DNA of 57,277 bases, filler included, from Sphacelaria rigidula (lineage: Eukaryota): NCBI GenBank assembly GCA_964200075.2. It is 4 parts of 4 records of this genome, joined end to end, with 100 filler letters (N's around TTAATTAATTAA, not from the genome) between each part and the next. Parts side by side here need not be neighbours in the genome. Positions count along the whole stretch, not along the records: positions 28,691 to 42,934 come from CAXNAA020002362.1; 3 more parts are not named here. One strand, 5' to 3'. The position numbers and the translations under genes are program-made. Below the pieces are notes generated by a model that saw only the letters and a list, made by a program, of their open reading frames with translations, had not been told where the DNA came from and made no database searches. Every line of letters begins with the position of its first letter. Position 1 is the stretch's first letter. Positions 1 through 57,277 of the stretch are shown here, piece by piece.

Positions 1-98
1 CGTTGTTTGCCCCGTCTCGAAAGAGATGCGTGATCAATCGTCAAACAACTGAGGCAAGCAACAAATGAATCCGCCCCCCCCCCCGCCCCCGCCCCCCG
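1..98 (+). mobile_element. 3' end of a LINE-like repeat with C-rich tail
   Basis: Similar to 7535-7606 and 14095-14200 (...tcgaaagagatgcgtgatcaatcgtcaaa...aggcaagcaacaaatga..cgccccc). Confidence 0.7.
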
Positions 99-130
99 CA
101 CACGCGGCACCGTCTCTTCCCTCGGAATAG

Positions 131-232
131 CTTCCCAGCGGAGCCGAGTCTACAGATGACAAGGATAACGAAGCCGAGGTCGGAAGCCAAAGCCCTCAGA
201 GCAGTGACAGCGCGGGTCGTGAGACGGACGAG
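131..232 (+). CDS. PI4KB: Probable internal exon of PI4-kinase gene (LPSGAESTDDKDNEAEVGSQSPQSSDSAGRETDE)
   Basis: Pyrimidine tract then AG at 129-130 and GT donor at 233. The 102 bp are open and phase 0, matching the downstream exons. Linkage to the kinase is inferred. Confidence 0.55.
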
Positions 233-728
233 GTAAATGCGTCGCTTCAGTTCTCCTGTGTGTTTTCACCCTCTTTTCGCGCGAAGACTACAACGATACG
301 TTTCTCGGTATCTAATCTTGCTGTGCTGTCTTGTGTGTGTGTATCATATCTTTTTCCATGCAAGATGTACTGAATGACGCCAACTATGGGTACTACACTC
401 GGCAAGCCACCAGTCGAAGTCGCACGGGTGTATTTGCCGTCAGCGTGGTTGTTTGATTGATATTTTGCACGCGTGTTTTTCCCAAACGTCAGAATGTTTT
501 ACTCGAACGCTCGTCGCACCTCAGTGTTCTCCCAGCGCTGGCTCGTTCGCTCGATCCAATGCTTTGCCGCGTAGGTGTGTCATGTTCCATGAAGCATGAT
601 GCAGAGAATGATTTTCTGTGTATACTTTTGCACGTACACACGCGCACGCGCAAAGAAAGAAAAAAAATGAAACACAAGAATCTGTTTCCAACGTATGCAC
701 ATATATATATATACACACATCAAAGATG

Positions 729-1956
729 CTCCCCTTATCCCCTACGTCGCCAGTATTCACTACAGTATCACCCGTACCCGCATACTGGGCACGGCCAGCA
801 TTCAACCGTATGAGACGGCAAAAATACCCAGTATTTCCAGTATCCGCCAGCATCAGGCTGCGAATTGCCCAGTATCGCCAGTATCCGCCGGTATCAGGCG
901 GCGAAATACCCCGTATCGCCAGTATGCGACAGTATCAGCAGGCGAAATATCCCGTGTCGCGAGTATCCGCCAGTATCAGGCAGTGAAATGCCCAGTGAAA
1001 TTCCTCCTAAATGAGATGTGATATTTTCCAGCATCATACCACAGCGAGAGACACTCAGCTGCACAAACACACACACCCGAAGAAGACCCCTACTGGTCAA
1101 CTCCCACATACACCAGCCTTACGAGAATGCCAGGGAATGGTTCTAGTAGCGTCGCCGGGAAAGCCCTGTTGTGGTGGGGGTGATGAAGCGGACAGTTTGG
1201 GACGTGCGGCAGACCCCAACGGCCCGGACCTGCTGCTCGTGCAACACCACCGCCAGCTGCGGGAGAGGAGAGCACCGCGAGCCTTCCACCGACATCCGGA
1301 CGAAGTCAAGAAGGCCATCCAGGACCACACTTTTACCGCGGGCTGGGACCAAAACTGCGTTTTTTTTTATTGGCTGCTTCCGCATAAAACCATATCTGCT
1401 TGTTTCTAGCCACGGACAGATGAGCTCGTATACTTGTTGTTTTGGCCGTCAAAGTCTGCGTGCCTCCTTGCATTTTCATGCTGCGTTGTGTTTCGCTTCG
1501 TGTGATGGGAAAGTAATACACTTGTACTGGTACTTGTTGGTGGGTGTAGTGGTATTTCTGGATACGAAGTGCTGGAGGTCTGCACGTGCTTGAAAGTTAA
1601 TGTTCTTTGGTTCACCCTATCACCTCGGCAACGTTTTGGATGGAGTAAAAGCCAGTATCCACCAGTGCGAGGCTGCGAAATACCCAGTATCCGCAAATAT
1701 GAGCCAGTATCAGGCGGCAAAAATACCCAGTATCGCCAGTATCCGCCAGTATCAGGCGGCGAAAATACCCAGTATCGCAAGCATTCGCCAGTACAAGGCG
1801 ACAAAAGTACTCAGTATCACCAGTATCCCATAGTATCAGGTTCCAAAATACCCAGTATCATCAGTGTCCACTATTCATAGTATGAGATGAGGAATTACGG
1901 GCGGCGTACGGATACCGGTCAGTATGGACCATACTGGTACGGATCATACGGAGAGA
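729..1956. mobile_element. Non-autonomous element with subterminal CCAGTATC motif arrays (about 820-985 and 1650-1865)
   Basis: Dense repeats of ccagtatcgccagtatccgccagtatcaggcggcgaaatac (~40 bp period) at both ends, weak inverted termini. Boundaries approximate. Confidence 0.55.
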
Positions 1957-2178
1957 ATATTTGACTACATGTATATATGCACAGAGATAATACCGAAAGC
2001 AAGGAACAATCCAACAACCTTCCGTCAAGGAGCACTCAACACCTATTCACGCACACACACACATGTATGATTCGTGTGGAGACCTCATTATTCATTTTTT
2101 TCTCTCTTGTTTTGTGTGCACCGCACTTTTTCGCCCCGCACCCGTATCCCTTCACCCGCTGACCCCACTCACCAACAG

Positions 2179-2481
2179 CGACAAGAACGGCCTAACGAAC
2201 TCCTCATCCAACTCGAGGTGGATGATGACCAAAGTCTGACCACAACCTCTCGGAAGACCTACTCGCAGGCGGCGAGCGGCAACAATGATGCCAATCTTGG
2301 CGCTGCGATGTTGGTCATGGATGATTTGACGCTTGGTGGTGGTGGCAGTAGTAGCGGCGGTGACGGCGGCGTCGGCAGCGGCGATGTTGATGAACGGCGC
2401 ACGGAGTTCCAAGCGGAGGAGGTCGAGCGGGTTGGGGATGGGGGAGGGGATGAGTATGACGGTGGCGGTGCTAGCTCACAG
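2179..2481 (+). CDS. PI4KB: PI4-kinase internal exon, acidic/Gly-rich linker
   Basis: CAG acceptor at 2176-2178 and CAG|GT donor at 2481/2482. 303 bp, phase 0, RQERPNELLIQLEVDDD...GGGASSQ. Confidence 0.65.
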
Positions 2482-3027
2482 GTGGGGGGGCTGCGTGACA
2501 TATACGAGTGTGAGCACGTTGATGGGACAAGGCAGGCAGTGCTCGCAGACAAGCGAGACCGTGCTTTTGCTGCCTCCAGCGATGTCTCGGGGTTTACTGT
2601 AAACTGTTTTTTTTTTGCGATTAGTGAATGTCGTCATCCGCTTGTGTTGAGTGTCTGTACACTCACACACCCACAGACGTTGGCACGTTTTTTGTAACTT
2701 TTGTAAAAGTCGATACGGTTTCACTTGTTTCCCCGGCGTTTTTTTTTTTTACGACGCTGGTACCTTTCCCCCCCTCGACATATGGTCGATTCAATTATCT
2801 TGTCCTCTTTTTTCTCCTCATACACTCGAAACCCACACTGTCTGTGTTTTTTTGTTGTTGTGTACGTTATTTTTCTTCAGTTCATGACACGCCTTTGCCG
2901 TCTCCCTTCGCCGAGTTTCCTGTCGCGAGTGTTTCGGCTTTGTTCACCTTTGTTCACCTTTGTTCACGATAACTTGATGTGCGACAAGCAACCAAAAAAG
3001 CATTGCATTCGTCATACGCCACAGCAG

Positions 3028-3393
3028 GGAGGTTTCTGGTACGGCGAAGGTGGCGGCGCAAGCGCCCTCGAGGCGGCCATGGGACAGTGGGGTGGCGACC
3101 TTATCCACCTCGACACCGGCGGAGATACGGAAGAGACCGACGACGACTCCTCTGCACACGGATTATTCATTGCCCAGGGAAATTCTGAGCAAGCTATTGC
3201 CGCGGACGATGCCGCCGGCGACGGCTTAGCTGGACGGCGAGTGACGGCGGCGGAGGGGCAACGTGTTGGAGATGATGCCGCTGCTGTGAGCGGTGGGGGG
3301 GTGGATGCCGTGGGCGAATGCGACGGGCGGAATGACGAGCTCGAGTCGTGGGAAATTGTCGATGCTCCGTTGGAGTATTGGGAAGGTTTTCCG
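3028..3393 (+). CDS. PI4KB: PI4-kinase internal exon
   Basis: CAGCAG acceptor (start could be 3025) and CCG|GTACGA donor. 366 bp, phase 0, GGFWYGEG...LEYWEGFP. Confidence 0.7.
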
Positions 3394-3829
3394 GTACGAA
3401 ATGCGAACGGTGTACATGTGTGTATTTGGTGATATCGGAATATGGGCAAAACAGCCAACATATTTATTTGCCCTTTTTTTCCGCCGCTACAGATTCGCAG
3501 CGCGAACTTGATCTCTGTATCACGCCGTTATTTGATGCTCAAGTCTGTTTGCTTTGTCTCTTTTTTTTGTTACAGCAAACGCCGCGCAGCCCGTCCGCCG
3601 TGATATATTTCACTTAGAGGTAGACACGATATTTCAACTCGATACTATTCTCCGATGTTATGTCGCACCGTGTCTCATTCTGCCCACCGTGCTGCTCACA
3701 GTGAATATAAAAGTTAGCACCGAACATGTCCTCTGTGTTTCTTCATGCAATCAAAACCCCACCTTGCTTGCTCGATCCCTCGCTACCCTCTTCGTTCTAC
3801 TACGGTCCCACCCATCCGACCCCGTGCAG

Positions 3830-4537
3830 ACACCATCTCTCACCGGCACCGGCCCCGGCGGCGCAGCCGAAGGCAGTGGCAGCAAATCTGACAGTCAGAG
3901 CGACAGCTACAGCGAGTACCTCGCGGCCGCCGAAGCGGAGAAAATGGACCAACTCATGGCGGCAGAGGCCGAAGAAGAAGAGGCCAGAGAGGCTGAGGCA
4001 TTGGCCAGGGGGGGAACCACAGGAGCCGGCGCCGCTGGCGCCGGCGCCGGCGTGCGTTACTATGGCGGCGGCGGACGCTACTATGCTGCTCCTCCGCCTT
4101 CCGTGGGCGGGGGTGCAGGGGCACGGAGAGTCAGTGGAGCGGGGGGCGGGCGTAACAGTAGGGAGGGAGGGCGACGAAGGAAGCTGGGTTTGATACGAGG
4201 AGGCTCGGCGATGGGCGATGGTGGCGGCGGTGGACAGGATCAGCAGCAACAACCGCGTATTATTTTCAAGGAACGATGGCGGGAAAAGGAAGCGCGCGTT
4301 TGGCAGGAGACGGTGGTCGCGGCTGCGGCGGCGGCGGCGGTTGCCGCGAGCGGGGTACGATCGTCAAGGGGCGGTGTCCGGAATCGGAATGAGTTTGGGG
4401 GGCGGACGTTGGCTACCGTGGCTTCGGTGGATGTTTTCGATGGAGGGGGGGTGAGGGTGAGGGTCGGCGGTACCGAGAGCGCGGCGCCGGCCGCCGCCGC
4501 TGCCAAGGGGTGGAAGCTATTGCCGATTATCGTGAAG
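3830..4537 (+). CDS. PI4KB: PI4-kinase exon entering the catalytic domain (IFKERWREKEARV...GWKLLPIIVK)
   Basis: TGCAG acceptor and AAG|GT donor, 708 bp, phase 0. Motifs match PI4KIII-beta/Pik1 (E-x-W-x-x-K-x-x-R...W-x-L-x-x-x-IVK). Confidence 0.85.
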
Positions 4538-5326
4538 GTGGAAAGAATTGATGTGTGTTGATTCCATAGGCTCATGTCTTTTGATTTCCACACTATTATA
4601 GGTGGTGTACCGTAGCTTGTGGCTCACGGTACATTCCGGCCACGTGAAGCTTTTTTTTTTTCTTTGCTGTTTGGATTGGTAAACTTACTACGGATCAATG
4701 AGCGCTCATTTCGATGTGCACAGGGTCAGCGTGCGGAAGCCTTTCGGCCAAGAAAGGCAGGAAGTGGTTCCTCTGATGAATTTCCGAGAAATTCCCCTCT
4801 CTCCCCATCCCCCCTCCCTACCCCCCCAAAGAAACGAGAAAGTCCCATTAAAATATCAAAATTCACCGCGTGACGTCATTCATGTTCGAAAGTAGCTCGG
4901 TTCCGTAAGGGCAATGGGTGACGTCAGACTTCGACCAAGGAAGATGGCGGCAATCACTTTTCCCGAGATTTCTTTTTTTCATGGCCTATCAGGACGGTAA
5001 AAAACGGCCGGAAAAACTCAGGGTTGGGGTTTAGAAGTTGGGATTTAAGGCCAGGATATGACGGATTCCCCTAGTCAAAACCCAGAAAACTGAACCTGTG
5101 AGGAGAGACGTGCAGCATCTCAGTTGCTAAACCCCAAAGCGTTGGTGCCCAACTCAGGGTCACGAAACGGAACTAGACACCCTGCCCCATAATGACCAAG
5201 GTTAAAGAACACAGCCATAGGGCATATATATCCTAACTGGGGCGATGGCGGATGGCCTGGACACCCGTGACAGCGCCGGTGATAGCAGCCCGTTCACGAG
5301 GTTGAGCCAAGACTACGAGGAATACT

Positions 5327-5589
5327 TGGAGACGATCGGGGGAGCCGAGACACCAGTCGACCTGGCTCATGATGACGCGAAAGGGCGGCAGTCGGCTGCT
5401 CAAGCAGCCGCTGCGAGGACTTGACAGAATGGCCACCCAACGTGAAACTTGCATTAGCTCGCGCAGATACACCGTTGGGTGGCCATTTTGTCGAAGTCCT
5501 CGTAGCGGCTGCATGAGTGGTCCACTTCCGTTCTTCCGCGTCATGTCTAGCCAGGTCGACAGGTGTATCTGTTCCCCCGTTCGCCTCCA
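5327..5589 (+). ncRNA. Intronic long imperfect foldback, candidate pre-miRNA
   Basis: Arms of ~115 nt (5327-5442 and 5473-5589) are reverse complements, with many mismatches being G:U pairs on the + strand. Loop ~30 nt. Lies sense within a PI4K intron. Confidence 0.4.
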
Positions 5590-6479
5590 CGCAGCTAGGA
5601 TTACTGCGTAGTGAACCTTGATCGAGAATGACTGTACTTGCTCAAATACACACACGCGCACACGGGCATGTGCACACTTGTACTACAGACAGTACAGTAC
5701 AGAACCCTTACTACAGACACATTGTACAGAACTGTCTACAGACAGTGCAACGGTACAAACTCTAAACTGTCACAACCTGTACTAGTGCTATATCACACAA
5801 CGATAGGTGCAAAATTTGTGAATGACTAGCGGTCGCCGATGTGCACTACCTTTGTACCCAACTCTGTGTACTGTGCTGGGTTCGTACCCAGGAAGCTGTG
5901 TTGACGATATGGCTGTCGCGTATTCAACGGTACGAGGACAGCACAAACAACTGGAGCCATGCTACGATAGTACGGGGGATATTTTGGGCCACTGCTTCCA
6001 CGAAATTCAACTTCGGATCTTCGTTGTAAGAAGCAAAGATCGTCCGAACGCACGTGTTACCGATAAATAACGCTCATACATACTTCTTGACGCCGTTTTA
6101 CCCAAATGCAATCGCACGGCGAGTGTGTCAGGTTGTCCGAAACACCTATGAGTCATTTTTCCCTGGAATCAAACACCCAACCTGTCGTAGCACGGTTCTG
6201 AATATGCTCTTCCACGCTGTACGGGTAGCACCGCATGGGTGGGCGCAGAGTACAAGCGCAGAACAGCACGGCGCGACTTTTACTTTTGAACTCATGACAC
6301 CGACCACGTGGCATTCGGAACAGAAAATAGAAGTTGGCCACGGTCCACACTACGTGGTAAATTAAACAAACCTGGGGTTTAAACGTAAACAATCCAGTCG
6401 TTTCTCGCTTATCCCCGATTTCTGTTTTATTTCTATGAAACTCTTTATTCTGTGCATTTCGTGGCTCCTTCACCATTGT

Positions 6480-6825
6480 TTGAGGCGTCGTAACATGTCG
6501 TGTAACGCGTGACGTCACTGTGTACGTGACGCTGAAGCACAATCTTTTAGGGTTTGAAACTTCATCGCAAATTTGAAGTGTCACCGCTTCATATAACGTC
6601 TTCATGATGTTTCGTCTCACGTGTAACGTGTAATCCACGTGCAACGTGTAATAGACGTCGGACGTTACATGAAACGTTTCGTATCATGTGTTTTGAACGT
6701 GCGGGCAAGTTAACGTTAACGTGACGTTACGTATGTCACGTTTAAAAATTAACGTTACGCCCACGTTACATTTCGGCCATAACTTAACGTGTAACGCTAC
6801 GGCACGTGTAACGTGTACATCCCTG
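6480..6825. mobile_element. hAT-like transposon terminus with GTAAC/CACGT subterminal repeats
   Basis: Many acgtgtaac/gttacgt motifs ending in CATCCCTG (reverse complement CAGGGATG, an Ac/Ds-type TIR). Partner TIR not found. Confidence 0.5.
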
Positions 6826-6829
6826 CTTT

Positions 6830-7606
6830 TTGAGATGGAAAATGTAGCGTAAAAAACATGCAGAGAAAGAGACTGCTAGCCATAGTTAATAAAGCCGTAT
6901 GAAATGAGGTGTGACAGCGTAGTCGAGAAAGTATGCAAGGAGATGAAGGGAAACAAAGACGAGATGATGTCCATATGTGAATGCGGGACGTACAAGTAAA
7001 AAATGAGAGACACGATAGAAATAAGGGGAAAAGAAGCGCGAAAACGGAAAGTAGACGAGGAAGAAGACCTGAAGATATACGGCGGGTTGGGAAAGGGGAT
7101 AGGGATGAAAATACATTGCATGGCCCACTGGACTCGGCGAAAAAAGTCAAACTACGATTTCGGGTGGGTGACCTGGACCTGCCAAAAAGAAGAGGTATAC
7201 CAGTAGTCGAGTGGAGGAGGTAGTAGATTCACAGAATCGCCCCTGCGGCGAAGCAATAGAGAGTGAACTCATAGAGTGGCGGAATGTGACCTAAACAAGG
7301 AGGAACAGGACGTTCAAGAGGGGGAAATGTGAGAAGTAAACGAAGGTGGCACAAAATCGTTCGATACATTAGACAGTAGCGAGAGAACGGTGGCTATGTT
7401 CGGAGATGGATGGTGACCACAGACGGCGAAATAGGAAGGGGATAAGGTATATAAACGGTTTTTGTGTAGTATATGGAAGAAGCGGAGTGAGCGCCCAAAT
7501 GTTGGAGGTGTCACTAGTAGGAGTAGGAATGGTGCTCCGACTCGAAAGGGATATGCGGTATATGGTCAAGCGACTAAGGCAAATGAGTACGCCCCCCCCC
7601 CCCCCT
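6830..7606 (+). mobile_element. 5'-truncated, frameshifted LINE (ORF2 C-terminus plus 3' UTR plus poly-C)
   Basis: Broken frames read DLKIYGGLGKGIGMK / LHGPLDSAKKVKLRFRVGDLDLPKRR / PCGEAIESE...AECDL, resembling the Cys/His-rich C-terminus of non-LTR ORF2. The 3' end recurs at 1-98 and 14040-14200. Confidence 0.6.
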
Positions 7607-9504
7607 TCCCATGTGTACCACCATGAGAGGTTCAGTGCTATATCCAATTCCACGAGCGGAAAAGGCACCTCACTACTTGAAGCGATTAATCCTTGTTCTC
7701 ATTTGCACTTGACAATACCAGCGGGTTTTGGTGACGGTGGTGAGGAAGGGATGTACTCATGATCTTACATGCCATAGTCATGTGAACACTGACCTCGCAT
7801 CCCTACAAACCCGGGACGAAGCACGCCGGGTTTTCGCCGGACCAGGCTCGGAATCAATCACCAAACCTGTCACTCTCTGAGTAGTCTTGGAGCAGCGTCT
7901 TCAGACACAAAGAGGCCGTTCGGTTGTCCTTGGGTCCTGGTTTCCAAAGGGTTCTTGCTGTCCTACGAGAAGGGATGATGCGCTGGATTTATCCAAAGAG
8001 AAGGCGTGGATAACGGTGTGATTGCCGCGAGGTTGCTGTGGTCGAATCATGTACGTACAGTATTAGTAGTAGGTTTGATTCTCACACCATGCGTGTGTGG
8101 GGAAGAAAACGAAGTCAAGCCAACACCTTGTCTCTCAACGCACCGTATACATTGCATATATATATACCTAGTTGTCCCCACCCTCCTCGCATCCGTCAGT
8201 GTTAAGGGTAGACATTTAGTATGGTGAATGGTACTGGTTTGGTCGAGGAGGGGGGGGGCTACTCGGGGAAATCTTTTTTGAACGGTGAGGCCCCGAAAAG
8301 AAGTCGAAGTCTACAAGACAAAATAGTGGCATATCTGCCGTACAAAAAAAAGAGATTTTTCAAAACTCAAATCATCATGTACTGTTAGCGCATTGTGAGG
8401 TAATCGACCGAGGGTTTTGCGGCCTACTGTGCAGACACTTGTGGGAAGCTATCCCCTGATATTCCTCCGCACACCGGGGGGTCAAACGGGCACTACATCA
8501 TCGAATAGTTTGGGCGGGGTAACAGTGATGGGTTCGAATCCCCACAGTAAAAGTGTACTTCGAGTGTTTCTACCTCGGGGTGGGGAGTGGGGTCGGTAAC
8601 GATGTGACCTGAGCGTGAGTGACTCAACTAGACAAGGATGAGCATAGGATGGACAATCACGTCTCAGACCCGGCTGAGGTCTAGGCTCTCACCAACGCTG
8701 CAGGGTGCACCCCCCAGCAGTCTAGCAACCTCATGTACGATATGTGGGACTCTGAAAAAAAAAGTATCATCGTGCCGGTTGGTGTGTTCTGGCAGAGTGT
8801 TTTCGTCCCAATTAAATTAGTCTGGACGCCTACTGTATACCTTCGGGTGAATGTGGGCGTACCAGCCGGGGTCTATTGCAACTATTGACCATATTTTGTC
8901 CAAGGTGTAGAGGTTTTCGAGGTTGCTGACCGGGCCACCGGGGCGACACGTCCTGGTATGTAGGTTGTATGGGTGTGTATGTGTGTATGTCGTTTGCGTT
9001 TGATCGACCGCCTTTCCCGTTTTCAGGACAGGGGGATAGGGGATAGGGGAAGTAAGAGGGTATTGACATGAACCAGGGTTCCAATCAAAAGTGGAGTGTG
9101 AAGAAGGGGTCTTGTGATCTGAGAGTGTAGTTTTAGTTTGTTGCGAGAAGGTGTCCTGTCTTGTATGCCTGCGTGTGTGTGCGTGCGTGTGTAGAAAATG
9201 CCGAAACGCTGTTTTGCAGCGCGTTGCACTCCTCTGCTATTCATCCATGCTTTTGTTGTTGTTGTTGTTGTTGTTGTTTCTTCGTTGTTGCCAAATAGAA
9301 CACGGTCCTACAGTACATCATTGGGTGGCAGCTTCGATGTTGAGGTCTGCAAGCTATGCGATTGTTGTTACGGTACACACGTGGACGACAGTTGTACAAA
9401 ACAGTAACAACGAGACCAATATGGTACACAGCCCCCTCTCTCCTCAATGCCCCCCCAATCCCGATAACCCCTGTCTCTTGGGGGATGAATCTGACATGTG
9501 ACAG

Positions 9505-9645
9505 GCAAACGATGACCTTCGACAAGAACAGTTCGTGAGTCAGCTGGTGGACGTGTTCGACAAAATTTTCGCGGCGGCTGATTTGGGCGTGAAGCTGCGG
9601 CCTTACGATATCATGGCTACCAGCCCAACGGCGGGTCTGATCGAG
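9505..9645 (+). CDS. PI4KB: PI4-kinase catalytic-domain exon (ANDDLRQEQFVSQLVDVFDKIFAAADLGVKLRPYDIMATSPTAGLIE)
   Basis: ACAG acceptor and GAG|GT donor, 141 bp. Splices in frame to give IIVK-ANDDLRQE, the PI3K/PI4K K-x-x-DDLRQE motif, followed by PY-x-I and GLIE. Missed by the ORF track. Later exons were not found before the contig end. Confidence 0.92.
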
Positions 9646-9803
9646 GTACTGCAGCAGTGCTCATATTTTTTTCTCTTTTTTTCTCTTTTTTCTCTTTGAA
9701 ACCGAAAATTGTTGTTGTTGTTCACCTGGTATGTTATGAGGAGAGACAGACGCACAGGTATATGCAGCTGTGAATTCATGTTGACTTTTTCATCATAATA
9801 TAT

Positions 9804-9968
9804 CACACCTTGGACAATATATGATCAGGAGTTGCAATAGAAAAGTACACATGAAGAATGGGCCTATTGCGACTGTTGTCGGCCGGAAATAGATGCAATA
9901 GGCCTATACCTAATGCAGTACACTTCTCGTATATTGCATCTATTGGCCGTATATTGTCCAGGGTGTGT
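9804..9968. mobile_element. Palindromic MITE (TIR CACACCTTGGACAATAT)
   Basis: cacaccttggacaatata...tatattgtccagggtgtg. Related termini at 8870-8908, 11060-11170 and 11790-11888. Confidence 0.7.
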
Positions 9969-10497
9969 AATATGTTATTCTTGTCATTGTTATCGTCACT
10001 GTGATTGTGATTGCGATTGTAATTCGAAGAGCAAAGAAAACGCCAAGAAAGGTGCGCAGTATTCTGCCGTCCCGAGCTTCTTACCCCCGCCCCTCCCCCA
10101 ATATTTTCTCCAAATATCACTGGGATATTTCCTGCCGGATCACTCATGCATGGAATGAATCGACGTACAATTATTTTTTCTCGCCGCACTTGAAACCCTC
10201 CACCACCCTCCTCCGAACGAATCCGCACTCTCGAAGCGAACGACCCTCGTGTCGTGTCTCCCCCTGGCACCCGCCCGCCTCGGGATTTTGTTTTGTCATG
10301 ATCGAGAATCAGATATTAGATGACGACCACTCCTGCTGCAGCCCGTCGATTTCCTTTGAATTGTCTTGCTCCACTCACGCCCTCGCAGTTTCGATAACGG
10401 TAACCGGTAAAGTCAACCGTCACTGTTGTTGGGGTTCAAATCTAGTAAGTACTCTGTACTGGTTAATCCACCCGAGCGGGGCGGTGTAATGCACATA

Positions 10498-11023
10498 CTT
10501 CCTCTGTCCCATAAGTGAAGGTACGTAAAGTTTGTACGGGCCCTTAACGATGTCCGATTTTTTTTTTTTTATGAACTCTACGGTGTTTTTTGGGTCAAGA
10601 AAATGCGTTCAAAATTTGCAGCTCGTGCTTGAACTATGCCGCCGAACGGCTGCAAAACAAGTAGTCGGCCCCAAAATGGCCGTTGTTTGCCCCTTTCCGA
10701 GGAGGAAAACGTGTCGTTTTTTTTCTTTTTTAATCGCGTGGGACTTCCTGGCAGCAAGCCCCAGTGAAGGCGGGGGCGAATAAAATAAATGAAAACGACA
10801 CTTTTTTTACCCTCGGAAAGGGGCACAAAACGGTCATTTTTGGGGCGACAACTTTTTTTGCAGCCGTTCGGCGGCATGGTTCAAGCACAAGCTGCAAATT
10901 TCAAACACATTTTCTTCATCCAAAGACACCGTGGAGTTCATTTGAAAAAAAACAAACGATCTGACATCATTGAGGGCCCGTACAAATTTAGGTACCTTCA
11001 CTTATGGGACAGGACAGATGAGG
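10498..11023. mobile_element. Stowaway-like (Tc1/mariner) foldback MITE
   Basis: TA|CTTCCTCTGTCCCATAAGTGAAGGTAC ... GTACCTTCACTTATGGGACAG...GAGG|TA. Inverted similarity runs ~240 bp into each arm. Confidence 0.8.
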
Positions 11024-11059
11024 TACATGTATAAATATGTTAATGTATTAGCGCACCTT

Positions 11060-11888
11060 CACACCCTGGGCAATATGTGGTCGATAGTTGCAATAGAAAA
11101 AAACGTACTGCGTAAAGAATAGGCTTATTGCAGCTATTGTCGCTCCGACAATATTCGCAATAGGCGTCGGACCTTGGAGCCTACCCGTACATCCGACCCT
11201 TGATGACCATTCAGCCTAAGGGCTGGGTACGAAAGATACGGCGGGCGAGGCGCACTTGACTGCTCCACATGAAACTAGACATAGCGAAGTGCCTGGAAAA
11301 ATGGTCACACGTCGGGATCTACCTGGATATTACTTCTCATTGAAGTACTGATCCGGATCATGAGCTAGGTCATTTGGCCACTATTTCCGTACTAGCTCCC
11401 GACAGCGATGGGCGCCGAGCACGCTGTGTAGCTGGAAGTAACGTTGTCACGGTTAGGACGAGTCGACACGACCACGAATCACCAAATCCACGATTTTTTT
11501 TGGCCTGATTCCCGTAAGAGAGAAAAAAGTTGATCTCTGGTCCAAGGGGTTTCCACGCAACTTTTGCGCCATTCCACGTGTCTGGGCTGCGTGTACCTGG
11601 GTTGCAACGCTGAAAACAAAGCCTAGGGATTGATTGGTACGATTCGAATCAATTATACTAAAGCCAAGTATTTTCCAGAAGAATCATTATTTGTCCGACC
11701 CCTGAACGCTTTGGTTTCTCGGACACTGCTGCCACGTGTTTTGTGTTTTCGTTCCTACCTGTCTCCTATGGACGAAAGAAGGAAAAAAAGAGGCGTCGGT
11801 CCGACAATAGTCGCCATACGTCGGCGTATACTTTACGCAGTACGGGTTTTTTCTATTGCAACCATTGACCACCTCTTGTTCGCGGTGT
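11060..11888. mobile_element. TIR element of the same family as 9804-9968 with ~600 bp interior
   Basis: ~110-bp imperfect inverted arms (acaccctgggcaatatgtggtcgatagttgcaatagaaaaa.. / ..ttttttctattgcaaccattgaccac...ggtgtg). Confidence 0.6.
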
Positions 11889-12204
11889 GGAGACGCTTTT
11901 AACCCTTCGACCGCGGTGCGGGTATAGTCCATCTGGATCATGCATACTTTTTTTCAGGTGAATGTTTATGCCGATTCAGCAGGTGACCTACCCTCGCGGT
12001 CTAAGGGTTAACCCTCGGTTTCCTCGGGAAGAGTCTGTGGTCTCGAGGGATCTTCCCTTCTGTCTCTCCCCTGTTGGATGCCTTGCACTTGAGTATCGCG
12101 GATGGTATCATAACCAAACACTCCCGCCCCGCCTCGCCCCTTGCCGAATACGCGCGGCAATTTTTGCTGCTCCCTTAGTCACGCTTTCAACGGCGGAAAA
12201 ATCC

Positions 12205-12525
12205 GATATAGTTGATGTAATGGTCCGACTGTCGCCATTGGGGTGGGGAAAACGAGGGTTCGATTCCCGATGCGTTGGGTTTTTTCTGCGTAGTATCTGA
12301 TTCCCAGCGTGGACAGCGTGAGAATGTGAGTGAAAAGTAGTTGACCAAGTTTGGTTGACGAGAGTTGATGCGGTGCGGGAAAGTGTTGGTCATGATCCAA
12401 TCCGCGAGACCGAAATGTAACGCGTGTGCCGGGGGGAGACGGGTTGATCCCTTGAGACCACGGACTCGTCCCGAGGAAGAGGAGGGGTTCAAAGTGCGAC
12501 AAATACATGAAAAAAAAAAAAAAAC
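12205..12525 (+). mobile_element. tRNA-derived SINE
   Basis: A-box-like tgatgtaatgg, B-box ggttcgattccc, conserved tail gagaccacggactcgtcccgaggaag, A15 tail. Colinear with 23986-24300. Confidence 0.8.
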
Positions 12526-12730
12526 TTGACTTCTTTGAAAAATTAAGACTGAATGTATGCGTCTGCATTCTTCCCGACTGTCATCAGGACGAGTGCTTGT
12601 TTTAAGGGTTCAACCCCCATCATCTCTCTTGGGGGTACCTATCCTGCAGTATTTTTATGGAGCTGTGGATGAAAACCATGACCATTCCTACAGGCCGTCG
12701 GCTTCATCGGGTCTACTTCTCACGTTCTTA

Positions 12731-13928
12731 CAGGCTGGGCCAGCCTACAAGTGGATTTGTACTTTGCAGCCGAATTCGCAATTTATTTTTTGGAGTTGCA
12801 AAGTGAAATTTGGTATGGACAATCAACAGGGCATGAAGAAAAACTGTCTGTGAGGTCCCGAAGATTTTTTTAATTTCATGAGTTAAGGGCACTTTACTAA
12901 AACCTCAAAACTGATTATTGCCCTTAACTCATGAAAAAAATCTTCCGGACCTCACAGACAGCTTTTCTTCATGCCCTGTTGATTGTCCATACCAAATTTC
13001 AGTGTTCAACTCCAAGAAAAAAATTGCGAATTTACCTTCGAAAAACCGGGCCGGTGGAAATTCGGAACAGTATTTTGCAGACCGTTTATCGGCCCACGTT
13101 TGGTGTTTGTGGGTTGAAACTTTGTGCGGGACCTCGCTAGGCCATGATGAAACAAGAAAAACGGGTGAGGTTGGTTTTTATTTTTTATTCTTCACTGATT
13201 GAGGGCGTTTTAGTATGGTAACGACCATTTTTTTACGAGAATGCCCGAACCTCTCATCACAAAAAAAATGAAGGCCCATGTTTTCTTTTCACTCAGCATA
13301 CCTCTGTCGTTCTCCATGCCAAGTTTCAAATCACACTTCTAAAAATTGAGCTGAAAAAATGTGATGAGGCCCTAGAGCAATGTTCATTTCTCCTCAAAAC
13401 TCCCCTAAAGACACGCAAAAACATGAAAAAAAACCCCGAAAAGGCTGCGTTTTTTCTTCATTATGTACTAGCGGTCCTTCATGCCAAATTTCATAGCACA
13501 ACTCTCAAAAAGTGAGACGCGATATCCAGATTTAGGTCATCTAGTGCCTCTGCTCGTAATATACTGACTTTAGTATCGAAATTTATGTGCGCCATATCTC
13601 GAGATAGATGACGAATTAGGTGAAGGTCAGGGTATCTATCGTCTTCCCGTGCTCTAGGGAAGGTCCACACCAAGAATCGTCATCATCCGCTCAATGGATC
13701 GTTCGGGGTTTCATATAGATTTTAGTGTAGACGCTATCTCCGCTAGGTGTAAGAATTACTATACATGGGGTTTACTCGACGAGGAAAACTTGGCCCAGAA
13801 TTTTCAGCAGATGGCACCTTCCCCTTGACTAGACGATTAGTACGATATGCGGATCACGGCCCAATTCGTCTGTGTCGTTGAGATATCGCTTTGAGAGCTT
13901 GAATCCGTTTTTAGGCTGGCCCAGCTCG
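12731..13928. mobile_element. Non-autonomous TIR transposon with TA flanks (Tc1/mariner-like)
   Basis: TA|CAGGCTGGGCCAGCCTACAAGTGGATT ... AATCCGTTTTTAGGCTGGCCCAGCTCG|TA. Internal ~200-bp hairpin at 12803-13003. Confidence 0.7.
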
Positions 13929-14039
13929 TATATAAAATGAAATGTTGCTAACCCCCGGGTACTGTGCAACTTCTGCACCCAAGCCCAACTCCCCGAACCT
14001 CTACATCACTACTCCGCCCGCCCCTCTCTTTGTCTGATG

Positions 14040-14200
14040 TATGGAAGCAGCGAAATGAGTGCCCAAATGTTGGAAGTTTCTCCATTAGGAGTAGGAACGG
14101 TGGCCCATCTTGAAAGAAATGCGTGGTCAATCGTCAAATGATTCAGGCAAGCAACAAATGAGTACGCCCCCTCGCCCCCTCCTCCCCCCACCCCCCCCCC
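14040..14200 (+). mobile_element. 3' end of the same LINE family with C-rich tail
   Basis: atggaagcagcgaaatgagtgcccaaatgttgga...aaatgagtacgccccc aligns with 7470-7606. Confidence 0.7.
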
Positions 14201-14246
14201 TGGTCCCGCTCCGCAGAGCACCCGGCGCACCCGCAGTCACGCCGAC

Positions 14247-14346
14247 NNNNNNNNNNNNNNNNNNNNNNNNNNNNNNNNNNNNNNNNNNNNTTAATTAATT
14301 AANNNNNNNNNNNNNNNNNNNNNNNNNNNNNNNNNNNNNNNNNNNN
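14247..14346. other. Artificial contig-joining spacer
   Basis: N44-TTAATTAATTAA-N44, which has stops in all six frames. Confidence 0.97.
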
Positions 14347-15119
14347 CGCCCCGCCGTCGGGGCTCCTCCCTCTTTTTTTTTTTTTTTATCACTTTTTCTT
14401 TCTCTATCAGCGGGGGGTGGGGGGGGGGGGGGGGGGGGGGTGCTATCGTGGTATCAGTCGAGCCTAGAGACAAGTAAACTTATTCAAAGGCGCAAAAGAA
14501 GCACCTGCGTTGTGCAGCAGGAGATGCTGCTGTGTAGTCATCGCCGCCTGCTCGGTAGCCAAGATTACTACTTACTACATCTAGCGAGCACGGTATACAG
14601 AACACAACTGCACCCAACCCTGCTGTAAGTGCCGTGGGAGAGTACAACGACCAACGGGACGGGACTACTTTGAAAACGAGGCTTCGCGGTCGAAGGATTA
14701 AGCCATTGGCTTAGACCAAATCGGCATTGTTCGGATCTGTGGAATTTGATTGATTTGATTGTCGCACTTGAAGTGATTCTCCAGGGATCCAGCGTCGGTC
14801 ACTTGATAGACGTACCCGTAAAGTACTTGTCCTTTCACAACTGTTCCTGATGTGAAGAGTGTGAATAGTCAGGTTGGTCGCCAAAAATGACAGCATATCG
14901 TGGATGAATGAAACCGAACGAGCGCGTTGATTGTTTTCTCTACGTGAAGTGTACTACTGAGAGACAAAAAAAGGAACAGCACCAGGGCTTCCCACGTGGT
15001 CCCCCGCCGTAATACTAGCCTGGCCCGACGTCGCTTAACTCCACGGAGCGGACGGGATGTGGTGCTATCGACGTGGTATGGCCGTTCCCGCTTGAGGACT
15101 ATCACCTTTGCAATGTGAA

Positions 15120-16870
15120 AGGAGTTGGACACCCGTTACTACTCGGATATGTTTCAAGGGTGCGTGGGGTTTACCCGATACCCGGGTGTCTTGAAACGAG
15201 GTACTTTACCCGTAAGTGCTCAAAATTTTTGTCGAGTTTTGATATTGTACCCAAATCATCAAATATTCGAGTGTTGATATCATAGCTAAATCTACCCAAA
15301 ATTTGAGTATAGTACCGAGGTTATACCTATGTGACACTACATACCCGGGTATTTCCGGGAGTACTTACCCAAACCTTGGGCTGAGCATGGACATCAGGCC
15401 CGACTCTACCCAATATCTGGGTAGAGTAGTGAGATCATACCAAACTTTACCCGACATTTGGGTAGAGGATTCCCGGCTGTTGTCCCCCGAGTGTTCGGTA
15501 CTTACATCTGTCTATCGATTTTCAAAACCCCGTATTCGTGAGTCTTGTGATCCTGCATTAAAAAATCGAATTATTATTTGTAGTGTTGTTTTCCTTTGTT
15601 TTCACAAATATACGTGCCATACACCACACACCACCCAACCTACCAACGGTCGGACGAATTAGTTACTCGTCTGGAAATTACTTGATTTTAGTGAAATAGA
15701 TTCGTACAGTACGAATCAATCATTGGTATTTGTTTCCGGCGTTGCAACCTTGGTCACGCCCGCCAGGCACGTGGAATGGCGCAAAATTGTGTAGAGACGT
15801 TTTTCGATCAGCGGGCAACGTTTTTGTCTCTTTCGAGCAATCAGACCTGGAAAAAACGACGATGCTTCGTCCGAACCTTGCAAACTACTCAACAGACCTC
15901 GCGGCCAGTATACCGTAGGACAGGACAGGACGGGACAGGACTGGCAATTGAATACTCACGTATACTTCGCACCAGTTTGTACACAGTGCAATAGATTGTC
16001 CGTTGAAAACATCAAGGGCATCTCTCGCTGTCGTGTTTGTTTCTTTCAGTTCACGAGGAGAGTGTTAAAACACCACACGCTGCCGAAGCTACTGTACAGA
16101 CAGTGCAGCCAAGCATACTGTTGTATTTTTGTTCACACAGTATACTGCATTGTCCTGCACCGAAGTACACCTGGTGCACTGTCTCTAGTTGGCTCGGTAG
16201 CGTGTGGTCCGCTTTGGCGCTTATTGTTTTTCCGTCAACCCGTGTACTTAAATATATGCAAGAAGGGAGTTGTTGTTGTTTCTGTTGTTGTCTTCACCTT
16301 GAGAACCGTTCCGATATCTACGCGGTACATCCGTACTGGGCATCTGATGCCGACGCCTTCCGTAGTCACAGGCTAGCAACCTATAATAAGGTATGATGAA
16401 ATCAAACGAAAAAACAAACATAGACCCAGAAAGAAACATTTACTGGGAACTGAAATCTGGCGACAATTCGGAGATATCATGTGCGGGGCGATGAAACTGC
16501 ATGTTTCTTTTTTACTGGTGGTCAACATTCGCCCTCAGTCAGGTTGGTCTGCGAAGTGACGTCTCGAAGTCACTAACGGTCAGGGTTACTGAGATTAATT
16601 ACTCAATATTTGGGTAGAGTATTGATATCGTACCTAATTGACCCAACACTTGGGGTAGAGTATTGAAAACATACCCACGTGATACTCTATGCCCGGGTAT
16701 TGGCAAGAATACTTACTCAACATTTGGGTAGAGTATTGATATTACACCCATCTCTACCCGAATTTTGGGTCGAGTTTTCGAGGTCGTACCCAATCTACCC
16801 AAAACTTTGGTAAACTGAATAGCCGGGTATTGTACCCGGGTATTGAAAGTACGTACTCTACTCAACTCTT
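15120..16870. mobile_element. Non-autonomous element with TACCC/GGGTA subterminal motif clusters
   Basis: Clusters of tacccg/ctacccaa/gggtagag at 15130-15510 and 16580-16865, weak AGAGTTG-like termini. Confidence 0.5.
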
Positions 16871-18681
16871 CCGCACGACGTAGCACCGTCGACTTCTGTG
16901 TTCAGGACATGCACACGTTACATGAACAGTGATTTATTCGATTCGCCTTGTACGAATGACGGGGTTAGTTTGGATAAACGTGCAGAGAAGTCGTGTGCAC
17001 GAGTCAAGCGCGAGAGAAAAAATAGCACAATTGACGTCACACGAATCAATAGTGGGTTTTATATACGAATATCTCCCTCCTTGTATGCCCATCCTCTCCC
17101 ACAAGCAGAGAGCGACAGACTCACGTCACCTCAGACCCGATCAACCATTGATAAATATGATCGGCGTGGTGTTTGGCGATCCACGTTTCCCTCACGGCGG
17201 TTTGGTTCGCAGAATGCGCCACAGCATGCAGCTATGGAGCCGGCAGTCATATGCGGTATAATGCATGGGGTACTGATCGCTCTGTACTGTGCTATACTGA
17301 AGGTACACTACCTCACTGGACTGGAGGGGGGGCACAGGTAGCCGAGAAGTAGAAGTAAGGTACGCTCGACGAAGCGGCTTGCGGGGCGGTTGTTGGCGGA
17401 GTAGTCGATGCCCTGAACCCCAAATGCGTGAGAAAGAACCTCGGGCAGAAAAAAGAAGAGCGAGCTACGAGTATAACGTGCCACCATTGTCAATGAATAT
17501 CGTTAAGATGGAAATTAAGAAGCGGCGACCATGGACGGCAAGAGACTTGAGGCGCAAAGGAGGGAGGACACTACACTTGGAAAGATCACGAGCAGCTGCG
17601 GTGATCCATGACTCATGGCAGTAGCACCGAAGTCGATGGAACTGACGAGCACCTTGTGTGCGCTCTCCTCAAGTGCAGCAACCCACAAGATACTAGCTAG
17701 GCAGTGAGGACAACAACAGGGGACGGTATGATGGAAGGCCCGACTGATGACAGAGAAGCAGCGAGTGACCAAGCGAACGCTCTTCAATACATACACAACC
17801 CCCCCCCCCCCCCCCACACCCCCACCCCCACCATCACCACCCCAGGACCCCCTACCGTTGGACACCGCATAACGAAGAAANNNNNNNNNNGGGGGGCCGC
17901 GGCAAGAAAAAAAGATCGGTGGGTTTCCAAGCGGACGCCTGTTATTCATTACACAACCCCCCCCCCCCCCCGATCCATCTGCCCCCTATTCCTCCTACAT
18001 GCAGGTTTTTTTGGCTGAAGAGAAGACAATCTAAGTAATTTATGTTTACGAACGCCATGATTCCGCACAAGGAAACGGTGTTCCCACAACGAATGCTACA
18101 TATGCACTCTTCAGTCTTCCGATCAACGACGGCGGTTTGATACGTTGCTGTAAGTCTCCTATCTCGAACCAACAGCCCTCACTAGGCAGTATTCGGGGTG
18201 AGAGCTCTTCCTCGCGGGATTGCGTCGACGCGAGGGCAGTAAAAGCGGCTGCCTACCCCTTACAGCAGCTAGATCGTTGACTAGACAAGCAGGCACGCAA
18301 ATGACTGTACAGGGGCTGACTCGGCTGTAATCACGGTTCTTGCTTTTGTGCCACGAGGGTGCACCTGTACCTCAAATTTCTTCGAGTGATAACGCACCTT
18401 ACTGCAGACGCGAGTACCCAAGTAGCTGTTAGGGTCCCGAATCGTATTCAGGGCTTTATCCGGGTGGTCCGATGAGAGCAAAATAGGGAAGTGAATCACA
18501 GCTAGTAAAAAGGTACATCGTAAGTCAGGCCGTACTAACGAACCCCAGAAAATGTAAACTATAGTCTTGACCGTGATAATCAGATCAGAGGGGGAGGGGG
18601 GGTGCGAAAGAGTCGTGCAGTCCGAATGACGAGCGGGAGGAGTCTACGTTTGGTTGATAGAACATGACCAGACAAGCCGCA

Positions 18682-19428
18682 GCGCCCCAGTGGTCTACTG
18701 GTACAACTGACATCGTGAAGGGCGGGAAAACGCAGGTTCAATTCCCGCCACGTGCATTTAGTTTGTCTTTCTCTCTCGAAACTATTCCTCTGAAGCCGGT
18801 CGCCCCCGGTGGCTCGGTTGGTAACCTCGAAACGATCTGCGAGTTGGGTCGTGGGTTCGAATCTTGGTGCAGTCACACGATCTGAGATTTTTCTCACACA
18901 ATGCCCAACAGTGGAGAGCGACTATGTCGTGGGTACACAAACTTCGACTTCGCGGTCGAGAGTGACTGCTGTATCCCTCTCGCGATAAAAATAAGGTAAG
19001 CACAGCAGAAGGAACGTGAAAAAGTAGAAAAAAAACACTCCTGCGTTGGCCTTCCTCCTGTGTGGCACCCGCTGCTGCACCCACATGAACCGAAAAGGTG
19101 TAGACTGGCAACCAGAATAGATGGGATGACAACACACACATGACACATTCAACTTCCGTCGTCGATAGTGTGAAGCAGCGAAAGAGTCCGTTTGGCTGAT
19201 CTTGTTCGATAACAGTCGACGCGATGCGGGAGTGCTGGTCCAACCCGCGACAACAAAATGTAAGGTGTGCACCAGTGGAGAGATGGGTTCATCTCTTGAG
19301 ACCACGGACTCGTCCCGAGGAAGGGAACGTCCTTCAAAGAAATAGCCCAAAAATATCTGGCGGGAATCGCACCCGCATTTTCCCCCACCCTAATGGTGTG
19401 CATTGTACCATTAGACCATCGAGGCGCG
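18682..19428. mobile_element. Cluster of tRNA-headed SINE pieces (18682-18760 +, 18801-19335 +, 19357-19428 -)
   Basis: Three heads of the form gcgcccc.gtgg...tggt...ggttc.a.tc. The second continues to the shared tail gagaccacggactcgtcccgaggaag. Confidence 0.7.
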
Positions 19429-19655
19429 ACGACAACCTTGCACCAGCTAAAACTCACGCCAGGAGTGTGGCACCCTTTACGCTGACTGAGCGCTTCCAGC
19501 ACCCTGCGCGGACGGCATTGCTTTCAGGGTGCAGATATCATAGCACTTGTTGTGGAAGCACACCACACATGACAAGTCTCAGCAATATGGCACACCTGCG
19601 GATTCCCGCTTGCACCTACAGCCCATTGTACATGCACACCACTGTGAGTTCTCAC

Positions 19656-20356
19656 CTATCGCCTTGAAACTTGCACACCCTGCAGTAAAATGGCACCCTC
19701 TCGGATGATCGAGCCTCATAGTTGGCCAACAGCTCCTTCACAGCACCCTCCAATCCCGCGGAGACGCCCGGGCCTCCCCCGTCTGCATTCTTGTCAGCAC
19801 CATCCCTCCTGCGCTTCTTGCTTGCCTTTGTAGGTGGGACGTCCCCGGACGTCTTACTCTTCTTCGACACGCCGCAGCCAGGCAGAGGGAGTAGGTGTCG
19901 CGGTAGTGGTTGAATTTTCTCCGCATCTAAGGGGGACACTAGCTTGTGTGTGCTGCCGCCGTTGTGTTTGCTGCCTCTCCCGGCAGCCGATGCATCGTCT
20001 CGATCTTCATCAGTTCCTGAGCTACTCTCACTACCGCTACCTGAATCCTCTCCGTCTCCGCTAATACCGTCACTGCTGCTCCGTAGCTCACGTTCTAGAG
20101 CTGCGATTTTGTCATCCACAAGGTCTTTATCCTCTTCTCCTATGCACCTCACGAGGCCATCTGAGATGGTACTACTCCCAGCTGCCGGTGCCGCCGCTCT
20201 CTTCTTCCCTTTGTTGCAGTTGCCCTCAGCGCTCGTGCTACTGGCAGTGAGTCCATGGTGCGCTGATCGCTCTTGCTTTGCTGGTGGTACTGGTCTGGGG
20301 CGTTTCGATAGCCCTGCGCGCTTCAGCAGCTGTGAAACACTCGGCGGGCGGGACAT
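19656..20356 (-). CDS. First coding exon of a putative C2H2/U1-type zinc-finger nuclear protein
   Basis: MSRPPSVSQLLKRAGL...acidic/Ser-rich region...KKRRR...LLANYEARSSERVPFYCRVCKFQGD, ending at an AG|GTGAGA donor. The CxxC is cut by the intron and downstream exons were not identified. Confidence 0.75.
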
Positions 20357-20988
20357 ACTATTTTCAAGAACAACAACCGTCTTTGCTCTGGTCACAGGCG
20401 GACACCCACACATGCGAGCGAAGGCAGCAGACACCCAGCCTTCTGCATTTTCCCTGCTTTTGTATTGATCACACTAGATTAATATATTTGAAGGCCCGTG
20501 GGTCACATATTGCGGCTGGAACAAACATATAATCTCTCCACTCAGGGAGGCATTCAACAATCGTCCACCACAAAATTCAACAACAAAGGAAATATTTTTA
20601 CATTCATATGGAAGAAATATGACTAGAGGGTCTCTCAAAACAATTGGGAAAGTGTTCTTCAAGGTGAGATTGCTCTATTTCTATTCAATTACTTTTCCTG
20701 CTGCATATTTAATATTATCGCATGAACACGTGCCATTATCCATTAATTTGAATTTCTTGAGGTTTTCGGAACACTTTCTATCCCGCTGTGTCATGTTGCT
20801 CTCTCCTAACTGTCCCCTGAGGCGGCTGCCCGCTACACCTTGTCGCGTGCTGTGCTTGTGCTTGTCGTGACTATCTTGAGCGTTTTACGGTTGTGTATAC
20901 TATATACATTCAAGATTCTCCAGAACATCAGACAGTTGTCCTACATCTTGCAGCGCTGTACACAACCAACCTGCTTCAACGGGGAGAT
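20357..20988. promoter_or_regulatory. Probable bidirectional promoter region with likely EXO1 5'UTR intron (20664-20953)
   Basis: 632 bp between divergent ATGs with an AT-rich core. AAG|GTGAGA at 20663 and TTGCAG| at 20953. Confidence 0.5.
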
Positions 20989-21123
20989 ATGGGAGTCTCG
21001 CAACTGCTCAAGGAGCTGAAGCCCTGCCTAACCGACTGTCACGTGGAGAGGTATCGGGGGGAAACTGTGGCGATCGATGGGAACGCCTTCATCTTCCGGG
21101 GAGCCTACAGCTGCAGTGAGCAG
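20989..21123 (+). CDS. EXO1: Exonuclease 1 (XPG/Rad2 family) exon 1
   Basis: MGVSQLLKELKP...YRGETVAIDGNAFIFRGAYSCSEQ, the XPG-N signature. CAG|GT donor. Confidence 0.92.
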
Positions 21124-21744
21124 GTACATGGCATACAGTTTTCCACATCGCAGACAGCAGGTCGATTGCGCCACGCAAGGTGCTGTGGATTTGCATCGGC
21201 AGGATTCTCTGGGTGGGGTCCTGCCATGCAGACATTGGGGCTGGACGGCGTGTCAGCTGCGTGTCAGCTGCAATTTACACTGCGCTGCTGCACCTTGGCT
21301 GCACTGATGGTTGTACTGTCCACCTTTATATGCCCAAATACACGGCAAACACGGCGGGGTGAAAGGCTTAGGTTGATATGCACTAGTTTTGGTTTTGGTT
21401 TTCCTCTTCACACCCAACCTCTTCGCTGGTTGGGATTGCCGTCAATCCCCCACAGAGTTGGAACACCTTTCCAAGTTTCCCGGCGCCATCGCGGTTGTGA
21501 AATCCACTTACAGTGACCGACTGTTGTGGTGTGCACCGTCTATTGTTCGTCGACCTCGCTCGTGGATCTCCCCCGGAGACAGTACAGTGCGGACCATATC
21601 TAGCCGTGATGTTCCTCATGCCCACTTCAGCAATGAAGCACGGTCGAATCAAGCCCAACCAAGTGCCCCTGATTCCAACGACGCCCGAGGCGCTGACAAC
21701 CCTGAACCTCACCTTGACCCTAACCCCGACACTCGCGAGATCAG

Positions 21745-21864
21745 GTCGCCACGGGGCAGGCAAGCCCTGGGGCTATAGCTTACGTGAAGAAGCGGATACT
21801 CATGCTCAAGCACTACGGGGTGCGACCGTGGGTTGTGCTGGACGGCCGGCGTACCCCCATGAAG
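21745..21864 (+). CDS. EXO1: EXO1 exon 2
   Basis: VATGQASPGAIAYVKKRILMLKHYGVRPWVVLDGRRTPMK (P-x-x-V-x-DG motif). AG/GT flanks, phase 0. Confidence 0.92.
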
Positions 21865-22299
21865 GTGAGATATATGGGCAATTGTGACCGTGCACTTGCT
21901 CTGCCAATCTTCCGATTCTCACAACGTCATCAGGATGAGTACCTGGGCTCAAGGGACTAGCACTCCCGCACCGCATGGACTCTCGCCAGATCAAGTATGT
22001 TTGCTACTCACATTCTGACGTTTTTAATGAAGGAGATCAGATGCTTATTCAGAGAAAAAAATGAATTGGATGCATCTGCCGGAAATCGAATCTGCATTTT
22101 CCGACCTATTGGCGTCAGTGATCTCATTACACCACCGGGGCGCATGTACATACAAAATAGCGTACTCAAGATACAGCGCGTGTTTGTACGACAATCGCCT
22201 ACATGCACGCATGCATGCGATACTGACCGTTGCAATAAAGGGTAGGAGCGTCCGTGGAAGAGCAGAAAAGTCAAGTATAGGTACACAGCGTCTGTCGCA

Positions 22300-22790
22300 G
22301 CGCCCCGGTGGCTTACTGGTACAACTGACACCATTACGACGGGGAAAACGTGTTTTCAATCCCCGCCGGATGCGTCTAGTTTGGCTTTTCCCTCAAAAAT
22401 ATCTGATTTCCTTCGTTGACAGCATGGGGACGTGGGTAGCAAAACAATCTGTTTTGCTTGGTTTGTCAGTTTTTTTTTACGGCAGTCGAGACTGCGCGGG
22501 AGCGCTGATTCAATCCGCGATAATAAATAGTTTGGCACCTCCCTCAGAAGTATCTGGTCTCCGTCGTTGACGAAAGCGTCGGGACGTCAGGAGCAAAAAT
22601 GGTTTGTTTGGCTAATTTTTAGGCGACAATCGATGCGGTGCTGATGGTCACGATCCAATCCGCAATCCCAAAACGCAAGGCCTGCACCGGCGGGGGGGGC
22701 GGGGGGGGCAGAAGGCGGACATGCATCGAGGAAAAGATGAGTTGATCCCTTGAGAGAACGTCCCGAGGAAATGGAGGAGTTGAAAGTCAG
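22300..22790 (+). mobile_element. Diverged tRNA-derived SINE in EXO1 intron 2
   Basis: gcgccccggtggcttactggt head and gttgatcccttgaga...cgtcccgaggaa...aaagt tail. Confidence 0.6.
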
Positions 22791-23116
22791 AAGGGGAGGA
22801 ATGGGACTGCGTTTACCGTCTGTATCTCGCGTTAGCGGGGCGATCGCTATACGGCGCTATAAAAATCGGCAGCCAGCAGTACCGTACGCGTCGCGAGCTT
22901 GGTGCATGAAAGCTATCTTTGGAACCTTACCCGTCTGTTGACCTGAACAGTACTTGGCGGTTTGAACGACTGCTACCGTATGGTTCACAAGTGCATTCAC
23001 CGCGGAGAAAGAAAATGTGATGGAGATTCTGCAAATGATTTGCCCCTGCCATTATGCCCATGGTGTCGGTCAACGTCGCGGCTTGCGTCTGTGGAAATTG
23101 GTCGTGTGTGGGGCAG

Positions 23117-23254
23117 GAGGACACAAACAACGCACGGCGTGAAGAAAGGGAGAAGAACCTTCGGATTGCGATGGACTTGAAACGGCAAGCCGAAAGAGCT
23201 TCTCACGCCGAGAAGGAAGGCTTGCTTCAGCGGGCTCAGACGTTTTTCCAGAAG
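23117..23254 (+). CDS. EXO1: EXO1 exon 3
   Basis: EDTNNARREEREKNL...AQTFFQK (helical arch region). AG/GT flanks, phase 0. Confidence 0.9.
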
Positions 23255-23811
23255 GTGAGGGGTTATTGGAGTCGTTCAATGTCAAATGTTACGGAGGAAA
23301 AGAGTTACCACTGTTCAGTCATGCATCATCGTCCGCAAGAGTTATCATTGCAAAATATAGATGGAGCACAATGTAGTTTGTAGCGACCGGTATTCTTCCT
23401 GATTATTCAGTGAAAATGCATTCGTGAAAAACAACTGTAGGTATATCATCAGATTGACACGAATAATTTCTTGCGATCTTTATCCTGTCTTGTGAATTCA
23501 GATCATTGTATCCTGTGCAAACGAATGAGTCAGCAGAAAGGAAGAGCTACTTCGCTGCGGGAAGATCAAACCCCGACATAGGTCTTGAGGGGGAGAATAC
23601 CTAGTGAAGATCGTGCTAAGAAAAACCTCGGTGCTCTTCTGTCTGCCTGTTGTATTCATTTGTTAGTACATACAGCTGCGATCTACAGCTGCGCCAGAAA
23701 ATATCTGGCTTGTTTTTTCCCTTGCAATATACATCACCCTTCAGACGATGAATGGCGTCATGTTTCTCATGTATTCAGTCCTACTTATCACGCGTCCTGG
23801 TGTTTTACCAG

Positions 23812-23896
23812 GCAATCTACGTCACTAGGCAGATGGTAACTAACACGCTAGCGGCGCTGAGGCAGGAAGGCGTGCGGTGTATGGTCGCCCCCTACG
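23812..23896 (+). CDS. EXO1: EXO1 exon 4
   Basis: AIYVTRQMVTNTLAALRQEGVRCMVAPY+G. CAG acceptor, G|GTAAG donor, phase 1. Confidence 0.92.
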
Positions 23897-23985
23897 GTAA
23901 GCGCAGTGCGTGGCGCCGTTCCGCGGGTGTTTCGTAGGACCCGTTTCGCCGCGGCTGCTATTTGAACATTGAAGTATGTGCCGCG

Positions 23986-24300
23986 GCGCCCCGGTGGTGT
24001 AATGGTCCGATTGTCGCCGTTAGGGTGGAGAGAACGAGTGTTCGATTCCCGATGCGTTAGGTTTTTTTTTCGTAGTAACTAATTTCCACCGTGGAAAAAG
24101 CGTGAGAACGTGAGTAAGCAAAGTAGTTGACCGAGTTCGTTTGACGTGAGTTGACGCGGTGCGGGAGTGCTGACCCGATCGGCGAGAACAAAATGCAAGG
24201 CGTGTACCGGGGGAGAGATGGGTGGATCCCTTGAGACTGTTAGACCATGGATTCGTCCCGAGGAAGGGGAGGGATTCAAAGTGCAACAAAGAAAAAAAAA
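23986..24300 (+). mobile_element. tRNA-derived SINE in EXO1 intron 4
   Basis: A box ggtggtgtaatgg, B box gttcgattccc, shared tail and A-rich end. Colinear with 12205-12525. Confidence 0.8.
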
Positions 24301-24527
24301 GTGGATGCGGTATCCTCATCGCCGTATCGGCTCTCACTTTCCACTTCATTTCATGAAGTTGACGATTACCGAGGCCAACTCTGTTGCCGTTCAAAACTTG
24401 GACAGTCTCTTTGGTGATCGAGTTCAGCAATTGATAGTGAAATTACCAACAGGCGATGCGTAGTATCGGAAAGTATTCTTGATTCTGTCTAGTCCATGTG
24501 CTCCCCTCGTGTTACCAATGCTTGCAG

Positions 24528-24713
24528 AGGCTGATGCCCAGGTGGCGTTCCTGGTGAAGTGCGGGCTAGCGAGCGCAGTTATCACGGAAGATTCGGATAT
24601 CTTAGTGTACATGGCGGCAGTCAAGTGCACGGCCCCAGTGTTGTACAAGATGGACGGATTCGGAGAGTGTAAAGAGTTAGCTTTCGACGCCGAGAAACTG
24701 TCCAGCCTTCCAG
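24528..24713 (+). CDS. EXO1: EXO1 exon 5 (XPG-I catalytic motifs)
   Basis: Splices to APY-EADAQ...AVITEDSDIL, so the catalytic acidic residues are intact. The H3TH exon was not found before the contig end. Confidence 0.93.
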
Positions 24714-25157
24714 GTGAGAGTTCCCGAGAGCTTTTTCGCGTTTCATTTTGTTTGTTCTTGGTGTTTTTGATATTTCGTTTTCCCGTAAATCATTCGTCGG
24801 ACCGCAGGAGATGTGGTGGGGGCTTTTCAAGTGCCATGAGATTCCGCTTTTTGTTCCTCAATGTGTTTATTTTATAATATCCTCACACGTGGGATAGATC
24901 ATGATCTGTCTGAAACAACAAATCTCTCGAATCCGTTGGTAAAGAAACACAAAATGTACGACCGCGGAGTCAGAAAAGCAAAGCCTCAACCTTTGCGCTA
25001 CTCGGCATGCTCGGCGTCCTGCGCTGCAAGGAGCAAACGTGGAAACGGGGGGCCAAGTGATCCAGATCAGTATCTAAGAAGAAGTAATTTTCAGACAGAT
25101 CATGATCTGTCCGACGTGTGAATTTTGTATGGTTTAGCTGGGAAGAGCTTTTGGATT

Positions 25158-25192
25158 GGATCTGATCTGATCTGATCTGATCTGATCTGATT
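25158..25192. repeat. (GATCT)n microsatellite at the end of an interspersed repeat
   Basis: About six GATCT units followed by gattgtcgcactt, also seen at 14745-14790. Confidence 0.8.
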
Positions 25193-28100
25193 GTCGCACT
25201 TTAACTGATCCCCCAGAGGTCCAGCCGTGGTCTCATGATGGACGTCTCCAAGAAACACGAAACTGAAACACGCTCTGAGAAAAAGAAGGAACAAAAAAAA
25301 AAAAGGGTCGAACGGAACGACATAGCAGACTAAGTCGAGACGAAAAAAGAGGTGATGAAGAAGTCAACACAAGCAAAGCACAGAAAGAAATGGCCGAGCC
25401 TAAAAAAAGAAAAAAGGAGAAAAAGAGAAAAGTACAGAGAAAATAAAATAAAATACAGCAAAACGATGGGAAAAAAAAAAAAGAGAAAAAAAGGGAAACC
25501 ATAAAAAAAAAATAGAAAAAGGAAAAGGCCCAAGGGATTCAAGGCAGCAGAGTAGATACAGTCACACACCAGTGGGCACCGGAGAGACTGTAGCAACATT
25601 TTATCAGCTGCTCGGTGCCTCGGGTGACGTGCAGATTTTTTTGTTTTTGTGACAGCACCCTTGGACCGCGATTTCGAGGAGCACATGTTTTTTTCATACC
25701 GCGGTGCTCCCGATGTTTGTCGTTCCGTCGCTTTTTAATTTTTTTGCGATGGTCCTTGATCGCTCGACCACGAAGGACCGTGGGATTATTCTCTTGGAAA
25801 AAAATGTGGCTATTTTTGCATGAGATATGCAGACATGAGTGCTTGACTGTTCTACAAACAGGGGTTCGCCTGGCCTGTGTTGAATGACAAGATGAACTAG
25901 ACTCCACTGTGTCAGTAACAGTTTAAACTCCGCAGAGGGTGCACAGTAGCTGTCAAGTTACTATCGATGTGCGATAATAGGAAGAAAATCGTTGGTTTTC
26001 ACAGACGGTTCACTCGGCCATCGCGGAACAAAAACACTCAGCCTCTTCTCAATGCAGAGAACTGATGACTCGTCGATAGGCCTGTTGAGGTGGGTAGCTT
26101 TGAAAAGTGAAAACAAGAGGGGTTGCCTCAAAAATCTATCTCTCAGTAAAACTCTTGTTTGCCAGAAAACCTTACATCCAAGCCGTTGACACGTTGGTCT
26201 CTTCAACATCCTGAGATTATCCTGACTTTTTGTACACGACCCTTGTATGACTTGAGCTGTTGCTCTTGGTCCATTCGTCATTCTACCTTCTTGTTCCACC
26301 TCTTGAGTTACTACGATCTTTGCTACCTCGTCCCTTCTCAGCTCAACCTTAACTAGTTGTTCAGCTGAGCACACGTAGATGGTCGAAACTGTATTTATCC
26401 AAATTTCCAATGCCCAACATATTCCACATCCCACACAATCATCAAAACCTCTCGAGTGGGTTGGATAGTTGCACCAATGAAACAGGAATTATTCGAGGTC
26501 GTCGCTTACCCGAGTAGTTGTTTGCGCGCAACCATAATACTTCGAAGTAGTTGATAATTACTACTTGTACTTATCCGGGGGTGGGAGTTTTTTGTAAAAT
26601 ACCCGAGCTGTCTTTTTTTTTTGGCTTCAAATGGATCCACGCTCGTTGCTTGCCTGCCCCTCTTGGACAACCTGAACGAAATCCAAGAGACTGCGCCGAG
26701 TGACTGAGCGACGCTAGCACATCACTCGATAGGGACATCAACAGCCGGACCGAGTGGTTTCGCTCCTAGCCCTAAAACTCCACGTGCTTTTGCTCCCCAC
26801 CCCGTGCTCACACCCGCACGCAGGGCAAATAGGCAAATTTGGCAGGGGACTACGGGCCTTCTCGGGGGAGGGGGGAGGGCGTATGTTCGTTCAGCTGGCA
26901 GCTCTTGCAGGTGAGTCACGAAAATAACTTGTTCATCGGAATGTAGTGGGCGTTTTGAGCAAATCTATGAAAGGGCACCCCCCCCCCCTCCCCCCAACCG
27001 CCTGGTCCGGCGAGAAGCCGGCATGCTCCGTCCCGGCTTTGTAGGGGCAGACCCCCTATGGGGTTGGCGTCGGTTGGCAATGGCGCTGTAAAACATGCCA
27101 CGCACTGCGTAAGCTAGGCACCCACGTGACCGATTTGTTTTTGCGCGCTTGCTTTTTTTTTTTGTTGTGGTAAGCATGATGGTAGTCGAGCTAGATCATG
27201 TTGTCCGGGGTGGAAAAACCTCAACTCCGCGCAAAGGAGATGATTGTACCACGTGGTGTTGAAATGGTGAGACGTCCATGAGGCAGTGAAAAAGCTGTGG
27301 CTGTCTCTGGAAGTGGCAATACCAGAAAATAAAGCAACTCATTGTTGGCTGTCATCCGAATGTAAGGCAATCAGTAGGCTTCGGGCCAAACAATCTTGGC
27401 AGGATGCAGCTTACCCTTCATGCGACGCGCCGAACACACCCCGGCGCTTCGCGCTTGATGATTGATTAGGAGCCTGGTCCGACGATAACCCGGCGTGCTC
27501 CGTCCCGGCTTTGTAGGGATGCGAGGTCAGTCATCTTGTGACAATGGCATGCAAGATCATGAGTATACCCTCCCCACCCACCACTCGAGAAGCATATAAA
27601 GAAGCTGACTTCCTACAAAAGGAATTGGTTCCTTCATTTGACAGGGATCCCGTATGTGGAAGGATTTCTACAAGACTCAATCCTTTCGGGCGTTTTCAAC
27701 AACCAGTATTCTCCTTGGGTCCGCGAGTCCGCGACGATGTCACGCGGTAGAAGCCTTTTTACGCAATTCGGCTCCGCTTGCGGCGCTATCAGATGGGTTT
27801 CCATTGAAAAATGAGGCGTTATCGTGGGACATTCGTTTCAATGTTGAAGTACTGGTAATACTGACTTCAGTTTTTTCAGTACCACTACATCGCGAGAGCC
27901 AGTGCTACTTACTGCCCGTGTGTAATGGTCGAGTACCCGACCGTAGAATCTACGGTGACAGGTACATGCAACGTGGTTTAGGAAGTTTCAGGAGTGATTG
28001 TGCGATAGCCCTCCTCCAGAAAAACGGCTGGTGTGAGGAGGCGAGATCTACACGTGAATCAAATTGACAAGATCCGAGCACACCTTGCACCTGGGAACTC

Positions 28101-28590
28101 CCACGCTTGGGGTCGTTTTCGCCACTGTCGCCCATATGAGGTGCTTTATGCACCGCTTGAAACAAGATATCATGCGCTGTATGGCCACCTTTATCGTGAC
28201 AATTTTTGTCTTGTTTTTGGGGGGTGCTACCGCGGCATCACTCACATATGCATTGGCAGTGATTCCGGTTGGCCCGGCAGTCTGGAATGAATTAAGGCGG
28301 AGACAGCACCGTATATTTTCCTGAACTTATCCTAAATGTTGGAAATACCAGCATGGTAACGCGACAGCGCACGCCCGATATCGTGCGAATTTGCACGTTT
28401 GTATTTCGCGCGCCGTGTCTGTGGTCGGTCGTGTAACCATCTGTGTATCCGACGGAAAGGTACGTAAAGTGTTCTGCCCCCGTTTTGCACGGACGATAAC
28501 TTCCGCGGTTTCGGCGTAACATGTTTACACAGGCACCGTAGGTAAGGTAGGTACCCGGTACCGGTATTTGGGACATCTGATACCCTACCG

Positions 28591-28690
28591 NNNNNNNNNN
28601 NNNNNNNNNNNNNNNNNNNNNNNNNNNNNNNNNNTTAATTAATTAANNNNNNNNNNNNNNNNNNNNNNNNNNNNNNNNNNNNNNNNNNNN
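28591..28690. other. Artificial contig-joining spacer
   Basis: N44-TTAATTAATTAA-N44. Confidence 0.97.
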
Positions 28691-29049
28691 ACACTTATGA
28701 GCCTCTTTTTTCGTGCAACCAAATACCCCCCCCCCTATCGTAGGGTGACTCTACCCTCAGATTGAAAACGTCGCACCTTACCCGGTTTAGGCGATCTTCA
28801 CGATGACATCGCCTCAGATGTCCAGCGCGGGATTGTTTCCCCTGTTTCCCCCGATACGGTCTGCTGTACGCCACCGATAGAAATGACCGATTCTGGTGGC
28901 AGCATCGCTCCACTGCTGCTGGGCACACACTCTCTATCGATTGAAAGTACAGCCCTTGTAGCGGCATGACTCTTTCCCCCTCCTTGAGGCGCCTGTCCAG
29001 GGCCATGCGACAACTGCTACTCTTGTTGCTACGTGTCGCCGGCCTTCGA

Positions 29050-29912
29050 CTATCCACCTGCAGTATGTTGTGGAGCAGCAGCTTGGCTTTGCTGCTTACA
29101 ATCCTTCACGAAGTGGCCCTTGGCTCCACCACATGAGAAACAACCTGCATAGCTTTGGCCCAGTTTCCGAGATTTGCCGGAACTGGCAGTCTCACTGTTA
29201 GTGGTCGCCGTTTTTCCACCATGTGCTTCGCGCTTGGATCCGGAGGTCCCGCTGCCACTCTTCTGTTTCAGCTGCGGCTGGTGACGGCACTGTTTATCAG
29301 CCGCTTCTACCGTCTGCCATATCTCTGCTGCTTCCTGAGTCGTGTCATACACGAGCCCAGGATTCTCTCTCCACCCTCCTTTCTTGTGAAGCATGTTGAG
29401 CACTTTTATCTTGAATTCAGGGGGTGATACGCCGGCGAGTAATTCCCGCGTGATTTCTGAGCAGGCCCTGCTTTGAAAGTCTCGTCCTCGCGGAACGCGC
29501 GCTCGATGCTCGCATTTTCGGCAAAAAACTCCTCGAGAGCAACCCACCGTCCGTCGATTCTACCCATGGCAGTCGGCTTATTGCGAGCGGCTGATGCCTT
29601 CCGCATACCCGCTACAGCAACTGCAGGATCGATCTCTGTATCAATCCAACATTTGGCATGTCGGCCTAGTGCCTCCTTCAGATCGTCATCATCGGGTACC
29701 GATGCGTCAAATATTGTACGTGGCAAACACGCGCGAATGTGCCTGGGCACGAGGTCTGTCACGGTCAATGATACGGCGTGTACTGTCCACCCCTTATTGC
29801 TCAATTTTACGGTCTCTTCGTAGTCCTTATACCTCCGAAAAAACCGTCTGGAGGCATCTCCTCCGCTGAAATGCCGTCCGTACTGCGGTGCTTTTAGCGA
29901 TCCACCTGGCAT
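29050..29912 (-). pseudogene. Frameshifted LTR-retrotransposon gag with zinc knuckle
   Basis: ORF 29406-29912 continues after a frameshift near 29460 into ITRELLAGVSPPEFKIKV...CFSCGGAKGHFVKDC. Confidence 0.7.
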
Positions 29913-32166
29913 AAGTTCAGTAAAATAAACGTCATCTCATGGCCTGCATCGCTCCCACCTCCTTTCCTGCGCGCTGTCATCCTTCTCTAGCTGCATGCAA
30001 TGCTTCCAGCCAACGTGGCCGTCTCTCTGTTCAACGAGCGGCAACGAGTTACCTCGCGTTACAGACTGCAGACCTGTCTGTGTACAATACAAAAATGTTT
30101 TTGCGGAGACTGTCCGCAGCTGAAGAAATACCTTTGCCAAAAACCAGCGGGTTCCCTGAATAACCGTGTATTATGGACCGCTCCTGGATTCAGAGCAAGA
30201 TTACAAGACTACTCCGAGGGCTTCCTCCCTCACTAGGGCTTGGAGACTCCGAGATAGATGATTTTCACAAACACACAGTGTTCATTATCGCAAGTGACAT
30301 GCTGCACCTGCTTGGGCACATATACTGTCAAGCAGTCATAACCATACTCCAGAGAATATCTCATGACCTAATATCATGATGCAACGTTCATATCCAAACC
30401 TCCATGCATGACCCTGCAGCTCCTCATGCACCAGGACGTGTACTAGAATGGACTACTCTACAGCGTTGGATGTTCGCGAGAGGGGCTGGGCGTACGGTAC
30501 CCGCCGGAGGTGGGCGTGGGGTGCCGAGCGATGGGCGTGGAAATGACCTCTCGCGAGGAGGAAGGGTTGCGCCGTCTACACAAGTTAACCGCGGTGCAGT
30601 TACTGCAGAAGGTGGACGTGGACGCGGTACGTCCACAAGAGTAGGTACAACAAGAGTAGGTGTCCCAGAAGGCCCGACAAATCAGTACTTACGTGAGGGT
30701 GGCACGCCGTCGCCACTGTAGAGTGGTCCAGCTCTCGTAAACATGGATTACTAGAGCTGCTGAAGTCCATGTGCCGGTGATGGGAGGAGTCCACATGGCG
30801 ATCTGATCTTGAGTGACAGAAGTCTATAATGAACGTCCATTACGTCCGCTAACTGGTGGTAGGTTCACTGAGAGAGTAGCTGACACATCAAGATAGGTTT
30901 AGGCTGCAGGCCTGATCAGTTGGCAGCAAGCAAAACCAGCTCAAGGCGTGTTAACGTCGCGAGGGGTTGGAGAAGTAGAGCCGAGGAGGTTCTGAGGCAG
31001 TGTATGGAAAGTTGTTGTTTGGTGGCCAAGCGCGTCGTGGTGTATGGAAAGTTGTTGTTTCTGCGATTCACAACAACGTTTTTCTGGAACCGCTGTTGAG
31101 CTGTTGAGGTGCTGCGTTGGGATGTTCCACTGTGGACACATGTCGTGGTTGCTCTGCGCTTGATGAAAAGCGTGGAGGTAGCGGCAAAACCTGTCCGACT
31201 GTTCAAAACAATGTGGCGCAGGAATATGTCATGGTCGATGATCGTGTTGTTCCTGTACTGGCGCTGGAGGTGCCATACTATGGCCGTAGTTTTCGAGCGA
31301 GAAACCAGCCGAGTTTTAACGGAAATACGAACAATATGTGGGAGATGTAGATCGGGTGAACGCGCGGTGGACGAACCTCATTGAGGTGGCAGCAGTTTTT
31401 GACCCCATGCCGAAACATATTGCGATATGTCTGTGTGACACGTGCTTGACACATGCTCATGATGTAGAGAACGGGCAGCTGCTTTTCGCGTTGCGCAAGC
31501 ATGCGTCGTGTCTGTCAGAGGGGACAGGCATGAGAGCGCTCTCGTATGCACTGTCAAGGGCGAGAAGCATGTGTCTGTCTGTCAGAGGGGACAGGCACGA
31601 CAGTGCACCCGCCGGTCGTGCAGTAGGTGGTCCGCGTCTGAAACAACGATACAGGAAAGATGCTTGCTCTGTGAAAACCGAGGAGCATGTGTCTGCCCGA
31701 GAAGACAGGCACGGGTGCGGCTGCTGAGCGTGCAGTAGTAGAAACCACTCGCCCGCGACTGAAGCAACAACGCGGTGCCACTTTGAGAGACGCGAAGGTG
31801 ACGACGCATGTGTCTGTCCGAAGAGACGCCCTGGGCAGCAAGAACAGTGAGAGCACAGTAGCCGGTGCTGAATTAGCAGCCGCTGGCAGTGCTGTTGGAC
31901 GAGGCGAACAAGTCACACAGCAATCGCTAGTCCGAGGGGACAGGCACGAGAGCGCTGGAGGCGTTGCCGCTATTGCCGTCGAGGAGCAAGCCGGACAGAA
32001 GGTGGCGGCTGTAGCGAGTACGGGTGATACCGCTGCTGCTGTTGGCGATGTTAAGAGGCCTACATGGGCCAATGAGCAAGTACTGGTGGGCAGGAGATCC
32101 CAGTTGCTCGTTGCCACCGGACCAGCGCGTAGCTGGAGATACTCCTTGCATGCTCGAAGCTGTAGG

Positions 32167-32811
32167 TGATACAAGTAAACGGCAGTCTCCAGTTGTTGTC
32201 AGCATTCCCTTAACTCTACAGTGCAGGTTGATCACTGAACTAGGCAAACAACAAAACTTCGGTCAACGATTACAATATTCCACTGTTTCGTGTGGGACCT
32301 TTCATTTTACATATTATTTGACTGCCCTTCATTTGTGCACGAGTTCGTTCATATTCATTTACTACAGGCCGATCCTTTCACATCTGTTCATGAAGTACTC
32401 CAAACTCACCGTCAATCTTGTAACAATCGTAAGTTCACAGCGCGTGGGGAGACAGTCCAACGCAGTACAGTACGCGTCGATCGTCAGGATATCCTTGTTC
32501 ACAGCTTCAGGTGATTCGATTTCTTTTGTTTCTTGGTGGTGTTGATAGCCAGAGTCTTCTCGAGAAGTTCTTCTGAACACCAGGGCATCCTAGTGTTGCA
32601 CCGATTCTTAGAAAGAATCGGATTCAATCAGATGTAAGAGGCATGTTTTTATGTACTCCGTATCTTGACGGATTACTGAACATCCTTACCCCTGACCGCA
32701 GGTACTAGCCAGTTCCCGCGATCAGCCCTCCGGGCGCGTATCTTCGTTCCGAATCAACGGCCCATCATTGTGCTGTCCCCCTTCAACCGCATCACGCCGC
32801 GATCCGTAAAA
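32167..32811 (-). repeat. 3' LTR (645 bp)
   Basis: Minus strand reads TGAGGGGGG (PPT) then TTTTACGG (TG mutated)...GTATCA. No PBS follows. Confidence 0.85.
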
Positions 32812-32929
32812 CCCCCCTCAGTCCTAGGATTGAAAAACCCTGGGACTGACGTGATTCACACGATGGATCGCCGCGTTACCATGTCCCTCTTCCGAGTTCA
32901 GCGTCGGGGTGTAGTCGTCGATCTTGAAA

Positions 32930-33200
32930 ATCGTTCTGCCGGGTTAGACCACGTAGGGAATTCAAACACCGTGCAGAACAATCTCAAACAGTCTCGGCAA
33001 CTCCCGCTCTTGTAGATCTCTCTGCCAGGTTAGACCCCGTAGGGAATTTGAAGACGGTACAGAAACGATCCCATCCAGTCCGGAGAAGTCCTTGATCTTG
33101 TTGACCGCTCTGCCGGGTTATACCGCGTAGGGAATTAGAACATCGTACAGAAACGATCTCACCCAGTCCGGAGAGGTCTTCAATCTTGTTGACCGCTCTG
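32930..33200. repeat. ~88-bp tandem repeat in the element 3' region (also 40105-40375 and 43265-43455)
   Basis: ctctgccgggttagaccacgtagggaattt...cagaaacgatcccatccagtccggaga repeated about three times. Confidence 0.85.
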
Positions 33201-33634
33201 GGCTGTCCGTAAACCGTTTGCGGATCTTGGTACACCGGGGAATCTACCTCACGATTGAGCCCCCTTTCTGCTCGAGATGGTGTATGAGATGGACGTGGCC
33301 TGTCTGCGGTTGATATAATTTCCACAAGGCATGAAACACATCCGACTGTACCGCAGTGTATTATAATCTCCATGATCCAAGAGTCACGAGGGTGGTGTCT
33401 GGAAGAAACATTCTCAGTCATCAACGGCGTGAGAAACGATGGAACCAGTGAAATGAATAGCAGCGCTCCACCTGTACAACGATAGCGAACAAGACAAATA
33501 AAGGGGAAGGAGAACGAAGGGAACAGCAATATAATCGGACAAAACAGGTTCACGCGTGTGCATTTGGCCAGGGTATCGCGTGTCGGGGACAGCCAGGTAT
33601 AAATTCATGGACTCCCAAGAGAATTCTGACTCCA

Positions 33635-34105
33635 TGTCAACCTGTTCGGACAGCATGGGAAAATCCTGGCCGCTTGTCAACCTGCTCGGACAGCATGGGA
33701 ATACCTGGATGCTTGTCAACCTGTTCGCACGCGAAAGGGAAACTCCTGGCGCCCGGTCAACCAGTTCGAAAACATATGGAAAATCCTGGCTCCCTGTCAA
33801 CCTGTTCGAAAACATATGGGAAATCCTGGATCTCTGTCCGCCTGTTCGCGCGCGAAAGGGAAACTCCTGGCCCCCTGTCAACCTGTTCGAAAACATATGG
33901 GAAGTCCTGGATCTCTGTCAACCTGTTTGCGCGCACAAGGGAAACTCCTGCTCCCCGGTCAACCTGTTCGGAAAAATATGGGAAATCCTGGCTCCCTGTT
34001 AACCTGTTCGAAAACATATGGGAAATCCTGGATCTCTGTCAACCTGTTTGCGCGCAGAAGGGAAACTCCTGGCCCCCTGTCAACCTGCCTGTTCCAAAAC
34101 ATATG
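33635..34105. repeat. 39-41 bp minisatellite (TGTCAACCTGTTCG...GGGAAATCCTGG)
   Basis: About 12 units with a few alternating variants. Sister arrays at 40808-41312 and 47056-47440. Confidence 0.95.
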
Positions 34106-34564
34106 GTCTTGACATCTTGAGCCTTCGCCCTCGCCCATTTTCCTGTATGCAATCAAATCCTGCTTGTTCGCTGTATAGTGCAAGCATATATATATATATA
34201 TATATATATATCGTTCATACAACTTTCTCGTTCATCGATTCGATGTCCGACTCGTATGTTGGCAACTTGCATCGTCTCCGCGATAAACACACGAGTCGTT
34301 CATTACAAGCCAACAGCTTTCATCAGACTATTTCCGATGTAAATCTCGGCAAAGGAATGTGTGGAGCCCATGGACTCTCAAGACCAGAAGAATGCAGCCC
34401 TGCCCCCGGGACGGTCATAGCGCGCAGACAGGTAGACGGTCATCTTCGAATTGATTGTCGGAGCACGCGCATGTAGACGGTTATCTTCGAATGGATTGTC
34501 AGAGCGTGCACAAGTAGACGATCATCTTCGAATTGATCGTCAGAGTGTGCACGAGTATAGACGG

Positions 34565-34848
34565 TCAACGGGAACTGACCTCCGACGACGTCATCTCTTC
34601 CCAATCCCCATCCTCATACTTGATACGGTAATACGGCTGACGGAAGTCGAACACTTCCCCGTTGAACTCCTGTCGCTCACCTTGGCTGTCCACAAAGTGT
34701 TTACGTATTCTGGTCCCTCGAGGAATGAGTCGCAAAGCTTCATCCCGAGCAAAAGAGTTCCTTTCCGCTCGAGATGGGTTAACGGATGGGCGCGGTTTGG
34801 ATTGCGGGTTATATAGTTCCCACAAAGCATGAAACACGTCCAACTGTA
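34565..34848 (-). CDS. Isolated integrase tail: end of chromodomain-like region plus Tudor-like domain
   Basis: QLDVFHALWELY...GTRIRKHFVDSQGERQEFNGEVFDFRQPYYRIKYEDGDWEEMTSSEV, with no stops. Confidence 0.65.
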
Positions 34849-37800
34849 GGGTTAGCAGACCTTAAAATTCGTTATATTGCCCCACGTTACCAGCAACCTC
34901 CACCACTGACTTGGCGTGAACAATGTCAACGAAGACCCACTTACTGGAAGTATGTGCTAAAGAAAAATGGAGGAAAGATCGGTCGTGCAAACCGTTGGTC
35001 AGGAGCACTAAACAAATTCATTTGCGGCGCTTCAGCGGCATTTTCTTGCAAAGGCACAAAAATACTGCTGTTATCGTCGTGGTGCAGAAAAACTGCTACA
35101 GTGGTGGACGCACAAAAGATTGATGCTGCTGAGGAGGTGCAGCAACCTTCTGCCGTGTGGAAGGGTGCGTCCTGTTGTTATTGAACAGGGACGACAGGTT
35201 GCTGCTGCGGTGCGGCTTGCACTGGAGGCTTTAAACTGTTGAGCTGATCCAGCTGGGTAGAACGGTTGAGCTTGCGGGTTTAGAGGAGTTCCACTCATTA
35301 TTTCGTCGGGTTTTCGCGTTGGCTATGCGGTTCTTGGAACGATAACCTGCACGTATATGCCATGGGTATCATAACACCGGTTAAGCGCACTTCATATTAT
35401 TAACGGAGTACCTTACTCCTGCTTAAAGTTCCTGGCGAAATGGGGTTGGGAACGTTCTCAACTCATCAACGGTGAGAAGACACGATCGGGTAAACTGACA
35501 GCATCAATTTTTCCTCGTGATGAGAGCGTGGACATCACCGAGGGAAGACGAACAGGGGTGGAACAGGGAAAGAGGAGAACATGGCAGCAAATTTAATCAC
35601 ATGACAGGTTCATGTGAGCATTCGGCTCAGATTTCCCTTTCATAGGGAATAATCCTCCAATTTCCGGCCTCCTGTTAACCTGCGAGGGCACGCGGGGGAA
35701 AACGTGACTCCAATAACCTGTTCGGCTAGACACGGTCTTGTTATCTTGGGACTTCGTTCTCCTTCATCTCCCTGTGTGTAGTGATTTCCTGCCTGCTCGT
35801 GGGTGAGCCTATTGTATAACGCACGCATACTCCGGACTCACGCGTATTCCCCAATTTATTCGCACGTTGTCGGGCCTCCATGCTAGCATAGATCATGATG
35901 TCCACAATTATTACTTACGTTGTTCAGTACCAGCCAATCGCCTGGTCGGTTTCTGTTCGATATATCTCGGCAAAATAATGTGTGGAACCCGTAGACCTTC
36001 AAGACCAGAAGCCCTGCCCAGACGAATGCAGCCTTGTCTGATGGTAGCCATAGCATGCACGGACAGACAAACCGCGTTGGAATTGGATTGTCAATAGGCG
36101 CAGAGTAGATAGACAACGGGAGATGGTGTAGTGTCCGTCTGGTGGCCTCGTGCAGGTATCTTGTCTCGCAGCACTCTCCGTAGCTGCCCAATCGTGACCG
36201 TATTGAGTTGTTCACCCCAGCCGGGGTGAACATGGGTAAATGGTCCCGTTCCTTGAATTATTGATGACTGGTGGTGGATGATTCTTGATCCCCCGTGTTA
36301 TTTCCTTCCAATAATGTGGAGCGGGTACTCGAAAAGGTGTGTACATTCTAGTAGATACTGTTTTAATCGCTACTCTCAAGTACAACTTGCGCCAGCAGGG
36401 CTAGTTGCACTACCCACTGGTCGCGCGACAGGAGCTTCACGTTCGACTGTCGACCAGCTTCACGTTCGACTGTCGGTCGTTGTAGCACGGAAACGTTCAC
36501 CTCTCAACCCTCATATATATAGCAGACCATAACCGATGATTGTTTGCTCGGGGTTTTTTTTCCAAAAGTTGTGAACATAACTACACTACACGGTTGGGTC
36601 TGGTTTTTATTTAGTATCGGAGCAGATCTCCCCCAGCTCTCGAACTGTCCAGCAGGGAGAACTGCGAGGGGTTTACATCCGTTTTACATAACAGTAAACC
36701 TCCCCGATCAATGACCTGCCCCCCTGACCGGGGGGTGCTGTGTTTCGTCCATTCAAACTTTTCAACTTCCTGTTAATGACAATTGTCCGCTCAGTCTGTT
36801 GGCAGGCTCAATTCATAATTTGATAAAGACTCGCTAAGGCAGGTCGTGATAGATTTCGGGTTTGATAGACGAAACTTTTCGACCTTCCGCGCATCATTAC
36901 TTTTAACCGCCACCTTATCTACATCATTTGTACCAGTTTTGAAGTACGGCCCTTCGAGCATGGTTGGCGGTGGTGAACTGCTGATGTAGCGTCACCAAAA
37001 CCTGACTGCCCGTCTGGATGCGCTACGGTATCTGTTGTGAAGCTATACAGAAGCAGCGGTATTGAATTTTAGTGCGTTTCAAAACAGCTCAGTCACTCAA
37101 ATATCATGTGATGACATGGGTGTGGTACTGCGTACATAGTAAGTTTGCCCAGATGCAAGTGTAGGGGAAAATGACAGAGATCTGACCATTTGGTTTACAC
37201 AATTTCGGCATACTGAGGATGTACCGGGCCCGAATCTGCTTAATTACTTAGTGTGTGAAGCTCGCTTCTCATGTCAACCTTCCTGCCCAAGTGAATGTAA
37301 AGAAGCGCGGGTATAGTGGAATGTTCACGTGGCGTTGGCTTCAACTTGAAGACCCCTCCACAATCAAACATATCTTGTTTCCCTACTGTCTCAGCAACAG
37401 CCTTCAAGCTCCCTCAGGTGTCGAAGCTTTTCCTGTCCGTTCTGTTGCGTTGCGTTCACGAATCGCGAACACTGTTTTGGATTGCATGAGCAGCGATACT
37501 GTCTTCGTGTTTGTCCCTACCGACCCATCTTAGTCGCACGCAGTCCTGTCTGCACTTCTGTTGAAAATTCGTGGGTATGTGGACTCTTTCATATTCGGTG
37601 AGACGAACAACGTTCTAGTGCCGTGTGTTGGGCACCAGTGCTGTCGGCAGAAAGGATTAATTTGACATCAACACCCCTCATTTCGGAATAATTTAACCGT
37701 ACCGGTGAAGATACCATCATTTTGTTTCATTGTTTCCCGTGATCCCTGTCCCGTTCGAGCGCTATCGCAGATTCACAAGTATTTCACCATAACCGTAACA

Positions 37801-39344
37801 CGAAGGCTAAAGTAAACACAACGTTGCTCCTAGAAGCTACATCGCGCGGCTATCACCCAGCGCGCCGCAGCTGTTGGGTGGGTTGGATTTGACAACCGGT
37901 GCAGCCGCTTAAGATCCAAGCACCCTCATGGGGTACCTGTCTAAACAATCCAAACCACCGGATCCGGCTCTTGCTCGAAGTAGCCCTCGTGTCACTCCAA
38001 GCATGAAGCGAGGTACGGCATCTCGGTTTTTCGGCTAAAAAACAAATGGGAGGGTGTAACAGCAGCATCGGCTTGGTGTGTAACGCACAAATCGGCGTTC
38101 ATTACTCCCAATCAACAGCTCACACCAGCAGTTGCTCGCTGTGAATACCCCCCTGATTGCTTCCGTTTTCCGCCCCATCACTGCCACTAAAATCTGATGA
38201 CGTTCGAGGTCATACCGACCGCCTTGGGCCAGTGCCGCGCATTAACGGACAAGAATTCGGTGATGCATGATTCGCTTAACCGGTGCGGCGTTTACGTACC
38301 ACAATACAATTTTTGCTAATGGGTGTAGCCAGCGCCACGTTGTTCCCGCCAGCTGTATCACGCATCAAAAATCGTGCTCGCGGCTGTGTTGCATTTAAGG
38401 GAGACAACGGGCGGTGCCAATAATTTCTGGCAACATTTGATGTAACACCGACCCCCTGTGCCAGTATCGCGTATTAGCGGACGGTAATCGTGTGGGGCAT
38501 AGTGCATTCAACCGGGGCGGCTTCACGTGTAACAATATAGTGTGCAACATAATGGGTGCATACAGCGCTACATTGTTCCTGCCAGCTGTATCACGCGTCA
38601 AAAATCGTGCGTGCAGCTGTTGCATTTAACGGATACAACGTGTAGAGACTTATGCCTTCCGACATCAACTCGGCGCTTCCTGCTCAATCAAGAATAGCTG
38701 AAGGTTCTGACTCTGAACTTGTAAGAGCATCGAATCGAACTGCGTGGGCGGCACGACGCTTTACTTTACCTAAATGCATCGCGCACAGGACTCGCTCATA
38801 GCCACCTACGCGCACGTTGTGTAGTAAGCCTGGAGCGGGTGCGACGCTGATATCAACTCTTCTTGAAAAAATCTCATTTTTGTGCCGCCTTCCGTGCTAC
38901 CGTATCGTCGTTGTGGGCGCGCATCCGTTTTATCTGCCTCAAGATACGTCCGTAAAGCATGGCGGTAATAACTGCACCTCCCTTCCCAGTCACGCTGTGA
39001 GCAATATCGCTACGCTAACGTTGTGAACACGCATCTTCAAGCGGCGCGAGCACACTCGAATGGGCCTTAGTCTTGAGGTTCATCTCGTAGTCTCAGCTCA
39101 TGTATCACTTCATGTTTTCTTTCTTCGATTGAGTCTCAGTAGACATACAATATCCCGAAATCATACTGTTATTTATGTGGGTATGTGCCCACTGACGCTC
39201 GTCATGGGTGGCGCATTCCCCAGCTCCACTTATTACAGCAGTACGCATGACAAACGTAAATTTCCGCCTGAGCAGCTGTCTTATCTTGAAGCATTTTTTT
39301 CGCAAGTGCAAATGTTTCGGCTGATGATATGATCGAACACAACA

Positions 39345-39363
39345 GTCCCGGTGAGAAGCACCA
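39345..39363 (-). promoter_or_regulatory. Primer-binding site TGGTGCTTCTCACCGGGAC
   Basis: Directly abuts the LTR end (CA). Its complement ...CCCGGTGAGAAGCACCA looks like a tRNA 3' end. The tRNA identity was not determined. Confidence 0.8.
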
Positions 39364-39985
39364 TGATGCAAGTAAACGGCAGTCTCCAGTTGTTGTCAGC
39401 ATTTGCTCAACTCTACAGTGCAGGTTGATCACTGAACTAGGCAAACAACAAAACTTCGGTCAACGATTACAATATTTCACTGTTTCGTGTAGGACCTTTC
39501 ATTTTACTTATTATTTGACTACCCTTCATTTGTGCACGAGTTCGTTCACATTCATTTACTACAGGCCGATCCTTTCACATCTGTTTCAATCTTGTAACAA
39601 TCGTAAGTTCACATCGCGTGGGGAGACAGTCCAACGCAGTACAGTACGCGTCGATCGTCAGGATATCCTTGTTCACAGCTTCAGGTGATTCGATTTCTTT
39701 TGTTTCTTGGTGGTGTTGATAGCCAGAGTCTTCTCGAGAAGTTCTTCTGAACACCAGGGCATCCTAGTGTTGCACCGATTCTTAGAAAGAATCGGATTCA
39801 ATCAGATGTAAGAGGCATGTTTTTATGTACTCCGTATCTTGACGGATTACTGAACATCCTTACCCCTGACCGCAGGTACTAGCCAGTTCCCGCGATCAGC
39901 CCTCCGGGCGCGTATCTTCGTTCCGAATCAACGGCCCATCATTGTGCTGTCCCCCTTCAACCGCATCACGCCGCGATCCGTAAAA
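39364..39985 (-). repeat. LTR (622 bp) flanked by both a PPT and a PBS
   Basis: Copy of 32167-32811 with a ~23-bp deletion. PPT at 39986-39994 on one side, PBS on the other. Confidence 0.85.
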
Positions 39986-40807
39986 CCCCCCTCAGTCCTA
40001 GGATTGAAAAACCCTGGGACTGACGTGATTCACACGATGGATCGCCGCGTTACCATGTCCCTCTTCCGAGTTCAGCGTCGGGGTGTAGTCGTCGATCTTG
40101 AAAATCGTTCTGCCGGGTTAGACCACGTAGGGAATTCAAAGACCGTGCAGAACAATCTCAAACAGTCTCGGCAACTCCCGCTCTTGTAGATCTCTCTGCC
40201 AGGTTAGACCACGTAGGGAATTTGAAGACGGTACAGAAACGATCCCATCCAGTCCGGAGAAGTCCTTGATCTTGTTGACCGCTCTGCCGGGTTATACCGC
40301 GTAGGGAATTAGAACATCGTACAGAAACGATCTCACCCAGTCCGGAGAGGTCTTCAATCTTGTTGACCGCTCTGGGCTGTCCGTAAACCGTTTGCGGATC
40401 TTGGTACACCGGGGAATCTACCTCACGATTGAGCCCCCTTTCTGCTCGAGATGGTGTATGAGATGGACGTGGCCTGTCTGCGGTTGATATAATTTCCACA
40501 AGGCATGAAACACATCCGACTGTACCGCAGTGTATTATAATCTCCATGATCCAAGAGTCACGAGGGTGGTGTCTGGAAGAAACATTCTCAGTCATCAACG
40601 GCGTGAGAAACGATGGAACCAGTGAAATGAATAGCAGCGCTTCACCAGTATAACGATAGCGAACAAGACAATAAAGGGGAAGGAGAACGACGGGAACAGC
40701 AATATAAACGGACAAAACAGGTTCAAGTGTGTGCATTTGGCCAGGGTATCGCGTGTCGGGGACAGCCAGGTATAAATTCATGGACTCCCAAGAGAATTCT
40801 GACTCCA

Positions 40808-41312
40808 TGTCAACCTGTTCGGACAGCATGGGAAAATCCTGGCCGCTTGTCAACCTGCTCGGATAGCATGGGGAATCCTGGATACCTGTCAACCTGTTCG
40901 CACGCGAAAGGGAAACTCCTGGCCCCCTGTTAACCTGTTCGAAAACATATGGGAAATCCTGGCTCCCTGTCAACCTGTTCCAAAACATATGGGAAATCCT
41001 GAATCTCTGTCAACCTGTTCGCGCGCGCAAGGGAAACTCCTGGCCCCCTGTTAACCTGTTCGAAAACATATGGGAAATCCTGGCTCCCTGTCAACCTGTT
41101 CCAAACATATGGGAAATCCTGAATCTCTGTGAACCTGTTTGCGCGCACAAGGGAAACTCCTGGCCCTCTGTCAACCTGTTCGAAAACATATGGGAAATCC
41201 TGGCTCCCTGTCAACCTGTTCCAAAACATATGGGAAATCCTGAATCTCTGTGAACCTGTTTGCGCGCACAAGGGAAACTCCTGGCCCTCTGTCAACCTGT
41301 TCGAAAACATAT
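40808..41312. repeat. 39-41 bp minisatellite, second copy
   Basis: Same consensus as 33635-34105, with a regular three-unit (~121 bp) higher-order period. Confidence 0.95.
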
Positions 41313-41391
41313 GGTCTTGACATCTCCAGCCTTCGTCCTCGCCCATTTTCCTGTATGCAATCAAATCCTGCTTGTTCGCTGTATGGTGCAA

Positions 41392-41427
<36 letters not shown>

Positions 41428-41777
41428 TTACACAACTTTCTCGTTCATCCATTCGATGTCTGACTTGTATGTTGTCAGCTTGCATAGTCTCCACGATAAA
41501 CACACGAGTCGTTAATTACAAGCCAACAGCTTGAATCAGATTATTTTCAGTGTAAATCTCGGCAAAGGAATGTGTGGAACCCATGGACTCTCAAGACCAG
41601 AAGAATGCAGCCCTGCCCCCGGGACGGTCATGGCGCGCAGACAGGTGGACGGTCATCTTCGAATTGATTGTCGGAGCACGCGCATGTAGACGGTTATCTT
41701 TGAATGGATTGTCAGAGCGTGCACAAGTAGACGATCATCTTCGAATTGATTGTCGGAGTGTGCACTAGTATAGGCGG

Positions 41778-42188
41778 TCAACGGGAACTAACCTCCGACG
41801 GTGTCATCTCTTCCCAATCCCCATCCTCATACTTGATACGGTAATACGGCTGACGGAAGTCGAACACTTCCCCGTTGAATTCCTGTCGCTCACCTTGGCT
41901 GTCCACAAACTGTTTACGTATTCTGGTCCCTCGAGGAATGAGTCGCAAAGCTTCATCCCGAGCAAAAGAGTCTCTTCCCGCTCGAGATGGGTTAACGGAT
42001 GGGCGCGGTTTGGTGTGCGGGTTATATAGTTCCCACAAAGCATGAAACACGTCCAACTGTAGCTCAGTGAAACTGTCTAAAACTTCCTCCTCTGAAAGCC
42101 AGTGAGACTCGGTTCCGTCGTGAAACAACCCCCGATAGGCCCACTCCCAGGACGATCCTGATCCTAACACCACCTTTCTATCTGTCAA
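41778..42188 (-). CDS. Integrase C-terminal chromodomain-like plus Tudor-like module
   Basis: LTDRKVVLGSGSSWEWAYRGLFHDGTESHWLSEEEVLDSFTELQLDVFHALW followed by GTRIRKQF...FNGEVFDFRQPYYRIKYEDGDWEEM. The upstream integrase is broken. Confidence 0.7.
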   Translation of the reverse strand: MTDRKVVLGSGSSWEWAYRGLFHDGTESHWLSEEEVLDSFTELQLDVFHALWELYNPHTKPRPSVNPSRAGRDSFARDEALRLIPRGTRIRKQFVDSQGERQEFNGEVFDFRQPYYRIKYEDGDWEEMTPSEVSSR

Positions 42189-42934
42189 TGTATACAGTTG
42201 CGGAACGGTCGTGATCTCCTCGGCTAACCCTGAACATGCCCCCCCAAGCTAGCTAACAGACCTCGCCTGGACCTGAATGCGGCAGCTGTTCTGGGTGCAC
42301 ATTAAATTTCTCCACGTTGGCCGCGAACACCGTTCGCTCTTGTACTTTACGCACCTGCATTTTGACCTCAAGATTAAGACCTGGTATCACCCCCCTGCTG
42401 CACCGTCCCCGGCCCAGTCTACAAGTCATGTACAAATTTGGCCGGTACATCTTCGTTCAGAAGGGAGCTGTCAGACTCTTTGACTAGCGTCATATCTTAT
42501 ACCTCTTCCCTACGCCGGTGGCGTTGGGTTAACAGCTCCTGAAAGTCCTTCAATTTTTGTCGCTGTTGCTTTACCGTGTTGTTCAACTGTAGGGATTCTG
42601 CTTTAGGTGACACAGAGTCGACTTGGGTGCGAGGCTCGCGCTCAAAAGTAGCATTAATCGCGTTGAGCTATCCGGCAGTGACTGGTCTGAAGTAGTATGA
42701 TGAATCCATACAGCAAGATACACATACTCGTCCCCCCATTGTAGACGCGGCTCACATAGCTCGGCTAAAACGAACTCCCCCCCAGCGTCACTTCAAAGGA
42801 AATAGGGCGTTTCGAGCGTCAAGAACAGTTCCAGCAGACCCTTAACTACGTGCTCAGTAACCTTGGGCTGCTAGTGAAAGAGCAAAGAGAACTTGGTTGC
42901 TCGATCCATAACAACCAACAAGTACTTATTACCA

Positions 42935-43034
42935 NNNNNNNNNNNNNNNNNNNNNNNNNNNNNNNNNNNNNNNNNNNNTTAATTAATTAANNNNNNNNNN
43001 NNNNNNNNNNNNNNNNNNNNNNNNNNNNNNNNNN
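42935..43034. other. Artificial contig-joining spacer
   Basis: N44-TTAATTAATTAA-N44. Confidence 0.97.
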
Positions 43035-43439
43035 AGTTGGAATACCCGTAGGTCACATCAACTAGCCCTCCGAGCCCATCAGTCGAATAGCTGGGCTCAT
43101 CATTGTACTGCCCTTCTTCCATGTATGCCGCGATCCATAACACCTCCCCTCAGATCTAGGATTGACAAACCCTGGGGCTGAACGTGGTTCGACGATGGAT
43201 CGCCGCGTTACCACATTCCTCGTCCTCGCGTATTCGACGTTGTTTTCGTGCAGCCGTCGATCTTGGTAACCGCTCTGCCGGGTTAGACCACGTAGGGGAT
43301 TTAAACACCGTACAGAAACAATCCCATCCAGTCCGGAGAAGTCCTTGATCTTGTTGACCGCTCTGCCGGGTTAGACCACGTAGGGAATTTAAACACCGTA
43401 CAGAACCGATCCCATCCCGTCCGGAGGAGCTCTTGTTCC

Positions 43440-44880
43440 TGTTGATCGCTCTGGGCTGTCCGTGAACCGTTTGCGGATCTTGGTACATCGGGGAATCTAC
43501 CGCGCGATGGAGCCCCTCTCTGCTCGAGATGGTGTATCAGATGGACGTGGCCTGGTCTGCGGTTGATATAATTTCCCACAAGGCATGAAGCACATCCAAC
43601 TGTAACTCAGTGCAACTGTCCAAATCCTCTCCTCTGAAAGCCAGTGTGGCTTAGCTCCGTCGTGAAACAACCGTTGATGTTCTCACACTCACGACGATCC
43701 TGGGCCCATCCGTCAGAGCATATAGTAGAGGTGTGGACGTGATGTCCTCAGCAAACCCTAAATCTGCCCCCCCCAAGCTAGCTAACAGACCTCGCCTGGA
43801 AATGAGTGCTGCAGCTGTTCTGAGTGCACATGAAGTTTCTTCACGTTGGCCGCGAACACCGTTCGCTCTTGTACTTTACGCACCTGCATTTTGACCTCAA
43901 GATTGAGACCTGGTATCACCCCCTACTGCACCGTCCCCGGCCCAGTCTACAAGTCGTGCACTAGTTTGGCCGATACATCTTCGTTCAGATGGGAGCTGTC
44001 AGACTCTTTGACTAGCATCATATATTATACCTCTTCCCTACGCCGGTGACGTTGAGTTAACAGCCCATGAACATCCTTCAATTTTGTCGCTGTTGCTCTA
44101 CCGTGTTATTCAACGGTAGGGATTCTGCTTCAGGTGACACAGATTCGACTTGGGTGCAAGGCTCGCGCTCAAAAGCAACATTAATCGCGTTGGGTTATGC
44201 GGCAGTGACTGGTCGGAAGTAGTGTGATGAATCCATACAGCAGGATGCACATACTCGTCCCACCATTCCAGACCCTGCTCACATAGCTCAGCTAAAACGC
44301 CACACAACCACTCTCCGTATCTCTCCAGGGCACCCTGATCGCGAGGGTGATCTGCGGGATCATGATCCAGTTTCACCTTCATCCACATGGCATACATGGT
44401 TTACTACTTCCAAAGTGAATTCCCCCCCAGCGTCACTTCAAAGAAAATAGGGCGTTTCGAGCGTCAAGAACAGTTTCAGCAGACCCTTAACTACGTGCGC
44501 AGTAACCTTGGGCTGCTAGTGAAAGCGCAAAGAGAACTTGGTTGCTTGACCCATAACAACCAACAAATACTGATTACCAGAAGTAGAAATCTGCTTTATG
44601 TCCGATATGCTCATCTACATCATCTCCCAGAACTACAAGAAGCGGGCGGGTCGCACCATTATGGTGTGACTATTAGTACGTTTGCGTTGGCGACAATCAC
44701 AAGACAGCACGTGTTTGCGAGTATCGACGGAGAGACCGGGTCACTCATAGCGTGCGTCGACCACTACAGTCGTTTTCATCACTCCGGCGTCCCCTTGCGT
44801 AGTGTGCACCAACGCGAGCAGGCCAGGCACTATACTGCGTGGAATAGCCAACTTACTTGGTGCCCAACTTACCTGGCGCC
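43440..44880 (-). pseudogene. Degenerate Gypsy integrase (HHCC, core, GPY/F-like, chromo-like)
   Basis: Broken frames: IPRSIVPGLLALVHTTQGDAGV...VLSCDCRQRK; SGNQYLLVVM; PADHPRDQGALERYGEWLCGVLAELC...WDEYVHPAVW. Confidence 0.85.
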
Positions 44881-45204
44881 CTAGGTGAGGTATACCATAG
44901 AAGATCATCATTTTAGAACGTACGCTTTCTGCCTTTAACCTGTACCTTCGTCCTTTTCTCCAACATTAACATCTCCCTGATGAGCTCAAGCCGGCAGTCC
45001 CGCTCTTGCAGCAACACTAGTCGCGGCTTGTTCATCAGAATCGCTCTCGCCTGCTCGAGAACGGTCTGAGGGCTACCTTTACCTGGTATCCGTGGCTCCT
45101 CAGGTGGAGCCTCCCCTTTCCAATCTGGTTTACTCCAACACAATCCAACGCCTCCCAGTCCGCATCAGCGTATCACTTCTACGAACTCTTTGGCTGCCAA
45201 AATA

Positions 45205-45415
45205 CTTCCTCTAGTTCCGAATGAAAAAACCCATTCGTTAAATCAACACTCGTACAGTACTTGGATTCTGCTAGCCCACCATACATGGTCTGCATATCCC
45301 TCAAACTGCCACTGTATTACTACATAAGTTGGTTCAGCCCACGATAATCTTGACATAGTTTAAACTACCGTCCGTCTTTCTTTCGAACCGTGACGCAGGC
45401 GGCCGTCCGTGCTAG
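45205..45415 (-). pseudogene. N-terminal fragment of reverse transcriptase
   Basis: AACVTVRKKDG..FKLCQDYRGLNQL...GLAESKYCTSVDLTNGFFH matches Gypsy RT motifs. YxDD and RNase H are absent. Confidence 0.8.
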
Positions 45416-45715
45416 CGTCGATCGAACATAGCCCGGGACTAGCTTGCTAGCGAAACCTTCTGAGCTTACGTCCTTCGTTAAATGCAGCAGCCACTGCAGC
45501 GTAGTATCGTCGTCCCACGTCACTCCAAGATTTTTGCACACCTCACTTGATGCTGCCAGTTCGTTCCGACCAGACAACCTCCCCGTCGAGTCGTCACCGA
45601 GCGCGCTTGGCTTGACAGCACAGAAGAGGCCCAAAATTGCCGGATCTCCTTGGCTGGTGAAGTGGTCGGTGTCAACAGCTCCGAGTTTTGGGGGACTGTT
45701 AGCCACGAACCATAC

Positions 45716-46062
45716 TCACGGCGCCTCCGGCGAAGGCCGAAATCTCGATCGCTCTCCGAAAGATAACGTGCTCTTGTTTCTCCTGAAGAAGCTCGCTGCC
45801 GGAATAAACCCATATGGTAATCCATGGACCACCCGGACCCATACCTTTACTAACTTATCCTTTGTGCGAAAAAGAATAGGAATTGTCGCTGACCCTAGAG
45901 TTTTTATCTGAGGTATCTTACTGTTACTAGGGTTAGCGGACCTCAAAATTTCTGCTCCCTGCCGTTGCAACTTATTTGCTATTTTACCCCACGTTACCAA
46001 TACCTCCACCACTGTTTCGATGCATAGCTCCTCCCCCTGCCCCGGTGCCCAGTAACACCGTT
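45716..46062 (-). pseudogene. Degenerate retroviral-type aspartic protease
   Basis: VLLGTGAG (catalytic D of DTG replaced by G) then IKTLGSATIPILF...VRVVHGLPYGFIPAASFF. Confidence 0.65.
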
Positions 46063-47055
46063 ACTGGTGAGCGGTGGCTACTCTTGCTGTGGTGCCAAAT
46101 TTCAATTTGTACCCACAGCTGCTGTGCATCGTTCCTACTCGCTTCGGCTAAAATGGCGTTCGAAGCAGGGGTAGCCCCGGACGGGTGAAATATTTGTATG
46201 CGTACCCATCGGGTTAGGTGGAACCTAGTCCCTAGATCGATGCTACAGAGGCTGCGGCAGCGGCGGCAGCAGCTGAGCAGGGAATATGTACACTGCTGGT
46301 TGCGCCTGGCTTAAGATGAACAATGTCAACGGAGACCCAGTTACTGGAAGTATCCGCTGAATAAAAATGGAGGGAGGATCGGTTGTGCAAACCGTTGGTG
46401 AGGAGCACTAAGCAATTTCATTTGCGGCGCTTCAGCGGCGTTTTATTGTAAAGGCGCGAAAATACTGCTGTCATCGTCGTGGCGCAAAAAACTGCTGCAG
46501 TGGCGGACGCACAAAAGATTGATGCTACTGAGGAGGTGCGGCAACCTTCTGCCGCGTGAGAGGGTGCGTCAACCTGCCGCTGCATGGGAAGGTGCTTGCA
46601 CGGGAGGCTGTTGGACGGATCCCGCCGGGTAGAAGGGCTGGGCTCGAGGGTTGAAGGGGTTGCCACTCATTATTCATCGATTTGGGGTTGACTATGTGAT
46701 AATCGACACTTGAAACCTGCACGCACGTGCCACATAAATGTAAAACACCGTGAACTAATTATGGATGATTCATTGCAGTGTATTACAATCTCCATAATTC
46801 GAGAGTCACGAAGGCGGTGTCTGGAAGAAACATTCTCAGTCATCAACGGCGTGAGAAACGATGGAACCAGTAACATGGATAGCAGCGCTTTACCAGAATA
46901 ATGATAGCGAACAAACAAAAAAAGGGGAAGAAGAACGAAGGGAACAGCAATATAATCGGACAAAACAGGTTCACGCGTGTGCATTTGGCCAGGGTATCAC
47001 GTGTCGGGGACAGCCAGGTATACGTTCGTGGACTCCCAAGGGAATTCTGACTCCA

Positions 47056-47440
47056 TGTCAACCTGTTCGGGCACACATAGGAAAATCCTGGCCCCTTGTC
47101 AACCTGTTCGGACAGCATGGGAATTCCTGGATGCCTGTCAACCTGTTCGGGCACACGTGGGAAAATCCTGCCCCCCTGTCAACCTGTTCGGACAGCATGG
47201 GAATTCCTGGATGCCTGTCAACCTGTTCGGGCACACGTGGGAAATCCTGCCCCCCTGTCAACCTGTTCGGACAGCATGGGAATTTCTGGATGCCTGTCAA
47301 CCTGTTCGCACGCGCAAGGGAAACTCCTGGCCCCCTGTCAACCTGTTCGAAAACATATGGGAAATCCTGGATCTCTGTCAACCTGTTCGCACGCACAAAG
47401 GAAACTCCTGGCCCCCTGTCAACCTGTTCGAAAACACATG
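47056..47440. repeat. 39-41 bp minisatellite, third copy
   Basis: Same TGTCAACCTGTTCG core with a different variant order (about 10 units). Confidence 0.95.
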
Positions 47441-48179
47441 GTCTTGACATCTTGAGCCTTCGTCCTCGCCCATTTTCCTGTATGCAATAAAATTCTGCTT
47501 GTTCGCTGTATGGTGCAAGCATATACATATATACATATATATGGTTCATACAACTTTCTCGTTCATCCATTCAATGTCTGGCTTGTATGTTAGCAACTTG
47601 CATAGTCTCCGCGGTAAACAGACGAGTCGTTCATTACAAGCCAACAACATTTTTATCAGATTATTTCCGGTATAAATCTCGGCAAAGGTATGTATGGTGT
47701 GTGGAACCCCTGGACTCTCAAGACCAGAAGAATGTAGCCCTGCCCCCGGGGCGGTCATAGCGCGCACAGGTAGACGGTCATCTTCGAATTGATTGTCGGA
47801 GCACGCCCATGTAGACGGTCATCTTCGAATGGATTGTTGGAGCGTGCACAAGTAGACGGTCAACTTCGAATTGATTGTCGGAGCGTGCACGAGTATAGAC
47901 GGCCAACGGGAACTGACGGAGCATCCGTCTGGTGGCCTCACGCAAACACATTAGCATGCAGCTTCGCTCATAGTCGCTCAATCGTTGTGGATCAGGGTTG
48001 ATTATCACATTCATGAGTAGCTACATAGAAATTGGCAGGCAGGCACCAACAATAATAGTTGAGGAGCAACTGTTGCACGCTTCATGCCGTCCTGTGACCC
48101 ACCGCTGCGGCTAAATTCATCAAATAGTAAATAATGGTATGTTCAACAGTGCACCTGGAAACAAACATCCACATATTCA

Positions 48180-50170
48180 CAGTCGAATGGTAAGCTAGAA
48201 GTGCATGGTTGGGTTTGATCTCTCAGAACTGAAACAACTTAAAACAACTCTCCATTTGTGTTACGCATGCATGGCTCGCATAATCTCTTTGAAACTATTT
48301 ACCAAGGGCGCAAACGATCAAACAGGGGGAGCAACGTAGAGATTACATCCATTTTTCATGGCAATAAAGCATTTCGAGCATAAATGATTTGCCCCCCCCT
48401 GACCAGAGGGTAGGGTGAATACCTCATGTTTCGTTCATTCAAGCCTCGCAATTTATGTTCACGGCTACTCGGTACCGTGCCTGGTGGCATGTATGCAGAC
48501 AGTATGACATTACGGTTAGACAAACAGATTTCCGTGCATTAGCGGACGGCAGCGTAACAATGTCATTCTCTATCAGTTGCATACACGGTCATGGACGAGG
48601 TGCGGTTATTAGGTGCACACGGAAACAATCACACATGTATTGAAAGTCGTGAAGTGAAGTCAAAGCACATGATTGGGTATGATTTCTTCAAATTTGGAGC
48701 AGACATCACATAGCCCCGAAGTTCTCAAGCATTATGACTCGCCCATACCCTTTGAAGCTAATCACCAAGGGCAAAACTATCAATCAGGGGGAACCACGTT
48801 GAAGTGACATTCAATTGCCATGACAATAGCACACATTTAATGCATCAATGATCTGCTCCCCTCCTGACCGAGGTAGGGTAAATACCCCATGTTGATTCAA
48901 GCTTCGCAATTTCCGTTCACGACGAATTGGCTCACATGGTATCGTGCCTTGTAGCCTGTATGCACAACCAGTATGGTATTACGGTCACACAAGCAATTTC
49001 GTGAATTTGCGAAGCACAGAATAAAATGACATCCTTTCACCGTTGCATACGTGGTCATGCATGAGATACTCGAGCAAGTGGTTCGCGTTCCTAAAAGTAT
49101 ATATACTATGCTGTATGTACTCGGTACTAATTGTAGCCGACAACATCTCGATAAACCTGTGTATCTCTTCCACAGGCAGTTCGTGAACTCCCATCTGCTG
49201 ATTGATATCGCGTTCAGTAGTTTCACTCAGGCAACACTGCTATCACTACCTCATGTGTCCCCACAGTATATAGACTCGAATAAACAGTACAGTACACGGC
49301 AAAGGTTCTTCCGTATGCATAGTCCGACATTTGATATTCGATGGTGATTCGGAACAGTTTTGTTCCCACAGTAAAAGCATATTACTCATGCACTGTTAGA
49401 CTGAGTACAAAGTCAACGATTTCATCGAGGAGATGGTGCAGGCTGTAAACAGTCAGTACCGTCATCCTGTACAGCCCTGTTGTATCAGCATCACAATAAA
49501 TATAACGGTTGCATGCCGTAAAACCCAATGGTCTTGTCGCAACTCAATGTGCGGAGACACACGCGATTTTTAATCCGGCGGGTCTTGTCGATTTCGAGTA
49601 TGTGTGGGGCAGCATATTGTACCGTGGTTCCATTTCAGTCAGCTATGTGAAACGAAAACAATCATAGCGTAGAGCAACAGCAGCGTCAGTTGTGAAAAAG
49701 TCTAACGTTAGTCTGTCCAGCGGCGCACCCCGAGCGTGTGGTTACAGCATTATGGATTGCGAACAAAACCAGGATTGTTTTGGTCAGAAACAACCCAGAC
49801 AGTGGTGCGATATGCCTATTATGTTGTTTTTCAACTGCGGAAAAATTAAGCAGAATTCCTGTGAAGAGCAATCATGAAGCAGGAGAGTTGTCAGTGCCAA
49901 ATATGACGGTTGTTGGAGGAGCGCTTGTTTGCACATTGACCACCACTCAGTCCAGACTTCATTTTGAGTTGCGGTGCAAATCGCTCCTTTCCGCTGCATT
50001 GCACAGCAGAAATCGGGCTTACAGCAGGTGTTGCATCGAAGAATATAGCAAAGCTGGAAAGAGCAACACAACAGCTGTTGCATGGAAAGATTTAGTGAAG
50101 CAGTATAGAGAGTCATGCAATCCTAGCATCCACCGTGACTCTACTCATTCAGGTCTACACGACAAGATTT
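48180..50170 (+). pseudogene. Degenerate ORF antisense to the LTR element, possibly Mutator-like transposase
   Basis: Diverged ~465-bp duplication (48200-48600 and 48670-49070) reading MVGFDLSEL...LCYAC...GSNVEITSIF and MIGYDF...GNHVEVTFNCHDN. Later RLHFELRCKSLLSAALHSRN. Homologous to ~36580-36770. Confidence 0.3.
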
Positions 50171-51966
50171 GACCCTTATACAGTAACAGTATCCAATCGT
50201 ATTACCGTGTACATATCATCGCCGTTGATACTCAAATTTTGTATCGCTTCTTCTCTTTCCCATTCGAGCCACCCTCGGAGGCGGGAGTGGAAAATGCAGC
50301 TAGTAACATGATATGTTTGGTGTATGCCGCTAAAATATCACAGAATTGATTCTCGTATCGAGTAACGGCGGGGGTGTGGTGAAGCTGTGCTGGTTAGGAA
50401 CAACCACAACAATATTGAACCGCGTGACAACTGTAGTGAACGATATATATATTCAGCGTCGCCCAATAAATCGGGATCCACGTTGTCGTTTCTCGGCCAT
50501 CGTACTGTATGTTGGATTTATTCCGCAGCACACGAATGATCACGTTGGGAGCAAGCAAATGCCGGACGACTGACGGAAGTACGCAAGCATCGGTGCAAAC
50601 GTTTGTGCATTACGAAATCCAGCAGTAGTACAGTACAGTACAACACAGTACAGTCGCTTGAACCCTAGACGGTGGTGCGGGTAGTCCATCTGCGTTACGC
50701 ATACTTTTCCCCAGTGGATACTGATGCCAATTCAGCAGGTGACCTACCCTCGTGTCAAAGGTTTTATACTCACAACGATAGGGTGGCTTACAGCCCCCCC
50801 TCTGCGCGGTGTATAGAGCAGCATTGTTTGTTTCACTCACATCCCTGGGTGTTAAGGGTCATCACCTCAACGTTTTCATTGCTGTGTGCGAGCTTCACAT
50901 TTCGATCCCGTGCACTCACTCGTGAGGGCAAGGTTTTATTACAAGGCGTAAGGGAGATCATCTATCACATCTAAAATCCTGCTGCATTTATATGACAATG
51001 TGTATAGGGCGTACTCAATGCATGGTGACCGAAAATTTGGCTCAAGTGGGTCGCTGTTTAGCGACATGAGGTAATATCTCGTCGAACAGTAAGGCACGAT
51101 TGATGGAGGATAATGATGAGGGATAACTGGTAGAATTCAAATGACAACAGTGCGCCGCATCAGGTTATAGGAAAATGGGGTATCAGCCTGGGTCGTGCAC
51201 TGTGCAAGCGTTGTGTAATTTTATGTTTTAGTGACGGGATGCACCCAGCAGATGGCCCGTCTTCATGCCAGTTCAACAGCAACAGACATAAAATGTACAC
51301 AGATATTTGTTGTCTGCATACGACATGCTTCTTCGTCGGCACGGCTGCCTTTGTCGAGCTTCCCTGCGGAGACACGGTCTGCAAACATTACATGAGCCAA
51401 CTCGCATCACAGCCATAGCTACTGTTCACAACTGTAGCATAATAGAGTAGAACGGGTGTCTTGCCTTCGCGTGGAAACATCATTTCAAACTGTTAGAGGA
51501 CTTCGTCAACCGAAAGATATTGGTCATGCAGGGACGTGGCTGCTCACGGCGGGCAATTGTATTTAATTACCCGTTGTACGTACTGAAAAATACACATGAA
51601 GGCAGGGTGATCATAGCTGCACCTCTGACATCGAACTCAGTCGTTTAGAGATAACCGCTGCGCCAACGCCGTGGACACGCATCTTCAGGTGACGTAGGAT
51701 AAACACAGCACGCAGCGACTTTAAGCACATACGGGATTGACCGGGAACCAGTTCGTTCCATTTCACACTCTCAGACAGCAAAATTCATCATCACATAATG
51801 CGGGGTCATCGTTTGAGGTGAACAAAGATTTTTCATATATGGGGACCGACGCATCATGGTGGCTGATGCTTCGTTGCAAAAGAGCATTTCGAAAAATCGC
51901 AAAAGGAGTGATCATACGTCACGGATGACAACAGTCAACACAATAGTTCCGGTTGTAGAAGCGCCA

Positions 51967-52625
51967 TGTTACAAACATGATCTGTATGGTGTTGGGGTTT
52001 TCGGCATTGGGCGTCGCAACTGGCTTACAGACAGGCGGTATGTCTCGTGGTCTCGAGCAAGCATCCAGTTTAGTCATTTCATGCGCATGCAAATACGTCA
52101 TGACTAATATACCATGTTGATTATGCCGGAACATGCCTCAACTACACATCTATTTGTGCACTGAATTCATTTATCATTATACTATCGTGACGACCATATT
52201 TCAAATACTGACGTTCCGAGTATGGTTCAGGGATCCGTACTGTATTGTCTCACCGTGTTCAGCGACCAACCTTCAAAAGCATAGCAAGATGAAATACGTC
52301 CAACGCAGTACAATGATCACAGCTCCAGAAGCGATTCAGTTTCTCTTCCATGGTGGTGGTTTTGATAGCCTCATCAATCAGATTCACATAAGCTCTTCGC
52401 TCGTTGTTTGCTCGTCTTCAAGAGAGTAAAACCAAGGGTCGCAAAGGGTCATGAAAACCACGGTGCGCACGGAGGCGTGTCTGTAACCGTTACAACGGAC
52501 ACCACTCCCTCTCCTCTAGTTGGAATACCCGTAGGTCACATCAACTAGCCCTCCGAGCCCATCAGTCGAATAGCTGGGCTCATCATTGTACTGCCCTTCT
52601 TCCATGTATGCCGCGAACCATGACA
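51967..52625 (-). repeat. 5' LTR (659 bp) followed by PBS TGGCGCTTCTACAACCGGAAC
   Basis: TG...CA ends. Patchy similarity to the 32167-32811 LTR (gtccaacgcagtaca, tggtggt..tgatagcc). Confidence 0.8.
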
Positions 52626-54764
52626 CAATGTCGTCACAATAATGACAAGAACAAGCGCGATACAAGGCGTTACGGAACCCAGGATCGACGAGCAGACCCG
52701 CAAATCCTCATATCTTGCAAGGCCGCTGAGCCTCATCACACTAGCCCACCCTAGACGAGACCTTATGCAGTTGAATCAACATCACCTCAGCACAACATAA
52801 CTGCGCCGAGCAACTTCAAAATTCAACGAGAGAGGGTTCTTTTACACCCGTAGAAAAACACATAAGGCGAAGAAAAAGAAGACCACAGAAATAATAAATA
52901 AAATCGCCAAGACGATTCTCTTCCACACCTCCATGGGTAAGCATCGCTGCGACCCATCACATCAAACGTTCAATCCACACAACAAAGAAAACGTTGTATC
53001 TACGTAACACTCACTACTTATGTTAAAAAAGACAACACAAACGCAAGTTTATCTTCAAAGCAAAGCACTAAATGGCACGCACGCGTAAGCTCTGTGTACC
53101 GACGGAACAAAAAGGGAATGCCAAACAACCCGGGAGCGAGGGAGGCAAAACGCAGTTGCGGCGTAGCATCGCGGCAACTGCTTTGGTCGGGCGCAGATCG
53201 AAGTGAGCTCCCCCTCTTTGCCCGACTCTGTCCCGACTTATCCGTCGCGTGAAGCTAGATTGGCACACCGTTTGTTCCGTGACAGGGCGTTTGAAGTATC
53301 AAACCTGCCTTGAAAAGGGCGTGCGACGTGAAGTACGATGCCGGGGGGTGGGGGAAACTATGCAGCAACAGGGAGATAAAAGCGGGGGTGCAGCCCAAGT
53401 TCAGGTATAGTGTGCCTGAAGTGCGAAATTGAAAACCTCTACGGGAGTGGGCACTAGCCCACCCAAGACAACACTAAGGGCAAGAAGTCGACGGTCGCTA
53501 GCGCGGCGGATCATCTATTGCATGTTATGAGCAAACGTCAGAGTAAAATTAAAGGGGGCTTTGCCAGAAAGTAATACGCGACTCAAAGCAATCGTCCGGC
53601 GGAAATACGGCCAACAAAAGGGCAATACGATTGGTGATTCCCGTGGTAACACTGGACCACGAGCAACGGCACGATACCAAAAAAAACCGTGTCACTAGCT
53701 CTCCAGGCTACGCAACGGGATACGGGTAGAACAAACAAACGAACACATCCGGATGAATTGCCGAAACGAGTAACTCAACTCGACCTTATACCTTCATCGG
53801 GCAGCCCACAACGAGGGCGGTATAATTAGCATTACAGATTGTAACCAGCAATATTGCAAGCAGGGTGATTGATTGCTGTATCAAGGGTCGAAGGCACAAA
53901 TGAAGACATGATACATGGTGATGCCGTGTGGGATCACTGGGGTTAATGCACAGAGATTACAAAAACACTTTTGGTCAAGGTAGGGGCAAACAAGCTCCTC
54001 GAATACAAGCAATTGGATGCGTGGGCAGCAATAGTGTGTGACTACAAAAACTATAAGCGAGACTGCAGAGACAACTACAACGAAGGGCTATCCTTCCGAT
54101 CAAGGGAGACACGGTCTATTCGATGCCAATTGTCACGGTGACAGGCTGGACACCTCTCTTGTATCCCACTAGTAATTGAGAGTAGAGTTTCGGGTTATAC
54201 GTTTTCTCATCAAAGAATCAGAGTGCAGAGTGGCAGCGCTGAAACTTCAGAGTGGACGCTAAAACGTCCATAGCGGAAGTTGATGTGACGTGGCTCGATG
54301 TGGAGTTCCTTTCTTCGCAGTGATTGGCCGCAGGTGGTGCCGCCAAAGGTGCGATCGACCAGCGTGGAGTTCGAAAATGCACACGTCGACACAGCAGTGA
54401 CTGTACCATACCCTGCGGCACCGTACATACTGTACACTACGCTTCATTTCACCTGTAGTACTTCAATCCACCACGGCCACCACAGTGCACGGTAGTGCTG
54501 TAGTGCTGTGCAGTGTATACAGCACAGTCACTGCAGTACAGAGAGTCCAATGCAGAACTCTACAGTACAACAGTACATGGCGGTACGGTGAACTACGGCG
54601 ATACCGTACAGTCAGTTAGTTGTACCGTAGTACAGTACAAAAGTAAGCAGCCCTTTCAAACAAAAGACAAGGCCGCATCGTGACGATTTCCCAAGATGCC
54701 ACCTGTAATGCGTGAAAGGACCGCGCGCCTAGAGGACCGCATGGGAGATTCAACATCCCCATGA

Positions 54765-54786
54765 TTAGGGTTAGGGTTAGGGTTAG
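54765..54786 (+). repeat. Short interstitial telomere-type repeat (TTAGGG)3TTAG
   Basis: Read directly from the sequence. Confidence 0.9.
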
Positions 54787-56602
54787 TAATGCTTGTGCGT
54801 CGTAGACTACGAGTCGTTTACACCGTCTTCTTACAGTTGGAGCTGGCAAAAATAAGGAACTGCACCCCGCCGAGCATTTAAATTTTCACTCATTGCAACG
54901 AAGCGAATGCTGATACCACCGTCGTGGCAGCGTCAGGGAGGTCTTGTGATTGCGATTCAAAGCGTATTACTTCGCGAATGGTCCATTGTCATGAGCATTA
55001 TTACAGTTATGATGGAAGTCCCACTTTGCTTGTTAGGGTATATTGATTTTGAACTGGCTGTGATCATGGTAATGAAGGTGGGTGTTTTTCTTCGTTCTGC
55101 TATGAACTGTGAAGAGGCACAGCGGTTTCAAGAGTGGAGAGGTGAAAACCGCACTCTCACTCTGAAAAAACCGCTGTGCCTCTTCATAGTTCATAGCGGA
55201 AAGTGCACCGTTACCGGCTACTTTCTTCAGACTCTGACTCTAAGATTTGAAAAAAAAACGTTTTCCGTAACTCTCTAACGTCGTTGTGAATGGGGTAGAT
55301 CAATATCGAGTGTCAATCCACACTCTCTGTTCCCGTAGGCTCTCGCACCTATTAAATCAAATAGGAAGCATGCCCTCACTTCTATTAACTTGACGATTCT
55401 CGCTCCTAGCTTTCACCTCTAATCACCAAAGGCAATGTAGCGGTTGATACTCAATGTCCAAGCGGAGATTGATAGAGGTGCATGGAAGCAACACTTCGCC
55501 GAATCTCACTCTACAACTGGGAGGCCTGCTTCCTCCCGGGACCTAGGGAAACACAAGCCTGATCTGTATGCCAACCTGCCCCAGGAACCTGAGAGATTCC
55601 GTGTATCTATTCTCCTACAGAAATATCCTATATATCTACACTTCTTGTGACCTGAGGGTATGAGGTGTTGTTGTTGTCTTCACATTAAAAAGCCGTTCCG
55701 GTATCTGCGCAGCGCTGTACTGGGCATCTGGCTCGGACGTCTTCCGTGGTCACAGACTACCACCCCATGTTAGGGTAAAAGAAAAATCAGGTAATAAAAT
55801 CGGACCCACGAAATATCCACGCAGACGCGATACAAGAAGACAAAACAAAACAAAATAAAAATGGTGAAAAGAAAAACAAGAACGAAGAAACCTATCCTTG
55901 AGCCTCTGAGAGGGCAGCTATGCGTATGCATAAACTAGGTAAACCAGTAAGGCCACCACATGACACCGCCCACCGCCTCGGAGGGAGGGGTGCATCGGAT
56001 TCAGCAGTTATGAGTAGATGATTTGAATGCCTGTCCACCTCATGACATTGTTCACGTCGATCACCCAATATTGTGTCATCAGCACATGCGTTCCGCAATG
56101 CCTACTCAACAACCGTATATACATGATACCGTAGTGACCGCCATAGACAGCTGAAATGCCTGACATAGCCAGATTTGTGTTCAAGACCATAGTGGCGGCG
56201 CTATGGGCGACAAGGTATCTCGACCAATCAGCGCCCCTCAAATTGTTCTGAAATCGAAAATACGAGTTCCAAGCCCAATTTTCACTCAATCACCACAACA
56301 TGTCTTGAGTCGTAGTAATCGCTATCAGCTCGGAAATATAACGAAAAAAGCAGATTTGAGAAAAAGTATTATGGGGTCGAATTATAACCGAAACCGTCTT
56401 GTTTCGGTGATATGGAGTATGGCGTCGTCTAATTTTAAGTGACGATACGAACAAAAGTCTCAGGGAGCCTCGTGACGGCTTCCTTTATATCTGTTGTCGA
56501 CAAGCTCAGATCGCACTCAAACTTGGCAGTTCTATAGGTATTGATGCTTCAAACAAAAATAATGTCTCTTTTTTACAGCAGATCAATGTTTCTCCGTCCT
56601 CT

Positions 56603-56861
56603 AGAGTGATGCTACGGTAGGGGTGCACAAATGTTTTCCGAGGTTTGAATTATTAGGAGCCCTGTATCTCATCCGAAACACCACTTACGAAATACGTGAG
56701 GGTACGCCAGGATTACTATTTCAATGTGCTAGAGATATCCCGAATGAAATAGCAAACGGGGATGCTCTGACCGATATTCCCGTGCAATCTAGAATCGTTA
56801 GGAGCCCCTGAACCAGACAAGATTTCGCGCAAAAAGTGCACCCCTACCGTAGCATTGCTCT
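56603..56861. mobile_element. MITE with ~26-bp TIRs
   Basis: agagtgatgctacggtaggggtgcac ... gtgcacccctaccgtagcattgctct. Confidence 0.75.
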
Positions 56862-57277
56862 CTACCGGCTTCCGGGGGTCCACGTGGAGACCTCCGGAAG
56901 CCGGTAGAGCATAACTTGAAAGACGTAAAAAAAACATGGTGCTTACTGGGGCAGTCCAAGGAACATATGTACAAAGTTTGGTCGAGGAACGCGAAAGTCT
57001 CATACCGTTTTACTCGCCTTAAGCTTTAATAGGCCCTAAGAAAACGTTCTTATACTCAAACCGAGTAGTTCGGAGTTTGCACGTTTCAAGCTCACATCAT
57101 TGCAAAAACATGCAAAACTTCACGCCGTTTTAGGGGCTAGACCTTGACACTTTGCACAAATGTGCTGTGAAATTTGAAGAGATATATCAGTTTTCAGAGT
57201 AGATTGCTCCAAACGTGACTCTCACTCTGAAACGTTGACTCTAAAACGTTTTCATACTGGAGAGTCTTTCTACGATA

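Follow-up and report, generated by a model that had tools for sequence, protein, structure and literature searches.

The window, by which we mean the whole stretch of 57,277 nucleotides of Sphacelaria rigidula DNA that was analyzed (filler included), carries on its minus strand the open tail of a broken pol gene, followed by a long terminal repeat (LTR)-like region and accompanied by further copies of the same family (Table 1). An earlier note had reported at this place a Gypsy-type integrase ending in a chromodomain-like and a Tudor-like segment, and every motif that it quoted (DRKV, WEWAYRG, SHWLSEEEV, LDVF, G.RIRK.F, and YYRIKYEDGD.EEM) is indeed found inside this single open reading frame (ORF). 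The ORF lacks its own start codon, and its sole ATG encodes M148. Broken integrase pieces lie upstream of the tail, and the copy therefore represents the frameshifted last ~1.1 kb of pol. The position of the tail behind a Gypsy-type integrase agrees both with these remnants and with intact relatives that carry the same order. The copy itself is dead, non-functional, and uninformative on activity.

Table 1. Features of the broken pol tail, its duplicate, and the sister element, in window coordinates
Feature	Position	Strand	Basis or remark
Open tail of broken pol	41778..42248	(-)	156 codons; coordinates include the stop codon
Predicted chromodomain-like domain	42015..42209	(-)	ORF residues 14-78; AF2 models and VIA-align; no Pfam Chromo match
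Linker helix between both domains	41940..41984	(-)	Residues 89-103; AF2 model
PTM/DIR17-type Tudor domain	41784..41939	(-)	Residues 104-155; PF21743 and SH3-like/Tudor structural matches
Integrase C-terminal SH3/GPY-F remnant, frames -1, -2, and -3	42241..42496	(-)	tblastn with P0001, P0002, P0020, and P0078
Integrase catalytic-core remnant, up to N run	42661..42933	(-)	tblastn with P0154 1438-1567 and P0003 215-340
Two 44-N runs cutting the element	42935..43034	(.)	Sequence 5' of the integrase core absent here
LTR-like 3' region	40527..41792	(-)	Starts 14 nt before the stop codon; boundaries approximate
Second copy: end of chromo-like helix, linker, and Tudor	34565..34861	(-)	Breakpoint 34849/34850
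Sister copy, same family	43392..44851	(-)	~80-85% nt identity; tblastn; H2C2 and rve remnants, SH3 region
Sister upstream part	45206..47917	(-)	LTR-like 46775-47917; gag/protease-side remnants 45437-46136; RT fragment 45206-45433
88-bp tandem array replacing the rest of the sister Tudor	43252..43453	(.)	Same junction at 40087-40374 and 32913-33200

A Pfam scan of the 132 ORFs of at least 75 aa between positions 25964 and 57025 yielded matches above cut-off only for the 41778-42248 ORF and its twin at 34568-34861 (-). Sub-threshold matches to PAM2, SH3_11, and Innexin in the same scan were chance-like, and no rve or RVT match was found among these 132 ORFs, short broken pieces being invisible to a scan of this kind.

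The LTR-like region, which is common to 33353-34579 and 46775-47917, contains 41-bp and 40/81/121-bp tandem arrays. Its shared start reads ...GT(C/T)AGTTCC and its apparent end ...CTGCA. Clean LTR ends were rejected, as TG...CA termini, a polypurine tract, and target-site duplications could not be fixed. A first set of arrays, with a unit of ~40 bp (also 81, 121, 202, and 241 bp), occupies 33622-34088, 40795-41314, and 47052-47441; a second, 41-bp set directly follows the pol stop codon at 34428-34567, 41641-41770, and 47759-47895. Runs of (AT)n occur in the LTR-like region at 41394-41425 and 34186-34211. The N runs at 14247-14346, 28591-28690, and 42935-43034 all follow one pattern (44 N, then 12 bases, then 44 N), which looks like a masking or scaffolding convention rather than ordinary gaps; N are also present at 17881-17890. 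A dispersed repeat pair at 12213-12503 and 23995-24290 (81% identity over 304 columns) is unrelated to the Gypsy element.

Relatives of the tail and the Gypsy-10_Ec32 lineage

When 1.84 billion representative proteins were searched exhaustively with phmmer, 333 relatives of the ORF were returned at E ≤ 1e-3, of which 137 also passed E ≤ 1e-10 and 10 passed E ≤ 1e-30. Two proteins among 483 candidates were obtained by a word-indexed search for longer relatives, namely, P0001 (312 aa), the closest relative of the window ORF (77-79% identity), and P0002 (347 aa). Both extend the ORF upstream into the integrase C terminus and display integrase signatures, i.e., the core end '...HP..QG.VER...', '...GREPRTQLD...', and 'LWTGPW'. 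According to Pfam, RT and/or integrase domains precede the match in 8 of 23 long or repetitive relatives; P0003, P0051, and P0078 combine H2C2, rve, and Tudor, while P0020 contains RVT_1, RNase H, and H2C2. Whether intact members carry the fusion had been left by the earlier note as a check, and the complete Ectocarpus polyprotein P0154 (1881 aa) does carry it, with RVT_1 at 723-882, RT_RNaseH at 979-1082, Integrase_H2C2 at 1349-1404, rve at 1423-1515, and Tudor at 1837-1878. P0154 aligns with ORF residues 18-153 across both halves of the tail (38% identity, E = 9e-25). The same domain order is found in P0168, a metagenomic polyprotein of 2450 aa, and the Ty3/Gypsy integrase arrangement of H2C2, rve, and SH3/GPY-F after RT-RNase H was recovered in P0154, P0003, P0051, P0078, and P0168. 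As for the hosts, a cluster look-up gave Nemacystus decipiens as the source of P0009, P0020, and P0079, the P0051 cluster comprises eight proteins of Ectocarpus sp. CCAP 1310/34, and P0071 of Tribonema minus matches the ORF with an E value of 1.3e-15. The stramenopile distribution suggested in the note is thus borne out, metagenomes being a further source.

Profiles of both halves were built locally from alignment A1 and scanned over 168 proteins, so that hits and detection are not independent of each other. Both halves were detected in the same order, separated by 23 to 33 residues, in 98 of the 168 proteins. The chromo-like half was found alone in 41, mostly short fragments, several of which have 60 to 140 residues remaining after it. 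Another 17 proteins have the Tudor only (2 to 4 tandem copies in 5 of them), and the 12 with neither half are upstream pol fragments or a low-complexity match. The Tudor and the predicted chromo-like domain are conserved as a unit at the end of the Gypsy integrase.

In one metagenomic subfamily (P0090, P0091, P0092, P0094, P0100, P0104, P0106, P0125, P0131, P0137, and P0168), a third conserved domain of ~70 residues is present within 100 to 165 residues after the Tudor, with an approximate motif FG..y.G..v...f..tGW.rG.L ... tF.V.F.G ... v.Lr...Y ... SWn.L. It looks like another small barrel. The Tudor profile gave no match to it (best E = 0.58), and the third domain of P0090 has a weak PcrA_UvrD_tudor match (E = 0.0064).

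A Tudor-integrase fusion has already been published for the Ectocarpus element Gypsy-10_Ec32 (Repbase Gypsy-10_ES; Genome Biol, September 2025, PMC12477816), the only Tudor-bearing transposon described in the papers that a full-text literature search returned. According to that work, the Gypsy families of Ectocarpus form four lineages, each with a chromatin-reader domain, which is a chromodomain in three of them and a Tudor in the fourth, and a homologue of Gypsy-10_Ec32 is reported in Tribonema minus (PMC12477816). Its supplement describes an 11,528-bp element with LTRs of 636 bp, present as a single full-length copy besides numerous deletion derivatives, and another supplementary table gives 87 copies (PMC12477816). 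The window element likewise represents a Ty3/Gypsy pol ending in a Tudor, its relatives are likewise hosted by brown and yellow-green algae, and the many deletion derivatives of Gypsy-10_Ec32 are a further likeness to the window family. A C-terminal Tudor together with Ectocarpus and Tribonema homologues places the element in this lineage, an assignment made via P0154 and P0071 and not via the published consensus; P0154 is itself inferred to be a member of the Gypsy-10_Ec32 family. Tail identity to relatives of this lineage is just 34-41%, which indicates a different family within it, and the LTR-like region here measures ~1.1-1.3 kb with internal tandem arrays versus 636 bp in Gypsy-10_Ec32. 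The view of the earlier note that no such fusion was well described therefore has to be split: the Tudor part was catalogued in 2025, whereas the text, table row, and figure legends examined in PMC12477816 contain no mention of a chromo-like domain before it. What would be new beyond that report is the cryptic chromodomain fold predicted ahead of the Tudor. The published Tudor tail would then be a two-domain tail with a first half of predicted chromodomain fold and a fixed spacing across many relatives, which is a modest gain.

The Tudor half and its putative role in tethering

PF21743 (PTM_DIR17_Tudor) was the only Pfam family matched at E ≤ 10 by the translation of 41781-42248 (residues 107-154, E = 1.4e-8), with a score of 34.8 bits that exceeds the curated cut-off of 27.2; the copy at 34568-34861 (-) also scored above cut-off (36.5 bits, E = 4.3e-9). 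In the Pfam scan of 40 family members, 18 matched PF21743 at E ≤ 5, and the Tudor scores fall under the Pfam cut-off in most relatives (e.g., 21.1 bits for P0154). The AF2 model places strands at residues 109-115, 121-132, 135-140, and 145-148 plus a short helix in this half, and the model and its structural matches, which are of SH3-like and Tudor type, correspond to a four- or five-stranded SH3-like barrel. Both the profile search and the fold thus uphold the PTM/DIR17-type Tudor proposed in the note.

In an alignment of 73 near-full modules, Y/F131 is kept in 58, Y135 in 47, W136 in 52, Y140 in 46, D142 in 55, and W145 in 49, so that each of the five aromatic positions (131, 135, 136, 140, and 145) is retained in 46 to 58 modules. 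An aromatic cluster combined with a DGDWEE motif is typical of methyl-binding cages. Judged from these residues, a Tudor with five conserved aromatic positions is a probable methyl-lysine reader. The window Tudor belongs to the same sequence family (PF21743) as PTM/DIR17-like Tudor proteins. Three proteins with 3 to 4 PF21743 repeats (P0066, P0103, and P0138; 111-132 bits) have Tudors 38-49% identical to that of the window, and these three together with P0140 and P0148, which as a group carry 2 to 4 tandem Tudors, differ from the window element in having neither chromo-like nor transposon domains. Multi-Tudor proteins may be the kind of host protein from which the retrotransposon captured its Tudor.

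We read the region with good confidence as the degraded 3' part of a Ty3/Gypsy LTR retrotransposon of the Gypsy-10_Ec32 lineage whose intact tail probably tethers the integrase to methyl-marked nucleosomes. An intact pol would run from RT through RNase H, H2C2, rve, and SH3/GPY-F into a chromodomain fold, a short helix, and the Tudor barrel. This tail would hold the integrase-cDNA complex on nucleosomes bearing a particular methyl mark, and new copies would consequently land in tolerated, repeat-rich chromatin. Within it, the Tudor would act as the probable methyl-lysine reader and the chromo-like domain as a second, non-canonical contact or a scaffold. Chromatin tethering is a likely function by analogy with chromoviruses, whose MAGGY chromodomain binds H3K9me2/3 (cited in PMC3350952 and by Grau-Bové et al., bioRxiv 2021.11.30.470311), and it is from this precedent that we infer that the tail binds a ligand and directs integration. 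Anecdotally, the window is itself a nest of repeats within repeats, as would fit insertion into repeat-rich chromatin. HIV integrase is tethered via a host Royal-family reader, the PWWP domain of LEDGF/p75. By analogy, a methyl-lysine reader would here also bring the intasome to marked chromatin, with the difference that the integrase of the window family has the reader built in.

As to the mark, Ectocarpus has neither H3K9me1/2/3 nor H3K27me3, and its repeats are associated with H3K79me2 and H4K20me3 (PMC12477816). A chromodomain of the canonical, H3K9me-reading kind would thus find nothing to bind in Ectocarpus. Speculatively, in a host devoid of H3K9 methylation, the reading of methyl marks, H4K20me or H3K79me perhaps, may have passed to the Tudor, with the cage-poor chromo fold contributing a second contact. 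Chromatin-reading retrotransposons shape where genomes accumulate repeats, and their reader tails can serve as probes for histone marks. The usual silencing marks (H3K9me and H3K27me3) are absent from brown algae, and a tail kept since before the split of brown algae and Tribonema would point to the mark that defines 'safe' chromatin in them, a question that is testable.

We regard it as unlikely that the tail is no histone reader at all and that one or both barrels instead prolong the integrase C-terminal domain and bind nucleic acid (DNA or RNA) or a host protein such as a tethering factor or a methyl-arginine protein. SH3-like barrels at integrase C termini can bind DNA instead of histones. 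Generic SH3-like binders (KOW, CarD, the UvrD C-terminal Tudor, and TraI) are among the structural neighbours of the second domain, with Z scores equal to those of histone Tudors, and two of the three canonical cage positions of the first domain are rarely aromatic (see below). Chromodomains, moreover, can mediate dimerisation as well as DNA or RNA binding (PMC3350952). Against this, PF21743 places the second domain in the Tudor family by sequence, its dense conserved aromatics and DGDWEE motif are those expected of a methyl-binding cage, and the position of the Tudor is precisely that of the targeting chromodomain in chromoviruses.

The chromodomain-like half

Pfam Chromo gave no match at E ≤ 10 for the ORF, P0001, or P0002 and none at E ≤ 5 for any of the 40 family members scanned, and a family profile search of PDB chains by sequence retrieved 0 at E ≤ 10. 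The AF2 two-domain model, built with a 40-sequence alignment, is confident for the whole tail (pLDDT 90.3, pTM 0.54), and residues 12-80 modeled alone reached a pLDDT of 93.0 and a pTM of 0.77. In the model, strands at 18-28 and 34-42, a short third strand, and a helix at 62-75 make up a three-stranded antiparallel sheet with a C-terminal helix cap. The picture was much clearer when, independently of Foldseek, this domain alone was compared with 48,161 representative chains by VIA-align; chromo-type domains took ranks 1 to 38 and were covered over nearly the whole domain length, followed by a step down to unrelated folds. The matches include SUV39H1, Rhino, CHD1/4/6, CBX4/7, the HP1 chromoshadow domain, Polycomb, and Clr4; entries without 'chromo' in their title (cpSRP43, ZMET2, eEF3, GEN1, and New1) are presumably chromodomain carriers. 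Foldseek against the PDB found nothing at E ≤ 0.001 with either the two-domain model or the single domain, the chromodomains it listed (MPP8, CHD1, and the Swi6 chromoshadow) having TM scores of 0.48 to 0.64 and E values of only 0.4 to 1.3. Among language-model neighbours of residues 12-80 in the ESM Atlas, the nearest named clusters are Chromo (0.82, 0.81, and 0.81), a concordant although weak lead for the chromo fold.

Across the same 73 modules, the chromo-like half keeps two short motifs (W36 in 62, Y38 in 64, R/K39 in 54, G40 in 42, S48 in 57, and W50 in 55). The resulting Y-[RK]-G followed by S-x-W fits the (W/y)-(k/r)-g of the chromo box and the TWE strand, the published box being (Y/f)-(L/F/Y)-(L/I/V)-K-(W/y)-(k/r)-g (PMC3350952). 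We consider residues 14-78 to be a predicted, highly diverged chromodomain fold that goes unseen by sequence profiles; the chromodomain-like segment of the earlier note stands as a predicted fold and fails as a profile match. That the call is an artefact, residues 14-78 being a small beta-alpha unit whose likeness to chromodomains is accidental, seems quite improbable to us. The missing Chromo profile match, the Foldseek E values, and ESM Atlas scores below 0.9 would accord with such a resemblance, but the 38 leading near-full-length VIA-align ranks with the step down behind them, the fit to the published box and strand, and language-model neighbours that point independently to Chromo argue against it.

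The canonical chromodomain cage consists of Y24, W45, and Y48 in HP1 numbering (PMC3350952). When mapped by motif alignment rather than superposition, Y38 corresponds to W45 of HP1 and is kept in 64 of the 73 modules, while the Y24 and Y48 equivalents are aromatic in one and two modules, respectively; residue 42, next after the Y48 equivalent, is Y or F in 34. On this mapping, the canonical cage looks incomplete, and with one of its three residues kept, the domain is more likely a second, non-canonical contact or a scaffold. Plant group II retrotransposon chromodomains and shadow chromodomains also do without Y24 and usually without Y48 (PMC3350952), and on the motif alignment the chromo-like half would resemble group II chromodomains in mostly lacking an aromatic residue at both equivalents.

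We can only tentatively entertain the possibility that the chromo-like and Tudor domains form one rigid two-pocket reader of the repeat marks H4K20me3 and/or H3K79me2. Such a reader, if real, would be a heterochromatin-homing device that evolved in a lineage without H3K9 or H3K27 methylation, would amount to a new integration-targeting code, and would explain both the loss of the canonical cage in the chromodomain and the added Tudor.

Retrotransposon chromodomains are usually recognisable from sequence. Like chromoviruses (MAGGY, Tf1, and Tekay/Reina/Galadriel) and the oomycete element Chronos, the window family would carry a small reader fold of the Royal family behind the GPY/F region of its integrase, but unlike them it has no Pfam Chromo match, and a Tudor comes after the chromo-like domain. 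The RT tree of PMC12477816 separates four Ectocarpus Gypsy lineages, and of the three with a chromodomain, and of these only, it is stated that they have no relationship to chromoviruses or Chronos. Fusions of Chromo and PHD domains to transposons have been described by Grau-Bové et al. (bioRxiv 2021.11.30.470311), and the passages of that preprint that were consulted contain no Tudor fusion.

Duplicated block and sister copies

Positions 32167-34849 and 39364-42062 are copies of one duplicated block of ~2.7 kb (90-95% identity) lying ~7.2 kb apart, which contains both open Tudor frames, the LTR-like region, and a further fragment of the sister element. Since they sit inside this single block, the two Tudor copies cannot be counted as separate cases. 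Of 285 nt compared, 10 differ (6 of the changes are nonsynonymous and 4 synonymous), and 500 nt of their flanks are 91.9% identical. The earlier note had stressed that the Tudor frame is intact in both copies; both are open, yet with one block and such a ratio of changes this offers no evidence of retention, and the locus bears no sign of selection on the Tudor frame. That the genome has selectively kept frame 41778-42248 as an exapted reader gene or functional fragment is very improbable. In its favor, 156 codons stay open downstream of ~700 bp with two or more frameshifts, the second copy is likewise open, and coding divergence is below the ~8% of the flank. Against it, the ORF has no start codon and continues a broken pol, the duplication took in the flanks as well, the flank divergence is inflated by tandem arrays, 6 of the differences are nonsynonymous against 4 synonymous, and most of the chromo-like domain is absent from the second copy.

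The sister copy at 43392..44851 has indels in the chromo-like domain and retains the first Tudor strand only; its H2C2 and rve remnant (44188-44851) matches P0003 by tblastn with an E value of 2e-46. An internal deletion has removed the RT C terminus and RNase H from the sister element. Its coding sequence enters an 88-bp array after approximately codon 123, and the Tudor profile accordingly recovers only its first 19 to 23 positions at 43392-43496, 40295-40417, and 33121-33243. The arrays comprise 2.3 to 3.3 units with 78-86% matches, and the interruption of the sister Tudor by 88-bp repeats is thus as the note described it.

Upstream of the 34565 copy, positions 34917-35171 are 89% identical to 46317-46570, in the 5' LTR-like/gag interval of the sister. 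Because of this stretch, the 34565 copy appears to be an internal-deletion derivative in which a 5' leader is joined to the end of the chromo helix and the Tudor. Finally, the end of the LTR-like region at 40527-40534 abuts the middle of the chromo-like coding sequence of a sister element (compare 43612), with ACACTG common at the joint, which could reflect either the nested insertion of one family member in another or a recombination product.
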